From: an uncultured Solibacteraceae bacterium
Lineage (GTDB): Bacteria > Acidobacteriota > Vicinamibacteria > Vicinamibacterales > SCN-69-37
Direction of reading: 5' to 3'
DNA length: 64,000 bases
Assembly: GCA_964471115.1 (NCBI GenBank)
Contig: CAYYFE010000006.1
Location: 16,370 to 80,369, forward strand
Both the position numbers and the translations under genes were made by a program. The notes below the pieces were generated by a model. It did no database searches. It was not told the origin of the DNA and saw only the letters and a list, made by a program, of their open reading frames with translations. This document shows positions 1-64,000 of this stretch, piece by piece (the stretch's first letter is position 1; every line of letters starts with the position of its first letter).

Positions 1-462
1 CACGATGATGGGCCGCTTGAACTTCTCGGCCATCCGCATCACCCGCAGCGCCTTGCGGTACCCCTCGGGCTTGGCGTAGCCGAAGTTCCGGTAGATCTTC
101 TGCTTGGTGTCGGTGCCCTTCTGGTGGCCCACGATGCACACGGGCTGGCCGTGGAAATGCGCCATGCCCGTGACGATCGCCTTGTCGTCGGCGAACCGGC
201 GGTCGCCGTGCAGTTCGGTGAACCCGGTGAACAGGCGGCCGACGTAGTCGAGCATGACGGGCCGGTCCGGGTGCCGCGCGACGAGCACACGTTGCCACGG
301 CGTCAGGTGGGAGAACAGTTCCGCGCGCAGTTCCTGCACACGCGTCTCCAGCCGCTCAATGGTGAGCGCGCGCTCCGGCGTGGACGGCATCAGCCGCAAC
401 GCCTGGATCTCCTTGAGCAGAATCGCGACCGGTTCCTCGAATTCGAGCGTCTCAGCAGGCAT
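1..462 (-). CDS. accA: acetyl-CoA carboxylase carboxyltransferase alpha subunit, N-terminal part (3' end runs off the window)
   Basis: Absent from the ORF track because no stop lies in the window. My translation from ATG 462-460 gives MPAETLEFEEPVAILLKEIQALR..LTPWQRVLVARHPDRPVMLDYV..FTELHGDRRFADDKAIVTGMAHFHGQPVCIVGHQKG..KPEGYRKALRVMRMAEKFKRPIIV, which is typical AccA. GGGAGAGG SD-like sequence just upstream. Confidence 0.85.
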   Translation of the reverse strand, partial: MPAETLEFEEPVAILLKEIQALRLMPSTPERALTIERLETRVQELRAELFSHLTPWQRVLVARHPDRPVMLDYVGRLFTGFTELHGDRRFADDKAIVTGMAHFHGQPVCIVGHQKGTDTKQKIYRNFGYAKPEGYRKALRVMRMAEKFKRPIIV

Positions 463-484
463 CAGCCTCTCCCTCGCATCTGGT

Positions 485-532
485 CATCTCGCCACTTCGC
501 CACCTCGGCACCTCGCCATCTCGTCACCTGAG
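485..532. repeat. 6 tandem copies of an 8-bp unit CAYCTCGY (minus-strand reading RCGAGRTG)
   Basis: Read directly: catctcgc cacttcgc cacctcgg cacctcgc catctcgt cacctgag. It fills the dnaE-accA spacer and overlaps the dnaE stop codon (524-526). Confidence 0.9.
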
Positions 533-3500
533 ATGGACGGTGCCGGGCCCGCACAACGCCTCGACATCCCGCACAAACCCTTCGCTGGGCCTGATCCGGT
601 GCGACGTCGCCGTGCGGACGCGCAGCCCTCCGGTGCCCCCCGGCAGATCGACGCACAGGGCGACACGACGGTCGCCCGGGTGCCGTTCGAACACCTCGAC
701 GAGCGACCGCAGCCGGTCACGCGCCGCCGCCTGTCCGGCGAGCACGATCTGCACTTCGCGGACCGTGCGTTCGCGCGCGGCCTCCAGCGTCATGATCTCA
801 CTGGCGACCATCTTGCTGGTTTCCTCGTCGCGTTCGTACTTCCCCCGCACGAGCAACAGCGCATCGTCGGTCACCAGGCTGCCGTACTTGGCGAACGCCT
901 CGGGAAAGACGACCACTTCAGCCTTGCCGGCTTCATCTTCCAGGTTAAACGCCGCCATGCGGTCGCCGCGTTTGGTCTTCAGCGGGCGCAGCCCCGACAC
1001 GATGCCGGCCGCCTGCACGTCGGGCTCGGACCGCGTCAGCGCCGACACCGGGAACGCGCGGTTCGCGGCGATGACCTCGGCGTACCGCTGCAGCGGATGC
1101 CCGCTCATGTACAGGCCGAGCGCTTCCTTCTCGAACGTCAGGGCCTGGGTTTCGGTCCAGGGCGCCGCGTCGGGCAACACCGCCTGGTCGTCGAGCGGCG
1201 CCCCCGCTTCCTCCTCGCCCCCGAACAGACTCGACTGGCCCTGGTCGCGGTCGCGCTGGTGCCGGCTGCCGTGATCGAGAATGCGATCCACGCCCTGCAG
1301 CAGGCGCGGGCGCCAGGCCAGATAGTCGCGGCCCTGCTCGGGCGACAACAGGTCGCAGGCGCCGGCCTTGATCAGGCACTCGAAGACCTTCTTGTTCGCC
1401 AGTCGCAGATCGATCTGCTCCGCCAGCGCAAACAGCGATGTGATCCGGCCGCCCATGGCCGCGCGCGCCGCCAGCAGCGACTGCACGGCGCCTTCGCCGA
1501 CGCCCTTGACGGCGCCCAGCCCGAAGCGCACCCCGTCGGGCTGCACGACGAACTGCCACTCGCTGCGGTTGATGTCGGGCGGCAGGATCGGCACGCCCAG
1601 CTCCCGGCACTCCGCCAGGTACAACGCGACCTTGTCGGACGACTGCGACTCGATGGTCAGCAGCGCCGCCATGAAGTGCCTCGGGTAATTGGCCTTGAGG
1701 TACGCGGTCTGATACGCCAGCAGGGCGTAGGTGGTCGAGTGCGACTTGTTGAAGCCGTAGCCGGCGAAGAATTCGATGAACTGGAAGATCTTGGTGGCCT
1801 TCTTCTCGCTGATGCCCCGTTCGGCGCAGCCGGACATGAAGCGCTCGCGCGTGGCGGCCATCTTCTTTTCGTCCTTCTTGCCCATCGCGCGGCGCAGTTC
1901 ATCGGCCTGCCCCAGCGAAAACCCGGCCAGGTCGCTGGCCAGGCGCATGACCTGCTCCTGGTACGCGATGATGCCGTACGTCTCCTTGAGCGACGGTTCC
2001 ATCGCGGGCACGTCGTACTTGATCTCGGCGCGGCCGTGTTTGCGGTTGATGTAGTCGTCGACGACGCCGGCGCGCAGCGGCCCCGGCCGGTACAACGCGT
2101 TGAGGGCGATCAGGTCCTCCAGACACTGCGGCTTGGCCTTGCGCAGCGTCTCGCGCATGCCCGAACTCTCGAACTGGAAGACGCCGTGTGTCTGGCCGTT
2201 GGAAAACAGCTGATACGTCTTCGCGTCGTCGAGCGGCAGGTGGTCGAGGTCGATCTCGACGCCGGTCGTTTCCTTGATGTGTTTGACGGCGTCATCGAGC
2301 AGCGTCAGCGTGCTCAGGCCCAGGAAGTCCATCTTGAGCAGGCCCACCCGCTCGACTTCCTTCATGGCCCACTGCGTGGTGATTTCGTCCTTCTGGCTGC
2401 GGTACAGCGGCGCGAACTCCACGACCGGCCTCGGGGCGATGACGACACCGGCGGCGTGCACCGAGGCGTGCCGCGTCATGCCTTCCAGCCGCTTCGCGAC
2501 CTTCATCAGCTCGCGCACCCGTTCGTCCTTGCGCTCCAGCTCGGCCAGCGCGGGCACTTCCTCCAGCGCCTTGTCGAGATTCATGTCGAGCGTGCCGGGA
2601 ATGAGCTTGGCGACCTTGTCGACCTCCGAGATCGGGAACTCCATGACGCGGCCGACGTCGCGCACGACGGCGCGGGCCTTCATGGTGCCGAAGGTGATGA
2701 TCTGCGCGACGTTTTCGCGGCCGTACTTCTGCGTGACGTACTGGATGACCTCGCCGCGCCGGCGTTCGCAGAAGTCGATGTCGATGTCGGGCAGGGTCAC
2801 GCGTTCCGGATTGAGGAAGCGCTCGAAGTACAGGTCGAAGTGCATCGGATCGACGTCCGTGATGCGCAGGCAGTACGCCACCAGGCTGCCCGCCGCCGAT
2901 CCACGGCCCGGGCCCACGGGAATCTGCCGCTCACGCGCGTACCGGATGAAGTCCCACACGATCAGGAAGTACCCGGCGTACTTCATCTTCCGGATCATGT
3001 CGATCTCGTAGGTCAGGCGCGTCTCGTACTCGGCCAGGCTGTGCCGCAGCAGGCCGCCCGCTTCCATCTCCTTCCACCGCCCCAGCCGCTCGGCGAACCC
3101 CTGCCGCACGGTGTGTTCGAAATAGGTGTCGGTCGTGAACCCCGGCGGCACGTCGAACTCGGGCAGGTGGTGCACGTTCGACGGGATGTCGACCTGGCAG
3201 CGTTCGGCGATCCGCACGGTGTTGGCCAGCGCGTCGGGATGATCGCCGAACACGACGGCCATCTCCTCGGCCGTTTTCAGGAAGAACTGGTCGCCGTGGT
3301 ACCGCAGGCGCTTTTCGTCGCTCGCGTTCTTGCCGGTGCCGATGCACAGCAGGATGTCGTGCGGATGCTGGTCGGTGTGTTTGAGGTAGTGGACGTCGTT
3401 GGTGGCGACCAGCGGCAGGCCGAGATCGCGCGCAATCGGCAGCAACCCCGTGTTCACGATCTTCTGTTCCTCGATGCCCTGGTACTGCATCTCGAGGAAG

Positions 3501-4012
3501 AAGTGCTCCGGCCCGAGAATGTCGCGGTACACGGCCGCGGCGTCCAGCGCCTTGCGCGCCTGGTCGGTGCGGATGCCCGTCGCCACCTCGCCCTTGAGGC
3601 AGCTGCTCAGGCCGATGAGGCCCTTGCTGTGTTGCGCCAGCAGCGCCTTGTCGATCCGGGGCTTGTAATAAAACCCTTCGGTGTAGCCGGCCGAGACGAG
3701 TTTCATCAGGTTGTGAAACCCCTCGGTCGTCTCCGACAGCAGCACCAGGTGGTTCGCCGTCTCCCCCGGGGTGCCCGAACGGTCGCGCCGGTCGCCGGGC
3801 GCGACGTACACCTCGCAGCCGAGGATCGGCTTCAGACCGCGTTTCTTGGCTTCGTCGTGGAACGTGACGGCCGAGAACATGTTGCCGTGTTCGGTCACGG
3901 CCACGGCCGGCATCTTCAGGGCCGCGACGCGGTCGAGCAATTCGCCAATCCGGCACGCGCCATCGAGCAGCGAATACTCGGTGTGCAGGTGCAGGTGGAC
4001 GAACTCGGGCAT
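524..4012 (-). CDS. dnaE: DNA polymerase III alpha subunit
   Basis: PHP-domain start MPEFVHLHLHTEYSLLDG; GYFLIVWDFI; PGRGSAAGSLVAYCLRITDVDP; FNKSHSTTYALLAYQTAYLKANYP; OB-fold tail. The track start at 4024 is GTG. ATG 4012 fits the family N-terminus and lies 2 nt after the guaA stop. Confidence 0.95.
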   Translation of the reverse strand: MPEFVHLHLHTEYSLLDGACRIGELLDRVAALKMPAVAVTEHGNMFSAVTFHDEAKKRGLKPILGCEVYVAPGDRRDRSGTPGETANHLVLLSETTEGFHNLMKLVSAGYTEGFYYKPRIDKALLAQHSKGLIGLSSCLKGEVATGIRTDQARKALDAAAVYRDILGPEHFFLEMQYQGIEEQKIVNTGLLPIARDLGLPLVATNDVHYLKHTDQHPHDILLCIGTGKNASDEKRLRYHGDQFFLKTAEEMAVVFGDHPDALANTVRIAERCQVDIPSNVHHLPEFDVPPGFTTDTYFEHTVRQGFAERLGRWKEMEAGGLLRHSLAEYETRLTYEIDMIRKMKYAGYFLIVWDFIRYARERQIPVGPGRGSAAGSLVAYCLRITDVDPMHFDLYFERFLNPERVTLPDIDIDFCERRRGEVIQYVTQKYGRENVAQIITFGTMKARAVVRDVGRVMEFPISEVDKVAKLIPGTLDMNLDKALEEVPALAELERKDERVRELMKVAKRLEGMTRHASVHAAGVVIAPRPVVEFAPLYRSQKDEITTQWAMKEVERVGLLKMDFLGLSTLTLLDDAVKHIKETTGVEIDLDHLPLDDAKTYQLFSNGQTHGVFQFESSGMRETLRKAKPQCLEDLIALNALYRPGPLRAGVVDDYINRKHGRAEIKYDVPAMEPSLKETYGIIAYQEQVMRLASDLAGFSLGQADELRRAMGKKDEKKMAATRERFMSGCAERGISEKKATKIFQFIEFFAGYGFNKSHSTTYALLAYQTAYLKANYPRHFMAALLTIESQSSDKVALYLAECRELGVPILPPDINRSEWQFVVQPDGVRFGLGAVKGVGEGAVQSLLAARAAMGGRITSLFALAEQIDLRLANKKVFECLIKAGACDLLSPEQGRDYLAWRPRLLQGVDRILDHGSRHQRDRDQGQSSLFGGEEEAGAPLDDQAVLPDAAPWTETQALTFEKEALGLYMSGHPLQRYAEVIAANRAFPVSALTRSEPDVQAAGIVSGLRPLKTKRGDRMAAFNLEDEAGKAEVVVFPEAFAKYGSLVTDDALLLVRGKYERDEETSKMVASEIMTLEAARERTVREVQIVLAGQAAARDRLRSLVEVFERHPGDRRVALCVDLPGGTGGLRVRTATSHRIRPSEGFVRDVEALCGPGTVHLR

Positions 4013-4014
4013 GC

Positions 4015-5553
4015 CTACTCCCACTCGATCGTCGCCGGCGGCTTCGAGCTGATGTCGTACACCACGCGGTTGATCCCGCGCACCTCGTTCACGATGCGCG
4101 ACGAAATCGTGGCGAGCAGGTCGTGCGGCAGGCGCGCCCAGTCGGCCGTCATGCCGTCCCGGCTCTCCACCGCGCGAATCGCCACCGTGTATTCGTACGT
4201 ACGCTCATCCCCCATCACGCCGACGCTCTGAACCGGCAGCAGCACCGCAAACGACTGCCACAACTTCCGGTACCACCCGGCGCGCCGCACTTCGTCGGCG
4301 ACGATGGCATCCGCGGCGCGCAGCAGGGCCAGCTGCGGCCGGGAGATCGGCCCCAGCAGTCGCACGGCCAGACCCGGCCCCGGGAACGGCTGGCGCCACA
4401 CGAACTCGTCCTCGAGCCCCAGCGTCGTGCCGAGCGCGCGGACTTCGTCCTTGAACAGTTCGCGCAGCGGCTCAACGAGCCGGAACTTCATGCGTTCGGG
4501 CAGGCCGCCGACGTTGTGATGGCTCTTGATGACCGCGGACGGACCGCGGACCGACACACTCTCGATGACGTCGGGATACAAGGTGCCCTGCGCGAGGAAC
4601 TCGAAGTCGCCCAGCGCCCGGGCCTCCGCCTCGAACACGTCGATGAACGCGGCGCCGATGATCTTGCGCTTCTGCTCGGGATCGCTGACACCCTCGAGCC
4701 GCGAGAGGAACTCATCGGCCGCATCGGCGAACACCAGATGCAGCCCGAGCCGTACGAAGCGCTCGCGCACCTGCTGCGCCTCGTTGTGGCGCAGCAGCCC
4801 GTTGTCGACGAAGATGCAGGTCAGCCGCGGGCCGATGGCCTTGTGGATGAGCAGCGCCGCGACGGTCGAGTCGACGCCGCCCGACAGTCCGCACACGACC
4901 CGCCCCTCGCCCACCTGCGCCCGGATGCGGGCCACGCTTTCCTCGACAAATCCCGCCATCGTCCAATCGCCGCGGCATCCGCAGACGCCGAACGCGAAGT
5001 TCCGCAGCAGATCGGCACCGTGTTCGGTGTGCACGACTTCCGGATGGAACAGCAGCGCGTAACACCGCCGCGTGTCGTCGTGCATGGCCGCCACGGGCGC
5101 GTTGGCCGATGTGGCGCTCACGGCGAACCCGGGCGGCGCCGCCGAGACGAAGTCGCCATGGCTGGCCCACACCCGCAGCGACGCGGGCACGCCGGCAAAC
5201 AAGGCCGAGGTCGAGCCGGCCGCGTCGACGATGGCGTGGCCGAACTCGCGGTGCGACGCCCGGGCCACCGCGCCGCCGAACTGCTCCGTCATCACCTGCA
5301 TGCCGTAGCAGATGCCGAGGATCGGCAGGCCGAGCGACCAGATGCCGGGGTCGGGCCGCGGCGCGCCCTCCTCCGACAGACTGCGCGGCCCCCCCGACAG
5401 GATGATCCCTGCGGGCGCGCGCGCGGCCAGGACGCTGGCGGGCGTGTTGAACGGGAGAATCTCCGAGTACACCGAGAGTTCGCGCAGGCGTCGCGCGATC
5501 AACTGGGTGTATTGGGATCCGAAATCGAGAACGAGGATGGTTTGATGCGTCAC
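4015..5553 (-). CDS. guaA: GMP synthase (glutamine-hydrolysing)
   Basis: GATase [19 protein letters not shown] and ICYGMQ; ATP-PPase SGGVDS; canonical C-terminus PPATIEWE. Start trimmed to GTG 5553 ([12 protein letters not shown]); the track start at 5616 remains possible. Confidence 0.93.
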
Positions 5554-5574
5554 AGGCGACCGCGGGAATCCCGA

Positions 5575-5582
5575 TATTATAA
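5575..5582. promoter_or_regulatory. AT-rich core tattataa readable as a -10 box on both strands (guaA / PQQ-propeller divergent pair)
   Basis: It is the only AT island in the 32-bp divergent spacer. Plus strand: TATTAT, 5 nt, then GTG 5586. Minus strand: TATAAT, about 22 nt before GTG 5553. Confidence 0.4.
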
Positions 5583-5585
5583 GCC

Positions 5586-6722
5586 GTGGGTCCCCGACTG
5601 CCGCCCCTGTTCGCACTGCTCTGCTGCGCGCTGACCGCCGTCACCGCGCAGGAACGCGCGGTGCCTCTGTCGCCTCTCACGCCGATCTGGTCCTCGGCGC
5701 TGCCGTTTGGAGAGTCCGTGCGTCTCATTGTCGGCGAGACGCGCCTGATCGTGGCGGCCGAGTCGCGGCTGGACGCGCTGGCGTGGGCGTCAGGCGCGCC
5801 GCAATGGAGCGCGGCGATGGCCGGCACCGCGACGCCGCTGGTGGCCGATGGCCGCGTGTTTGCCGCCGCCGACGGTCACATCGCCGCCCTGTCCGAGGTC
5901 ACCGGCCACGTGGAATGGCGCTGGCCGGCCGCCGGCGTCACGGCCCCGCTCGCGTACCGCGCGGGCTGGCTGTTCGTGATCACCGCCGACGGGAACGTGA
6001 CCGGTCTGCGCGCGGCCGATGGCGCGCCGCAGTGGACCGCCCCGCACCCGCCCGCGCGGCTGGCGGCGCCGCTCACCGTGGACGGCGACGGACTCTTTGG
6101 CGTCTTCGACGACGGCTCCCTCGTCGCCTGGCAGGTCTCGACCGGGCAGGTGCGCTGGACGACGCAGGTGGCGCCGCGGCCGGGGCAGATCCTGGCCGCG
6201 CACGGGCGGCTGTACGTGTCGGCCGGCGGGCGGCTCACCGCGTTCCGTCAACGCGACGGCCGGCCGGAGTGGTCGTTCGCCGTCAACCTGCCGGCCGTCA
6301 GCCGGCTGGCGGCCGACGCCACCCACATCTATTTCGGCGCGCTGGACAACAGCGTCCGCGCGCACCGGGAACGCGACGGCACGCTGGCCTGGAACGCCAA
6401 GCTGAGCGAACGGATCGTGGAAGGCCTGTCGGCCGATGCGGGCATGGTGCTGGTCCCGCACTCGAACGGCGCGGTGCAGTTGCTCCTGGCGACGTCGGGC
6501 CGGCGTGCCGGGACGCTGGCGTCGCCGCTGCCCGATGCGCGCGGCGCCACGCTGCTGGCCACGGCCGGCGAGGGCGCCGATCTGCGTCTGGCGCGGCTGA
6601 CGGCCGCCGACCAGTCGCGCACCATCGAGGCGTTCGCCCGGCGGACGCTGGCGGTTACCCCCGCGTCGACACTGACGGGGACGCCGCTGCCGTGGCCACC
6701 GGCGGCGCCGCCGCGTCGGTAA
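5586..6722 (+). CDS. PQQ-like beta-propeller repeat protein (BamB-like), secreted
   Basis: Signal-like N-terminus [15 protein letters not shown]. Repeated motifs of the type DG.V.A.D..TG...W ([92 protein letters not shown]). Confidence 0.55.
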
Positions 6723-7923
6723 GCGCCGCGGCCAACCGCCGCGCGCCCTCCTGCATCCGCTCGGGCGAGGCGGACGAAAACGACAGGCGAATGAAGCGGC
6801 GTTCCTGACCCGACACAAAAAACGCGCTGCCGGCCACGTAGATGACGCCGCGCGCCTGCGCAAACGGCAGCAACACGTCGCCGTCGACGGCCCCGGTCAG
6901 TTGCGCCCAGAGGAAGAAGCCGCCGCGCGGCGCCGACCAGGCCAGCGCCCCCGGGCATGCGCTCGACAACGCGGACGCCATCGCGTCACGCTGCGCCTGG
7001 TAGTGACGCCGCAGGACCGGCACCTGCGCCGCGAGCACGCCGCGCCGGATGGCCTGATCGACGATCTGCTGCGCCAGCCCTCCCGTGCAGAGATCGGCCG
7101 CCTGCTTGGCCACCTCGAACTTCGCCGTCAGCGCGGGCGCCGCATGCATCCACGCCACGCGCACGCCGGGCGCGAGCGTCTTGGAGAAGCTGCTGAGATA
7201 GATCACCCGCCCCTCGGTGTCATCGGCGGCAATGGGCCGTGTCTCCGATTCGCGCGTCACGTCCTCGAAGTACAGATCCCGGTAGGGATCGTCCTCCACG
7301 ATCAGCAGCTGGTTGCGCGCGGCCCAGTCGAGCAGACGCCGGCGTTTGTCGAGGCTGATGAGCAGCCCGGTCGGGTTCTGGAAGTTGGGCACGACGTAGA
7401 GGCACTTGACCGTGCGCCCCTCGGCGCGCACGCGGACCAGCGTGCGGTCCAGCGCCTCGAGGTCGAGGCCGTCGGCCTCCTGCGCCACACCGACCAGCTC
7501 CGCGCCCACGTTCCGAAACGCCGTGATCGCGCCGGTATACGACGGCAGTTCGACCAACACGACGTCGCCGGGATCGAGCAGCACACGCGCCAGCAGATCC
7601 AGCCCCTGCTGCGACCCGTTGGTCACCGTCAGCCGATCGGGATGGCTGGTGATCCCGCGCTCGGCCAGCAGGCCGGTCAGGCTTTCGAGCAAGGGGCGCA
7701 GGCCGCGTGTGGCGCCGTACTGCAACACCGTGCCCTGCCGGCCGCTCAGCAGATCGTCGGCGATGGCCCGGAACGCGTCCCACGGGAAGGTCGACTCGGA
7801 CGGATACCCGGGCGCAAACGACACCATGTCGCGGGCGTCGGCCAGCACCGTGCCCATCTTGCGGATGGCCGACTCGCGCATCGACTGCCCGGCGCGGGAG
7901 AAAAACGCATCAAACGTGATCAT
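6655..7923 (-). CDS. PLP-dependent aminotransferase, fold type I (Aro8/LysN-like)
   Basis: VSFAPGYP, NGSQQGLDL, YVVPNFQNPTG, SSFSKTLAPGVRVAW (SxSK lysine), RGGFFLW. ATG 7923 overlaps the stop of the upstream gene (ATGA). The track N-terminal extension to 8004 is rejected. Confidence 0.8.
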   Translation of the reverse strand: MITFDAFFSRAGQSMRESAIRKMGTVLADARDMVSFAPGYPSESTFPWDAFRAIADDLLSGRQGTVLQYGATRGLRPLLESLTGLLAERGITSHPDRLTVTNGSQQGLDLLARVLLDPGDVVLVELPSYTGAITAFRNVGAELVGVAQEADGLDLEALDRTLVRVRAEGRTVKCLYVVPNFQNPTGLLISLDKRRRLLDWAARNQLLIVEDDPYRDLYFEDVTRESETRPIAADDTEGRVIYLSSFSKTLAPGVRVAWMHAAPALTAKFEVAKQAADLCTGGLAQQIVDQAIRRGVLAAQVPVLRRHYQAQRDAMASALSSACPGALAWSAPRGGFFLWAQLTGAVDGDVLLPFAQARGVIYVAGSAFFVSGQERRFIRLSFSSASPERMQEGARRLAAALTDAAAPPVATAAASPSVSTRG

Positions 7924-8933
7924 GCTCGTGACACCCAGAGCGCCGGCGGCTCGTCGAGCGCCGGATCCACAAAACGGCGGTACTGGCTCTGGTACGCGCT
8001 CCACGCCGCCAGGGCCATGTAATCAAAGACCAGGCCGCGCACCAGCCAGGCGGCCATCTGCAAGGGTACTACCGCCAGCCCCACGATGGGGACCCAGGCA
8101 ATCAGCGCCAGCCCGGCCGTCGCCAGCAGCGACGCGGCCCACGCCAGCGCGCCCAACGCCGTCACCACCCCGAACACGCCGGCCACCTGGCGGGCGTCGT
8201 GCCGGACAAACGCCGCGAGCCGCGACACCGCGCGGCGCAGGCCGACGTCCTCGGTGACGACGATGACCTGGATGAGGACGTAAGCCAGATTGATGGCCCC
8301 CAGCACCACGGCGGTGGCGGCCAGGGCGATGACCGTGCCGAGACTGCCCAGCGCGCTCCACGGCCCCCCCACCATCAGCAGGAACAGCGCCCACACACCG
8401 CTGAGCGTGACGAGCCCGACGATCGCGTAGGCCAGACAGAGCCACGCGCCCAGCCGCAGGAACCGGCCGCCAAACCGCGCCATCCCGGCAAAGAGCCCCG
8501 CCAGTGAAAACACCGCCGCTGCGCGCCAGAGACCCGTGGTGAACGGGCCGCGCTGCGTGGCGTCCGCGCGCGATTCGGCGTCCACCAGCAACGCGCCGGC
8601 GCCGGCCTGCATGAGGAACACCACGGTCGCGCCACCGACCGCCACCAGGCCGACCGCAACGAGGAACGTGACGAGGGCTTCGGGGCGCCCAGCGAGGGAC
8701 GCCGCCACCAGTCCCGTCGCGGCGCGCAGATCCTCGGCCAGCCATCCGCCCATGTCGCCGCCGACGAGCACGGCGGCCACGAAGATGCCACCGACGACCG
8801 GCACGGCCACCGCCGCGCGATACGTCGCGACCACGAGGAACTGGAAGAGGACCAGCGGCCAGTTGGCCGCGGCGATGCAGGCCCCGCGCGTCAGCGCCGC
8901 GCGCAACGGAAGGCCGCCAAGGCTGCCGCGCAT
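7920..8933 (-). CDS. polytopic membrane protein, function unknown
   Basis: 337 aa with about 8 hydrophobic helices, high GC3 and an ATG start. Translationally coupled (ATGA) to the aminotransferase. I recognise no family. Confidence 0.5.
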   Translation of the reverse strand: MRGSLGGLPLRAALTRGACIAAANWPLVLFQFLVVATYRAAVAVPVVGGIFVAAVLVGGDMGGWLAEDLRAATGLVAASLAGRPEALVTFLVAVGLVAVGGATVVFLMQAGAGALLVDAESRADATQRGPFTTGLWRAAAVFSLAGLFAGMARFGGRFLRLGAWLCLAYAIVGLVTLSGVWALFLLMVGGPWSALGSLGTVIALAATAVVLGAINLAYVLIQVIVVTEDVGLRRAVSRLAAFVRHDARQVAGVFGVVTALGALAWAASLLATAGLALIAWVPIVGLAVVPLQMAAWLVRGLVFDYMALAAWSAYQSQYRRFVDPALDEPPALWVSRA

Positions 8934-8940
8934 CCGTGCG

Positions 8941-8948
8941 AGTATAGC
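8941..8948. promoter_or_regulatory. symmetric -10 core agtatagc shared by a divergent gene pair
   Basis: Minus strand reads TATACT, 7 nt, then ATG 8933. Plus strand reads AGTATA/TATAGC, 5-7 nt, then GTG 8954. The whole spacer is only 20 bp. Confidence 0.45.
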
Positions 8949-8953
8949 CCACG

Positions 8954-11900
8954 GTGCTTCGACGTCCGTTCGTCATCGCGGCCCTCGGCGCCGCTCTGGC
9001 CGCCGCGGCGGGCGGTCTGACGTGGGAACGCGCGCGCTTCGGCGCGGGTCCCGCCGACGCCGGGCCGCGCCTTGAGGCGGAAGTGCGGCATCGGCTGATC
9101 GACAGCGCCGCCCGCCTGCGCGCCGTCGCCGAACGCGTCGCGCGCGATCACGCGCTGATTGCCGCGGCCACCACGGCGCCCGATCGCCGCGCCGAACTGT
9201 TCGCCGCGCTCGACGCGGCCCGCCTGCCCACCTCCCCGCTGCACGCCGTCACGTTGTACGTGCCGGATGGGTCCGGTGGCTTCCGTCTGCTGGCCTGGAG
9301 CGATGGCCCGGCGGAAGACCTCGACGCCCAGGCCGCGCTGGTGGCCGCCAGCGGCGCGCCCGCCATCGTGGTGTCGCCCGGCGCGCTGGGTCTGCGCCTG
9401 CTCGCCATCCATCCGGTGACCGACGGCAGCCGATCCATCGGCCTGGTCACGGCCGAACGGATCATCGCGCCCGGCGATCGCCTGGCCGGCACGACCGATT
9501 ACCCGCTGGTCACTGCACTGGGCGAAGTGCGCCTGTCGCCGGCCGCCGCGCCACCCACCACCGCGTACGCCATCGTCGTGAACGACGATCGCGGCCGGCC
9601 GCTCGTCCACGTCAGCTGGGATCCCGCCACGGTGGCGCAGGCGCGGACCGTCTTTCGTGGCCGGACGTGGGCCGCGGCGCTCGCGCCGCTGCTGGCGCTG
9701 GCCGTGTGGGCCGCCAGCACGTGGGTCCTGGCACGGCGGCGGCGCGCGAACGGCCCGGCGTTTGCGTTCTGGAGCGCCGGCCTGGCGCTGCTGCTGCTCG
9801 GCGCCGGGCTGGCCACACGCGCGCTGACCCAGTGGGCCTCGCTGTCGCTGGTCACGGGCCAACTGGCGGTCGCGGCGGCCGCACTCGGCGCGGCCGTGGC
9901 CTGGCCCGTCTCGTGCTGGTGGCGCGGCGTCCGCCGGCGGGCTGTCGCGCGCACGGACTGGCGGCTGCCGCTCGCGTTGATCGGCGCCGGCGCGTGGGTG
10001 GCGGTCCTGCTGGCCGGGCTCGCGTTCCTGATCGACACGCGGCTGGCGGTCGACCGGCTCGACCGCCTCGCCTCGCCGTTGTTTCCGTTCGACGCCGGAG
10101 TGTTGTGGATTCATCTGACGCGGCTCATCCTCGCGCTGGCGGCGATCTGGAGCGGGGTCACCGTTCTGGCGCTCGTTGTGGAGCGCTGGCGTGTGCAGTG
10201 GCGCGGCCGCTGGGGCGTCGCGGTGATCGCGCTGGGCAGCCTGCCTGCGGCCGCCCTGAGCGCGGCGCGCCCCTGGTGGCCGTCGGCCGAGGCGATGGCC
10301 CCGATCGTCGTGGCGGCGGCGTTGCTGCTGTCGGTCGCGGCGCTGGCCGCCGCGCCCCTGCGGCGCCGCTATCGGCACTCGACACAGTCCACGCGCCTGC
10401 TCTGGCTGTGCGGCGCCACCGTCCTGCCGGCGCTCATCATCGATCCCATCGTCTCGGTGTCGGCGCAACGCGCCACCGACACCGCGATCGAGACGGTGCA
10501 CGCGCCCGCCACGGTGGATCACCCGGCGCATCTGCTGGAGGTGCTGCGGCAGGCCACCGCGGAGATCGACGGACTCGGCGATCTCTCCGCGCTGGTCGAT
10601 CGCGCTCCCGGCGCCGCCGCGGTCACCACCGACGCGGCCTTCCGCGTATGGAGCCGCACAGGGCTGTCGCGTGAGCGGCTGACGTCCGCCGTGGACCTCT
10701 ACGGCCCCGACCGGACGCTCACGAGCCGCTTTGCGCTGAACGTCCCCGAGTACGGCTTCGATCAATCGATGATGGACCTGCGCTGCGACTGGGACATCTA
10801 CGGGGAGGTGGACCGATCCGAAGAACTCCGGATGCTGCACGCCGAACGTGGCGTCTGCGACGCCGCGGGCCGCGTGCGCGGCGCCATCGTGCTGCACGTG
10901 ATCTTCGACTACCGCGCGCTGCCGTACCTGGCGGCGCGATCGCCGTTCGACGTGCACCGGCGGCCCGAGGGCGCCGGGGCGCTGGCCGACCGGCTGCAGG
11001 TGGTGGTGTACGGCTGGAGCCGGCTGCCGCTCTTTGCGTCGGGCCCGGCCGCCTGGCCGCTCGATGATGCGCTGCTGGCGCGCCTCGAGCGCTCGCGCGA
11101 CCCGTTCTGGATCACGCGGACGACCGACGCCGGCCGCGCCCGCGTCTACTTCCGCAACGACCGCGCGGGCATCTACGCCCTCGGCTACACCGAACCCTCC
11201 GCGTTCGAACATCTGTCGCGCCTGGCCGAAACCACGGCGCTCGCGTTACTCGTCTTCGTCGTGCTCATCGCCGGCGCCAGCGCGGCCGCCGCGATCAGCC
11301 CGCCGGCGCGCGCGCCCTTCCGGGCGGTCGTCGACGAAGTGCGCACCAGCTTTTATCGCAAGCTGTTCCTGCTGTTCGTGCTGACGGCCCTGCTGCCGGT
11401 GGCCGTCCTCGCGCTGGCGTTCAGCGCCTACATGGGCGAGCAGCTGCGGTCGGACGTCGAAACCGAGGCGATCAGCGCGGCCACGATCGCGCGGCGTGTG
11501 CTCGAGGACACGATCGCCCTGCAGCAGGGGCCGCTGACCGACGACCTGATGGTGTGGATCGGCCGCATCATCAACCAGGACGTCAACGTCTACGACGGCC
11601 CTCGGCTGCGCGCCACGAGCCAGCGCGACCTGTTTGATTCGGGCGTGTTGCCCGAGCGCACACCGGCGCGCGCGTATCGGGCGGTCGCGCTCGACCGCGT
11701 GCCGACCTTCGTCGAAGAGTCGCAGGCCGGCCTGTTCACGTCCCTCGTGGCCGCCGCGCCCGTCCCGCGCCTGGGGCGGGAGGCCGTGTTGCTCGTCCCG
11801 CTCGCGCCGCGGCAGCGCGCCATCGAACGCGAGATCTCCGACCTCAATCGCGGCATCCTGCTGGGCGCCATCCTGATCGTGCTGCTGTCGGCCGGCCTCG

Positions 11901-12760
11901 GCGCCTGGGTGGCCCAACGCGTGGCCGACCCCGTGGCGCGCCTGACACGCGCCACCCGTCAGATCGCCTCCGGCCGGCTCGACGTCCGCATCGCCGCCGA
12001 CACGGCCGACGAACTGCAGCGGCTGGTCACCGACTTCAACTCGATGGCGGCCACGCTGCGCGAGCAACGCGCCGAACTGGTCCGCACGCACGAACTCAAG
12101 GCGTGGGCCGAGATGTCACGGCAGGTCGCCCACGACGTGAAGAACCCGCTGACGCCGATTCAACTGGCGGCCGAACACCTGCAACGCGTGCACGACGATC
12201 GGCAGCGGCCCCTCGGCCCCGTGTTCGATCAGTGCATCGCGACGATCCTGCAGCAGGTGCGCCTGCTGCGGCAGATCGCCTCCGAGTTCTCCAATTTCGC
12301 CGCAGCCCCCACCCCGACGCTGGTCGACGTCCGGCTGCATGAACTGCTGACCGATGTGATCGCGCCGTATCTGCCCGGCCTGGCCTCACACACGCGGGTG
12401 ACAAACGCCGTGCCCGCGGATCTGCCGCCCGCCTATGCCGACCGCACCCTGCTGGCGCGCGCGCTGACCAACCTCGTGGAAAACGCCCTGCAGGCCATGC
12501 CGCAGGGCGGCGACCTGCGCTGCGCCGGTTGGGCCGACGACACCCATGTCGTCGTGACGCTGACCGATACGGGCATCGGCATGAACGCCGACGCGCTGGC
12601 GCGCGCCTTCGAGCCGCATTTCTCCACCAAGACCGGCGGTTCCGGCCTGGGACTGGCCAACGCCCGGCGCAACATCGAGGCGTGCGGCGGCATCATCACC
12701 GCCGACAGCGCGCCGCAGCAGGGCACGACGATGACGGTGCGGTTACGCCGGCGTCCGTGA
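8954..12760 (+). CDS. NtrY-like sensor histidine kinase with a very large multi-TM N-terminal sensor region
   Basis: HAMP (VADPVARLTRATRQIASGRLDVRI..DELQRLVTDFNSMA); H-box SRQVAHDVKNPLTPIQLAAEHL (NtrY-type); N/G boxes LVENALQAM, DTGIGM, GGSGLGL. More than 10 hydrophobic segments lie upstream. Confidence 0.8.
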   Translation: MLRRPFVIAALGAALAAAAGGLTWERARFGAGPADAGPRLEAEVRHRLIDSAARLRAVAERVARDHALIAAATTAPDRRAELFAALDAARLPTSPLHAVTLYVPDGSGGFRLLAWSDGPAEDLDAQAALVAASGAPAIVVSPGALGLRLLAIHPVTDGSRSIGLVTAERIIAPGDRLAGTTDYPLVTALGEVRLSPAAAPPTTAYAIVVNDDRGRPLVHVSWDPATVAQARTVFRGRTWAAALAPLLALAVWAASTWVLARRRRANGPAFAFWSAGLALLLLGAGLATRALTQWASLSLVTGQLAVAAAALGAAVAWPVSCWWRGVRRRAVARTDWRLPLALIGAGAWVAVLLAGLAFLIDTRLAVDRLDRLASPLFPFDAGVLWIHLTRLILALAAIWSGVTVLALVVERWRVQWRGRWGVAVIALGSLPAAALSAARPWWPSAEAMAPIVVAAALLLSVAALAAAPLRRRYRHSTQSTRLLWLCGATVLPALIIDPIVSVSAQRATDTAIETVHAPATVDHPAHLLEVLRQATAEIDGLGDLSALVDRAPGAAAVTTDAAFRVWSRTGLSRERLTSAVDLYGPDRTLTSRFALNVPEYGFDQSMMDLRCDWDIYGEVDRSEELRMLHAERGVCDAAGRVRGAIVLHVIFDYRALPYLAARSPFDVHRRPEGAGALADRLQVVVYGWSRLPLFASGPAAWPLDDALLARLERSRDPFWITRTTDAGRARVYFRNDRAGIYALGYTEPSAFEHLSRLAETTALALLVFVVLIAGASAAAAISPPARAPFRAVVDEVRTSFYRKLFLLFVLTALLPVAVLALAFSAYMGEQLRSDVETEAISAATIARRVLEDTIALQQGPLTDDLMVWIGRIINQDVNVYDGPRLRATSQRDLFDSGVLPERTPARAYRAVALDRVPTFVEESQAGLFTSLVAAAPVPRLGREAVLLVPLAPRQRAIEREISDLNRGILLGAILIVLLSAGLGAWVAQRVADPVARLTRATRQIASGRLDVRIAADTADELQRLVTDFNSMAATLREQRAELVRTHELKAWAEMSRQVAHDVKNPLTPIQLAAEHLQRVHDDRQRPLGPVFDQCIATILQQVRLLRQIASEFSNFAAAPTPTLVDVRLHELLTDVIAPYLPGLASHTRVTNAVPADLPPAYADRTLLARALTNLVENALQAMPQGGDLRCAGWADDTHVVVTLTDTGIGMNADALARAFEPHFSTKTGGSGLGLANARRNIEACGGIITADSAPQQGTTMTVRLRRRP

Positions 12761-13477
12761 GCCGCGCAGCCGCGTGACCGCCAGCTCAACGAAGCCCGAG
12801 ACGACGTAGGCGTACGCCATCACGACCAGCGCGATGCGGGGTTCGGTGGCGATGATGACGATCAACGCCGCAAAGGCGAAGAGTTTGCCGTACGACCGGT
12901 CCCAGCCGAAGTTGATCGTCTTGAAGCTGCGGAACTTCACCGTGCTGACCATCAGGACGGCCGGGATGACCACGACGGCAATGGCGGCCATGGCCTGCGC
13001 GGTGCCGATGAGCGGATAGGGATACAGAAACACCGTCGCCGCCGGCACGCCGGCCGCCGCGGGACTGGGCAGGCCGATGAAATACCGTTTGTCGGACTGG
13101 CCGGTGGTCTGAATGTTGAAGCGCGCCAGACGCATGGCCGCGGCCGTGACGTAGAGGAACCCGGCGGCCCACCCCCAGCGGCCCAGCTCCGACAGGCCCC
13201 ACGCAAACGCCAGCACGGCCGGCGCGACGCCGAACGACACGACGTCGGCCAGGGAATCCAGCTCGACGCCGAACGCGCTGGTGGTCCCCGTCAGCCGGGC
13301 GATCCGGCCGTCGAGTCCGTCGAGCAGGAAGGCGATGCCGATGAAGGGCGCGGCCGTCGCCAGATCGCCGCGCATCGCGTACATCACGCAGGCATACCCG
13401 CAGAACAGGTTGCCCACCGTGAACAGGCTCGGCAGCAGATACATGCCGCGACGCGTCCGCTTGTCGAGCGACATCAT
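12743..13477 (-). CDS. pssA: CDP-diacylglycerol--serine O-phosphatidyltransferase
   Basis: CDP-alcohol phosphatidyltransferase motif DGLDGRIARLTGTTSAFGVELDSLADVV. Start trimmed to ATG 13477 (MMSLDKRTRRGMYLLPSLFT). Confidence 0.88.
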   Translation of the reverse strand: MMSLDKRTRRGMYLLPSLFTVGNLFCGYACVMYAMRGDLATAAPFIGIAFLLDGLDGRIARLTGTTSAFGVELDSLADVVSFGVAPAVLAFAWGLSELGRWGWAAGFLYVTAAAMRLARFNIQTTGQSDKRYFIGLPSPAAAGVPAATVFLYPYPLIGTAQAMAAIAVVVIPAVLMVSTVKFRSFKTINFGWDRSYGKLFAFAALIVIIATEPRIALVVMAYAYVVSGFVELAVTRLRGSRTPA

Positions 13478-13496
13478 CGGCTTATTGTCCCACGCC

Positions 13497-14141
13497 TCAG
13501 ACCAGGAGCCGGGCCAGAACCGTTTCGCCCGCCCGCGCGCGATCGCCGGCCTTGACGGTGAGCGACGCCGTGGCCGGCACGAACACATCCATGCGCGATC
13601 CGAACTTCATCAAGCCCAGATGGTCGCCCGCGCGCACCTGCTGCCCTTCCTGCAGCCGGCACACGACGCGCCGGGCCAGAATGCCCACGACCTGCCGGGC
13701 CACGATCGTCGTGCCGCCATGGTCGAACCAGATCTCGGAACGCTCGTTCTGCGCCGATTCGGGTTTGTAGGCGGGCAGGAACGTGCCCGGCTGATACCGC
13801 ACGCGCGTCACGCGCCCGGAGACCGGCGTGCGATTGATGTGGACGTCGAGCACCGACAGGAAGATGGTGATCTGCTGCCAGGACGGGGCCGGCACCGTGT
13901 CCCCGACAGGCACATCGTCGGGCCGCGCGGGGCCGGCGTACATCACCTTGCCGTCGGCCGGCGACAAGACCAGTGTCGGATCCTGCGACGCCGTGCGGTC
14001 GGGATCGCGGAAGAACAAGGCGATGGCCACCGGCAGCGCCAGAGCCAAAGCCGCCGCCAGCCACCAGCCGGCCAACGCGAGGCCGGCCGACGGCAGGCCG
14101 GCGATCAGAACGAAGGGCGCGGCAGCGCGATCAATTCGCAT
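13497..14141 (-). CDS. psd: phosphatidylserine decarboxylase proenzyme (short Asd/Psd type)
   Basis: GDHLGLMKFGSRMDVF self-cleavage region and an N-terminal TM helix. Lies directly upstream of pssA. The track start at 14144 is TTG, with ATG at 14141. Confidence 0.85.
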   Translation of the reverse strand: MRIDRAAAPFVLIAGLPSAGLALAGWWLAAALALALPVAIALFFRDPDRTASQDPTLVLSPADGKVMYAGPARPDDVPVGDTVPAPSWQQITIFLSVLDVHINRTPVSGRVTRVRYQPGTFLPAYKPESAQNERSEIWFDHGGTTIVARQVVGILARRVVCRLQEGQQVRAGDHLGLMKFGSRMDVFVPATASLTVKAGDRARAGETVLARLLV

Positions 14142-14232
14142 CAAGGCAGATCAAGCCCGTCACGGCGCGTGCCCCGGCCCAGTCCGGGGACACGCCTCGC
14201 GGCGGGTCCCGACCATACTACTCGCGCGGCGG

Positions 14233-14439
14233 TCAGGGGTGGGCGGCGGCGCGGTCGGGCGTGCGCAACGCGGCCATCTGATCCTTCAGGGCAAGTTTTC
14301 GTTTCTTGAGGGCCACTTCGCGCGCGCGTTGGGCGCTGGTGAGGAGGGGGTATCGAGCGAGGTCCTGCAGTTGCGAGTCGAGCGTCTGGTGCTGGCGGGC
14401 GAGTTGCTCGTAGAGCGGCATGTCCGGAGCGTCAGCCAT
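14233..14439 (-). CDS. DUF465 (YdcH-like) small protein
   Basis: LYEQLARQHQTLDSQLQDL....ALKKRKLALKDQMAAL matches the DUF465 pattern (H..LD..I..L ... LKK.KL.LKD). AAGGAGG SD lies 5 nt before ATG 14439. Confidence 0.7.
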   Translation of the reverse strand: MADAPDMPLYEQLARQHQTLDSQLQDLARYPLLTSAQRAREVALKKRKLALKDQMAALRTPDRAAAHP

Positions 14440-14469
14440 CACGGCCTCCTTTCCGATATGCAGCGCACC

Positions 14470-14946
14470 TTACCACTCCCCTGCCGGGTCGGCAAGCGCA
14501 TAACGCCACAGGACCAGGCCGTCCTCGGCCGGGTGCTCGTAATAGTTGCGACGGACGCCCGCCTGCTCGAACCCGAGGCCCTCGTACAACCGCAGCGCCG
14601 CGACGTTGGACCGCCGCACTTCCAGTGTGGCCGCGGTCGCGCCCTCGGCAATCGCCTCACGAAACACGGCCTGCAGCAAACGCCGGGCATGCCCCTGACG
14701 ACGCCAGGCCGGGGCGATGGCGAGACTGTTGATGTGCAGTTCCCGCGCCACGATCCAGCAGGCGCAGAAGCCCACGAGCTCGCCCGTGCCGGTCTCGAGT
14801 CGGTACAACCGGCCCGCGCCCGATGTCAGTTCCTTGCGCAACGCCGCCACACCCCAGCCGCGATGGAAGGACGCCTCCTGCAGCGCCGCCACATCGTCAA
14901 GGGGATCACCGACGGCGGCGCGCCTGACGACCAGGCGATCGGTCAT
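14470..14946 (-). CDS. rimI: ribosomal-protein-alanine N-acetyltransferase (GNAT)
   Basis: LHINSLAIAPAWRRQGHARRLL, TLEVRRSNVAALRLYEGLGF. ATGA overlap with tsaB, the conserved tsaB-rimI pairing. Confidence 0.85.
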   Translation of the reverse strand: MTDRLVVRRAAVGDPLDDVAALQEASFHRGWGVAALRKELTSGAGRLYRLETGTGELVGFCACWIVARELHINSLAIAPAWRRQGHARRLLQAVFREAIAEGATAATLEVRRSNVAALRLYEGLGFEQAGVRRNYYEHPAEDGLVLWRYALADPAGEW

Positions 14947-15626
14947 GACCGGCGGGCCCGCGCCAGTTCGACGTCGGGGGGCCGGACGTAGGCCGCCGAC
15001 AATCCGTCCGGCGACACCTGCGGCCAGTCCTCGCGCACGGCCAGACGCGCAGCTGACGCGGCCAGCGGTTCGGCGGCGTCGAGCACCTCGGCGCCGCAGG
15101 CCCGCCAGTGGTCCGCATACCGCACGGCGCCGTTGCCGACAACGACCACGGGGGCGTCCGCGTCCAGCAGCCGCTCACCCGCCGGCGCATGGACGGCCGG
15201 GTCCTGGAGTGGCGTGAAGGCCTCGCCGTCCCAGCGATGAATGGCGGTGAAGACCTCACCGCGCATCCCGTCCAGGCACGAGACGACGATGGCCGGCGTC
15301 GCGGCGGCGTGATGGGCGCGCCACCCTTCGGCGAGCGCGTCGAGCGTGGCGACCGGCGACACACGCCAGCCGCGTGTGACGGCCAGCCCCTGCGCGCACG
15401 CCATGCCGATGCGCACACCGGTGAACGAGCCCGGTCCGACCACCACCGCCAGACGATCGACGTCGGCCAGCGTCAGACCGTGCCGGTCGAGCCACTCGAC
15501 GAGCGCCGCCGGCAGCCGCACCGCATGCGGCTGCGCGCGGTCGCCGTCGGCGGCCGTGAGTACACCCTCGCGCCAGAGCGCCACGCTGCCGGCCGGTGTC
15601 ACCGTCTCGAACGCGAGAACGACCAT
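14943..15626 (-). CDS. tsaB: tRNA t6A37 biosynthesis protein TsaB
   Basis: MVVLAFETVTPAGSVAL...VVVGPGSFTGVRIGMACAQGLA. Confidence 0.88.
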   Translation of the reverse strand: MVVLAFETVTPAGSVALWREGVLTAADGDRAQPHAVRLPAALVEWLDRHGLTLADVDRLAVVVGPGSFTGVRIGMACAQGLAVTRGWRVSPVATLDALAEGWRAHHAAATPAIVVSCLDGMRGEVFTAIHRWDGEAFTPLQDPAVHAPAGERLLDADAPVVVVGNGAVRYADHWRACGAEVLDAAEPLAASAARLAVREDWPQVSPDGLSAAYVRPPDVELARARRS

Positions 15627-15664
15627 GCGTGAATGTTATACTCGCGCCAGTCAGTCTCGATCCC

Positions 15665-18295
15665 GTGACAACCGTACCCGCCCTCCCGGCCGCCACTCCG
15701 GCCATGCGCCAGTATCTCGACGCGAAGCGGCAGCACCGCGACGCCATCCTGCTGTTCCGCATGGGCGACTTCTACGAGATGTTCTTCGAGGACGCGATCG
15801 TCGCCTCGCGTGTGCTCGAGTTGACGTTGACGTCGCGCGCCAAGGACGCCAGCGGCACCGCGATTCCGATGTGCGGCATGCCGTTCCACGCGGTGGATGG
15901 CTACATCGCCCGCCTGGTCAGGCAGGGCTACCGCGTGGCCATCTGTGATCAGGTCGAAGATCCCAAGAAGGCCAAGGGCGTCGTCAAACGCGAAGTCACA
16001 CGCGTGATTTCACCGGGGACGTTCACCGACGCGGCGTATCTGGACGCGCGCGAACCGGCGTTTCTGGCGGCCATCACCGCCCTGCCCGGCCCGCGGGTGG
16101 GCCTGGCGGTCATCGATGTCTCGACCGGAGAGTTTTCCGCGGCCGAATGGGAAGGTGCTTCGGCGGCATCGGCGGTGGCCGCTGAGGTCAGCGTGCTGCG
16201 CCCCAGAGAGCTGCTGATCGCCGACGACGTCGCTGACGTCAGCGCCTGGGTGCCACCACTGGTCTCACCGCGGGTGACCCGGCTCGAGGGCTGGCACTTC
16301 GATCCCGCGCGAGCGCGCGAGGTGTTGCTCGATCAAGTGCGCGCGGCCTCGCTGGCCGCGCACGGGCTCGACGATGCGCCGGCGGCGACGGCGGCGGCAG
16401 GCGCGATCGTCGGCTACCTGCGCGAAACGCAGAAGGTCGACCTGGCGCACGTCCGCGACATCTCGCGCCGCGTCACGACGGACGGCCTGCTGATTGACCC
16501 GGTCACGCTGCGGCATCTGAACGTGATCGAAGGCGTGGATGGCGGCCGCGCGGGGTCGTTGCTCGATGAAATCGATCGCACCGCCACCTCGATGGGCGGC
16601 CGGTTGCTGCGCGCCTGGCTCATCCGCCCGCTCGTGGCACTGGCGCGCATTCAGGATCGGCTCGATGCGGTGGAAGACTTTGCGTTCCGGTCGACCGAAC
16701 GCGCGAAGCTGCGGGACCTGCTCAAGGGGATGCACGACCTCGAGCGGCTGGTGGCGCGGGTGTCGCTGGGCACGGCCGGTCCGCGCGACCTGGTGGCGCT
16801 GCGGCAGTCGCTGACGCTGCTGCCCCGCCTGCGCGCCATCCTCACGCCCATCCAGGCGCCGCTGGTGCTGAGCCTGCTCGCCGAGCTGGATGACCTGGTG
16901 GACGTGCGCGATGCGATTGAACGGACGCTGGTCGACGAACCGCCCGCGCTGGCCCGGGACGGCGGGGTGATTCGCGACGGCGTGGACGCGGAGATCGACG
17001 AGCTGCGCGCCATCAGCCGGGGCGGCAAGACGGCCATCGCCGCCATGGAAGAGGCGGAACGGGCGCGCACCGGGATCGCGTCGCTCAAGATTCGCTACAA
17101 CCGCGTCTTCGGGTATTACATCGAGGTCACCAAGGCGAACCTCGCGAACATCCCGGCCGACTACATCCGGAAGCAGACCATCGCCGGCGGTGAACGGTAC
17201 ATCACGTCGGCGCTGAAGGAGTACGAAGACAAGGTGCTGCACGCCGACGAGCGGCTCGTCGTGCGGGAGCTGGAGTTGTTCGAAGCCCTGCGGGCCCGGG
17301 TCGCCGGCGAGGCGCCACGGGTCCTCGACACCGCCCGCTCGGTGGCCGCGCTCGACGTGCTGGCCGCGCTGGCCGATACGGCGGCCGCCGGCAACTACAC
17401 GAAGCCGCACCTGCACGACGGCGACGAGTTCAGCGCCGTCGACGCCCGCCATCCCGTGGTGGAGCGCCACGTGGCGTCGGCGTTTGTGCCCAATGACGTC
17501 TCGCTTAACGGCAGCTCGCGGCAGCTGGTCATCCTCACCGGCCCCAACATGGGCGGCAAGTCGACGTTCCTGCGGCAGACGGCGCTGCTGGCCGTGCTTG
17601 CGCAGGCCGGGGCGTTCGTCCCCGCGCGACGCGCGAAGCTGTCGATCGTCGATCGCATCTTCGCGCGCGTGGGCGCGTCCGACAACATCGCGCGCGGCCA
17701 GTCGACGTTCATGGTGGAAATGCAGGAGACGGCGGCCATCCTGCACGCCGCCACCTCGCGCAGCCTCGTCATCCTCGATGAAATCGGGCGCGGCACCGCG
17801 ACGTTTGATGGCCTCAGCCTGGCGTGGGCCGTCGCCGAACACCTGGCCACGAGCGACCGCGCGCGGCCCAAGACGATCTTCGCCACGCACTACCACGAAC
17901 TCACCGACCTGGCCGACGCGATCCCCGGCGTGGTGAACTTCCACGTCGCCGCCCGCGAGTTCAAGGACGACATCGTGTTCCTGCACAAGGTCGTCGACGG
18001 ACGCTCGGACCGGTCGTATGGCATTCAGGTGGCGCGCCTCGCCGGCCTGCCGCCGGCCGTGGTGGCGCGCGCCACGACGATCCTGCGATCGCTGGAACAG
18101 GATGAACTACAGCGTGGGGGTCGACCCGCACTGTCGGGGGCGCCGCCCCCCGCGCAGGCGCAACTCGGCCTCTTCCAGGCCCCGCCCGAAACACATCCCG
18201 TCGTGGAACGGCTGCGCCAACTCAACCTCGACCGGCTCACCCCGCTCGAGGCGCTGAACCTGCTGGCCGAGCTTGCCAAGGAGGCCGGTGAATGA
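15665..18295 (+). CDS. mutS: DNA mismatch repair protein MutS
   Basis: TPAMRQYLDAKRQHRDAILLFRMGDFYEMFFEDA; Walker A GPNMGGKST; STFMVEMQE; DEIGRGT. Start uncertain: GTG 15665 gives the usual ~13 aa before PAMRQYL, whereas track start 15596 lies inside tsaB. Extended -10 TGTTATACT at 15634-15642. Confidence 0.9.
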   Translation: MTTVPALPAATPAMRQYLDAKRQHRDAILLFRMGDFYEMFFEDAIVASRVLELTLTSRAKDASGTAIPMCGMPFHAVDGYIARLVRQGYRVAICDQVEDPKKAKGVVKREVTRVISPGTFTDAAYLDAREPAFLAAITALPGPRVGLAVIDVSTGEFSAAEWEGASAASAVAAEVSVLRPRELLIADDVADVSAWVPPLVSPRVTRLEGWHFDPARAREVLLDQVRAASLAAHGLDDAPAATAAAGAIVGYLRETQKVDLAHVRDISRRVTTDGLLIDPVTLRHLNVIEGVDGGRAGSLLDEIDRTATSMGGRLLRAWLIRPLVALARIQDRLDAVEDFAFRSTERAKLRDLLKGMHDLERLVARVSLGTAGPRDLVALRQSLTLLPRLRAILTPIQAPLVLSLLAELDDLVDVRDAIERTLVDEPPALARDGGVIRDGVDAEIDELRAISRGGKTAIAAMEEAERARTGIASLKIRYNRVFGYYIEVTKANLANIPADYIRKQTIAGGERYITSALKEYEDKVLHADERLVVRELELFEALRARVAGEAPRVLDTARSVAALDVLAALADTAAAGNYTKPHLHDGDEFSAVDARHPVVERHVASAFVPNDVSLNGSSRQLVILTGPNMGGKSTFLRQTALLAVLAQAGAFVPARRAKLSIVDRIFARVGASDNIARGQSTFMVEMQETAAILHAATSRSLVILDEIGRGTATFDGLSLAWAVAEHLATSDRARPKTIFATHYHELTDLADAIPGVVNFHVAAREFKDDIVFLHKVVDGRSDRSYGIQVARLAGLPPAVVARATTILRSLEQDELQRGGRPALSGAPPPAQAQLGLFQAPPETHPVVERLRQLNLDRLTPLEALNLLAELAKEAGE

Positions 18296-19809
18296 GGGCA
18301 CGCGCTGCCGTCTCCATCGTCCTGCTGCTCGCCGCCTGCGCCGCGCCCCCGCCCCGGCCTGCCGACGTCATCGTGATCGGCATGGCGAACAGCCCGACGA
18401 ACTTCGACCCGGCGGTCGGGCTCGACGAGGCGTCGCAGAAGATCCATCAACTGCTGTACGACCCGTTGCTGCGCATCGACGACCAGTTGCGTGTGTCCCC
18501 CGCACTCGCCACCTCCCTGGAATGGCCCGACCCGACGACCTACGTCGTGACCATCCCGTCAGGCGTGCGCTTCCATGACGGACGCGCGCTGACCGTGCGG
18601 GACGTCGCCTACACGTTCCGGCGGTTCCTCGACCCGGCGTTTGCCTCCGGCCGAAAGGGCGCGTATCGCGCGCTGCGCGCGGTGGACATTCTTGACGAAC
18701 ACCGCGTGGCGTTCCGGCTGTCGGAGCCCTCCGCGTCCTTCCCCATCAACCTCGTGATGGGCATCGTCCCCGAGGGCACCGGCCCCGAGGCCGCGCGCGC
18801 GCCGATTGGCAGCGGCCCGTACCGGCTGCAGTCGTTCGTGCCCGATGAAAGCACCACGTTGGCGCCGTTTGCCGAGTACCATCGCGGCGCTCCGAAGAAC
18901 CAGGGACTGGTGCTGCGGGTGATCCCCGACGAGACGATGCGGGGGCTTGAACTGCGCAAAGGGTCGATCGACCTCGTGGTGAACGACCTGTCGCCGGACC
19001 TGGTGGCGGGTCTGCGCGAGTCGGACGACCTGCAGGTGGCCACGGGGCCGGGCACCGACTACGCCTATCTCGGGTTCAACCTGCGTGACCCCGTCCTGCA
19101 GAATCGCGCGCTCCGCCAGGCCATTGGGTTCGCCATCGACACCGGCGCCATCGTTGACCACCTGCGGCAGGGACTGGCCGAACGCGCGACCAGCATCGTG
19201 CCGCCGATGTCGTGGGCGCACAACGCCTCGACGTTCCGTTTCGATCGGGACGTGACACGGGCGCGGCAGCTCCTCGATGAGGCCGGGTATCCCGACCCGG
19301 ACGGTGACGGACCGGCGCCCCGGCTGCGCCTCTCGCTCAAGACCTCAACCGCCGAGGCCTACCGGCTGCAGGCCGCCGTGATCCAGCAGCAGCTGGCCGA
19401 GGTCGGGATCGCACTCGAGCTGCGATCGTACGAATTCGCCACGCTGTTTGCGGACGTCATCCGCGGCAACGTGCAGCTCTACACGCTGCAGTGGGTCGGC
19501 GTCACCGACCCGGACATGCTGCGGCGCGCCTTTCATTCCTCTCAGGTGCCGCCCGCCGGATTCAACCGCGGGTATTACCGGAACGCCGACGTCGACCGCC
19601 TGATCGACGCCGCCACCTCCGCGCTCGACGAGGCCGAGCGCAAGCGGCTGTATGGCGAGGCGCAGGAGCTGATTGCGCAGGACGCGCCGTACATCAGCCT
19701 CTGGTACAAAACCAACGTCGCGGTCGGCCGGCGGCAGCTTGACGGTATTTTCCTGTCGCCGACCGCCGAGTTCACCTTTCTGCAGTTCGTCTCGCCCCGG
19801 AGTGAGTAA
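18292..19809 (+). CDS. ABC transporter substrate-binding lipoprotein, family 5 (peptide/nickel type), orphan
   Basis: Lipobox LLLAAC. SBP_bac_5-like VRFHDGRALTVRDVAYTF, YRL.SFVPDE, LWY. ATGA overlap with the mutS stop. No permease or ATPase genes nearby. Confidence 0.75.
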   Translation: MRARAAVSIVLLLAACAAPPPRPADVIVIGMANSPTNFDPAVGLDEASQKIHQLLYDPLLRIDDQLRVSPALATSLEWPDPTTYVVTIPSGVRFHDGRALTVRDVAYTFRRFLDPAFASGRKGAYRALRAVDILDEHRVAFRLSEPSASFPINLVMGIVPEGTGPEAARAPIGSGPYRLQSFVPDESTTLAPFAEYHRGAPKNQGLVLRVIPDETMRGLELRKGSIDLVVNDLSPDLVAGLRESDDLQVATGPGTDYAYLGFNLRDPVLQNRALRQAIGFAIDTGAIVDHLRQGLAERATSIVPPMSWAHNASTFRFDRDVTRARQLLDEAGYPDPDGDGPAPRLRLSLKTSTAEAYRLQAAVIQQQLAEVGIALELRSYEFATLFADVIRGNVQLYTLQWVGVTDPDMLRRAFHSSQVPPAGFNRGYYRNADVDRLIDAATSALDEAERKRLYGEAQELIAQDAPYISLWYKTNVAVGRRQLDGIFLSPTAEFTFLQFVSPRSE

Positions 19810-20693
19810 TGCCCAGACCTGAATACGATCACGCGCCCGCCTTGTCGTTTCTCGGCGCGCTGCCCGAAGCCAAGTCCTACGAGGAGTCGGCCGCCGTCAT
19901 CCTGCCGTGCCCGTTCGAGAAGACCGTGTCGTACATGCCGGGCACACGGTTCGGTCCTCGGGAAATCCTGCTCGCCTCAGCGCAGGTGGAGCTCTGGGAC
20001 GAAGAGATGGGCGCCGACGTGCATCCCAAAGGCATTTACACCCTGCCGGAGATGGATCTCACCCACCACACCATGCCCGAGGCCGTCGCCGCCATTCGCG
20101 ACGCGGCCGGCGCCGTGATGGACGATGGGAAGTTTCTGGTGACGCTGGGCGGCGAACACTCGATTACGCCGCCGCTTGTGGCGGCCGCCGCCGCGCGCCA
20201 CCCGAACCTGACGGTGCTGCAGATCGATGCGCACGCGGACCTGCGGGACGGCTACCAGGGCGAACCCAACAGCCATGCCGCCGCCATGCGCCGGTCGCTC
20301 GACCACGCGCCGCGCCTCGTCTCGGTGGGCATTCGCAACATCTCGCAGGAAGAGGTCGAGGCGCTGCCCGGCCTGAACGCCACGATCTTCTACGACTGGA
20401 ACATGCGCGACGACCCGCACTGGATGGACCGCGTGCTGGAGGCGGTGACGGGGCCCGTGTATCTGACGATTGATCTCGACGGCCTGGAGCCCGGCCTGAT
20501 CCCCGCGACCGGCACGCCCGAGGCGGGGGGCCTGTCGTGGCGCGAGACCACACGACTGGTCAGACGCGTCTTCGAAGAGCGTCAGGTTGTGGCCGCCGAC
20601 GTGGTGGAACTGTGCCCGATCCCCGGGCACTGGTCATCGAACTTCGTCGCTGCCCGGCTGGTCTACAAGCTGCTGACCTATCACCTGGCCTGA
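19809..20693 (+). CDS. speB: agmatinase / ureohydrolase family protein
   Basis: Mn-binding motifs GGEHSIT, QIDAHADLRD, TIDLDGLEP. TAATG overlap with the upstream stop. Confidence 0.8.
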   Translation: MPRPEYDHAPALSFLGALPEAKSYEESAAVILPCPFEKTVSYMPGTRFGPREILLASAQVELWDEEMGADVHPKGIYTLPEMDLTHHTMPEAVAAIRDAAGAVMDDGKFLVTLGGEHSITPPLVAAAAARHPNLTVLQIDAHADLRDGYQGEPNSHAAAMRRSLDHAPRLVSVGIRNISQEEVEALPGLNATIFYDWNMRDDPHWMDRVLEAVTGPVYLTIDLDGLEPGLIPATGTPEAGGLSWRETTRLVRRVFEERQVVAADVVELCPIPGHWSSNFVAARLVYKLLTYHLA

Positions 20694-20800
20694 CCCGAAG
20701 AGCATTCACAGGAGACACGGAGGGCTGGGAGGAAATGCCAGCAGGTGTTCGCACGCTCAGGGGTTGGGGCCAGGCATCGCCTGGCCGACAACGCGAAGAA

Positions 20801-20860
20801 GGGCGTCTCGGACGAACAAGCGATTGAGTGCACCGCGTGCTCGTCCGGGACGCCCTTTTT
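20801..20860. terminator. bidirectional intrinsic terminator between convergent operons
   Basis: 15-bp stem gggcgtctcggacga / tcgtccgggacgccc (one G-U) with a 25-nt loop. TTTTT follows on the plus strand and TTCTTCGCGT on the minus strand. Confidence 0.65.
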
Positions 20861-20943
20861 CGCGTGTTCGCCGCCGAAGGCGGCACCAACCCCTGAGTCT
20901 GCGGGCCTCCAGTGCCTCCAGTCCTCGTTGTGAATTTCCGCTC

Positions 20944-21666
20944 TTATCCGAGTTTGACCAGCTCGGTCCGCGCCTGCGGCACGAAGAGCGAGTCGGGGAA
21001 CTCGTCGACCACGCGCTTGAACGCGGTTTTGGCTTCGCCGCTCTTGCCGGCCTTCTGATAGGCCTTGGCCAGCTGCATCAGCACGCCGTCGACCGGCAGC
21101 ACGCCGTCACGATCGGCCGACAGTTCCTCGAGCACCTGGATGCCGCGATCGAACTGCCCGCTGGCGATGGCCGCTTCGGCCAGGCCGAGTTTGGCCGTGG
21201 CCCGGAACAAGGGACTGTCGGTCGCCGCGATGGCCGCTTCGAATCCGGTGATGGCCTCGGCGTACTTCCCGGTGGCGGCCAGCGACGCCGCGTGGTGATA
21301 CCGCGCGGCCACACCCGCCGTGGTCGACGGATACTGATCGACCACCTGCTGGAACGCCGCCAGGGCCGCGTCGGTCCGGGCCTGCTCGGTGGGATACGTC
21401 CCGGCCTGCTGCTGCGCGCCGGGCACGGTCGGAGCCGGAACGATCGGGGCGTCGTAAATCTGCATGGCCGCCGACAGCAGGGCGTCGGCCTTGGCCGCCG
21501 TCCGCCCGCTCCACCACGACCACGCACTGGCGATCACCACCACGGCCACGATGCCGACGATGCCGAAGACGATCTGATTCTTGTAGGTGCCAAACGCCTC
21601 GGTCGCCTTGGCGACCTGGATGGCAAACTCGTTCTGCTTCAGCTTATGGCGCTGCTCTGACTTCAT
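20944..21666 (-). CDS. TPR-like membrane-anchored protein, YfgM-like
   Basis: Short cytoplasmic N-terminus, one TM helix (IVFGIVGIVAVVVIASAWSWW), then a helical TPR-like domain. This is the YfgM/UPF0070 architecture. Confidence 0.5.
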   Translation of the reverse strand: MKSEQRHKLKQNEFAIQVAKATEAFGTYKNQIVFGIVGIVAVVVIASAWSWWSGRTAAKADALLSAAMQIYDAPIVPAPTVPGAQQQAGTYPTEQARTDAALAAFQQVVDQYPSTTAGVAARYHHAASLAATGKYAEAITGFEAAIAATDSPLFRATAKLGLAEAAIASGQFDRGIQVLEELSADRDGVLPVDGVLMQLAKAYQKAGKSGEAKTAFKRVVDEFPDSLFVPQARTELVKLG

Positions 21667-21687
21667 AACCCTGCGAGTTTATCGCAA

Positions 21688-21807
21688 GTGGCGGCGGGTG
21701 GCGGCAAGTCGCGGCGAGTGGCGGCAAGTGGCGGCGGGTGGTGGTAAGTCGCGGCGGGTGGCGGCAAGTCGCGGCAAGTGGCGGCGGGTGGCGGCAGGTG
21801 GTGGCGA
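21688..21807. repeat. 12 tandem copies of a 10-bp unit GTSGYGGYRR
   Basis: Read directly: gtggcggcgg gtggcggcaa gtcgcggcga gtggcggcaa gtggcggcgg gtggtggtaa gtcgcggcgg gtggcggcaa gtcgcggcaa gtggcggcgg gtggcggcag gtggtggcga. Confidence 0.95.
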
Positions 21808-21810
21808 GTA

Positions 21811-21887
21811 TGGTGCGCCCGGACCGATTTGAACGGTCGACCCCCGCCTTAGGAGGGCGGTGCTCTATCCAGCTGAGCTACGGGCGC
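21811..21887 (-). tRNA. tRNA-Arg (anticodon CCU), CCA encoded
   Basis: Manual cloverleaf: GCGCCCG/CGGGCGC acceptor, GCUC/GAGC D stem, CCGCC-CUCCUAA-GGCGG anticodon arm, GACCG-UUCAAAU-CGGUC T arm, then A-CCA. Confidence 0.93.
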
Positions 21888-21896
21888 TTCCGACGC

Positions 21897-21966
21897 TGGG
21901 CGACTGGCGGCTGCCGGCCGCTACTTGCGGCCACTCGCCGCGACTTGCCGCCACTCGCCGCGACTC
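21897..21966. repeat. about 7 tandem copies of the reverse complement of the 10-bp unit (inverted partner array)
   Basis: ..ctacttgcgg ccactcgccg cgacttgccg ccactcgccg cgactc. Positions 21943-21965 are a perfect 23-nt complement of 21707-21729. Confidence 0.9.
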
Positions 21967-22482
21967 TCAGTACGCTAGCACCGCATTGACCCGTTCGTGC
22001 GCCAGTTTGGCGCGGCCGCCCAGGGCCAGCAGTTCAATCAGGAACTGGACGCCGACGACATCGGCCCCGAGGCCGCGGACCAGCCCGACGGTTGCCGAGG
22101 CCGTGCCGCCCGTTGCCAGCAGGTCATCCACCACGAGCACCCGCTGGCCCTTGGCGATGGCGTCCTCGTGAATCTCGAGCGCGTCCGAGCCGTACTCCAG
22201 GTCGTAGCTGGCGCGCACCGTGGTGTGCGGCAACTTCCCCATCTTGCGCACCGGCGCGAAGCCCGCGCCGAGGCGGTCGGCCACGGCGGCGCCGAAGATG
22301 AACCCGCGGCTTTCGATGCCCACCACCAGATCCACGGGCTGGCCGACGTAGGGCGCCGCCATCGCGGTGACCGCCTCGCGGAAACCACCGGGGTCCTTCA
22401 TCAGCGTGGTGATGTCGTAGAACAGAATGCCGGGCTTCGGAAAGTCCGGCACGTGGCGGATGTGCGTCTTGAGGGAATCCAT
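21967..22482 (-). CDS. apt: adenine phosphoribosyltransferase
   Basis: HIRHVPDFPKPGILFYDIT, GIESRGFIFG, PRPP motif VLVVDDLLATGGTA. Confidence 0.93.
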   Translation of the reverse strand: MDSLKTHIRHVPDFPKPGILFYDITTLMKDPGGFREAVTAMAAPYVGQPVDLVVGIESRGFIFGAAVADRLGAGFAPVRKMGKLPHTTVRASYDLEYGSDALEIHEDAIAKGQRVLVVDDLLATGGTASATVGLVRGLGADVVGVQFLIELLALGGRAKLAHERVNAVLAY

Positions 22483-22486
22483 GAAC

Positions 22487-22575
22487 GGTCCAGGGTCCAG
22501 GGTCCGGGGCCCAGGGTCCAGGGCCCAGGGTCTTAAGTGATCCCTGAGCCCTGAGCCCTGTGCCCTGTGCCCTGA
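22487..22575. repeat. inverted arrays of a 7-bp unit (CAGGGYC x6 / GCCCTGW x5) forming a periodic ~30-bp hairpin
   Basis: cagggtc cagggtc cggggcc cagggtc cagggcc cagggtc - ttaagtga - tccctga gccctga gccctgt gccctgt gccctga. Hand pairing gives five 5-6-bp helices separated by single mismatches. Confidence 0.9.
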
Positions 22576-22579
22576 TCGA

Positions 22580-25500
22580 TTACTTGACCACCACCGCCGT
22601 CAGCTTCGCGCTGGTGGCGATCTTGTTGTAGGCCGCGACGTCGGGGCCCAACAACTGGGTGATCGTCGTGAACAGCGCCTTGGTCTGCGGCTGCAGGTCG
22701 TTGTAGCGCTCGATGACCGACCGCATCGGCCACCGCTCGGCGCCCGAGGCCGTGGAATACAGCGCCGCCCACTGGTTGTCGAGGCGGCCCGGGTAGTTCA
22801 GGCCATCCTGCCCACCTTCACCCTGCACCTGCGTCAGTTCGCTCTCGGCGGCGAAGATGCGATCGTGCAGCGCCTGCGCGGCCTTGCCCGCCGCGCTGGT
22901 CGCGCCGGCCGTCTTGATGTGTTCCTGCAGCTGACGCTTCACGTCGCGCATGCGGGCCAGCTCATCCCACAGCCGCTTGGTCGTCGCGCCGATGTCGACG
23001 GTCATCTTGAACTGCTCGTCGTACTGCGCCGCGGTGGCCGCCGGCCAGCGCGGATCAGGCAGCAGGTTGAACGTCTCGGTGGCCTCCCACGAGCCGGAGG
23101 AGACCTTCACGCTGTAACGGCCCGGTCGCAGCTTCGGCCCCTGGCCGCCGCCGATGCCCCAGCCGACGATGCCCTGCGGCACCTGGTACGGCGACGGCAG
23201 ACGCGGGTTCCACGTCATGGAGTTCATGCCCTGGTAGCCGGTGACACCGCCCCCGCCCCCGCCGGGGAATCCGCCGCGACCGCCGCGGCCGGGCCCGCCG
23301 CCTCCGCGCGCTGCGCCACCCCCACCGGGACCGCCGCGACCACCACGCGCCGCGCCGGGAGCCGGCGGCAGCGGGCGATCGCCCGGCTCACCGCTGGCCG
23401 TGTAGACCACCGCACCGGAGGCGTCCGAAATCTGCACCTGGACGGCGGCCGTCGGCTTGTCCTTGAACCAGTACTGGATCGACGGCAGTCGGCCGCCCGC
23501 GCGGAAACCGTCCTCGGGCTTGAAGAGGATCGCGGCCGGCGTCGTCGCCTGCGGCACCATCGACTGCAGCGGCGACAGATTGTCCATGATCCAGTAGCCG
23601 CGGCCCTGCGTGGCCACGACCAGATCGTTGCGGAACACCTGCAGGTCGGTGATCGGCGTGCGCGGCAGGTTGTTCTGGAACGACTGCCACGAGCGGCCGT
23701 CGTTGAACGAGATGTACATCCCGAACTCGGTGCCGGCGTACAGCAGGCCCTTCTTCTTCGGGTCTTCCTGAATGGCGCGCGTGAAGTGGCCGGCCGGAAT
23801 GCCGTTGGTGCCGTCCGCGATGCGCGTCCACGACTTGCCGTAATCATCGGTCCGCCAGATGTACGGCGTGAAGTCGCCCACGCGATACCGGTGCATCACC
23901 ACGAAGGCGCGGCCGGGATCGTGATCGGACGGGTCAATCGTGTTGATCGTGCCTTCCGGCCAGTCCGCCGGCGTCACGTTCGTCCACGTCTTGCCGTTGT
24001 CGCGCGACACATGCACCAGGCCATCGTCGCTGCCCGCCCAGAACAGGCCCGGGGTCGTCGGCGATTCCTCGAACGCGAAGATGGTCGCGTAGACCTCGAC
24101 GCCCGTGTTGTCGCGAGTGATGCCCTCGCCGCCCGAGTACTGCTGGCGGCGTTTGTCGTTGCGCGTGAGATCCGGGCTGATGACGTCCCAGTTCGCGCCG
24201 TGATCGGTCGTCCGGTGCACCACCTGCGACGTCGTGTAGACGACATCCGGGTTGTGCCAGGAGATCCGGATCGGCGCGTTCCACTGGAAGCGGTACTTCA
24301 TGTCCGCGGCGCGCTGGCCGGTCTGCGAGTCGGCGTAGACCCGCACGTTCTCCGACAGGCCCTTGTTGCGGTCGATGCGGTTGATCGTGCCGCCGTAGTT
24401 GCCGGCGTAGCTGACGTTCGCATCACGCGGGTCGACGGCCACGTGGCCGCTTTCGCCGCCGCCCATCGACGGAATGAAGTCCGTGTTGGCGCTCGAGACC
24501 CCCGACGTGTTGTTGTCCTGCTGGCCGCCGTACACGTAGTACGGATAGCGGTTGTCCACCGACGCGCGATACATCTCGGAGGTCGGCTGGTTGTCCTGGC
24601 CGCTCCAGCCCTGGCCGGTGGTCACCGCGGCGCCGCCGTCATTGGCCACCACCTTCAGCGCGTTGTTGGTCGGGTTGATCCACAGGTCGTGGTAGTCGCT
24701 GTGCGACTGGATGCCGGCCGAGCCGAACGTCATGCCGCCGTCGGTCGACCGGAACGCGCCGACGTTGAGGGCGTAGACGGTGTCGACCTCCACCGGGTCC
24801 GCGTGAATGTGCGTGTAGTACCAGGCGCGCTGCTGCAGCGCGCGGCCGGTGAACCCGCGCGTCCACGTCAGGCCCCCGTCCTTCGAAATGTAGACGCCGC
24901 CCTGGTTGTCGGCCGCTTCCACCTGCGCGTAGACGCGGTTGGAATCCGCGCCCGAGATCGACACGCCGATGCGGCCGACCATCACCTTGTCGGGCAGGCC
25001 GCCGCCGAGCTTCGTCCAGGTGGTGCCGCCGTCGGTCGACCGGAACAGGCCGCCTTCGGTCGACCCCGACTCGATCGTCCACGGCTTGCGCTCGGTCGTC
25101 CACATCGCGGCAATCAGGATGTCCGGGTTCTTCGGATCCATCGCCAGGTCCACGGCGCCGGTGCGGTTGCTGATGAAGTGCACCCGCTGCCACGTGGCGC
25201 CGCCGTCGCGCGTGCGATACACGCCGCGTTCGTCGCTGGGCGCGAACATGTTGCCGAGCACCGCGACATAGGCGACGTTCGGGTTGGTCGGATGGATGCG
25301 CACGCGGCCAATCGTGCCCGAGCCGCGCAGGCCCACGTGTGACCACGTCTTGCCGGCGTCGGTCGACTTGTACATGCCCACGCCCGGCGACACGTTGCCG
25401 CGCGGACAGGCCGACCCGGTGCCGACATAGATCACGTTGGGATCGGACAGCGCCACGTCGATGGCGCCCACCGAACCGGCTTCAAAAAATCCGTCCGAGA

Positions 25501-25792
25501 GGTTCTCCCACGACTCGCCCGAATTGGTCGTGCGCCACACGCCGCCGCCGGTGTAGCCGGCATAAAACGTCTGCGGGCTCGACGGCACACCCACGACCGC
25601 CGTCGACCGGCCGCCGCGGCTGAACACCGACAGGTGTCGATACTGCATGCTCGACAGCACCGCCGGATCCACCAGCCCCTGCTGCCCGGCCTGCTCGGCC
25701 GTTTCCGCGGCCAGTCGCGGCATCGCCGCCACTGCGCCACCCACGACGACGGCGGCTGCCAGAACGGCGCCCGTACGCCAACGCTTCATCAT
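22580..25792 (-). CDS. secreted sortilin/VPS10-like BNR-repeat beta-propeller protein (often annotated as glycosyl hydrolase)
   Basis: Repeated S.D.G.TW BNR motifs (TNSGESW, STDAGKTW, TRDGGATW, STDGGTTW, SKDGGLTW, STDGGMTF, TTDHGANW, SRDNGKTW, TDDYGKSW, FNDGRSW). GGAGGA SD lies 8 nt before ATG 25792. The track start at 25801 abuts the SD. Confidence 0.75.
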   Translation of the reverse strand: MMKRWRTGAVLAAAVVVGGAVAAMPRLAAETAEQAGQQGLVDPAVLSSMQYRHLSVFSRGGRSTAVVGVPSSPQTFYAGYTGGGVWRTTNSGESWENLSDGFFEAGSVGAIDVALSDPNVIYVGTGSACPRGNVSPGVGMYKSTDAGKTWSHVGLRGSGTIGRVRIHPTNPNVAYVAVLGNMFAPSDERGVYRTRDGGATWQRVHFISNRTGAVDLAMDPKNPDILIAAMWTTERKPWTIESGSTEGGLFRSTDGGTTWTKLGGGLPDKVMVGRIGVSISGADSNRVYAQVEAADNQGGVYISKDGGLTWTRGFTGRALQQRAWYYTHIHADPVEVDTVYALNVGAFRSTDGGMTFGSAGIQSHSDYHDLWINPTNNALKVVANDGGAAVTTGQGWSGQDNQPTSEMYRASVDNRYPYYVYGGQQDNNTSGVSSANTDFIPSMGGGESGHVAVDPRDANVSYAGNYGGTINRIDRNKGLSENVRVYADSQTGQRAADMKYRFQWNAPIRISWHNPDVVYTTSQVVHRTTDHGANWDVISPDLTRNDKRRQQYSGGEGITRDNTGVEVYATIFAFEESPTTPGLFWAGSDDGLVHVSRDNGKTWTNVTPADWPEGTINTIDPSDHDPGRAFVVMHRYRVGDFTPYIWRTDDYGKSWTRIADGTNGIPAGHFTRAIQEDPKKKGLLYAGTEFGMYISFNDGRSWQSFQNNLPRTPITDLQVFRNDLVVATQGRGYWIMDNLSPLQSMVPQATTPAAILFKPEDGFRAGGRLPSIQYWFKDKPTAAVQVQISDASGAVVYTASGEPGDRPLPPAPGAARGGRGGPGGGGAARGGGGPGRGGRGGFPGGGGGGVTGYQGMNSMTWNPRLPSPYQVPQGIVGWGIGGGQGPKLRPGRYSVKVSSGSWEATETFNLLPDPRWPAATAAQYDEQFKMTVDIGATTKRLWDELARMRDVKRQLQEHIKTAGATSAAGKAAQALHDRIFAAESELTQVQGEGGQDGLNYPGRLDNQWAALYSTASGAERWPMRSVIERYNDLQPQTKALFTTITQLLGPDVAAYNKIATSAKLTAVVVK

Positions 25793-25868
25793 GATGACCA
25801 TCCTCCTTGCACGATTCAGCCCGCCGGCTCACCCGAGAACCTGCGTAACCGCACGAAGGGTAGCACGG

Positions 25869-25874
25869 TAAGCT
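25869..25874 (+). promoter_or_regulatory. -10-like TAAGCT 6 nt before the ATG (putative leaderless start)
   Basis: ggTAAGCTtgacgcATG read directly. Confidence 0.35.
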
Positions 25875-25880
25875 TGACGC

Positions 25881-27677
25881 ATGCATCCGTCCTCCCGCGC
25901 GGCCACGCGCATGCTCCTGCTGTGCGCCAGCCTCACCGCCGGCCTCGCGGCGCGTCCCGCGTTTGCACAGGCACCGCCCACCGTCACCGCCGAGGTCGTC
26001 GTCACCGCCACCGTCGCGCCCGTCCCGGCCGCCAGCGTCGGACGCACCGTCTTCACGCTGACGCGCGACGACCTGCAGCGCTTCGGCGTGACCTCGGTCA
26101 TCGACGGCCTGCGGCTGCTGCCGGGCGTCGACGTGAAGGCGCGCGGCCCGCACGACGTGCAGGCCGACTTCAGCCTGCGCGGCGCGACCTTCGGCCAGGC
26201 GCTCGTGTTGCTCGACGGCGTGCGGCTCAATGACGCGCAGAGCGGACACCATAACGGCGAAATCCCCGCGCCGCTGGTGGGGGTGGACCGCATCGAAGTG
26301 GTGGCCGGCCCCGCCTCCGCGGTCCATGGCGCCGATGCGTTCGGCGGCACGATTCAGGTGCTGACCCGCCGCGGCCGACACCTCACCGGCCAGGGCGCGT
26401 TCGGCGAACACCGGACCGTCTCCGCGCAGGTGTCCTCGAGCGGGCACGTGTTGCCGGCGGCCTGGACCGTGGCCGCCTGGGGCGCGAGATCGGACGGCTT
26501 CATGTTCGATCGCGACTACGCGCAGGGCGGCGGCTCGCTGCGCGGCACGGTTTCCTCTTCGGTCACGATGGACGTCCGGCACCAGCGCCGCGCGTTCGGC
26601 GCCAACGGGTTTTACGGCAACTCCCCGTCGAAGGAATGGACCGACGGCACCGTCATCTCCACGCTGCTCAACCGGCAGGCCGGCGGCTGGACCACGCAGG
26701 CGCGGGTCGCCTGGCGCAACCACGGCGATCACTTCCGGTGGGACATCAACCGCCCCGGGTTCGCCGAGAACCGGCATCGCACCAACGCGCTCGACGCCGA
26801 CCTGACGCTGGGCCGCTCGCTGGGCGCCGCGCTGCGACTGACCGCGGGTGGCGGAGGCGGCGGCGACTGGATCACGTCGTCCAACCTCGGCGATCACACC
26901 TACGGCCGCGCGTACGCGTTCGCCGAGGCGTTGTGGGCGCCGGCCGCGCGAGTGTCGGTCCAGTCGGCGGTGCGATTCGATCACTACTCCACGTTCGGCG
27001 ACGCCTGGAGCCCGTCCCTCTCGGCGGCCGTCCAGGTGTCCGGCCGCGTACGCCTGCGCGCCTCGGCCGCGCGCGCGTTCCGCATTCCCACCTTCACCGA
27101 GCGTTTTTATACCGACCCGGCGCACCTGGCCAGTGACACGCTGGCCCCCGAACGCGGGTGGGCGCTCGACAGCGGGCTTGACGTGCAGGCGGGCCGCTGG
27201 ACGCTCAGCGCCACGCCGTTCATCCGCTGGGATGAAGACGTCATTGACTGGATTCGCGGCAGCACGGCCGAACGCTGGCGCACCACAAACGTCCGCGACG
27301 TCACCACGCGCGGGCTGGAATGGTCGGCGTCCGGGCGCTTCACCGGCGCCCTGGTGCGCGCCCACGTCACGCTGCTGGACGTCGACGCGCCGAAGCTGAC
27401 GATGTTGTCGAAGTATGTGCTCGACTACGCCCCGCGATCGGCGGGGCTGAGCGTGGCCGTCCCGCTGGCGGCCCGGGTCGTGCTGTCGGCGACGGCTGAT
27501 GGGCGCGACCGGTTGGATGGACAGCAGTACGTCCTGCTGGGCGCCCGGCTGACACGGCCGGTGGGCCGCGTGGACGTGTTCGTCGAGGGCAGCAACCTGC
27601 TCGACGAGGCCTACCGGGAAATTGGCGGGGTGCCGATGCCCGGACGCTGGGTCAGCGCGGGCATCCGGCTGCGCTGA
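25881..27677 (+). CDS. TonB-dependent outer-membrane receptor
   Basis: Signal peptide. Plug domain (ITREDL-like TLTRDDLQRFGVTSVIDGLRLLPGV, LRGATFGQALVLLDGVRLND, IDRIEVVAGPASAVHGADAFGGTIQV), then beta-barrel repeats. Confidence 0.85.
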   Translation: MHPSSRAATRMLLLCASLTAGLAARPAFAQAPPTVTAEVVVTATVAPVPAASVGRTVFTLTRDDLQRFGVTSVIDGLRLLPGVDVKARGPHDVQADFSLRGATFGQALVLLDGVRLNDAQSGHHNGEIPAPLVGVDRIEVVAGPASAVHGADAFGGTIQVLTRRGRHLTGQGAFGEHRTVSAQVSSSGHVLPAAWTVAAWGARSDGFMFDRDYAQGGGSLRGTVSSSVTMDVRHQRRAFGANGFYGNSPSKEWTDGTVISTLLNRQAGGWTTQARVAWRNHGDHFRWDINRPGFAENRHRTNALDADLTLGRSLGAALRLTAGGGGGGDWITSSNLGDHTYGRAYAFAEALWAPAARVSVQSAVRFDHYSTFGDAWSPSLSAAVQVSGRVRLRASAARAFRIPTFTERFYTDPAHLASDTLAPERGWALDSGLDVQAGRWTLSATPFIRWDEDVIDWIRGSTAERWRTTNVRDVTTRGLEWSASGRFTGALVRAHVTLLDVDAPKLTMLSKYVLDYAPRSAGLSVAVPLAARVVLSATADGRDRLDGQQYVLLGARLTRPVGRVDVFVEGSNLLDEAYREIGGVPMPGRWVSAGIRLR

Positions 27678-27686
27678 CCGTTCGCC

Positions 27687-27938
27687 TTACTTGCCCGCCT
27701 CGTCGGACTCGTCTTCCTCGTCGCCCGTCTCGCCCCACGGCGCATCATCGCCCCAGGGCGACGCCTGCGGGCCGGGCACGATGCCGGCAATGTCTGGGTC
27801 TTCCCCGCCGGGCCCCCGCGGCACGACCGACTTGCGCTCGCGGGCTTCTTCGCGGCGCGCGGCCTTTTCCTTCTGGCGCTCCTGACGAGCGCGCTCCCGG
27901 GCGCGTTTCTGCGCACTGACTTTTGGATGATTCGCCAA
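27687..27938 (-). CDS. small highly charged protein (basic N-terminal half, acidic C-terminal tail), function unknown
   Basis: 83 aa with TTG start, AGGA 7 nt upstream and high GC3. I recognise no family. Confidence 0.4.
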   Translation of the reverse strand: MANHPKVSAQKRARERARQERQKEKAARREEARERKSVVPRGPGGEDPDIAGIVPGPQASPWGDDAPWGETGDEEDESDEAGK

Positions 27939-27974
27939 ATCCTGTCCTGACTCCCCGCCCGGTCTGGGCCCCTG

Positions 27975-28298
27975 TTAACGGCTGCCGGGCGCGAACTTCA
28001 ATCCTATCAGTCCCGCGACGATCAGGCCGACACAGAAGAGGCGCACCGGCGAGGCCGACTCACCGAACCGCAGAATCCCGACGATGACCGTCCCGACCGC
28101 CCCGATCCCCGTCCACACCGCGTAGGCCGTGCCCAGCGGCAGCGACCGGACGGCAATCGCCAGCAGCCAGACGCTGCCCACCAGGGCCACCAGCGTCAGC
28201 ACGGTCGGCACCGGCCGGCTGAACCCGTCAGTGAACTTCAGGCCCACCGCCCACGCGGTTTCGAGCACACCCGCCAACACCAGAATGAGCCACGGCAT
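27975..28298 (-). CDS. sugE: SMR-family transporter SugE/Gdx (guanidinium / quaternary ammonium efflux)
   Basis: Near-collinear with E. coli SugE: LAGVLETAWAVGLKFTDGFSR...LPLGTAYAVWTGIGAVG...GESASPVRL...GLIGLK. Confidence 0.9.
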   Translation of the reverse strand: MPWLILVLAGVLETAWAVGLKFTDGFSRPVPTVLTLVALVGSVWLLAIAVRSLPLGTAYAVWTGIGAVGTVIVGILRFGESASPVRLFCVGLIVAGLIGLKFAPGSR

Positions 28299-28316
28299 GA
28301 CGGCACTCTACTCCAC

Positions 28317-29735
28317 TCACTGCCAGACCATCAGGCGGTCGTGCGGACGGGCCGCATACTGCGCGGCCTGGGCACGGGCGCGTGTTTGTTCCGCGCCCCG
28401 CCACGCCCGCGGGCGCAGGTCCACCACCACCGTGCGGCCGGCGGCCTGATGAGCATCAAGCACCGCCGCGAGGTCAGCCGGCCAGGACCACCCGGGGCAC
28501 ACCGTCTGCCAGCGGCCCTCGGGTAACGCCGCCGTCGGCTCACGCCGAACCTGCTCCTTGATCAGGCCCACGGCCGGACAGGCGTGGCCGGTCACGATCA
28601 CCGCATCGGCCGGTACCGACGCCAGGCGTTCTGCCATCGCGCGCGACACCTCCAGCCACGGGCGCTCCGCGCGGTGCACGACCACTGTTGCGATCGCGAT
28701 GGGCAGCAGGAACCCGACAACCCATGCCGCGCGCCGCCTCCCGAGGGCCGCCGCGGCCGGCAGAGCGACGGCGGTCGGCAGCGCGATGAGCAGATACCGC
28801 GGACTGTAGGTCACACCGTGGTACGACGCCATGACGGCCAGGACGAGCCACGACGGCAGGACCAGTGTGCTCCACCACGCCCCCTCACGCATCCGCACAC
28901 TCCACATCGTCAGCATCACGCCCACTGGAGACAATGCGACCAGCCATCCGGCGATGAGTCCCAGTTCCCGCGCGCCCCACTGCTGCAGTGCGCGGTCGTG
29001 CGCCATGCCCGCGCGCCAGTTGACGATGGTCTCGGTATATCCCGGCTGCACCGTCCAGGCCCAGACCATCGGGACCACGACACACAACACCGTGGCCACG
29101 CCGGCGGACAGCAGCAGGCGGATTCTTCGCACGGGCTCGGTTCGCCAGAGCGCGAACGCCACCACGATGGCCATCACGATTGCCGCTTCGCGCAGGCCGG
29201 CGGCCAGGCCGAGCCACACTCCGGCCGACGCGGCGTCGCGCGCGCGCGTTGTGCGCGCGGCGCGCACCGCCCAGAACACCGCCAGGACGACGAAGGGGAC
29301 GGTCGGACCGTCGGTGAGGACGGCGAAGCCGCTGTGCGCGAGCGCCGGTGACGTGGCGACCAGCGCGCCGGCGAGCAGCGAGGCGCGGCGATCGAATCCG
29401 AGTTCCCGCGCCAGCGCCCACGTGGCCGGCGCGGCGAGCGCGGTGAGCGCCAGGCACACCCAGCGCAGGACGGGTTCGAGGTGCCACACCGACCCGCCAA
29501 TCCCCTGCCACCCGGCCGCGACGGCCTGGCTCAGCGCCGCGAATACCGGCCGGCCAAAGCCAAGCCCGCCCACCTCACCCGTCAGCGCCTGAGTGACGTA
29601 GCCGAACGAATCCCAATACACCGGCCCCCACGACCCGACGACCAAACCACACGCCACGGTCAGCGCCCACAGGGCGCCCGCGGCTCCGCGGCCGCCAGAG
29701 CCGGCCGCGCTACGACCCCCTCGCCATCTCGTCAT
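28317..29735 (-). CDS. GT-C-fold membrane glycosyltransferase-like protein (DUF2723/TMEM260-like)
   Basis: About 11 TM helices. The first-loop motif VYWDSFGY..GGLGFGRPVF resembles the W-DSGE..PPGYPL signature. The only start compatible with TM1 is ATG 29735, which lies inside the 8-bp repeat array, so the start is uncertain. Confidence 0.5.
   Translation of the reverse strand: MTRWRGGRSAAGSGGRGAAGALWALTVACGLVVGSWGPVYWDSFGYVTQALTGEVGGLGFGRPVFAALSQAVAAGWQGIGGSVWHLEPVLRWVCLALTALAAPATWALARELGFDRRASLLAGALVATSPALAHSGFAVLTDGPTVPFVVLAVFWAVRAARTTRARDAASAGVWLGLAAGLREAAIVMAIVVAFALWRTEPVRRIRLLLSAGVATVLCVVVPMVWAWTVQPGYTETIVNWRAGMAHDRALQQWGARELGLIAGWLVALSPVGVMLTMWSVRMREGAWWSTLVLPSWLVLAVMASYHGVTYSPRYLLIALPTAVALPAAAALGRRRAAWVVGFLLPIAIATVVVHRAERPWLEVSRAMAERLASVPADAVIVTGHACPAVGLIKEQVRREPTAALPEGRWQTVCPGWSWPADLAAVLDAHQAAGRTVVVDLRPRAWRGAEQTRARAQAAQYAARPHDRLMVWQ
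29684..29714 (+). repeat. dispersed hairpin-GCTACG element, copy A (31/31 identical to 37241-37271)
   Basis: ctccgcggccgccagagccggccgcgctacg. Stem gcggccg/cggccgc. Lies inside the predicted 5' coding end of the GT-C gene. Confidence 0.85.
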
Positions 29736-29803
29736 CTTGCCATCTCGTCATCTCGCCATCTCGTCATCCCGTCGCTCGCCACCTCGCCATCTCGCCACCT
29801 GTT
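29717..29803. repeat. about 11 tandem copies of the 8-bp unit CAYCTCGY
   Basis: cccctcgc catctcgt catcttgc catctcgt catctcgc catctcgt catcccgt cgctcgc cacctcgc catctcgc cacctgtt. Confidence 0.9.
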
Positions 29804-29808
29804 TAGGG

Positions 29809-29814
29809 TAGAGT
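29809..29814 (+). promoter_or_regulatory. -10-like TAGAGT 6 nt before the ATG (putative leaderless start)
   Basis: gggTAGAGTgccctcATG read directly. Confidence 0.4.
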
Positions 29815-29820
29815 GCCCTC

Positions 29821-31353
29821 ATGCGAAAGCCCCGCCCTGCGGGCCTCGCGGCGCTCCTGTGTGGAGTGCTCGGGGCCGGACTCGTCGTCTCTGCCCAGAA
29901 CGTGGCTCCGGGCCAGCGTCTCAACAGCGAAGCGCAACTGACACGCGGCGATCAGTATTTCGCGCAGCGCCGGTATCAGGAAGCGTTTCAGGCGTATGAC
30001 GCCGCGCGCGCCAGTGAACGCGCCGGCACGCGGATTCTCGCCGGTGCCGGACAGGTGCAGACGCTCATGCGGATGAGCTTGTTCTCCGAGGCCGCGCGCA
30101 TGGGCGGTGTCGTGGCGTCACGTGACCCCGAACATCCGCTGGCCCTGGCGGTTCACGGTGACGCGCTGTGGGCGGCGGGCATGTTCGACGAGGCCGAGCG
30201 GCGGTACGACGAGGCGCTGGCGCGTGACGCGGAGCTGCCGTTGGGCCTGCACGGCAAGGGTCGCGCCCTGGCGGCCCGGCGGCAGTTCGACGAGGCGCTG
30301 CCGCTGCTGCGCCGCGCGATCGACCGCGACGATCGACAGGCCGCGTTCCACTACACACTCGCCGGCGTCTACGAAGACCAGTTCAATTACCGTGACGCCA
30401 CGCGCGCGCTGGATCGGTACCGCGACACCGTGTCGTCGCGTGAGATGGACGACCTGATGCAGTGGGCGCAGGCGCAGGCCGACTTCCTGCGCAGCTACGG
30501 GTCGCGCACGCCGTACGAACTGGTCAGCGGCGATCGCCTGTACACCGTGCCGCTGGTCATCGAGGAAGGCCGCGTGCGCGTCCGCGGGCGCGTGAACGAC
30601 CGCGCCGACATTGATTTCGTGCTCGACACCGGCGCCGACCGCACGACATTGCCGCCGCCGCTGGCGTCACAGGCCGGCGTCGTGCCGGTGCAGACGCTCA
30701 AGACCGCGGGCGTCGGCGCGGTGGACGTCGGCTTCCGCGGCCTGCAGGTCGCGCGCATCGACGACCTGCAGATTGGCGATCTGCACGTGCGCCAGGTGGG
30801 TGCGCTCATCAAGAGCCCGACCATGCCGGGCCTGCCCCGGCCCGAAGGCGCGGGGTTCTCTCCACTGTCGATGGGGCTGTCGATTGAAGTCGACTACGGC
30901 GCGCAGACGTTGACCATGGGCCGCCTGCTGCCGGAGGCGCAGTACCCCATTCAGTTACCGCTGCGCATGCAGCGGCTGCCGTTCGTGCGCGCCACACTCA
31001 ACGACGCCATGCCGGTCAACATGGCCATCGACACCGGCGGCACGGCCATTTCGCTGAGCCGGCGTGTCGCCGGACGGCTCGAGACGCCCACGGCCCGGCT
31101 GGTCCCTGCCAAGGTGTATGGCACCAGCGGCTGGGATCCCAGCGCGTACCTGCTCCCGTTTGTGGACCTGTTCGTGGCGCCGGGCGTCGGCACGTCGCAG
31201 CGGTCCGTGGTCGTGCTCAACCTGGACGCGCCCAGCATGCTGCTGGGCTTTGAACTCGGCGGCATCCTCGGCCACGAGTTCCTCAGCAAGTACGTCGTGC
31301 GGATCGACCTGGTGCGCGGGTTCGTGGGGCTGCGACCAAGAGTCCTCACGTAA
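29821..31353 (+). CDS. secreted TPR protein with two tandem retropepsin-like aspartyl protease domains
   Basis: Signal peptide. TPR-like helices (YFAQRRYQEAFQAYD, MFDEAERRYDEAL, QFDEALPLLRRAI). Two D-T-G motifs in the clan AA context: FVLDTGADRTTL and MAIDTGGTAISL. Confidence 0.65.
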   Translation: MRKPRPAGLAALLCGVLGAGLVVSAQNVAPGQRLNSEAQLTRGDQYFAQRRYQEAFQAYDAARASERAGTRILAGAGQVQTLMRMSLFSEAARMGGVVASRDPEHPLALAVHGDALWAAGMFDEAERRYDEALARDAELPLGLHGKGRALAARRQFDEALPLLRRAIDRDDRQAAFHYTLAGVYEDQFNYRDATRALDRYRDTVSSREMDDLMQWAQAQADFLRSYGSRTPYELVSGDRLYTVPLVIEEGRVRVRGRVNDRADIDFVLDTGADRTTLPPPLASQAGVVPVQTLKTAGVGAVDVGFRGLQVARIDDLQIGDLHVRQVGALIKSPTMPGLPRPEGAGFSPLSMGLSIEVDYGAQTLTMGRLLPEAQYPIQLPLRMQRLPFVRATLNDAMPVNMAIDTGGTAISLSRRVAGRLETPTARLVPAKVYGTSGWDPSAYLLPFVDLFVAPGVGTSQRSVVVLNLDAPSMLLGFELGGILGHEFLSKYVVRIDLVRGFVGLRPRVLT

Positions 31354-31377
31354 CGCGCGCTGGTCTTGAGCGCGCGA

Positions 31378-31406
31378 CCGCGGCCCGAAGACCGTGCCGC
31401 GCTACG
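31378..31406 (+). repeat. diverged copy D of the hairpin-GCTACG element
   Basis: ccgcggcccgaagaccgtgccgcgctacg aligns with ccgcggccgccagagccggccgcgctacg. Confidence 0.6.
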
Positions 31407-31449
31407 TACTGCCCCGTACAGGACAATACGTACTGCCCCGTACAAGACA
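31402..31449. repeat. 2 x 24-bp tandem direct repeat, each unit containing GTAC-N6-GTAC
   Basis: ctacgtactgccccgtacaggaca / atacgtactgccccgtacaagaca (22/24 identical). Confidence 0.9.
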
Positions 31450-31476
31450 AAAGGCCGGACATGACGTCCGGCCTCT
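31450..31476 (-). terminator. intrinsic terminator of tRNA-Pro
   Basis: Minus strand: aggccggac-gucau-guccggccu followed by UUUUGUCUUGU. Confidence 0.75.
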
Positions 31477-31486
31477 TGCTGATCTT

Positions 31487-31563
<77 letters not shown>

Positions 31564-31572
31564 ACAACCGAA

Positions 31573-32868
31573 TCATCTTACCCCGAAAACCCTCCGGCCG
31601 CCCTGCATCACCAGAGAAACTTCACGAATCGCCCGAATCTGCGTCGTCGGATCGCCGGTCACGGCCACCAGATCGGCCACCAGACCGGGCCGGATGCGCC
31701 CGACCTGCTGGTCCAGGTGCAGGACGTCGGCCGCCACCGACGTGGCCGACGTGAGCGCCGAGAGCGGCGTCATCCCGTAGTCCACCATCAGTTCGAGTTC
31801 GCGGGCGTTGTCACCATGCGCGAACACGCCGACGTCCGATCCGTTGACGATGCGCACACCGGCGGCCAGAGCGGCCTTGAACGACTCGCGCTTCTGCCGG
31901 ATGCGCGCGGGCTCCGGGTCGATGCCCGGCTTCCATCCGCCGTACTGCGTGATCGCGTGGCCCGCGGCCAGCGTCGGACACAGGGCCACACCGCGTTCGG
32001 CCATCAGCCGGAAGACCTCGGGCGTGCCGCCGTCGCCGTGTTCAATGGTCTCGGCGCCGGCCTCCACCGCGCGCCGCATGCCCTCCGCGGTGCTCGCGTG
32101 CACCACCACGGGCCGGCCGCTGCTCTTCGCCGTGTCGACGATGAGCCGGAGTTCGTCGAGGGAGTACGTCGGCTGCGCCTCGCCCGACGGCCCCCAGCGA
32201 TAGTCGCCGTACACCTTTACCACGTCGGCGCCCTTGCCGATCTGCTCGCGCACGGCCTTCACCAACGCGTCGACGCCGTCGGCTTCCTGCGCGCCCTGCG
32301 GAATGTCCCATTCGGCCGCAAACCCCTTCGGCGCGTAACTGCCCGTCGCAATCAATGCCCGCGTGGCGATGAGCAGCCGCGGCCCGGGGATGATGCCTTC
32401 GGCCAGCGCCTGCTTGAGCCCCACGTCGGCGTACCCGGCGCCCTCGGTGCCCAGATCGCGCAACGTCGTGAAGCCGGCGTCCAGCGTGGCTTTCAGGTGA
32501 TTCACCGCGCGAGCCACGCGCAGGGCGTGCGACTCGTTGAGCACCTGCTGATTCCACGGGGTCTCGTTGTAGGGATGGAGCAGGACGTGGGTATGCGCGT
32601 CGATCAGTCCGGGCAGGAGCGTCGCGTTGGGCAGGTCGATGACTTCGGCCCCTGGCGCGCGCACGTCAGCGGCGGGTCCCACCGCGACGATCCGGCCGCC
32701 ACGCACATGCACGACATCCCCGACACGGACGCGCTCGCCGTCGAACACGCGCGCCGGTCGCAGCAACACGTCGCCGGCGGCCGGCTGTTGTGCGAGCGGC
32801 CGCGGGGCGGCCCAGAGACCGGCCACCGCCAGCACCGCCGCCACGCCCAGCCGGCGCGCGATCGTCAC
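31573..32868 (-). CDS. secreted metal-dependent amidohydrolase family protein
   Basis: Signal peptide. LPGLIDAHTHV (HxH), VHASTAEG, IEHG, GSDVGVFAHGDN. GTG start 1 nt after the surE stop. Confidence 0.8.
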   Translation of the reverse strand: MTIARRLGVAAVLAVAGLWAAPRPLAQQPAAGDVLLRPARVFDGERVRVGDVVHVRGGRIVAVGPAADVRAPGAEVIDLPNATLLPGLIDAHTHVLLHPYNETPWNQQVLNESHALRVARAVNHLKATLDAGFTTLRDLGTEGAGYADVGLKQALAEGIIPGPRLLIATRALIATGSYAPKGFAAEWDIPQGAQEADGVDALVKAVREQIGKGADVVKVYGDYRWGPSGEAQPTYSLDELRLIVDTAKSSGRPVVVHASTAEGMRRAVEAGAETIEHGDGGTPEVFRLMAERGVALCPTLAAGHAITQYGGWKPGIDPEPARIRQKRESFKAALAAGVRIVNGSDVGVFAHGDNARELELMVDYGMTPLSALTSATSVAADVLHLDQQVGRIRPGLVADLVAVTGDPTTQIRAIREVSLVMQGGRRVFGVR

Positions 32869-32869
32869 G

Positions 32870-33628
32870 TCAGACTCCCGGCACCGCCGCCGAACTCAGC
32901 AGCGCGGTCGTGCGCTCCAGCATGCGGTGGTCGGTCAGGTCGGGCTGCAGCGGCGTCACCGAGATGAAGCCCTGGCGCACGGCGTGGTGATCCGACTGTT
33001 CATCGAAATCCCAGTCATCGGAGGCTTCCTCGATCCAGAAGTACGGCCGCTGCCGGGGATCGAGCCGTTGCGCGACCTTCGTGATGTGGTTGCGCCGCGC
33101 CTGCACCGTCGTGCGCACGCCCTTGACGGGACCGGAGGGAACGTTGATGTTGAGGAACGTCCGCGGCGGCAGCGGCGCCTGCAACACGGCCGCCGCCATC
33201 TGCGCGGCAAACGCCGCAGCCGTCGAGAAGTCGAACGTCTCGCGCGTGAACTGCTGCGACACCGCGATGGCCGGATACCCCAGCAGCGCCCCTTCCAGCG
33301 CCCCCGCCACCGTCCCCGAATACGTCACATCGTCGCCGATGTTGAACCCCTTGTTGATGCCCGACACGATCAGATCGGGCTTGTGCGTCAGGATCTGGTC
33401 GATGGCGATGTTGACGCAGTCGGTGGGCGTGCCGTCCACCGCGAACACATCGTCCGAGACGCGCTCGACGCGCAGCGGCCGCCGCAGCGTCAGCGCGTGG
33501 CCAACGGCGCTGGCCTCGGTCTGGGGCGCGACGATGACGACCTCGCCGACCGCGCGAAGCGCCGTGGCCAGCGCGTGAATCCCCGGGGAGAAATGTCCGT
33601 CGTCATTGGTTACGAGAATGCGAATCAT
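32870..33628 (-). CDS. surE: 5'/3'-nucleotidase SurE
   Basis: MIRILVTNDDGHFSPGIHAL..., SGINKGFNIGDDVTYSGTVAGALEG. Start trimmed to ATG 33628. Confidence 0.92.
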   Translation of the reverse strand: MIRILVTNDDGHFSPGIHALATALRAVGEVVIVAPQTEASAVGHALTLRRPLRVERVSDDVFAVDGTPTDCVNIAIDQILTHKPDLIVSGINKGFNIGDDVTYSGTVAGALEGALLGYPAIAVSQQFTRETFDFSTAAAFAAQMAAAVLQAPLPPRTFLNINVPSGPVKGVRTTVQARRNHITKVAQRLDPRQRPYFWIEEASDDWDFDEQSDHHAVRQGFISVTPLQPDLTDHRMLERTTALLSSAAVPGV

Positions 33629-33638
33629 TGCCCGTTGA

Positions 33639-34751
33639 TCATACGCGGAGGAACCAGCGTTTGCGGTACAGGAGTTCGCACAACCCGTAGAGCACCGCCA
33701 GGTTGGCGAACGCAAATGCCAGCGAAGCGTTCTTCGGCGAGGCGTACGGCTCGAACGCCGTCGTGTACAGCCAGCGCAGCGCGGTGACCGACGTCCCGTC
33801 CGCGCCCGCGATGCGGATCCAGGCGAGCGTCTTGACCAGCAGCGCCGAGGCGATAAAGAGGAACAACGCGTTCACGCCCAGCACGACCAGCGGCCGAGCG
33901 AACCGATTCTGCCCCTTCACATCGAGCACCCAATAACACGCGGCCAGCGCCATGGCCGCCATGCCGCTGGTCAGCAGCACGTACGAACTCGTCCAGAGGT
34001 TCTTGTTGATCGGGAACGTGCGATCCCACACGGTGGCCACGAGGATCGCGGCGCCGCTGGCGGCAATCAGGCCGGCGACCTTCTCGGTGGGCGTCCGCTG
34101 CGAGCGAATCCACACACCGGCGGCGACACCCGTGAGGGCGGTGCCGATGGCCGGCAGCGTGCTGAGCAGACCTTCCGGATCCCACGTGCGCGCCTGCCGC
34201 CAGAGATGGGCTTCGCCCAGCACCGTGCGATCGAGCCACGCGCCGAGGTTGCCCGACGGCGTCAGGTCGCCGGCAAGACCGCCAGGCACGGGCACGAACC
34301 GCATCAAGGCCCAATACGCCAGCAACACGAGTGCGGCCACGCCGACGGCCGCCTGCCATTTGTCCTCGTCGTCCGCCTCGCGAAACGCGCGGAAGAACAA
34401 CGCGGCGGCGAAGTAACACAGCGCCAGCCGCTGCAGGACTCCCATGATGCGGACGGTGGAGACATCAAAGCGCGGATACAACGCGAGCAGGAGGCCGAAC
34501 GCGAAGATCAGCGCCGCGCGGCGTGCGATCACGGACACCGGCATCGTCGAACGCGCGGACAGCGTGATGGAGACGCCGACGATGAACACGAAGAAGGGGA
34601 AGATGAGGTCGGTCGGTGTCCAGCCGTGCCACGGCGCGTGCAGGAGCGGCGCGTACACCTGGCTCCAGTCACCGGGATTGTTGACGATCACCATCGCGGC
34701 CATGGTGGCGCCGCGAAAGACGTCGAGGGAGACAAGCCGGGAGGACGTCAC
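33639..34751 (-). CDS. HGSNAT-like membrane acyltransferase (DUF1624/DUF5009 type)
   Basis: SLDVFRGATMAAMVIVNNPGDW...LLHAPWHGWTPTDLIFPFFVFIVGVS plus about 10 TM helices. Start GTG 34751. The rest of the 744-aa track ORF is antisense to the DmpA-like gene. Confidence 0.7.
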   Translation of the reverse strand: MTSSRLVSLDVFRGATMAAMVIVNNPGDWSQVYAPLLHAPWHGWTPTDLIFPFFVFIVGVSITLSARSTMPVSVIARRAALIFAFGLLLALYPRFDVSTVRIMGVLQRLALCYFAAALFFRAFREADDEDKWQAAVGVAALVLLAYWALMRFVPVPGGLAGDLTPSGNLGAWLDRTVLGEAHLWRQARTWDPEGLLSTLPAIGTALTGVAAGVWIRSQRTPTEKVAGLIAASGAAILVATVWDRTFPINKNLWTSSYVLLTSGMAAMALAACYWVLDVKGQNRFARPLVVLGVNALFLFIASALLVKTLAWIRIAGADGTSVTALRWLYTTAFEPYASPKNASLAFAFANLAVLYGLCELLYRKRWFLRV

Positions 34752-34761
34752 GGTGGCGGCC

Positions 34762-34769
34762 AGTATAAT
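34762..34769. promoter_or_regulatory. symmetric -10 core agtataat shared by a divergent pair
   Basis: Plus strand: TATAAT, 9 nt, then GTG 34779. Minus strand: TATACT, 10 nt, then GTG 34751. The spacer is only 27 bp. Confidence 0.5.
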
Positions 34770-34778
34770 CGGGCCATC

Positions 34779-35837
34779 GTGCCCCACCGCTCCGTGTCCG
34801 CGTTCCTTGCGCTTCTGGCCGGCAGCGGCCTGGTCGCCTCCCTCTCCGCGCAGCCGCCCGCCGTGGCCTCTGGCGCGATCACCGATGTCCCCGGCATTCT
34901 CGTGGGGCAACACACCCTCACCGAGCGGCCCACCGGATGCACGGTGATTCTGGCGCCGGCGGGCACCGTGGGCGCCGTCGACCAGCGCGGCGGCGCGCCG
35001 GGAACGGCTGAAACCAACCTGCTCGCGCCCGAGAACATGGTCGAGATGATCAACGGTGTCGCGCTCTCGGGCGGCAGCGCGTTCGGGCTGGACACGCGCC
35101 AGGGCGTGATGCAGTACCTCGCGGAGAAGAAGATCGGCTATCCCACCAGTGGCACGGTCGTCCCCATCGTTCCGGCGGCGATTCTGTTGGACCTGGCGGT
35201 GGGCGGCCGCCCGGACATCTACCCGACCAAAGAGTGCGGCTACCGTGCGGCATCGACGGCCTCGGCGGATGCGCCAGCGCAGGGCTCCGTCGGCGCAGGC
35301 GCCGGTGCCACGGTCGGCAAGTTTGCGGGCAGCGGCCGGGCAATGAAAGGCGGCGTGGGCACGGCGTCCGTTCGCGGCGCCAACGGTCTGGTCGTGGGCG
35401 CCATCGTGGCCGTGAATGCGTCGGGCTCGATCTTCGATCGGCGTACGGGTCGCGTCGTGGCCGGTGTGCGCACGGAGGATGGCGGCGGGCTCGAGAATCC
35501 CTTCGACCTGCTGCGCCGCCTGGCGGCACCTGCGGCCCGTGAGATGGAAAACACCACCATCGGCGTCGTGGCCACCAACGCGCGGCTGACCAAGGCGCAG
35601 GCGTTGCGGGTGGCCATCATGGCGCAGGACGGTCTGGCGCGCGCGATCTTCCCGTCGCACACCCCCGGCGATGGCGACACGCTCTTCGTGATGGCGACGG
35701 GAGGCCTCACCGACGCGCCAAACGTGGGCCGCATTGGCGCGCTGGCGTCCGAGGTTGTCGCCGACGCGATTGTGAACGCGGTGCTGACCGCCACGGGCCT
35801 CCCCACCTTCCCCGCCGTTCGCGACATCGCCCGCTGA
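34779..35837 (+). CDS. DmpA/BapA-like P1 (S58) family aminopeptidase, secreted
   Basis: Signal peptide. ITDVPGILVGQHT, GCTVIL, SGGSAFGL, self-processing region ENTTIGVVATNARLTKAQ, GDGDTLF. Start GTG 34779, in frame with track ORF 34206. Confidence 0.75.
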   Translation: MPHRSVSAFLALLAGSGLVASLSAQPPAVASGAITDVPGILVGQHTLTERPTGCTVILAPAGTVGAVDQRGGAPGTAETNLLAPENMVEMINGVALSGGSAFGLDTRQGVMQYLAEKKIGYPTSGTVVPIVPAAILLDLAVGGRPDIYPTKECGYRAASTASADAPAQGSVGAGAGATVGKFAGSGRAMKGGVGTASVRGANGLVVGAIVAVNASGSIFDRRTGRVVAGVRTEDGGGLENPFDLLRRLAAPAAREMENTTIGVVATNARLTKAQALRVAIMAQDGLARAIFPSHTPGDGDTLFVMATGGLTDAPNVGRIGALASEVVADAIVNAVLTATGLPTFPAVRDIAR

Positions 35838-35847
35838 CAGGCATTGC

Positions 35848-37236
35848 ATGTCCTGGATGCTGATCCTGCTCATCGTCTACTCGGTCGGCCTGATTGGGCT
35901 TGGCGCCTGGGTCGGCCGGACGGTGCGGAACAGCGATCAGTTTTTCGTCGGCGGCCGGGCGCTGGGCCCGGGCCTGCTCTTTGGCACCTTCATGGCGGCC
36001 AACATCGGCGCGGGCTCCACGGTCAATGCCACGGGCCTGGCGTATCACCATGGCTGGGCCGCGTGGTGGTGGAACGGCGCGGCGGGCATCGGCACGCTGG
36101 TGCTGGCGCTGTGGGTCGGGCCACGGATCTGGCGGCTGGCCAGCGACCGCGGCTATCTGACGGTGGGCGACTTCCTCGAAGACCGCTTCTCGAAGGACGT
36201 GCGGTACATCGCGGCGGCGCTCATCTGGATTGGCAGCCTGTCCATTTATGCCGGGCAGATCATCGGCGCATCTGCGGTTCTGCAGCGTGTCGGAGGCGTC
36301 TCGAAGACGGCCGGTGCGATCATCGCGGTGATCATCATGACCGCCTACTTCGCCAGCGGCGGTCTGCTCAGCGCGGCGTGGGTCAACCGCGTGCAGCTGC
36401 TGGTGATTCTCAGCGGATTTGTGCTCGCCGTGCCGTTTGCGCTCGGCCAGGCGCACGGGGCCGGACTGGCCACAGCCGTGCCGGGCTCGACGTTTCTCGA
36501 AGGCACGGCGCCGGGCGTGGGCTGGTCGATGCTCTTTCTGATGGCGCCGGCATTTTTCCTCTCCCCCGGCCTGGTGCAACGCGCGTTTTCAGCCCGCGAC
36601 GTGCGCGCCCTGCGTCAGGGCGTGGGCTGGAGCGCGGTGGCGCTGATGGCATTCGCCACGCTGCCGGTCGCGCTGGGACTGGCCGGCCACGCGTTGTTGC
36701 CCGAGCTCGCCTCGGCGCCGCGCGATCAGGTCCTGCCGGCGGTGCTGGCGACGGCCGTCCCGCCGCTGGTCGGCGGTCTCGCGCTGGCCGCGGTCTTCTC
36801 TGCCGAGGTCAGCTCGGCCGACGCCGTGCTGTACATGCTGTCGACCTCCGGCGCGCGCGACTTCTATCGCGGTCTCATCCGGCCGGATGCGTCGGATGCC
36901 GACCTGCTCCGTGTGGCCCGCGGCATCGCCGTGGTCGCCGGTCTGCTCGGCTTCACCCTGGTCTTCGTGCACCAGACGGTGCTTGACGCTCTGGCGATGT
37001 TTTACTCGGTGCTCAGTGTGACGCTGCTCGCGCCGATTCTCGGTGGCCTCTTCCTGCCACGTGGCGGCCGCGTCGCCGCGCTGGCGGCGATGGCCACGGG
37101 CGTGACCGTGTTATTTGGCGCGCCATGGCTGCCCTGGACGCCGGCGCTGACGCAGGTGCTCGGCGCGCAAGCGCCCGTCTTTCAGGGACTCGTCAGCAGC
37201 GTCGCGGCGTACGTGCTCGTCACGCTGCGTCGCTGA
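35848..37236 (+). CDS. sodium:solute symporter (SSF) family transporter
   Basis: FFVGGRALGP, AANIGAGSTVNATG and about 13 TM helices. Confidence 0.8.
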   Translation: MSWMLILLIVYSVGLIGLGAWVGRTVRNSDQFFVGGRALGPGLLFGTFMAANIGAGSTVNATGLAYHHGWAAWWWNGAAGIGTLVLALWVGPRIWRLASDRGYLTVGDFLEDRFSKDVRYIAAALIWIGSLSIYAGQIIGASAVLQRVGGVSKTAGAIIAVIIMTAYFASGGLLSAAWVNRVQLLVILSGFVLAVPFALGQAHGAGLATAVPGSTFLEGTAPGVGWSMLFLMAPAFFLSPGLVQRAFSARDVRALRQGVGWSAVALMAFATLPVALGLAGHALLPELASAPRDQVLPAVLATAVPPLVGGLALAAVFSAEVSSADAVLYMLSTSGARDFYRGLIRPDASDADLLRVARGIAVVAGLLGFTLVFVHQTVLDALAMFYSVLSVTLLAPILGGLFLPRGGRVAALAAMATGVTVLFGAPWLPWTPALTQVLGAQAPVFQGLVSSVAAYVLVTLRR

Positions 37237-37240
37237 GCAA

Positions 37241-37271
37241 CTCCGCGGCCGCCAGAGCCGGCCGCGCTACG
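37241..37271 (+). repeat. dispersed hairpin-GCTACG element, copy B
   Basis: ctccgcggccgccagagccggccgcgctacg, identical to 29684-29714. Starts 5 nt after the SSF stop. Confidence 0.85.
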
Positions 37272-37276
37272 CATTT

Positions 37277-37308
37277 CACCGCGCCACCTCGCCACCTCGC
37301 CACCTATT
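37277..37308. repeat. 4 tandem copies of the 8-bp unit CACCKCGC
   Basis: caccgcgc cacctcgc cacctcgc cacctatt. The last unit overlaps the TerC stop codon (37304-37306). Confidence 0.85.
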
Positions 37309-38035
37309 CGCCCGTGACAACCTTGGTGGCTTCTTCGTCGATGGCCTTGGGGCCCTGCTTCCGCGCGATGAAGTAGGAGATCGCGAAGATCACCACGATC
37401 AGGCCCAGTGAGAGCGACTTGGGAATCGTGAACCCGACCCAGTGCATCTGGTGCGCGTACTCGATGAACAGCTTGAGCGCGACCCACGCGATGATCACGA
37501 ACGCGCCGTCGACCAGCGCGGGATACCGTTGCACCAGCGTCAGCAACTGACCGATCACCAGCCGCATCGCGACGATGCCGAGGATGCCGCCGGTGATGAT
37601 GACCCACAGTTTCGGCGACATCGCCACGGCCACCAGAATCGAGTCGACGGCAAACACGATGTCGGTCAGTTCGACTTTGATGACGGTGGTCCAGAACACG
37701 GAGAGGCCGAGCCAGGCCTTGGCCGGCTTGATGCTGCCGCGTTCGTGGCCGTCCTCGTGGCGGAAGAAGTGGGCGTACGACAGCCACATCAGATACGCGC
37801 CGCCCACGAGTTTGACCCAGGCAAACTCGATCATCTGCGCCGCGAACAGGATGGCGATGATGCGGAAGAAGAAGGCGCCAAGGATGCCGTAGCGCAGGGC
37901 CTTGCGCTGCTGCTCGCGCGGCAGGCCCAGCACGAGGATGGCCAGCACCAGGGCGTTGTCCGCCGACAGCAGGCCTTCGAGCAGGACCAGCAGGCCAATG
38001 GTGACAAGATCAGCGACTTCGAAATCGATCGGCAC
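37304..38035 (-). CDS. TerC family integral membrane protein (Alx/YkoY-like)
   Basis: LLVLLEGLLSADNALVLAILV...LTDIVFAVDSILVAVAM is the duplicated TerC motif. GTG start. Confidence 0.88.
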   Translation of the reverse strand: MPIDFEVADLVTIGLLVLLEGLLSADNALVLAILVLGLPREQQRKALRYGILGAFFFRIIAILFAAQMIEFAWVKLVGGAYLMWLSYAHFFRHEDGHERGSIKPAKAWLGLSVFWTTVIKVELTDIVFAVDSILVAVAMSPKLWVIITGGILGIVAMRLVIGQLLTLVQRYPALVDGAFVIIAWVALKLFIEYAHQMHWVGFTIPKSLSLGLIVVIFAISYFIARKQGPKAIDEEATKVVTGE

Positions 38036-38053
38036 GCGCGTTTCAGGATAGCG

Positions 38054-38107
38054 GTAAATGACGTCGGGTGGCTTTTTCGGCTGAAAAAGCCACCCGACGT
38101 CATTTAC
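38054..38107. repeat. perfect palindrome with 24-bp arms and a 6-nt loop
   Basis: gtaaatgacgtcgggtggcttttt cggctg aaaaagccacccgacgtcatttac. Lies in the divergent terC/hspR spacer. Confidence 0.95.
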
Positions 38108-38123
38108 AGAACGAGTCAGGTGA

Positions 38124-38152
38124 TTGACACGCTACGTATCAATATCTACACT
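38124..38152 (+). promoter_or_regulatory. sigma70-type promoter of hspR with an overlapping HAIR-like inverted repeat
   Basis: TTGACA, 17 nt, TACACT, 6 nt, then ATG 38159 (leaderless geometry). TTGACA-cgctacg-TATCAA (38124-38142) has the TTGA-N11-TCAA spacing of the HspR operator CTTGAGT-N7-ACTCAAG. Confidence 0.55.
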
Positions 38153-38158
38153 TGATGC

Positions 38159-38509
38159 ATGGCAGAGTTCTTCCTGATCAGCATGGCGGCCGAGGCGCTG
38201 CAGATGCACCCGCAGACCCTGCGGAAATACGAGCGGCTGGGGCTGGTGCGACCGCAGCGCACGGGCGGCGCGATGCGCGTGTACACGGAAGAAGAGATCG
38301 AACGGCTGCGGTTCATCAAGATGCTGGTCGACGACCTGGGCATCAATCTGGCTGGCGTGCAACGGCTGCTGGAAGTGGCGGAGGTCGCGCGGCGGCTGCG
38401 GCCCCTGGCGGCCGAAACCCGGCAGCGATCGCAGTCGGAACATGCCCGCCGGCTGACGGCCGAGGTCGACGAGTTGTGCCGGCGGCTCGGCCTGGACACC
38501 TTTCGCTGA
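38159..38509 (+). CDS. hspR: MerR-family heat-shock repressor HspR
   Basis: ISMAAEALQMHPQTLRKYERLGLVRPQRTGGAMRVYTEEEIERLRFIKMLVDDLGINLAGV. Heads a chaperone operon. Confidence 0.8.
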   Translation: MAEFFLISMAAEALQMHPQTLRKYERLGLVRPQRTGGAMRVYTEEEIERLRFIKMLVDDLGINLAGVQRLLEVAEVARRLRPLAAETRQRSQSEHARRLTAEVDELCRRLGLDTFR

Positions 38510-38518
38510 GGAGGACGC

Positions 38519-39438
38519 GTGGACTTCAAGGACTATTACGCCGTCCTCGGCGTGCCGAAGACCGCCTCCGAGGCGGACATCAAGAAGGCGTATCGGAAAC
38601 TCGCGCGGCAGTTCCACCCGGACCTGAACCCGGGGAACAAGGCCGCTGAGACCCGGTTCAAGGAGATCAACGAGGCCAACGAAGTGCTGGGCGACCCGGC
38701 CACGCGCCGCAAGTACGACGAGTTGGGCGCCAACTGGCGGATGTACGACCAGGCCCCTCCCCCACACGGCGGCGGCGCCCGGTCCCAGACGCGGACCATG
38801 ACGCCCGAGGAGATGGAGGACCTGTTCGGCGACAGCGGGTTCTCGGACTTCTTCACGACGTTTTTCGGCGGCGGCCCGGCGGGCCGTCAGGCGCGCCCGC
38901 CGCGCCCCCCCCGCGGCCGCGACGTGGAACAGCCGCTGACGCTCACACTCGAAGAGGCGTTCACGGGCACGGCGCGCCACCTCGAGATGCAGCGCGACGG
39001 CCGGCCGCATCGCGTGGAGGTGCGCATTCCCGCCGGCGTGCGCGAAGGTTCCCGCGTGAAGGTCCGCGGCGAAGGGGAACCCGGCCGCGGCGGACAGCCG
39101 GGCGGTGACCTCTACCTGGTGGTGCGGCTTATGCAACACCCCCGCTTCGAGCGCCGCGGGCAGGATCTGCACACGCGCATCGCCGTGCCGGTGCCGACCG
39201 CCGTGCTCGGTGGTGATGTCGCGATTTCGACCCTGGGAGGCGCATCCCTCCGGCTGCGTATTCCCGAGCTGACGCCGTCGGGCCGGGTGTTCCGGCTGAA
39301 AGGCCACGGCATGCCGACGCCGCGCGAGCCCGAGACCCGCGGCGACTTGTTCGTTACGGTGGATCTTCAGATTCCAGCGGCCCTGACCCCTGAGATCCGC
39401 GATCACTACAAGGCGCTGGAGAAACTGGCAGGCACCAC

Positions 39439-39442
<4 letters not shown>
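38519..39442 (+). CDS. cbpA: DnaJ-class co-chaperone without zinc finger (CbpA type)
   Basis: J domain [35 protein letters not shown]. No CxxCxGxG repeats. GAGGAGGA SD before GTG 38519. Confidence 0.8.
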
Positions 39443-41982
<2,540 letters not shown>

Positions 41983-42000
41983 GGGCGACGGGGCATGTAG

Positions 42001-42056
42001 GGCGGCCCGCTCTACGGGCCGCCGCAATCGCGGCCGGAAGCCCCGGCCGCGCTACG
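42001..42056 (+). repeat. REP-like double hairpin, including copy C of the hairpin-GCTACG element
   Basis: ggcggccc-gctctac-gggccgcc followed by cgcggccgg-aagc-cccggccgcgctacg. Confidence 0.7.
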
Positions 42057-42069
42057 GATGGCGTCGGCC

Positions 42070-42110
42070 TATTCTGGACTGAATCCAATATTTGAATTAG
42101 TATCATCCGG
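42070..42110 (+). promoter_or_regulatory. AT-rich furA promoter / candidate FurA operator
   Basis: tattctggactgaatccaatatttgaattagtatcatccgg. TATCAT or TTAGTA lies 4-8 nt before ATG 42111. Imperfect palindrome AATCCAATATTTGAATT (12/17 self-complementary). Confidence 0.4.
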
Positions 42111-44725
<2,615 letters not shown>

Positions 44726-44733
44726 CACACGGG

Positions 44734-44760
44734 GCGCCGGGCCTTCGGGCCCGGCGCTTT
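44734..44760 (+). terminator. intrinsic terminator of katG
   Basis: 10-bp perfect stem gcgccgggcc/ggcccggcgc with a C(UUCG)G tetraloop, followed by TTT. Confidence 0.7.
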
Positions 44761-44773
44761 CCCTGAGGCCGGC

Positions 44774-46918
44774 TCAGCGTCCGATCTTGTACTCCTGCGG
44801 CGGTTCGGCGCCCAGCAGGTGTTTGACGAAGTAGTCCCAGCGCCGGCGCATCATGTAGTTGTTGTCCACGCCGAACCCGTGCCGCTGGTGCGGGTACACG
44901 ATCAGGTCGAAGTCCTTGTTCGCCTTGATCAACGCATCCACCACCAGATACGTGTTGTAGATGGGCACGTTGTTGTCCATCGCGCCATGCGCCAGCAGCA
45001 ACTTGCCTCGCAGGTTGGCCGCCACCAGCTGATTGGCCTGTGACTCGTAGCTGTCCGCGCCGGCCTGGCGCGTCAACAGTCCCTGAAAGCGCTCGCCCCA
45101 GTCGTCCTCGTAATTGCGGTTGTCATGGTTGCCGGCCTGCGACACGCCAACCTTGAAGAACTCCGGATGCCGGAACATCCCAGCCGCCGTCGCAAACCCG
45201 CCGCCCGAGTGTCCCCAGATCCCCGCCCGCTCGATGTCGATGTAGGCGTGACGTTTCGCCAGTTCCCGCATGCCCGCGATCTGGTCGGGCAGCGTGTTGT
45301 CGCCCATGTCGCCGTAATACGCGTCGGCAAACGACTTCGACCGCCACTCCGTCCCCATGCCGTCGATGGCCACGACGACAAACCCCAGCTCGGCCAGGGC
45401 CTGATGATCGCTGCGCGCCGCCGAGAAGTTGCGGCTGCCCACGCTGCTGCCCCACGGCCCCGGATAGATGTAGTTGACGATCGGATACTTCCGCGCCGGG
45501 TCCAGCGTCGTCGGGGTGAACATCAGACCATACAGGTCCGTCTGCCCGTCGCGCGCCTTCACCACAATCGGCGTCGGTGGCTTCCAGCCGGTAGCCGTCA
45601 GGCGCGAAATGTCGGCGCGCTCCAGCTCCAGCACCTGTTCGCCGGTGATGCGCCGCAACACGGAGACCGGGGGCATGACGGGCGTCGAGTAGGTGTCGAC
45701 GAAGAAGCGCCCATCCGGCGACAGTGACACGGTGTGATTCGCCGTCTCCGGCGTAAGCAACGTCACCGCGCCATCGTCCATGCCGACGCGATAGAAATGC
45801 TGAAAGTACGGGTCGCGGCCGGGCTCGCGGCCCACGCCGGTCACGTACAACGCGCGGGCCTGCTCGTCGACCTTGATGAGGCTGGCGACGTTCCACGCGC
45901 CGCTTGTGATCTGGCGTTTCAGCGCACCGGTTTCGAGGTCGTACAGATACAGATGGCCCCAGTTGTCGCGCTGTGACCACCACAACGCCTCGCGCGAGGC
46001 CGGCAACACACGCCAGTTGGCCTGCCCAACGGCCGACAAGCCCGACTGAAACTGCGTCTTGACGCGTTCGTCGAACAACGTGCGCACTTCCCCGCTCGTC
46101 GTGTCGGCGACGCGGAACACGGCTTCCTTGTGATCGCGCGAGGACGACACGAACGCGATGCGCGCGCTGTCGGGATACCACTCGACGTCCAGGAGCGTCG
46201 TGCCGTCGGCGATGTGGTCGTTGATCGTCGACCGATGCTGGTCCGCCGGCATCAGCAGCCGCGTGACCTTGGCCGTTTCCACGTCGATGATCACGCGGTG
46301 AATCCGGAAGATCTCCTTGTCCTCCGGCAACGGGTACTTCCAGGCCTCCAGCCTCGGCGCGCCGACGTTGGTCGAGACCAGGTACATCTCACTGACACCC
46401 CGGCCGTCGTGCTGAAACGTCGCGACTTTCTTCGAGTCGGGCGACCACAGCAGCACCGGCGCGTCACTCTTGATCCAGCCGGCGTTGTTGGTGGCGTAGC
46501 CGAAGTCCTTGACGCCGTCGGTCGTCAACTGGCGGTCCTGGCCGGTGCCCAGGTCGCGTACCCACAGATTGAAGTCGCGGATGAACGCCGCGAAGCGGCG
46601 ATCGGGCGACGCCACTGAGTTGGGCGGCAACGCCGGCCCGGCCGTGGGGCCAGCAGGCGCCGGCGGGACGGGCCCCACACTGCGCGTGGCCGACGCCGGA
46701 TCCACGGTGACCAGACGCGGCCCCTCCGCGGTGGTGGTCCGATAGGTCAGTCGCCCTTCGGCGGTCCAGGTGAGACCGGTGGCGACGCCAGTGACCAGCG
46801 GGTTCACCGCCGGCGCCAGAAATCGCTCGGCGCGCGCGTAGTCATCGGCGGTCAGCCTGGCCGGCGGTTGTGCCGCAAGCGGCGTGGCGGCCAGCAGGAG
46901 AAATATGACGAATCTCAT
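44774..46918 (-). CDS. dipeptidyl-peptidase IV family serine peptidase (S9B), secreted
   Basis: Signal peptide MRFVIFLLLAATPLAAQ. DPPIV propeller (WSPDSKKVATF, SPDGRF). Catalytic GIWGHSGGGF ... D ... H (YPHQRHGF). The upper 1.1 kb of the 1078-aa track ORF is antisense to the kinase gene. Confidence 0.85.
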   Translation of the reverse strand: MRFVIFLLLAATPLAAQPPARLTADDYARAERFLAPAVNPLVTGVATGLTWTAEGRLTYRTTTAEGPRLVTVDPASATRSVGPVPPAPAGPTAGPALPPNSVASPDRRFAAFIRDFNLWVRDLGTGQDRQLTTDGVKDFGYATNNAGWIKSDAPVLLWSPDSKKVATFQHDGRGVSEMYLVSTNVGAPRLEAWKYPLPEDKEIFRIHRVIIDVETAKVTRLLMPADQHRSTINDHIADGTTLLDVEWYPDSARIAFVSSSRDHKEAVFRVADTTSGEVRTLFDERVKTQFQSGLSAVGQANWRVLPASREALWWSQRDNWGHLYLYDLETGALKRQITSGAWNVASLIKVDEQARALYVTGVGREPGRDPYFQHFYRVGMDDGAVTLLTPETANHTVSLSPDGRFFVDTYSTPVMPPVSVLRRITGEQVLELERADISRLTATGWKPPTPIVVKARDGQTDLYGLMFTPTTLDPARKYPIVNYIYPGPWGSSVGSRNFSAARSDHQALAELGFVVVAIDGMGTEWRSKSFADAYYGDMGDNTLPDQIAGMRELAKRHAYIDIERAGIWGHSGGGFATAAGMFRHPEFFKVGVSQAGNHDNRNYEDDWGERFQGLLTRQAGADSYESQANQLVAANLRGKLLLAHGAMDNNVPIYNTYLVVDALIKANKDFDLIVYPHQRHGFGVDNNYMMRRRWDYFVKHLLGAEPPQEYKIGR

Positions 46919-46925
46919 GGCGATT

Positions 46926-46948
46926 ACCCTATCGCATGACCGTAGAAT
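46926..46948. promoter_or_regulatory. back-to-back -10 boxes for two divergent, apparently leaderless genes
   Basis: Plus strand: TAGAAT (46943-46948), 6 nt, then ATG 46955. Minus strand: TAGGGT (46931-46926), 7 nt, then ATG 46918. Confidence 0.5.
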
Positions 46949-46954
46949 GGCGCC

Positions 46955-48484
46955 ATGCCGGCGGCCCCCGGCCCGTCGCCCGACCTCGAGCGGCTTCTGC
47001 GCGACCTGCGCGAGGCGCAGGCCGTGGCGCGCATGGGCTCGTGGACGACCGACTTGACGACCATGGCCGTGACCTGGTCGGAAGAAACCCACCGCATCTT
47101 CGAAACGGATCCGGTGACATTTGCGCCGACCCACGCGGCATTCCTCGCCTTGGTGCACTCCGACGATCGCGCGGCCGTGGACGCCGCGTTCGTGGAGTCG
47201 CTCACGAGGCCCGATCCGCAGGAAATCGAACATCGGCTCGTCGTGCACGGCCGGGTCAAGACCGTGCGGGAACGATGGCAGGTCATCCGCGATGACGCTG
47301 GCCAGCCGCAGCGCGCGATCGGCACGTGCCAGGACATCACCGAGCGCAAGGCGCGTGAAGCGGAACGGCTGCGCAACCAGCGGCTGGAGAGCATCGGCAA
47401 CCTCGCCGGCGGCATCGCACACGACCTGAACAACCTGCTGGCGCCCATCCTCATGTCCGTCGCGCTGCTCAAGGAAGACGAGCGCGACCCCGAACGCGCG
47501 GAGATGCTGGCCACGATTGACACCAACGCCCGGCGTGGCGCCGACCTGGTCCGCCAGGTGCTCACCTACGCCCGTGGTCAGGAGACCTCCAGGCAGGTCG
47601 TGGATCTGGAGGGGCTGGTCCAGGACGTCGCCCACGTGGTGCGCGAAACGTTCCCCCGCAGCATCGCGCTCGACGTGCACATTGCCTCCGGGGTGCCGCT
47701 CGTGGTGGGTGACATCACGCAGTTGCTTCAGGTGCTGATGAACCTGGTGGTCAACGCCAGGGATGCGATGCGCGACGGCGGGCAGTTGACGATCGCGCTC
47801 GCCCCTGGCAGCCGGGCCGATCGTCCCGGGGTGTGGCTGGACGTCGCCGACTCGGGCGTGGGCATGACGCCGGATGTGCTCGACCAGATTTTCGACCCGT
47901 TCTTCACGACCAAGGACATCGGGCACGGCACGGGCCTGGGTCTGTCCACCGTCCAGGCGATCGTCAGCACCCACGGCGGCCACATCGACGTGACCTCCGC
48001 CCCCGGACACGGGTCACGGTTCCGCATCTGGTGGCCTGCGGCCCCGTCCACCTCGACCGTCACACCCTCAGCACCACCCCGCACCCTGCCGACCCGTGGC
48101 GCCGGTCAGGTGGTGCTCATCGTCGACGATGAAGACAGCATTCGTCAGCTGGCACGCCAGCCCCTCGAACATCACGGGTACACGGTGCGGACGGCCACCA
48201 ACGGGCGGGACGCCGTCGAGATCGTGGCGGCCAATCCCGACGGCATCGCGCTGGTGCTGACCGACATGTCGATGCCGGTGATGGACGGCCTGACCGCGGT
48301 GCACGCGATGCGCCGCCTCAATCCGTCGCTGCGGATCCTGACGTCGAGCGGCCTGCCGGCCGCCGCCGGTCCGGCCCAGGCGCGTGACGTCGACGGGCTC
48401 CCCTTCCTGGCGAAGCCCTACGCCGCCGACGACCTGCTGCACGCGGTCGCCCAGGCGCTGGCGTCGCCTACCTCCCCACCGTGA
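46955..48484 (+). CDS. PAS-domain hybrid sensor histidine kinase with C-terminal receiver
   Basis: PAS (WSEETHRIFE..VHSDD..), H-box GGIAHDLNNLL, LVVNARDAM, DSGVGM, GTGLGLS. Receiver VLIVDDEDSIR...LTDMSMPVMDG...KPY. Confidence 0.88.
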   Translation: MPAAPGPSPDLERLLRDLREAQAVARMGSWTTDLTTMAVTWSEETHRIFETDPVTFAPTHAAFLALVHSDDRAAVDAAFVESLTRPDPQEIEHRLVVHGRVKTVRERWQVIRDDAGQPQRAIGTCQDITERKAREAERLRNQRLESIGNLAGGIAHDLNNLLAPILMSVALLKEDERDPERAEMLATIDTNARRGADLVRQVLTYARGQETSRQVVDLEGLVQDVAHVVRETFPRSIALDVHIASGVPLVVGDITQLLQVLMNLVVNARDAMRDGGQLTIALAPGSRADRPGVWLDVADSGVGMTPDVLDQIFDPFFTTKDIGHGTGLGLSTVQAIVSTHGGHIDVTSAPGHGSRFRIWWPAAPSTSTVTPSAPPRTLPTRGAGQVVLIVDDEDSIRQLARQPLEHHGYTVRTATNGRDAVEIVAANPDGIALVLTDMSMPVMDGLTAVHAMRRLNPSLRILTSSGLPAAAGPAQARDVDGLPFLAKPYAADDLLHAVAQALASPTSPP

Positions 48485-50228
48485 AGTTCACCGCCACGAC
48501 CATCGTCACTTCGATCGGCTGACCATTCAACTGCGTCGGCGTGAACTCCCACTGCCGCACGGCGTCGAGCGCAGCCCCGGCCAATGTCTCGGGTCCCTTC
48601 AGGATGCTGGCGTCGGTCACGGTGCCGTCTGGTCCAATCGTGCTTTGGACGATGACGACCGTATCCTGGGTGACGACACCGGCCGGGCACACCGGCGCGA
48701 CGTGCCGGGTCTTCTTCGGTGGACGAATGTGGCCGCCGACGCGAATCGGCTGCATCGGCGCCTGCGCCTGCAGCGACGGAACGAACAGCTGCCACAGCGA
48801 ACGCGCATGTGAACTCGAGCAGACGACACTGACGGCCTCAGTGAGCTCGCCAACCGCAAGTGTCACCGGCGTGTCGACCGTCTGCCCGGCGGGCACGCGC
48901 AGCGCGGCGCGTGTGGTGCGGAAGCCCGACAGCTGCACCCTCAGCTCGTAGTCGCCCGCCGGCAGATCACCAATCGTGTACCGACCGTTCGCCGCGCTGA
49001 TCGCCGTGCGATCCGCGCGCGTCGCCACATCGGTGATCGTAATCCGGGCCCCGGGGATGACGCCGCCGGTCTGGTCCGTAACCAACCCGGTGGCGGCGCC
49101 TGCTTGCACTGGCGCGGCAGGCTCCGGCGCGGGTGTGGGCCGGGGTGCGGGCGTGGGCGCAGGCGCCGAAGTCGAGGCTGGCGCCGAAGCCGGCGCCGGC
49201 GCAGGCGCCTGCGCGAGGTCAGGTCCGCCCGACGGCGCGGGCACGACCGGGAAGGCGTCGGGTTCCAGACTGAGCGCGGCGAGCGGCAGACTGCAGGCCA
49301 GCGCGATGAGCATCACGACGGTCCAGCCGCCGACGGTGAGGGGCGTACGACGACGATGATCGAGCATGGCAACAACTCTCCTCTCGAGCGTGGAAGGGTG
49401 GGCAATGGCCGGGGCCGACGCCCACGCGGCGCGACGTCCCTTCAGCGAGGTGGCAAGGTCCAGCAGGTGCGCGCCGTAGGTGGACGGCTTGACGCCGGCC
49501 TGCAGCACGGCGTCGTCACACGCATGTTCACTTTCCTGGCGCAGGCGGCGGCAGGCGACCCAGACCAGGGGATTCAGCGGCAGCAGACAGCGCACCAATT
49601 CGGCCGCGACCTGCACGGCCGCATCGTTCCGCTTGATGTGCGCCAGTTCATGGGTCAGGACGATGCGACGGCGATCGTCCGGCCAGTCGTCAGCGCCGTC
49701 CGGCAGGATGATGCCTGGCCGCAGGGTGCCGAACGCCACAAGGATGGCGGGGTCAGTGCTTTGGAGCACCTGGATCCGGCGCGTGATGCCCATGCTGCTC
49801 GCCAGCGCGTCCGTCAACGCACGCCACGCGTCAGCGGCCGGCACACATCGTCGTCTGAGGCGGATGAGCCGGACGATGTCGACGAGCAGCGCGGTCAGCA
49901 GGACGACGGAGGCCGCGAGCCACATCCAGCCGACCACCGCGACCCATGAGACGGGTTCAGCAGCGGCGGTCGGCGTCGTGCCCCCGGCCGGTCCGCTGAC
50001 GGCCACGGTCGCGGCCCCTGAAGGGAGTCCGTCGGCGGTCCATCCGGCGATGGAGATTTCGGGCACCGCGGCGTCGAGCAACGGCATCATCGCGACCACG
50101 GCGAGAGCCGAGGCGAGGATGGCGTGGCGCAGCGCCGCGGACCTGGTGCGCAGCAGGGCAACGATAAACAGCGCGCCGGCCAGCAGCGCCGCACCGGCGA
50201 AAAGACTTGTCAGCAGCAGGGGCATCAT
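48468..50228 (-). CDS. BlaR1/MecR1-type M56 metallopeptidase sensor fused to CarboxypepD_reg-like and TonB C-terminal domains
   Basis: 4 TM helices plus HEXXH (THELAHIKRND). Ala/Pro linker. Ig-like GLVTDQTGGVIPGARITITD..NGRYTIGDLPAGDYELRV. TonB_C-like VQSTIGPDGTVTDASILKG...AALDAVRQWEFTP. Confidence 0.8.
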   Translation of the reverse strand: MMPLLLTSLFAGAALLAGALFIVALLRTRSAALRHAILASALAVVAMMPLLDAAVPEISIAGWTADGLPSGAATVAVSGPAGGTTPTAAAEPVSWVAVVGWMWLAASVVLLTALLVDIVRLIRLRRRCVPAADAWRALTDALASSMGITRRIQVLQSTDPAILVAFGTLRPGIILPDGADDWPDDRRRIVLTHELAHIKRNDAAVQVAAELVRCLLPLNPLVWVACRRLRQESEHACDDAVLQAGVKPSTYGAHLLDLATSLKGRRAAWASAPAIAHPSTLERRVVAMLDHRRRTPLTVGGWTVVMLIALACSLPLAALSLEPDAFPVVPAPSGGPDLAQAPAPAPASAPASTSAPAPTPAPRPTPAPEPAAPVQAGAATGLVTDQTGGVIPGARITITDVATRADRTAISAANGRYTIGDLPAGDYELRVQLSGFRTTRAALRVPAGQTVDTPVTLAVGELTEAVSVVCSSSHARSLWQLFVPSLQAQAPMQPIRVGGHIRPPKKTRHVAPVCPAGVVTQDTVVIVQSTIGPDGTVTDASILKGPETLAGAALDAVRQWEFTPTQLNGQPIEVTMVVAVNFTVGR

Positions 50229-50614
50229 CGCTGCTCCTTCCGCGCCTTCTGAATCAGCGCGGCGATGCGTTCCAGTTCCTCGTCGGAGAGCCGGGTCGCT
50301 TCGCCGCCCAGCAGCGCCGACACGGCTTTTTCGGGTGAGCCGTCAAAAAACGTCTCGATGACGTGGCGCAGCGCCGAGCGGCGTGCCGCGTGACGCGCCA
50401 CGACCGGCGCGTACACGAACCGGGCGCCGTCCTTGTCGTGCCGGACGTGGCCCTTCTGCTCCAGCACGCGCAGCTGGGTGCGCACCGTGGAGTACGTGGT
50501 GTCGGCGGGCAGGTCGTCCATGACCTCGGCCGCCGTGGCACGGCCACGGCGGAAGAGGATGTCCATGATCTGCCGTTCGCGGCGGGACAGGCTGAGGTGC
50601 AGGGTTCGGGGCAT
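50225..50614 (-). CDS. BlaI/MecI/CopY-family transcriptional repressor
   Basis: LSRRERQIMDILFRRGRATAAEV...YSTVRTQLRVLEQKGHVRH winged helix. ATGA overlap with the BlaR1-like gene. Confidence 0.88.
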   Translation of the reverse strand: MPRTLHLSLSRRERQIMDILFRRGRATAAEVMDDLPADTTYSTVRTQLRVLEQKGHVRHDKDGARFVYAPVVARHAARRSALRHVIETFFDGSPEKAVSALLGGEATRLSDEELERIAALIQKARKEQR

Positions 50615-50654
50615 GTGTTATTTCTCTCGCACTTATGTGCGAAAGAAATAACAC
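50615..50654. promoter_or_regulatory. 40-bp palindromic operator candidate abutting the blaI start
   Basis: gtgttatttctctcgcac ttat gtgcgaaagaaataacac (18-bp arms, one mismatch). TTGACA on the minus strand at 50673-50668. Confidence 0.6.
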
Positions 50655-50683
50655 CTCACGGCGGGGCTGTCAAGCCGGCGGGA

Positions 50684-52480
50684 TCAACGGCGGGCCACGC
50701 AGGACACGAGGCGGCCCACGTCGCGGCCGGCCATCCAGCCGCGCCGCGACCAGTCGCCAGCCAATCCGGCAATGGCGCTGACCAGGTCCCCGTGTCGGCG
50801 CGCGGCCGCGTGCGCCGCGGCCACCACGTCATTGAGCGTCACACCGCCAGGCAGGAGCCGATTCTCCACGCGCGTGGTGCAGGCGCCGATACTCACCGTG
50901 GCCGCCATGTTCGAGTGCGGCACGCGATCCTCCGCGTCGGGCACGCCGTCGCCATCGCTGTCGGAGGGCGGTGGAGGCGGCGGTGGCGCGAGCACCGTCA
51001 CCAGAAAACTCGTCTGGCTGGCGTTGCCGCTGGTGTCGGTGGCGGTGCAGGTCACCCGGGTCTCACCGATCGCAAACCACGTGCCGCTCATCGGCGCGCA
51101 GCCGGCCGGCAGGGCGCCGTCCACCAGGTCAACCGCGGCGACCGCAGCCCACGTCACCGTCGCACCGTGGTCGGCCGCCGCCGTCACGGTGACATCCGCA
51201 AGGGCCGGCCACGCCGGCGCCGTCGTGTCAGCCACGCGCACCAGGAAGCTCGTGCGGCCGACATTGCCGGCGTCGTCGATGCCGGTGCAGGTCACCGGCG
51301 TGTTGCCCACCGCGAACGCGGATCCGCTCGCGGGCTGGCACTCCACGACGGGGTTCTCGGTGACGGCATCGGTGGCTGATGGCGGATTCCACTCCACCAC
51401 CGTGACCGCGCCGACGGCTTCCACGTACACGTCCGCCATGAACCCCAACGTCGGCGCCACGGTGTCAGCGACCGTCACCACCGACTCGAAGGTCGTCTGG
51501 TTGCCCCATCCATCGACGGCCGCACAATGGAACGTGTGCGAGCCCACGGGATACCACCCGAACGGCTCGGCGCACACCGTGTCCGTCGGGCGCGGGATGC
51601 CGGCGCTCGACAGCGCATCGACCGCCCCGAGCGTGGCGGCCTGCACTTCTGCCCCGGCCGGTGCACTGGCTTCCATCGTCAGCGCGCTGTGACCAGGCGC
51701 CGGCGGCCAGTCATCACGCCACGCCGCGTAGAACCCCAGATTGGTCGTGAGTTCCAGCGACGCGGCCGTCCCTGATCGATCGGCGTAGAAGATGTTGAAC
51801 GCGTACACGTCGTGGTTCTGCAGACCGAGGGTGGACAGGTCCACCTGCCGGCAGGCGTGCGCCCGCACGCCGCCCATGTCGACGACCAGGGTGTCGTTGA
51901 TGAAGATCCAGAGCGAATCGTCCGCGCAGACGCGCAGGGTTGGCTGCACGACGGTTTGATGACGGAAGTACCACTGCCCCTGCAGGGTGAAGTGCCCGTT
52001 GCGGGTGGTCTCCGGTAGATTCCCGAAGCCGCGGCCGTGCAGCGGATCAAACGCGTCACTTCTGAACCGGTAGACCCCGCCGCCCAGGTGTCTGAAGGTC
52101 AGGGAGTCGTTGAGGGTGTGGACGGTGGGCGCATCGCCCTCGAACGACGCGTTGTAGGCCGTGCTGGCAAACCAACTGCCGAACGTCTCAGGGCCGAAGG
52201 TCGTCGCCGACGACGATGGTTGCATCACGCCCAACCCGGTCGAGGGGTGGGGCGTCAGCGTCGACAGCACTTCACCGGTCACCAGGCCCGTGGGGGCCCC
52301 GCCGAAGTCGGGATGGCTCACCGTTCCGGGAGGCGGCACCTGTGGACTGGCGACGACATCGCGCAGGATGACCGGCACCGAGTACGAGGCCGGCCACTGC
52401 GCCGAGGCGGCGGTGGGTGCGGCCAGGCTGATGGCGCCGGTGATGACCACAGACACGATGAGGAGCGCTACGCGAGTCAT
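50684..52480 (-). CDS. secreted fibro-slime (PA14-like) domain protein with three HYR domains and a TSP3-like Asp-rich motif
   Basis: Signal peptide MTRVALLIVSVVITGAISLAAPTAASAQ. Fibro-slime core NGHFTLQGQWYF...CADDSLWIFINDTLVVDMGGVRA...FNIFYADRSGTAASLELTTNL. Three copies of C..G.......V.C.A.D..GN.....F.V.V.D..AP. DSDGDGVPDAED. Start ATG 52480. Confidence 0.65.
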   Translation of the reverse strand: MTRVALLIVSVVITGAISLAAPTAASAQWPASYSVPVILRDVVASPQVPPPGTVSHPDFGGAPTGLVTGEVLSTLTPHPSTGLGVMQPSSSATTFGPETFGSWFASTAYNASFEGDAPTVHTLNDSLTFRHLGGGVYRFRSDAFDPLHGRGFGNLPETTRNGHFTLQGQWYFRHQTVVQPTLRVCADDSLWIFINDTLVVDMGGVRAHACRQVDLSTLGLQNHDVYAFNIFYADRSGTAASLELTTNLGFYAAWRDDWPPAPGHSALTMEASAPAGAEVQAATLGAVDALSSAGIPRPTDTVCAEPFGWYPVGSHTFHCAAVDGWGNQTTFESVVTVADTVAPTLGFMADVYVEAVGAVTVVEWNPPSATDAVTENPVVECQPASGSAFAVGNTPVTCTGIDDAGNVGRTSFLVRVADTTAPAWPALADVTVTAAADHGATVTWAAVAAVDLVDGALPAGCAPMSGTWFAIGETRVTCTATDTSGNASQTSFLVTVLAPPPPPPPSDSDGDGVPDAEDRVPHSNMAATVSIGACTTRVENRLLPGGVTLNDVVAAAHAAARRHGDLVSAIAGLAGDWSRRGWMAGRDVGRLVSCVARR

Positions 52481-52538
52481 GGCCCAAGGATGGCCGGCGG
52501 CGCCGCGCGGCGGAATAGGTAGACCTACGTATTTCAAG

Positions 52539-55500
52539 GTGGGTAGACTTGCCCAATTGACGAAACGGCGTCCGGCCCTCTGGCCCCTGGTCGTGTGCGA
52601 GCTCCTGCTGTGCGCCGGCCTCGCGGCCCCGCCGGCCGAGGCGCAATACCGGATCGACACGTGGACGACCGAACAGGGTCTGCCCACCAACTCGGTGACA
52701 TCGGTCCTGCAGACCCGCGATGGTTTTCTCTGGATGACCACGTATGGCGGACTCGTCCGCTTTGATGGCGCCACGCTGAAGACCTTCACCACCGAGAACA
52801 CGCCGGGCCTGCGCACAGGCCGGCTGATTGCGCTCTACGAGAGCCGGGACGGCGCCTTGTGGATCACAACGGAAGGCCTGGGTGTGACGCGGCTGGCCGG
52901 CGGGGTCTTCGAGTCGTTCTCCACCGCGGAGGGCCTGCCGGACAACGAAGTCGGCGATGTCTTTGAAATGCCCGACGGCACCCTCATCGTCGATACCCGC
53001 CTCGGTGCGGTGCGCTGGGACGACGGCCGTTTCGTCGCCGAGACGGCCCTGCCCCATCGAGGCGATCGCGCCCGCACCGTGCTGGGCCGCGCGGCCGACG
53101 GCGCGATCTGGTTTCGCGATGCGGCAGGTGTGCACCGCTTTGCCGGCCACGCGAGCGCGCGCACGCTGTCGATCGATGGCGATGTCGTCAGCGCCTATGA
53201 AGACCGCCGCGGCCGGCTCTGGCTGCAGTTGCGCGGGGGCGCGGGCGACCATCCGCGCACGCTGGCCTGCGTCTGCGACGGCCGGCTGGTGCGCTTCGGC
53301 GCGAAGGACGGGGTGCCGCGGTTCGAGACCATCGCCTGGTCCGAGGATCGCGACGGCCACGTGTGGTTCGGCCTGCGCGGCAATGCCGGGCTGCTGCGGT
53401 ACGACGGCCGGCGTTTCCTGCATCTGACGCTCGCCGACGGGCTGCCGGGCGCCAACGTCGAACGCCTGTTTCAGGATCGCGAAGGCACGTTGTGGGCGCC
53501 CACCGACGGCGGACTGGCGCGTCTCACGGCACGTCCGATGACGACGTTCTCGTCAGTCGACGGACTCGAGGCGGACAACACCTATGTCGTGTACGAAGAT
53601 CGACAGGGCACGATCTGGATTGGCGGCTGGTCCGGCCTGACGCGGTATCGTGCCGGCCGGTTCGAGCCGGTGTCGCGGGCCTCCGGCGTGGCCCGCGCCA
53701 ACATCACGTCCATCCTTGAAGACCAGGCGGGCACCCTGTGGCTGGGCGTCTGGGACGGCGGACTTCGCCTGATCCGCGACGGCCGCGTGCGCGCGGTGGC
53801 CAGCCCCGTCGGCATCGTCACGCGAGCGATCTATCAGGGCCGCGGCCCCGAGGTCTGGCTGGGCGGGCGGGACGGACTCGCGCAGTACCGGGACGGCGTG
53901 TTCACGCGGCTCACCGACGGGTATCCCGGAGGCGAGGTGCAGGTGTTGTTCGAGGGTCGCGATGGCGCCCTCTGGATCGGCACCGACTCGGGTATCATCC
54001 GCCTGCGCGACGGCCGGTTCACGGCCTTCGGCGACGCCGACGGCCTGACCGGGCACCCCATCGTGCGGGCCATCCATGAGGACGCCGACGGAACCCTGTG
54101 GTTCGGCACGTATGACAGCGGCCTGTTGCGGTTCCGCGACGGCCGGTTCACCCGCATCACCACCGGCGCAGGTTTATGGTCGAGCGGCGCCTTTCAGATC
54201 CTCGAGGATGCGCAGCAGCGCTTCTGGATCACGTCAAACACCGGCATCTATCGCGTCGCGCGGCGCGAACTCGACGAGGTCGCCACGGGCCGTCGTGACC
54301 GGGTCACGTCGGTCGCCTACGGGGTTCGGGACGGCATGCGGCACGCCGAAGCAAACGGCGGCACCCAACCCGCCGGCCTCATCAGCCGCGACGGACGCAT
54401 CTGGTTCCCGACTCAACAGGGGGTGGTGGTGTTCGATCCGGCCGCCATCCCCGTGAACCCGCTGCCGCCGCCGGTGGTCATCACGCATGCCGCCGTCGCC
54501 AACCGGCCGGTGCCCGTCGGCCCGCTGATCGAGATCCCCTCCGGGCCCACGGCGCTCGAGCTGCAGTTTGCCGCGCTCACGTTCGTCCGGCCCGAACACT
54601 CGCGGTTCCGCTTCATCATGGAGGGGCTCGATCAGGACTGGATCGAGGCCGGCGGTGAGCGCGCGGCGCGATATGCGCAGCTGCCGTACGGACGTTTCGT
54701 CTTCCGGGTCGTGGCCGCCAACCGCGACGGCGTCTGGAATACCGACGGCGCGCGCCTGACCGTGGTGGTGGTCCCGCCCTTCTACCGGACCCGCTGGTTC
54801 TTCGCGCTGCTGATGGGGACGGCCGTCGCCGCCGGGATCGCGGTGCACACCTGGCGGCTCCGGCTGCTGCGCCGGGAGCAGGACCTGCAGCAGGCGTTTT
54901 CCCGCCAGTTGATCGCGTCCCAGGAAGCCGAACGCAGGCGAATCGCCGCGGGCCTGCACGACGGGCTGCAGCAACACCTGCTCGTCATCAGAAACTGGGC
55001 GCTGCTGGGGCAGGCCCCCCCCGCCGGTGACGCGGCCGCGGCCCAGCGCTGGCGCGACGTGGATCAGGCGGCGGCGCACGCGCTGGGCGACGTGCGCGCC
55101 ATCGTGCACGACCTGACGCCGTATCAGCTTGGCCGCGTCGGACTCGCCCGTTCCGTCAAGGACATGGTGCACACGGTGGCCGCGTCTTCGTCCATCACGT
55201 TCAGCTGCGAGGTCGCCGACGTCGACGGACGCCTGTCAAAGGAAGCGGAGCTGACACTCTTCCGGGTGATCCAGGAGGCACTCAGCAACATCGTGAAACA
55301 CTCCCAGGCCCGCCGCGCCTCGGTCCGCCTCGAGACCGACGGCCCGCGCGTCCGCGTCCGGATCACCGATGACGGCCGCGGCTTTGCGGCCGACCCCGGC
55401 GTGTGGCGCCGCGAAGGTGGGACGGGAGGATTCGGCATCTTCGGCATGACCGAACGGGTCGGCATGCTGGGTGGCCGGTTCGAGGTCTCGTCGGCTCCCG

Positions 55501-55553
55501 GACAGGGCGCGGAGATTACGATCACCTTGCCCACGCAGGAGGGAGAACGGTGA
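52539..55553 (+). CDS. sensor histidine kinase with periplasmic two-component-regulator propeller + Y_Y_Y domains and a HisKA_3 core
   Basis: Reg_prop repeats (GLPTNSVTSVLQTRDGFLWMTTYGGLVRFDG and others), one TM helix, H-box RRIAAGLHDGLQQHL, HATPase DDGRGF..GGFGIFGM. Start uncertain: GTG 52539 or TTG 52557. The track start at 52161 overlaps the divergent gene. Confidence 0.8.
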   Translation: MGRLAQLTKRRPALWPLVVCELLLCAGLAAPPAEAQYRIDTWTTEQGLPTNSVTSVLQTRDGFLWMTTYGGLVRFDGATLKTFTTENTPGLRTGRLIALYESRDGALWITTEGLGVTRLAGGVFESFSTAEGLPDNEVGDVFEMPDGTLIVDTRLGAVRWDDGRFVAETALPHRGDRARTVLGRAADGAIWFRDAAGVHRFAGHASARTLSIDGDVVSAYEDRRGRLWLQLRGGAGDHPRTLACVCDGRLVRFGAKDGVPRFETIAWSEDRDGHVWFGLRGNAGLLRYDGRRFLHLTLADGLPGANVERLFQDREGTLWAPTDGGLARLTARPMTTFSSVDGLEADNTYVVYEDRQGTIWIGGWSGLTRYRAGRFEPVSRASGVARANITSILEDQAGTLWLGVWDGGLRLIRDGRVRAVASPVGIVTRAIYQGRGPEVWLGGRDGLAQYRDGVFTRLTDGYPGGEVQVLFEGRDGALWIGTDSGIIRLRDGRFTAFGDADGLTGHPIVRAIHEDADGTLWFGTYDSGLLRFRDGRFTRITTGAGLWSSGAFQILEDAQQRFWITSNTGIYRVARRELDEVATGRRDRVTSVAYGVRDGMRHAEANGGTQPAGLISRDGRIWFPTQQGVVVFDPAAIPVNPLPPPVVITHAAVANRPVPVGPLIEIPSGPTALELQFAALTFVRPEHSRFRFIMEGLDQDWIEAGGERAARYAQLPYGRFVFRVVAANRDGVWNTDGARLTVVVVPPFYRTRWFFALLMGTAVAAGIAVHTWRLRLLRREQDLQQAFSRQLIASQEAERRRIAAGLHDGLQQHLLVIRNWALLGQAPPAGDAAAAQRWRDVDQAAAHALGDVRAIVHDLTPYQLGRVGLARSVKDMVHTVAASSSITFSCEVADVDGRLSKEAELTLFRVIQEALSNIVKHSQARRASVRLETDGPRVRVRITDDGRGFAADPGVWRREGGTGGFGIFGMTERVGMLGGRFEVSSAPGQGAEITITLPTQEGER

Positions 55554-56212
55554 CTGACACGGCACGGGTGCGGATCGTGTTGGCCGACGACCATCCGGTC
55601 TTTCGGCTGGGCCTGCGGGCCGTGCTCGACGCGGCCGCGGACTTGACCGTCGTGGCCGAGGCCGATCGCGGCGACGACGCGCTGGCCCGCATCCGGGAGA
55701 CGCAGCCCGATGTGGCGGTGCTGGATCTGGAGATGCCCGGCCTGGATGGCATCGCGGTGGCGCTGGCCCTGCAACAGGCGCGGCTGCCGGTGAAAACCGT
55801 GTTGTTGACCGCGCACACCGACCCGAGTCTGGTCGACAAGGCGCTGGACTCAGGCCTCGACGGCTACGTCCTCAAGGACGCCGCCGTGACGCAGATCGTC
55901 GAAGGCGTCCGGGCGGTGTCCCGCGGCCAGCCCTACGTCAGTCCGGCGTTGTCCCAGGTCCTTCTGGCGCGGCGGCGCAGCGGCCAGGCGCTGGCGGCGG
56001 CGACCCCGGGGCTGGCGGCGCTGTCGCCCGCTGAACGCCAGGTGCTCAAGTTGGTGGCTCAGGGGAAGACCAGCCGGGAAATCGGGGACGTGCTCTGCAT
56101 CAGCCCACGCACGGTGGAGCACCATCGCGCCAACATCAGCCAGAAACTGGACTTGCGCGGCGCCCACGCCCTGCTGACGTTTGCCATTGCCCACCGATCC
56201 GCGCTGTCCTGA
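55550..56212 (+). CDS. NarL/LuxR-family response regulator
   Basis: Receiver RIVLADDHPVFRLGL...VAVLDLEMPGLDG. HTH LSPAERQVLKLVAQGKTSREIGDVLCISPRTVEHHRANISQKL. GTGA overlap with the kinase stop. Confidence 0.9.
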   Translation: MTDTARVRIVLADDHPVFRLGLRAVLDAAADLTVVAEADRGDDALARIRETQPDVAVLDLEMPGLDGIAVALALQQARLPVKTVLLTAHTDPSLVDKALDSGLDGYVLKDAAVTQIVEGVRAVSRGQPYVSPALSQVLLARRRSGQALAAATPGLAALSPAERQVLKLVAQGKTSREIGDVLCISPRTVEHHRANISQKLDLRGAHALLTFAIAHRSALS

Positions 56213-56271
56213 CCCGGCGGCCCTGAGTACCGTCACGGCTCGAGCCGATAGTCCGGTACCACGGACTGATC

Positions 56272-57153
56272 ATGAGAACACCTGCCCTCCTCCTGCTCTG
56301 CAGCCTCGGCCTGGCTCCCGCGTGTGCGTTCGAGCGCACCAGTTCCTCGACGGCCCCGACCTCCCCGGGTGCCCCCGCATTTGCGGCCAGTCCCCTGCTC
56401 GGCCGGTGGACTGAAGCCGGCGCCGCCACCGTGGCCTCGAGCACAGCGTCGGCGCAGCCCCAGGACCTCGGCCGGCTCGTCTGCACCAACATCGTGTGGA
56501 ACGCGCTCGACCAGCAGAACGACGGCGTGGTGCAGGGCCCCTTCGCCGCGCAATGCACCAACGGCATCGCCCTGTCCGGCACCGCGGCGGGATCACTGAA
56601 CGGGTCGCAGGCCTCGATCACGGCCACCGGGACCGGGCAGTACAGCGGCGCGCCCTGCGCGTTCACCATCACGAGCCAGGGCACGGTTGAGGGCGACGTG
56701 ATTCGGTTTCCGTACACGGCGACGACCTGCGTGGGCACCTACTCGGGCACGTCGTTTCTGGCCAAGTCCGCGCTGCTGCCTCCACCCATGCCGTCATCGG
56801 CCGCGTGCGGCCGCAGCGACGGCGACTCGGTGGTCGAGTGCGTCGCCGCGCGATACCCGGATCGACTCCGCGCCGGAGTCAGTCACGACGAACGCGTGGC
56901 GCACATGTCGTTTCTGCGCGATCGCATCATCGAACAGTCGCGTTGCCGCGGCTTGGATACGGCGTGGAATCTCAAGCGCGGCGTCGGCCCGCATTCCATC
57001 GACGCCCTCGCCTGGCGTGTGGACGGCCGGGTCGAGGTGGTGGACATCGGCATCGGGTATGACGACACGTCGCAACCGCTGCGGCTGCAGTGGCTGATCG
57101 TCGCAGGTCCTCCGGGGTACGATCGCTACACGCCCGCGTTCACCTGCCAGTAG
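56272..57153 (+). CDS. lipoprotein, function unknown
   Basis: Lipobox LGLAPAC. 293 aa, Cys-containing. I recognise no family. Confidence 0.5.
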   Translation: MRTPALLLLCSLGLAPACAFERTSSSTAPTSPGAPAFAASPLLGRWTEAGAATVASSTASAQPQDLGRLVCTNIVWNALDQQNDGVVQGPFAAQCTNGIALSGTAAGSLNGSQASITATGTGQYSGAPCAFTITSQGTVEGDVIRFPYTATTCVGTYSGTSFLAKSALLPPPMPSSAACGRSDGDSVVECVAARYPDRLRAGVSHDERVAHMSFLRDRIIEQSRCRGLDTAWNLKRGVGPHSIDALAWRVDGRVEVVDIGIGYDDTSQPLRLQWLIVAGPPGYDRYTPAFTCQ

Positions 57154-57198
57154 CGGAGATACTCCTCCCGTGTTCGAACGGGCACGGGGCCATTGACG

Positions 57199-57660
57199 AT
57201 GCGTCGCGGCGCACCATACGCTGTCGCCATGTTGATTCCTCGTCTCCCCAGACTCGCTCCCGCTGCACTCGTTCTCACACTCCTGTCGACCGGCTCCGTC
57301 TCCGCCCAGCAAGCCGTCACGTTCACCCTGCGCAACGGCGACACCGTCGGTGTCACCCTTGTCGACCTCAAGGCCTCCGGCTTCGAAGTCGAAGTGCGGG
57401 GCGCGGCGCGCATGATCCCGAAGGATCAGGTGGCCATGGTCAACTTCGGCGGCAACGTGCAAGTCCGTCAGTCCTGGTTCACCGACATGACGTCGCTCGA
57501 CCATCTCGTCGTCTTCCGGAACGGCGACACGCTGCTCACCGAGTGGGTCGACGTGGGCGGCCAGTCGCCGCTGGTCCTGCGCGTCAAGACCAATCGCGGC
57601 GAGCGGGAGATTTCGTCGGCCGACGTGGCCCGGATCTACCTGGTCAAGCCCGGGCGCTGA
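57199..57660 (+). CDS. secreted protein with an internal duplication (two RNGDT..-type beta modules), function unknown
   Basis: Signal peptide ..LVLTLLSTGSVSAQ. Repeats FTLRNGDTVGVTLVDL...IPKDQVAMVNF and VVFRNGDTLLTEWVDV...ISSADVARIYL. The track start at 57193 is TTG, and ATGs at 57199 and 57229 are possible. Confidence 0.5.
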   Translation: MRRGAPYAVAMLIPRLPRLAPAALVLTLLSTGSVSAQQAVTFTLRNGDTVGVTLVDLKASGFEVEVRGAARMIPKDQVAMVNFGGNVQVRQSWFTDMTSLDHLVVFRNGDTLLTEWVDVGGQSPLVLRVKTNRGEREISSADVARIYLVKPGR

Positions 57661-57931
57661 GCCGCGACGCGTAGAGCCACGCCGCGGCCGCCGCTGCGGC
57701 GCCGGCGCCGAGGCCGGCCACGAGCACAACCGCCGGGAATCCCTGCAGCAGCCACGCGCTGAGCACGAGGCTGGCGGCGCCGTAGCCGCCCAGCACGACC
57801 TTCACCGGTCGTGACATCCGCTGTTGCGCCAGCCGCCGCATGACCGTCGCCTGAAAGACCGGCGACGGCTGCGGCGGCGCGGCGCTCATCGCCGTCCGCA
57901 GCAGGTCGTCCATCGCGTTGTCGTCACTCAT
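57644..57931 (-). CDS. putative anti-sigma factor (single-pass membrane protein)
   Basis: 95 aa. Overlaps the ECF sigma stop by 8 nt. One TM segment follows a short cytoplasmic N-terminus. Confidence 0.5.
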   Translation of the reverse strand: MSDDNAMDDLLRTAMSAAPPQPSPVFQATVMRRLAQQRMSRPVKVVLGGYGAASLVLSAWLLQGFPAVVLVAGLGAGAAAAAAAWLYASRLSARA

Positions 57932-58499
57932 GGAACCCCCGTTCGGCCAACCGTGCCCGCAGCAGCTTCCGCGCGCGGTGCAGGTAGGACTTGATCGTAT
58001 TCTCCGGCGTCTCGAGCATCTCGGCCATCTCGCTCATGCCGGCTCCGAGCCAGTAGTGGAGCCGCAGCGCTGATTGATACACGTCCGGCAGGTCGTGCAG
58101 GCACGCCAGGACCGCGGCGGCCCGCCGTTGCTGGTGGAGCTGCGCATCGGGCGCCGGCGCGGACGACGCCTGCCCCGCCAGCGCCGTGTCCGGCTCATGC
58201 GGCGCCCGGAAGCGCATGCGCGCTTTCACGTTCAGCGCGTGGTTGAACGCCAGCCGGTACACCCAGGTCCCAAACGCCGCGTCTCCGCGAAACGTCGCCA
58301 GTCCGTGGTGCACCCGCAGAAACACCTCCTGGGCCACGTCTTCGGCGTCGGCGGCGAACTCCTGCCCCAGCACAGAGACGACGAGGCGGAAGACCCGGTC
58401 CTGGTAGCGGGTCACCAACTGGCCAAACGCCTCATCGTTACCGTGCGCGCGGCATTGCTCCACCAGCCACGCGTCGGTCTGGTCCGACACGACGACCAC
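57924..58499 (-). CDS. ECF (sigma-70 family group 4) sigma factor
   Basis: Region 2 DAEDVAQEVFLRVHHGLATFRGDAAFGTWVYRLAFNHALN. Region 4 LPDVYQSALRLHYWLGAGMSEMAEMLETPENTIKSYLHRARKLL. Confidence 0.88.
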   Translation of the reverse strand: MVVVSDQTDAWLVEQCRAHGNDEAFGQLVTRYQDRVFRLVVSVLGQEFAADAEDVAQEVFLRVHHGLATFRGDAAFGTWVYRLAFNHALNVKARMRFRAPHEPDTALAGQASSAPAPDAQLHQQRRAAAVLACLHDLPDVYQSALRLHYWLGAGMSEMAEMLETPENTIKSYLHRARKLLRARLAERGFHE

Positions 58500-58500
58500 G

Positions 58501-58875
58501 TCAGCGCTTCCGGTAGGCGAGGACGTACGTCAGGATCAGGCCCACCCCCAGCAGCAGCAGCGGAATGGTCAGCGGCCAGAGGTCGACGCCGTTGGCGTTG
58601 AGGCGCGTCACGCGCAGCGCGATGGCGCCCCCACCCGCCAGCGCCGCCCAGACGACACCGTGAATCAGCAGTTCCCGGTGATCGGGAGGCGCCTTCGTGG
58701 GCTCGGCGGGTAATTCCGGCAGGGGGACGCCCTTGTCCATCGCGGCCAGGCGCTCCTGGTGGACGATCTCCAGCCGGCGCTGGCGTTCCTTGTGCCGCAT
58801 CCAGAGGAAGAACCCGAAGAGCGCGGCCAGGGCCATGACGATCAACGCATCAGGGAACGTGTTCGGCGTGTTCAT
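58501..58875 (-). CDS. small membrane protein co-transcribed with the ECF sigma factor, function unknown
   Basis: 124 aa with 3 hydrophobic helices. Its stop lies 1 nt before the sigma GTG start. Confidence 0.5.
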   Translation of the reverse strand: MNTPNTFPDALIVMALAALFGFFLWMRHKERQRRLEIVHQERLAAMDKGVPLPELPAEPTKAPPDHRELLIHGVVWAALAGGGAIALRVTRLNANGVDLWPLTIPLLLLGVGLILTYVLAYRKR

Positions 58876-58890
58876 GTCCTTCAGACAGGG

Positions 58891-60375
58891 TCAGGAGCCG
58901 GCCGGTTGCACGACCGCCGGCCGGGCCCGTTCGAACTGGTAGTCCCCGGGATGGAAGCGGGCCGCGCGCCGGAACCCGGAGACCCACCCGGGCCAGAGAG
59001 TCGGATTGCGGCCGGTGGCGTCCAGATACCAGCTGGCACACCCGCCCGTGGCCCACACCGTTCGCGACAGCGCCGCGTCGACACGCCGCACGTAACGCGC
59101 CTGGACCTCTGCGCGTGGTTCGAGCGTCGCCAGCCCCTGCCGATCGAGGTGCCGCAGCGCCTGCAGCACCAGGTCGATCTGACGCTCCACCATCAGCACC
59201 ACCGACGAGTGCCCCAGATAGGTGTTCGGGCCGAGCAGCAGAAAGAGATTGGGGAACCCGGCCACGGTGGTGCCCCGCAGGGCCTGCGGGCTTCCCGCCC
59301 ACACGTCGCGCAGCGTGCGCCCCTGCCGGCCGCGGATGCGACGGGCCAGCGGCGGATCGGCCGCCTGAAACCCGGTGCTGAAGATCAGGACGTCGACGGG
59401 ATGCTCGACGCCATCGGCGGTGACGACGCCACGCGGCCGCACCTCTTGCACCGGGCTCGTGATGACCTGCACGTTGGGACACGTCAGTGTGCGCAGATAC
59501 CGCGTGGACATCAGAATCCGTTTGCAGCCCAGGCGGAAGTCCGGCGTCAGCCTCCGGCGCAGGCCAGGGTCGGGCACTTGCCTGGTCAGGTAGTGCCGCG
59601 CGAACCGCTCGAGCAGCGCCATCAGCGCGGGGTGCCGCAGTCCGGGGACGAGCAGTTCGCGGCGGGCGTACAGCGCGGCGCGATACAGCTGGCGCGCGCC
59701 GGGAACCCTTCGCATGATCCACCGGGTGGCGCCACTGAGGGCGCGGTCACGGCCCGGGAGCACCCAAGCCGGCGTGCGCTGGATCAGCGTGAGCGACGCC
59801 ACGTGCGGCTGAATCTCCGGGACGAACTGGACGGCGCTGGCGCCCGTACCGACGACCCCCACGCGTTTGCCGCGAAGGTCGACGCCGTGATCCCACCGCG
59901 CCGAGTGGAACACGGGGCCCGCGAATGAGCCGGCCCCCGGCAGGTCGGGCACCATCGGCTCGCTGAGGACGCCCGCCGCGCCGATCACGACATCCGCCGT
60001 CCAGTCCCCACCCGCGGTGCGCAGCCGCCACCGTTGCCGGTGTTCGTCGTAGACGGCGTCCTCCAGATCGTGGCCGAACTTCACATGCGGGAGCACGCCG
60101 AATCGCGCGGCACAGTCGCGCAGGTACGCGAGGATCTCCAGCTGCCGCGCATAGGTGCGTGACCAACCCGGGTTGGGCGCAAACGAGAACGCGTAGAGGT
60201 GTGATTCCACGTCACACGCGCACCCGGGATACGTGTTGTCGCGCCACACGCCCCCGACGTCGCCGGCGCGTTCGAACACGACGAAATCGGTGTAGCCCGC
60301 CTGCCGGAGGCGAATGGCGGCCCCAAGGCCGGAGAAGCCGGTGCCGACGATGGCGACCCGGACATGGGGAGGCAC
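58891..60375 (-). CDS. FAD-dependent Baeyer-Villiger-type monooxygenase (EthA-like)
   Basis: GTGFSGLG (FAD), BVMO fingerprint FAGPVFHSARWD, GVVGTGASAVQ (NADPH). GTG start. Confidence 0.8.
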   Translation of the reverse strand: MPPHVRVAIVGTGFSGLGAAIRLRQAGYTDFVVFERAGDVGGVWRDNTYPGCACDVESHLYAFSFAPNPGWSRTYARQLEILAYLRDCAARFGVLPHVKFGHDLEDAVYDEHRQRWRLRTAGGDWTADVVIGAAGVLSEPMVPDLPGAGSFAGPVFHSARWDHGVDLRGKRVGVVGTGASAVQFVPEIQPHVASLTLIQRTPAWVLPGRDRALSGATRWIMRRVPGARQLYRAALYARRELLVPGLRHPALMALLERFARHYLTRQVPDPGLRRRLTPDFRLGCKRILMSTRYLRTLTCPNVQVITSPVQEVRPRGVVTADGVEHPVDVLIFSTGFQAADPPLARRIRGRQGRTLRDVWAGSPQALRGTTVAGFPNLFLLLGPNTYLGHSSVVLMVERQIDLVLQALRHLDRQGLATLEPRAEVQARYVRRVDAALSRTVWATGGCASWYLDATGRNPTLWPGWVSGFRRAARFHPGDYQFERARPAVVQPAGS

Positions 60376-60383
60376 GGCCGGGG

Positions 60384-62015
60384 TCAGCGGCCCGTGGCCT
60401 TGAGCCGTTGCGCGATCTGGCCCGCGCGCTGGCGCTGGGCCTCGGTCAGCGTGTCCGTGCCCAGATCCAGCGACTCCGGATGTTGTCCCGCGAACGTGTA
60501 GGCCGGATCGGTGCCGGTCTTCTGCTGCAGCAGCATCTTGTACACACTGGGGCCGGCGAAACTCTGTGCCCAGTTGCGGAATTCCTCGGCGTTGCCTTCC
60601 TGCTCGCGCTCCACCGGCACCCGGTCGAGTGTCACGCCGGTGCCGGCCTGCAGCGCGCGCTGCGCGCCGTAGTAGACCGGACGGAGGCCGACCAGCTCCC
60701 CTTCGGCGGCGAGCAGGCTGAAGTTGGCGTCGGTCGTGAAGTCGTTGAGCGTCGGGCCGACGTACGGCGCGAAGGTGTCAATCTGATTCGGCGCCAGGTA
60801 CGCGCCGGTCTGCTGCGACGGCCCGTACGTGCGAAACCGCGGGTAGGTGTGCTGCGCCAGCATCTCCTCCCAGTTCCCGCCGTAGTCGATCGTCAGGACG
60901 TAGCCCGCGCTGAGCACTTCCGAGGCGCCGCGAATGAAGGACTCGGCGCCGGGATTGACGTAGCTGACCAGCCCGCGCGGGTCGCGGGCCAGCACCGCCG
61001 CGTACGTGTCGGCGTACCGCCGCAGGTGTTCGGCCACCACCGGCACGTTGACGGCCGGCACGTACAGCTCGCGGAACTGCATCGCGTTGGCCGTGCCTTC
61101 GTAGGCCTCCGACGTGCGCAACCCTTCGAGCAGCGCGACAAAGGTCGCGCGCGTCAGGTACACGTCGCCGTCGCGCCGCCGCTCGAAGAAGCGATCCTCA
61201 ATCGCGCGATCGGCGTCTTCGATGGGGCCCGTCACCGACGCCGGCAGCAACGGCTTGACGGCCGTCCACGTCGCCGCCGCCAGTGACGGCACGACGAAGG
61301 CCACGTCGGCCGCGCCGTCGGGCGACAGGATGATCTTGTGCACGCTGAAGGCGTCGGGCAGTTCGTTGGACAACACGACGCCCTTCAGCCGGCCCTTGCC
61401 GATCGCGGCGGTCATGTTGGTGGCGTCGGCCACGCGCGCTTCGAACCGCTTGCCGAACCGCGCATTCCGATCCTGCTGGACCTTGCTCAGCGCGGGCGAT
61501 CGGTCGTAACAGACATACAGCACCTGATCGGCAAACACGCGCCAGTTCGCGTCCGTCCCGGCCTTCTGCACGATGTAGTCGAGGATGGCCTCGGCCAGCG
61601 CCCCATCACCGGGGCCGAACTCGGCAATCGTGAATCGATCACCCTGCCCCAGCGTCCCGGCGCGCCGCATGCCGTTCCACATGGCGAACACCTGCTCGGC
61701 CACCATGTGCCCGAACAGGGGCGCCAGCACCACGGGGTACGTCCGGTAGTGGCCCACGAAGTCGACACGGCCGCTCGCGTAATACCCCACCGTGGGATGG
61801 AACATCACGATGTCGTGATAGTCGAAGAAACTCAGAAAGTGCTTGGGCACCTCGGCGTGGGTCTGCGGCGCCACGACCAGTTCGCGATGCACCTCCCAGC
61901 CGTTGCGCAGGTCGCGCGGCGGCGCCTGTGCCGTCAGCAGCGCGGCGGCGATGACGAGCAGGACGAGACAGAGAGCGGCGGCAGGTACAGCACGGGCACG
62001 ATCAAACAGACGCAT
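60384..62015 (-). CDS. DUF185 (MidA/NDUFAF7-like) SAM-dependent methyltransferase with an N-terminal signal-anchor
   Basis: FLSFFDYHDIVMFHPTVGYYASG, IAEFGPGDGALA, VVLSNELPDAFSVH. N-terminus MRLFDRARAVPAAALCLVLLVIAAALLTAQAPP. Confidence 0.6.
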   Translation of the reverse strand: MRLFDRARAVPAAALCLVLLVIAAALLTAQAPPRDLRNGWEVHRELVVAPQTHAEVPKHFLSFFDYHDIVMFHPTVGYYASGRVDFVGHYRTYPVVLAPLFGHMVAEQVFAMWNGMRRAGTLGQGDRFTIAEFGPGDGALAEAILDYIVQKAGTDANWRVFADQVLYVCYDRSPALSKVQQDRNARFGKRFEARVADATNMTAAIGKGRLKGVVLSNELPDAFSVHKIILSPDGAADVAFVVPSLAAATWTAVKPLLPASVTGPIEDADRAIEDRFFERRRDGDVYLTRATFVALLEGLRTSEAYEGTANAMQFRELYVPAVNVPVVAEHLRRYADTYAAVLARDPRGLVSYVNPGAESFIRGASEVLSAGYVLTIDYGGNWEEMLAQHTYPRFRTYGPSQQTGAYLAPNQIDTFAPYVGPTLNDFTTDANFSLLAAEGELVGLRPVYYGAQRALQAGTGVTLDRVPVEREQEGNAEEFRNWAQSFAGPSVYKMLLQQKTGTDPAYTFAGQHPESLDLGTDTLTEAQRQRAGQIAQRLKATGR

Positions 62016-62067
62016 CCTGCAAGTGTAACGTGACCGGGGGGCCCATCCACGCCGGCGCCGTGGACGT

Positions 62068-62467
62068 TCATTGGCGCCCCGTCATTCGTTGAATGCGTTC
62101 CGCCTCGGCCGGGTACTGGGCGGCGAGGTCATGGTCACCGGCCAGCTCGAAGTCCGCGACCTCGAATCCCGGCGCCACCGTGCAGCCGATCAGGCAATAC
62201 GCGACGCCGGCGGGCAGCAACGTGCCGAACCAGGTGCCCGCCGGGATGACAAGTTGCGGACGCTCGCCCGCGGCCAGGTCCAGGCCCAGCCGCGAGACGA
62301 CCGTGCGGCCGTCGGGGAACAGCTGCAGGACCTCCAGCGGCCCGCGCGCCGCCATGCGACGCGGCCGGCACCGTCATCGGGGCGCGGTAGGTCTCGGCGA
62401 AGTATCCGCGCTCCGGATGCGGCGCCAGACGCAGCGCCTCGATCAATTCCCGCACACGTGGGGTCAT
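62068..62467 (-). pseudogene. decayed DUF985 cupin gene (internal deletion plus frameshift)
   Basis: The N-terminal MTPRVRELIEALRLAPHPERGYFAETYRAP is in one frame. The C-terminal GPLEVLQLFPDG..RPQLVIPAGTWFG..CLIGCTVAPGFEVADFEL is in another. About 30 aa of the expected core (..IYFLL...HR..DE.WH) are missing. Confidence 0.6.
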
Positions 62468-62503
62468 GGGGTGATTGTCACCCGGCCCCACGTGGATGTG
62501 CGC

Positions 62504-62893
62504 CTACTTCGCGCGCTCGGCGTCGACCGTGACTTCCGCCGTCTGGCCCTGGAAGGAGAGCACCTGGTTGCCCTGCAGGCGGCCCTTGACGAGCTTGAGC
62601 GTGAAGCTCCGCAGCGGCCCGTCGGGCTGCTGCACCTGGAAGGTCACCGACTCACCGTCGACCACGCCCTTCTCCACCGTCCACTGGCGCGCGGGCTCCG
62701 GGCCGACCGTGCCGGTCAGCGTCTTGCCCTTCTGGACGAAGTGGAAGGTGAAGGTAATCGACTGGCTCCGGCCGTCGGGCAGCGACCGGGTGAAGGTCGC
62801 GTTCCAGTCACCGGAGACGTCGGCGGTCTGGGCGGCAACGCCCGCTGGGACCAGGGCCAGGGCGACGAGCAACAGCACACGAAGAGTTTTCAT
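62504..62893 (-). CDS. small secreted protein, function unknown
   Basis: Signal peptide MKTLRVLLLVALALVPAGVAAQ, beta-rich, 129 aa. Start trimmed to ATG 62893. Confidence 0.5.
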   Translation of the reverse strand: MKTLRVLLLVALALVPAGVAAQTADVSGDWNATFTRSLPDGRSQSITFTFHFVQKGKTLTGTVGPEPARQWTVEKGVVDGESVTFQVQQPDGPLRSFTLKLVKGRLQGNQVLSFQGQTAEVTVDAERAK

Positions 62894-62995
62894 GCTCCGT
62901 CGAAACGGCCGTCGCCCACCGTTGGTTCCCACGCCTCCGTCCGATTGCGCCCGTTTCACCGACATCTCACGCGTCGCTCACCGTTCGGTGACGCC

Positions 62996-64000
62996 CTACT
63001 CCATCCGTAACGCCATGGTTGGTTCGACGCGCAGGGCCCGCCGGGTGGGCACGATACACGCCAGCAGGCAGACGCCCAACATCACCACGCCGTAGGCCGC
63101 GATGATCGCCATCTGGCCGGCCGTCAGTGAGCCGGTCAGCCCCGGCATCTCGGTCTCGATGCTGCCGCCCAGCGCCAGCAGACCGTTGCCGATCAAGACG
63201 CCCAGGCCGACCTGCAGGAGGGGGCGCCGGAAGATCGCGGTGACGATTCGGGTCCGGTCCGCGCCGAGCGCCACACGCACGCCGATCTCGCGCGTCCGGC
63301 GGGCGACGATGAACGACAGGACGGCGTAGATGCCCGACAAGGAGAGCACCAGGGCCACGACCGTCATGACCACCGTGACCCGCAGCCAGAGCCGCAGCAC
63401 CCACGTGATGTCGTCGGTCACCTGGTCCACCCGCTGCACCTCGGACAGGCGCAGCATCGGGTCGATCGCGGTGGCCATCTCGCGCAGGTCCGGCGCAAAC
63501 GCCAGCGGGTCCCCGCGCAGATGCGCCAGCAGATACGTCCTCGAGAGGGCGTCGGGCGGTGACGGCAGGTACAGCCCCGCCGCGCGCTCCACTCGGGTCG
63601 GCGCTCCCATCCCGAGGTCATCGACGACCCCGACGATCTCCATCCAGGGGCCGGGCACGCTGGCGGGATCGCTCCGTCGCGGACCGAATCGCACCTGCTG
63701 GCCGACGGGATTCTGTCCTTCGAGCACCTGGTCGACAAACCCCTGATCGACAATGGCCACCCTCGGCACCGGGGCGAAGTCTGCTGCGGTAAACGCCCGG
63801 CCGGCTCGCACCTGGGTCTGCAGCGCGTCGAAGTACGACGGATCGATGCGGGCCAGGGTGGCGATGCGCATCGGCGCGTCCGCGCCCGCCGCGGCGGCCT
63901 GCGCCTGGCGTTCCGCGTCGCCGGGCAGTTCGATGCGCGCCTCCGGACGCGGGGTGCGCGGCAGCCGATCGACAAACGTGACACTCACCACGCCAGGCTG
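62996..64000 (-). CDS. ADOP-type (MacB/FtsX-like) ABC transporter permease, C-terminal half (5' end outside the window)
   Basis: FtsX domain LSLSGIYAVLSFIVARRTREIGVRVALGA, C-terminal RRALRVEPTMALRME. The ORF stays open to the window edge. Confidence 0.8.
   Translation of the reverse strand, partial: QPGVVSVTFVDRLPRTPRPEARIELPGDAERQAQAAAAGADAPMRIATLARIDPSYFDALQTQVRAGRAFTAADFAPVPRVAIVDQGFVDQVLEGQNPVGQQVRFGPRRSDPASVPGPWMEIVGVVDDLGMGAPTRVERAAGLYLPSPPDALSRTYLLAHLRGDPLAFAPDLREMATAIDPMLRLSEVQRVDQVTDDITWVLRLWLRVTVVMTVVALVLSLSGIYAVLSFIVARRTREIGVRVALGADRTRIVTAIFRRPLLQVGLGVLIGNGLLALGGSIETEMPGLTGSLTAGQMAIIAAYGVVMLGVCLLACIVPTRRALRVEPTMALRME

Follow-up and report, generated by a model that had tools for sequence, protein, structure and literature searches.

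Inverted tandem arrays around a tRNA-Arg(CCU) gene and the intergenic repeat class of Vicinamibacterales

In Escherichia coli, thrU-tyrU-glyT-thrT-tufB forms a tRNA-mRNA co-transcription unit and, to our knowledge, known units of this type do not carry long complementary repeat arrays around the tRNA. Among short intergenic repeats, the STRR (short tandemly repeated repetitive) families of cyanobacteria have a small number of fixed unit sequences per genome. STRRs are 7-bp tandem repeats found between genes at many loci and able to form hairpins, and a role in transcript stability or coupling has been proposed for them (PMC2670836). In Xanthomonas and Nostoc, GGGNATC heptamers lie within about 50 bp of stop codons and between aligned ORFs, and they are scarce between divergent ORFs and in coding DNA (PMC4692102); in Beggiatoaceae, TAACTGA repeats form abundant intergenic heptamer arrays (PMC4679880). 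REP/BIME elements have been suggested to act in termination and to stabilise mRNA (PMC3733652), and hairpins without U-tracts have been reported as transcription terminators in high-GC Streptomyces (PMC2602773).

Here we describe a tRNA-Arg(CCU) gene that lies between inverted arrays of a 10-bp tandem repeat in a 64-kb stretch of DNA, referred to as the window, from a soil bacterium of the order Vicinamibacterales (Acidobacteriota). The statement in the initial annotation that no element like this had been described goes too far, given the intergenic heptamers of cyanobacteria, Xanthomonas and Beggiatoaceae (PMC2670836, PMC4692102, PMC4679880). A limited search found no literature linking Vicinamibacteria to intergenic tandem repeats, which is weak evidence of novelty.

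Architecture and predicted fold of the tRNA-Arg(CCU) locus

The tRNA-Arg gene with anticodon CCU occupies positions 21811..21887 of the minus strand (ARAGORN, CCT; Rfam RF00005, 66.5 bits), where it is flanked by two protein genes of the same orientation: upstream, apt, encoding adenine phosphoribosyltransferase (21967..22482, minus strand; ORF, PF00156 and source names), and downstream, a gene for a YfgM-like TPR_21 membrane protein (20944..21666, minus strand; ORF, PF09976 and source names), hereafter yfgM. The apt stop codon lies at 21967-21969 and the yfgM ATG at 21666-21664, with spacers of 79 nt between apt and the tRNA and of 144 nt between the tRNA and yfgM. The latter is occupied by the long arm (21684..21809, minus strand; TRF, repeat search and unit table), which holds 12.6 copies of the 10-bp unit and scores higher in TRF when read as 6.3 copies of a 20-bp higher-order unit, on the plus strand AAGTCGCGGC+GRGTGGCGGC. 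The short arm (21897..21966, minus strand; TRF and unit table) begins immediately 3' of the apt stop codon and carries the reverse-complement unit. TRF assigns it 5.0 copies at 21917-21966 and two decayed units extend it to 21897, and with five clean and two decayed copies the earlier count of about seven was a fair one. In RNA sense, the short arm is a G-rich tRNA leader; the long arm is a C-rich trailer with 55% C and 20% G, the genomic GC content being 69%. Both arms share the same higher-order unit and an identical 23-nt block. Indeed, positions 21707-21729 are a perfect complement of 21943-21965 over 23 nt, and 21747-21780 pairs with 21932-21965 at 32 of 34 positions. The 20-mer unit has 8 matches in the window against 0.08 expected, every one within the tRNA-Arg locus, and no second copy of the array unit was found elsewhere in the 64 kb. 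ARAGORN, Rfam and TRF thus bear out the inverted 10-bp arrays of the initial annotation, whose two complements are exact and whose gene boundaries (apt ending at 21967, yfgM starting at 21666, everything on the minus strand) were correctly placed. In the Rfam scan, the tRNA alone passes the gathering threshold, and the arrays and hairpins match generic miRNA-precursor models at E<=1, far below that threshold.

The same apt-array-tRNA-array sequence was recovered, without differences, in the independent Logan assemblies ERR3494953, ERR3494954 and ERR3494961, while a fourth copy, in ERR3494947, stops within the tRNA. The array is also present upstream of yfgM in L085, a 93%-identical relative from another study (SRR8741053), and an assembly artefact is ruled out by these two lines of evidence. 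Exact-protein look-ups returned no record for the YfgM-like protein and, for apt, short contigs with ends in or near the arrays; a metagenome scan queried with the YfgM-like protein yielded distant relatives only (<=46% identity), uninformative for the locus. Several of the recovered short-read contigs terminate inside or beside the arrays.

For the sense strand of 21660-21990, the predicted folding energy is -170.6 kcal/mol (z -6.6). In its MFE structure the tRNA still forms a cloverleaf, which caps a long helix of leader and trailer, in line with the fold anticipated by the initial annotation. The leader-trailer duplex alone is predicted at -124.6 kcal/mol, against -73.7 +/- 5.4 for shuffled sequences (z -9.4), and it offers 24-25 consecutive pairs in each of three registers placed 20 nt apart; as modelled, it surrounds the tRNA with the 20 or more base pairs that characterize an RNase III stalk. 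Taken with the 8 unit matches against 0.08 expected, these z-scores indicate that the array pattern is not due to chance. A more stable fold, of -212.1 kcal/mol, is predicted for the antisense strand, and it is the sense RNA that has the C.A mismatches between the arms; this speaks against arms optimised for the sense transcript.

In a motif scan, neither a sigma-70-like promoter nor an intrinsic terminator turned up in the two spacers from apt to yfgM, in agreement with the lack of a promoter noted earlier. In particular, the scan revealed no promoter-like site upstream of tRNA-Arg in the window and no intrinsic terminator after it; canonical terminators are used elsewhere in the genome, for instance after tRNA-Pro. 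In many relatives, a -10-like box lies 10-25 nt upstream of the tRNA, and its counterpart is absent from the window. A -10-like hexamer, TAAACT (21676..21681, minus strand), lies in the interval from the long arm to the yfgM ATG. It may function as a promoter element, judging from its sequence and from relatives: the closer ones have TACACT or TAAACT ahead of yfgM, and L085 has the identical hexamer. The -35-like TTGCCG motifs of the long arm were considered as its sigma-70 partners and rejected, as the nearest one is 20 nt off, which is too great a spacing.

Orthologous loci and the order-wide array class

Short tandem arrays were surveyed in the window and 80 further loci (1.38 Mb, mostly from metagenome-assembled genomes). 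The survey identified 87 short intergenic arrays, with genes called by a GC3 heuristic (coding fraction 0.66) that makes intergenic status and distances approximate. Periods of 7 (n=45) and 8 (n=20) prevail; the periods of coding arrays, by contrast, are chiefly multiples of 3. As in the STRR and heptamer classes, the intergenic arrays are spread over many loci and avoid coding DNA, with the focal period of 10/20 at the edge of the class. Indeed, the two tRNA-flanking arrays are the only period-10 members among the 87. Helical phasing was thus discarded as a class property, which leaves the initial suggestion of phased binding through a 10-bp helical turn unsupported. The unit sequence is not fixed, as it varies from locus to locus even inside one contig (the window, L050). 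The arrays show either strand composition relative to transcription, and their presence is patchy among lineages.

The arrays have a strong tendency to inverted pairing: for 31 of 87, an inverted partner lies no more than 350 nt away, compared with 0/87 in reversed and 0/87 in complemented controls, and about two thirds are unpaired. Most of the 25 unique inverted pairs begin 0-30 nt past a stop codon as placed by the heuristic calls. By the same calls, and with small counts, array-bearing intergenic regions amount to 16/100 of the convergent, 33/275 of the tandem and 8/107 of the divergent ones. A member of this class lies next to the focal locus, where a second inverted pair (22487..22575, minus strand; TRF, sequence and fold), made of the heptamers CAGGGCW / CCCTGGR in RNA sense, forms a predicted hairpin that fills the spacer from a sortilin-like gene to apt. 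This spacer, compared in six related contigs of four lineages (L006/L007, L010/L013, L020) and also in L121-L124, holds inverted arrays in the window, L006, L007, L010, L013, L020 and L121-L124; the unit sequences differ and the arms remain complementary. Other cargo between inverted arrays includes a candidate small ORF in L022 and a conserved 125-nt insert in L039 and L040, and no Rfam family was found for the inserts between the array pairs of L010, L011, L022 and L039. A search for RNA-level selection in the arm mismatches found no G.U excess on the sense strand (8 sense, 17 antisense), which is also the more stable of the two strands in just 4 of 12 pairs.

The window has, at 29688-29714, 37245-37271 and 41997-42056, REP-like hairpins that end in CTAC (GTAG when read on the opposite strand). 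Seeding of arrays at such ends, possibly by a REP-associated transposase, was dropped as a general mechanism: four of the five CTAC ends in the window adjoin a tandem array, but only 3-6 of the 87 arrays across the order do so.

As for the tRNA itself, tRNA-Arg(CCU) lies upstream of yfgM in 45 of 80 orthologous loci, in syntenic position and without terminal repeats. Eleven relatives have the compact arrangement apt-(6-20 nt)-tRNA-(15-53 nt)-yfgM. In these relatives the spacers, shorter than in the window, cannot accommodate separate promoters or terminators. This layout supports a putative tRNA-punctuated operon, an idea of the initial annotation that thereby gains comparative backing. The 10-mer array is common to the window and L085 only. 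It is absent from L006, L007, L122 and L123 (87-89% apt identity or about 75% YfgM identity), and from more distant loci, including L012, L020 and others. In a survey of leader-trailer pairing at 72 Vicinamibacterales tRNAs, the tRNA-Arg of the window was the sole outlier (z -3.9; median 0.03), and no such pairing was found at the other 71, about 50 of them orthologous tRNA-Arg loci, so that the pairing is neither conserved nor co-varying among orthologues. There is also no tRNA-specific enrichment of arrays, which lie within 80 nt of 7 of 76 tRNAs, compared with roughly 12% of intergenic regions. Among the 76, tRNA-Arg(CCU) is the only one bracketed on both sides, the search for others having come back empty, and with a single case a tRNA caught by chance is inseparable from one selected here.

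The initial annotation had likened the flanks to the RNase III stalks of rRNAs, and had named orthologous loci without arrays, or the wide occurrence of unpaired repeats, as grounds for abandoning this view. Both are observed, as same-type short arrays are common in the order and mostly unpaired. Given also that the other tRNAs are unpaired, the geometry of the proposal stands and the conserved processing signal falls: the long helix is not a conserved rRNA-like signal. Thus, the bracketing of tRNA-Arg is not a device for tRNA processing conserved in evolution, but an oddity confined to one species and a close relative.

Origin of the arrays and competing explanations

With moderate confidence, we consider the locus a species-level elaboration of the order-wide class of short-period intergenic arrays of Vicinamibacterales, with the tRNA in the hairpin loop. 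The ancestral state would be a compact apt-tRNA-Arg(CCU)-yfgM unit, in which the 10-bp unit (20-bp higher-order) would have been amplified in inverted orientation on either side of the tRNA, leaving the latter in the 'loop' of an array hairpin. The arrays probably arose in place, through slippage and inverted copying or recombination between the arms, since in L007 the spacer, although non-repetitive, is similar to the units nearest the tRNA. The process that forms them appears to act on DNA, because one higher-order unit occurs in both arms and strand-specific G.U tolerance is lacking. If apt, the tRNA and yfgM are co-transcribed, the G-rich leader and the C-rich trailer would pair over 24-25 consecutive positions (about 50 bp if mismatches are included) and carry the folded tRNA at the tip. 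Such a helix would, like other hairpins of the class, serve apt as a 3'-end hairpin, and RNase III would recognise it as a substrate. It is plausible that this enzyme cuts the modelled duplex, and the cut would part the apt mRNA, the pre-tRNA and the yfgM mRNA ahead of ordinary RNase P and 3'-end trimming. The helix would then be tolerated or mildly useful, with no requirement for tRNA maturation.

A stronger claim, which we regard as rather unlikely, is that the arrays were selected as a dedicated stalk, cut by RNase III as in 16S/23S rRNA so as to excise the tRNA and set mRNA ends or stability. The long predicted helix with the cloverleaf at its tip would suit this role, as would the compact relatives, which imply co-transcription, the negative promoter and terminator scan between the genes, and the absence from the window of the -10-like box that many relatives have upstream of the tRNA. 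However, no leader-trailer pairing occurs at about 50 orthologous tRNA-Arg loci or at other tRNAs, and the arrays are already missing at 87-89% apt identity; moreover, the sense RNA bears the C.A mismatches and the worse fold, and the class as a whole has no sense wobble bias (8 against 17) and a more stable sense strand in only 4 of 12 pairs. A broader version, to which we give equally little credence, would see in the array hairpins of the whole order an undescribed, genome-wide and self-renewing kind of U-tract-independent terminator or RNase III site at gene 3' ends, its arms staying complementary through the turnover of the unit, one pair of which was co-opted as an rRNA-style stalk excising tRNA-Arg(CCU) from an apt-tRNA-yfgM precursor.

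It is also unlikely that the arrays have no consequence at the RNA level, with the tRNA and yfgM using their own start sites inside the arrays or next to them, the arms never meeting in one RNA, and the repeats forming a neutral, slippage-prone VNTR-like spacer. The numbers of inverted pairs (31/87 against 0/87) and the persistence of the hairpin at orthologous spacers despite unit turnover are hard to square with neutrality alone, and the scan found no promoter-like site upstream of the tRNA, even though the conserved TAAACT box sits just downstream of the long arm, before yfgM, the arrays are distributed patchily across lineages, and about two thirds of the class is unpaired.

Recombination offers a further, quite improbable, account: the arrays may recombine to flip the tRNA segment as an invertible DNA cassette, or the layout may record a past inversion with one breakpoint within a single array. 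The arms have 23 nt of perfect identity, roughly the shortest length that RecA-dependent exchange requires, and the 20-bp higher-order unit common to both arms would follow from an inversion through one array. In addition, the tRNA and its immediate flanks lie in opposite orientation in L006 and L007, two members of the same clade. Yet L006 and L007 have no arrays, so that their inversion is independent of them; all independent assemblies of the species show one orientation, and a flipped tRNA gene gives no obvious regulatory output.

In a highly improbable reading, Rho would load on the C-rich, G-poor 127-nt trailer and curb transcription into yfgM, unless pairing with the leader masks the site, or else the repeats are phased sites for a DNA-binding protein. 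It draws on the composition of the trailer (55% C and 20% G in a 69% GC genome), on a period of 10 bp, equal to one helical turn, and on the lack of an intrinsic terminator after tRNA-Arg in a genome that uses canonical ones; against it, the 10-mer recurs nowhere else in the window, and the periods of 7-8 and the either-strand composition of the other class arrays would not suit it. Hardly credible, finally, are an assembly artefact, as the sequence recurs in independent assemblies from two studies, and a mobile tRNA cassette with repeat-built terminal inverted repeats, the alternative raised in the initial annotation. Formally, the arrays are such repeats around a small cargo, but the tRNA keeps the same apt-tRNA-yfgM position in 45/80 relatives without them, which leads us to reject this origin, and the window has no other copy of the unit.

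All in all, the bracketed tRNA alone is a curiosity of one species and its close relative, and the array class is the more useful outcome. In Vicinamibacterales, an abundant and little-studied soil order, hundreds of intergenic heptamer and octamer arrays are predicted per genome, about a third of them in inverted pairs, mostly just past stop codons, with a hairpin that outlasts changes of the unit. Should the array hairpins be terminators or RNA-processing sites of the order, they would help to explain 3'-end formation in high-GC bacteria with few canonical terminators, and would provide a natural system for the joint evolution of both arms of a hairpin. The arrays are potentially usable as strain markers as well.

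Comparison with known repeat and processing systems

Known tRNA-mRNA co-transcription units resemble the locus in the tight packing of a tRNA between same-strand protein genes. The likeness to the RNase III stalks of 16S/23S rRNA consists in a leader and a trailer that pair with each other over more than 20 bp, with a stable RNA between them, within a polycistronic precursor, all of which is predicted here; the rRNA stalks, however, are conserved and co-varying, whereas the tRNA-Arg helix derives from fast-evolving tandem repeats and is absent at every orthologous locus tested. MITEs and cassettes bounded by terminal inverted repeats do not accommodate the locus, as the syntenic tRNA lacks such repeats in 45/80 loci and the unit has a single locus in 64 kb. 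Like REP/BIME elements, the arrays are intergenic, located at gene 3' ends and able to form hairpins. REP/BIMEs, however, are single palindromes of 20-40 bp, GTAG-tagged and dispersed in near-identical copies, whereas the Vicinamibacterales arrays consist of non-palindromic tandem units that are unique to their locus, with CTAC/GTAG adjacency not general in the order. The focal arrays do not belong to the REP/BIME family either, their units being non-palindromic and the 10-mer confined to the tRNA locus in the window.

The class resembles the known intergenic heptamer repeats. Its positions tend the same way as those of GGGNATC, toward stop codons and away from divergent genes, on small counts and heuristic gene calls. 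In the GGGNATC and TAACTGA classes a single unit dominates, and G-quadruplexes or protein binding have been proposed as their mode of action, whereas in Vicinamibacterales the units are diverse and inverted pairing is the recurrent feature. STRRs are likewise matched by arrays that are mostly of 7-8 bp, intergenic and often paired as hairpins, and differ from the focal arrays, which have a period of 10/20 bp and enclose a tRNA gene. A further difference from STRRs concerns the class as a whole: in Vicinamibacterales the units are locus-specific, and orthologous spacers swap the unit yet retain the hairpin.

Architecture and predicted folding of the tRNA-Arg locus

In the window (GC content 69%), the minus strand carries apt (22482-21967; PF00156 and source names), a short array (21966-21897), a 9-nt spacer, tRNA-Arg(CCU) (21887-21811; ARAGORN, Rfam 66.5 bits), a long array that starts 3 nt past the tRNA and reaches 21684 (TRF), a -10-like TAAACT recognized by sequence (21681-21676), and the ORF of a 240-aa YfgM-like TPR_21 protein with its ATG at 21666. 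For the long arm, TRF resolves 12.6 copies of a 10-bp unit; a 20-bp higher-order unit, repeated 6.3 times, describes it better. In the short arm, TRF counts 5.0 clean copies, and two decayed units carry the arm on to 21897. The alternating higher-order unit, AAGTCGCGGC plus GRGTGGCGGC, is common to both arms, and the 20-mer has 8 matches in the window vs 0.08 expected, every one of them at this locus. The inverted 10-bp arrays around the tRNA claimed in the initial annotation are thus confirmed by ARAGORN, Rfam and TRF, and the 23-nt perfect complement and 32/34 match that it reported between the arms are both exact. Read in the direction of the RNA, the leader is rich in G (43%) and the trailer in C (55%, with 20% G).

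The predicted fold of the sense strand of 21660-21990 (-170.6 kcal/mol, z -6.6) contains an unbroken 24-bp helix, lengthened by imperfect pairing, with the tRNA cloverleaf retained at its tip. The leader-trailer duplex alone reaches -124.6 kcal/mol vs -73.7 +/- 5.4 for shuffles (z -9.4), with three registers, 20 nt apart, of 24-25 consecutive pairs each. The antisense strand is predicted to fold better (-212.1 kcal/mol, z -9.0): the long arm's GGG units make G.U pairs in it, and C.A mismatches in the sense RNA. A scan between apt, tRNA-Arg and yfgM detected no sigma-70-type promoter, as had been claimed for these three minus-strand genes, and no intrinsic terminator. Canonical terminators are used elsewhere in the genome: at 31403-31563, a canonical hairpin and T-run come after tRNA-Pro(CGG), and then a 24-bp x2 tandem repeat starting at a CGCGCTACG motif. 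Intrinsic terminators are therefore in use in this genome, and none lies past tRNA-Arg.

Intergenic arrays in Vicinamibacterales

The YfgM-like protein places the source organism in Vicinamibacterales (Acidobacteriota). TRF was run over the window together with 80 orthologous loci taken from species representatives in GTDB (1.38 Mb; period 5-24, at least 3 copies), and it returned 128 arrays, 87 of them intergenic by a GC3-based ORF heuristic. Intergenic periods are mainly 7 (45 arrays) and 8 (20), period 10 being confined to the focal two, and coding arrays mostly have periods that are multiples of 3. Of the 87 intergenic arrays, 31 pair with an inverted array no more than 350 nt away (score at least 36), as against 0/87 and 0/87 in reversed and complemented controls. 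At a score of at least 30 there are 25 unique inverted pairs, the majority beginning 0-30 nt past a stop codon, with gaps mostly of 3-60 nt. Arrays are borne by 16/100 convergent, 33/275 tandem and 8/107 divergent intergenic regions. The tRNA-Arg locus is a member of this lineage-wide class of intergenic tandem-array hairpins; its tRNA is syntenic, and the arrays around it are a novelty at the level of the species. An array lies within 80 nt of 7/76 tRNAs, and only the window tRNA has arrays on both sides; the search for other bracketed tRNAs proposed initially thus found none, and tRNAs are not special targets.

The next spacer offers a second example. Inverted heptamer arrays, (GGTCCAG)n then (TGAGCCC)n, form a hairpin at 22487-22575 that occupies the entire spacer between a 1073-aa sortilin/BNR-like gene and apt and stops 4 nt short of the apt ATG. 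Inverted arrays occupy the same spacer in L006, L007, L010, L013, L020 and L121-L124 (contigs of relatives bearing the orthologous loci), and a plain hairpin is found there in L008 and L015. The units vary (CAGGGCW, GGTGCYG, GGTCCGT, GGTTCAT, GGTTCCTG and others) while the arms stay complementary, as they do despite differing units at about a dozen loci downstream of yfgM. In the window, the convergent region downstream of yfgM (20700-20950, minus strand) is predicted to form nested long-range helices (-151.5 kcal/mol, z -10.7), which match no Rfam family and could represent a complex terminator or ncRNA.

Some pairs hold cargo: tRNA-Arg in the window, ~250 nt with a putative small minus-strand ORF seen by eye (L022:10742-11101), a 125-nt insert, conserved and bearing a terminator-like hairpin (L039:13740-13922, L040:13761-13943), and ~80 nt in L050. 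No Rfam family matched the array-enclosed inserts. Intergenic (CTCGCCAC)n arrays lie in the window at 488-529, 29720-29797 and 37277-37305. An 8-bp array (CTCGCCAY)n comes after each of two identical 27-nt REP-like hairpins, GCGGCCGCCAGAGCCGGCCGCGCTACG, of GTAG type on the other strand (29688-29797, 37245-37305); the third such array (488-529) is without a REP, and all three are C-rich on the plus strand regardless of gene orientation. Two further REP-like hairpins at 41997-42056, adjacent and inverted with GTAG/CTAC ends (BIME/REPIN-like), have no tandem array after them.

Other elements are seen near yfgM in relatives. In the tRNA-yfgM spacer of L039 (9607-9950), a 57-nt REP-like unit (…GAGCTACGGCTGGCAAGCCAGG…) is repeated six times in tandem, and it occurs as single or partial copies at the same position in L055, L056, L066 and L070. 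A conserved ~105-nt element, internally complementary (CGCGGGTGACGCCGAACGGGGC...GGGGCTGTTCGGCGGCAGGACCCGCC) and without an Rfam match, lies upstream of yfgM (approximately L010:4365-4470 and 5480-5640, L011:495-610, L021:9800-9900); L010 has a second copy, in inverted orientation, on the upstream side of the tRNA, so that the pair brackets the tRNA and 1.1 kb. In L013, a ~40-nt 3' fragment of tRNA-Arg and then an 8-bp array (CGAAGTCC)n adjoin yfgM (9870-9990), and an intact tRNA-Arg lies ~8 kb upstream of the fragment (1592-1668), which looks like an att-site duplication by an element integrated into the tRNA.

Origin and role of the bracketing arrays

Among the 80 loci, tRNA-Arg(CCU) lies upstream of yfgM within 900 nt in 45 and within 1.5 kb in 51, the gene upstream of it usually being apt. 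The compact arrangement apt-(6-20 nt)-tRNA-(15-53 nt)-yfgM of 11 loci points to a tightly packed, co-oriented ancestral unit whose spacers leave the genes no space for promoters or terminators of their own, and it supports the earlier idea of a tRNA-punctuated operon. The reading that we favour, by a little over even chances, is that this member of the array class is co-transcribed from apt through tRNA-Arg to yfgM, and that the leader and trailer arrays would pair into a long helix that would act as the other 3'-end hairpins of the class do and would be open to cleavage by RNase III. The usual RNase P and 3'-end trimming steps would come next, the bracketed arrangement being tolerated or mildly useful and not required.

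A processing stalk dedicated to this tRNA would fit the clamp geometry, and we regard it as unlikely. Leader-trailer duplex energies computed with flanks of 60 nt for 72 tRNAs of the data set single out tRNA-Arg of the window as the sole outlier (z -3.9; median z 0.03, lowest of the others not below -2.2). Between apt and the tRNA, L122 has 12 nt, and L123 and L124 have 86 nt that lack the 10-mers (apt identity 87-89% in all three); the spacers of L006 and L007 (YfgM identity ~75%) are non-repetitive. A conserved processing function, against which the initial annotation had itself set array-free orthologues, is thus unsupported; its interpretation is upheld for the operon context and the geometry, but not for a conserved stalk, for mobility or for helical phasing.

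The window-array units closest to the tRNA look similar to the spacer of L007, and this suggests that the array was amplified in place. Were the hairpins selected as sense RNA, arm mismatches would be expected to lean towards G.U in the transcribed strand; in the small sample of 12 pairs between co-directional genes, wobble-compatible mismatches number 8 in sense vs 17 in antisense and the sense strand is more stable in only 4/12, so that no RNA-specific signature is seen, although the hairpins may yet have an RNA function. The focal locus has the same reversed asymmetry, antisense being the better fold. It looks as if arm symmetry is maintained on DNA, by slippage with template switching, gene conversion or inversion.

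A neutral VNTR between separate transcripts is unlikely as well, and an invertible cassette, or the product of an inversion, slightly more so. In L006 (2303-2379) and L007 (9525-9601), of the same clade, tRNA-Arg stands in opposite orientations between apt and yfgM together with its adjoining sequence, in which lies a TATGGT -10-like box; the difference is an evolutionary inversion with short inverted repeats at its bounds, and it shows that the locus rearranges in this lineage. Rho loading or protein binding by the arrays is very unlikely, and the helical phasing once proposed for 10-bp units is not upheld, as periods 7 and 8 dominate the class. A mobile element or an artefact has a negligible chance: the mobile tRNA cassette initially considered is ruled out by the synteny of tRNA-Arg(CCU) upstream of yfgM, and the apt-array-tRNA-array sequence is identical in three independent Logan assemblies (ERR3494953, ERR3494954, ERR3494961), a contig of a fourth (ERR3494947) stopping within the tRNA and the Logan contigs ending within the long array, as expected of short reads. 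Upstream of yfgM, a relative from a different study (SRR8741053; YfgM identity 93%) has the same TAAACT box and, with one unit different, the same 10-mer array.

Comparison with known systems

The main interest lies in the class-level pattern that the tRNA-Arg locus exposed, and a literature search found no description of such repeats in Vicinamibacteria. The closest functional analogy to the tRNA clamp is the rRNA processing stalk, but the clamp is not conserved. High-GC Streptomyces hairpins free of U-tracts have been reported to terminate transcription (PMC2602773), making a terminator role for the array hairpins plausible by analogy. The closest described phenomena are the STRR heptamers of cyanobacteria, able to form intergenic hairpins (PMC2670836), the arrays of GGGNATC heptamers in Xanthomonas and Nostoc, which lie at most 50 bp from stop codons and are underrepresented where ORFs diverge (PMC4692102), the TAACTGA repeats of Beggiatoaceae (PMC4679880), and GTAG-tagged REPs (PMC3733652). 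What sets the Vicinamibacterales arrays apart is that their units are locus-specific and turn over, and that inverted pairing is frequent.
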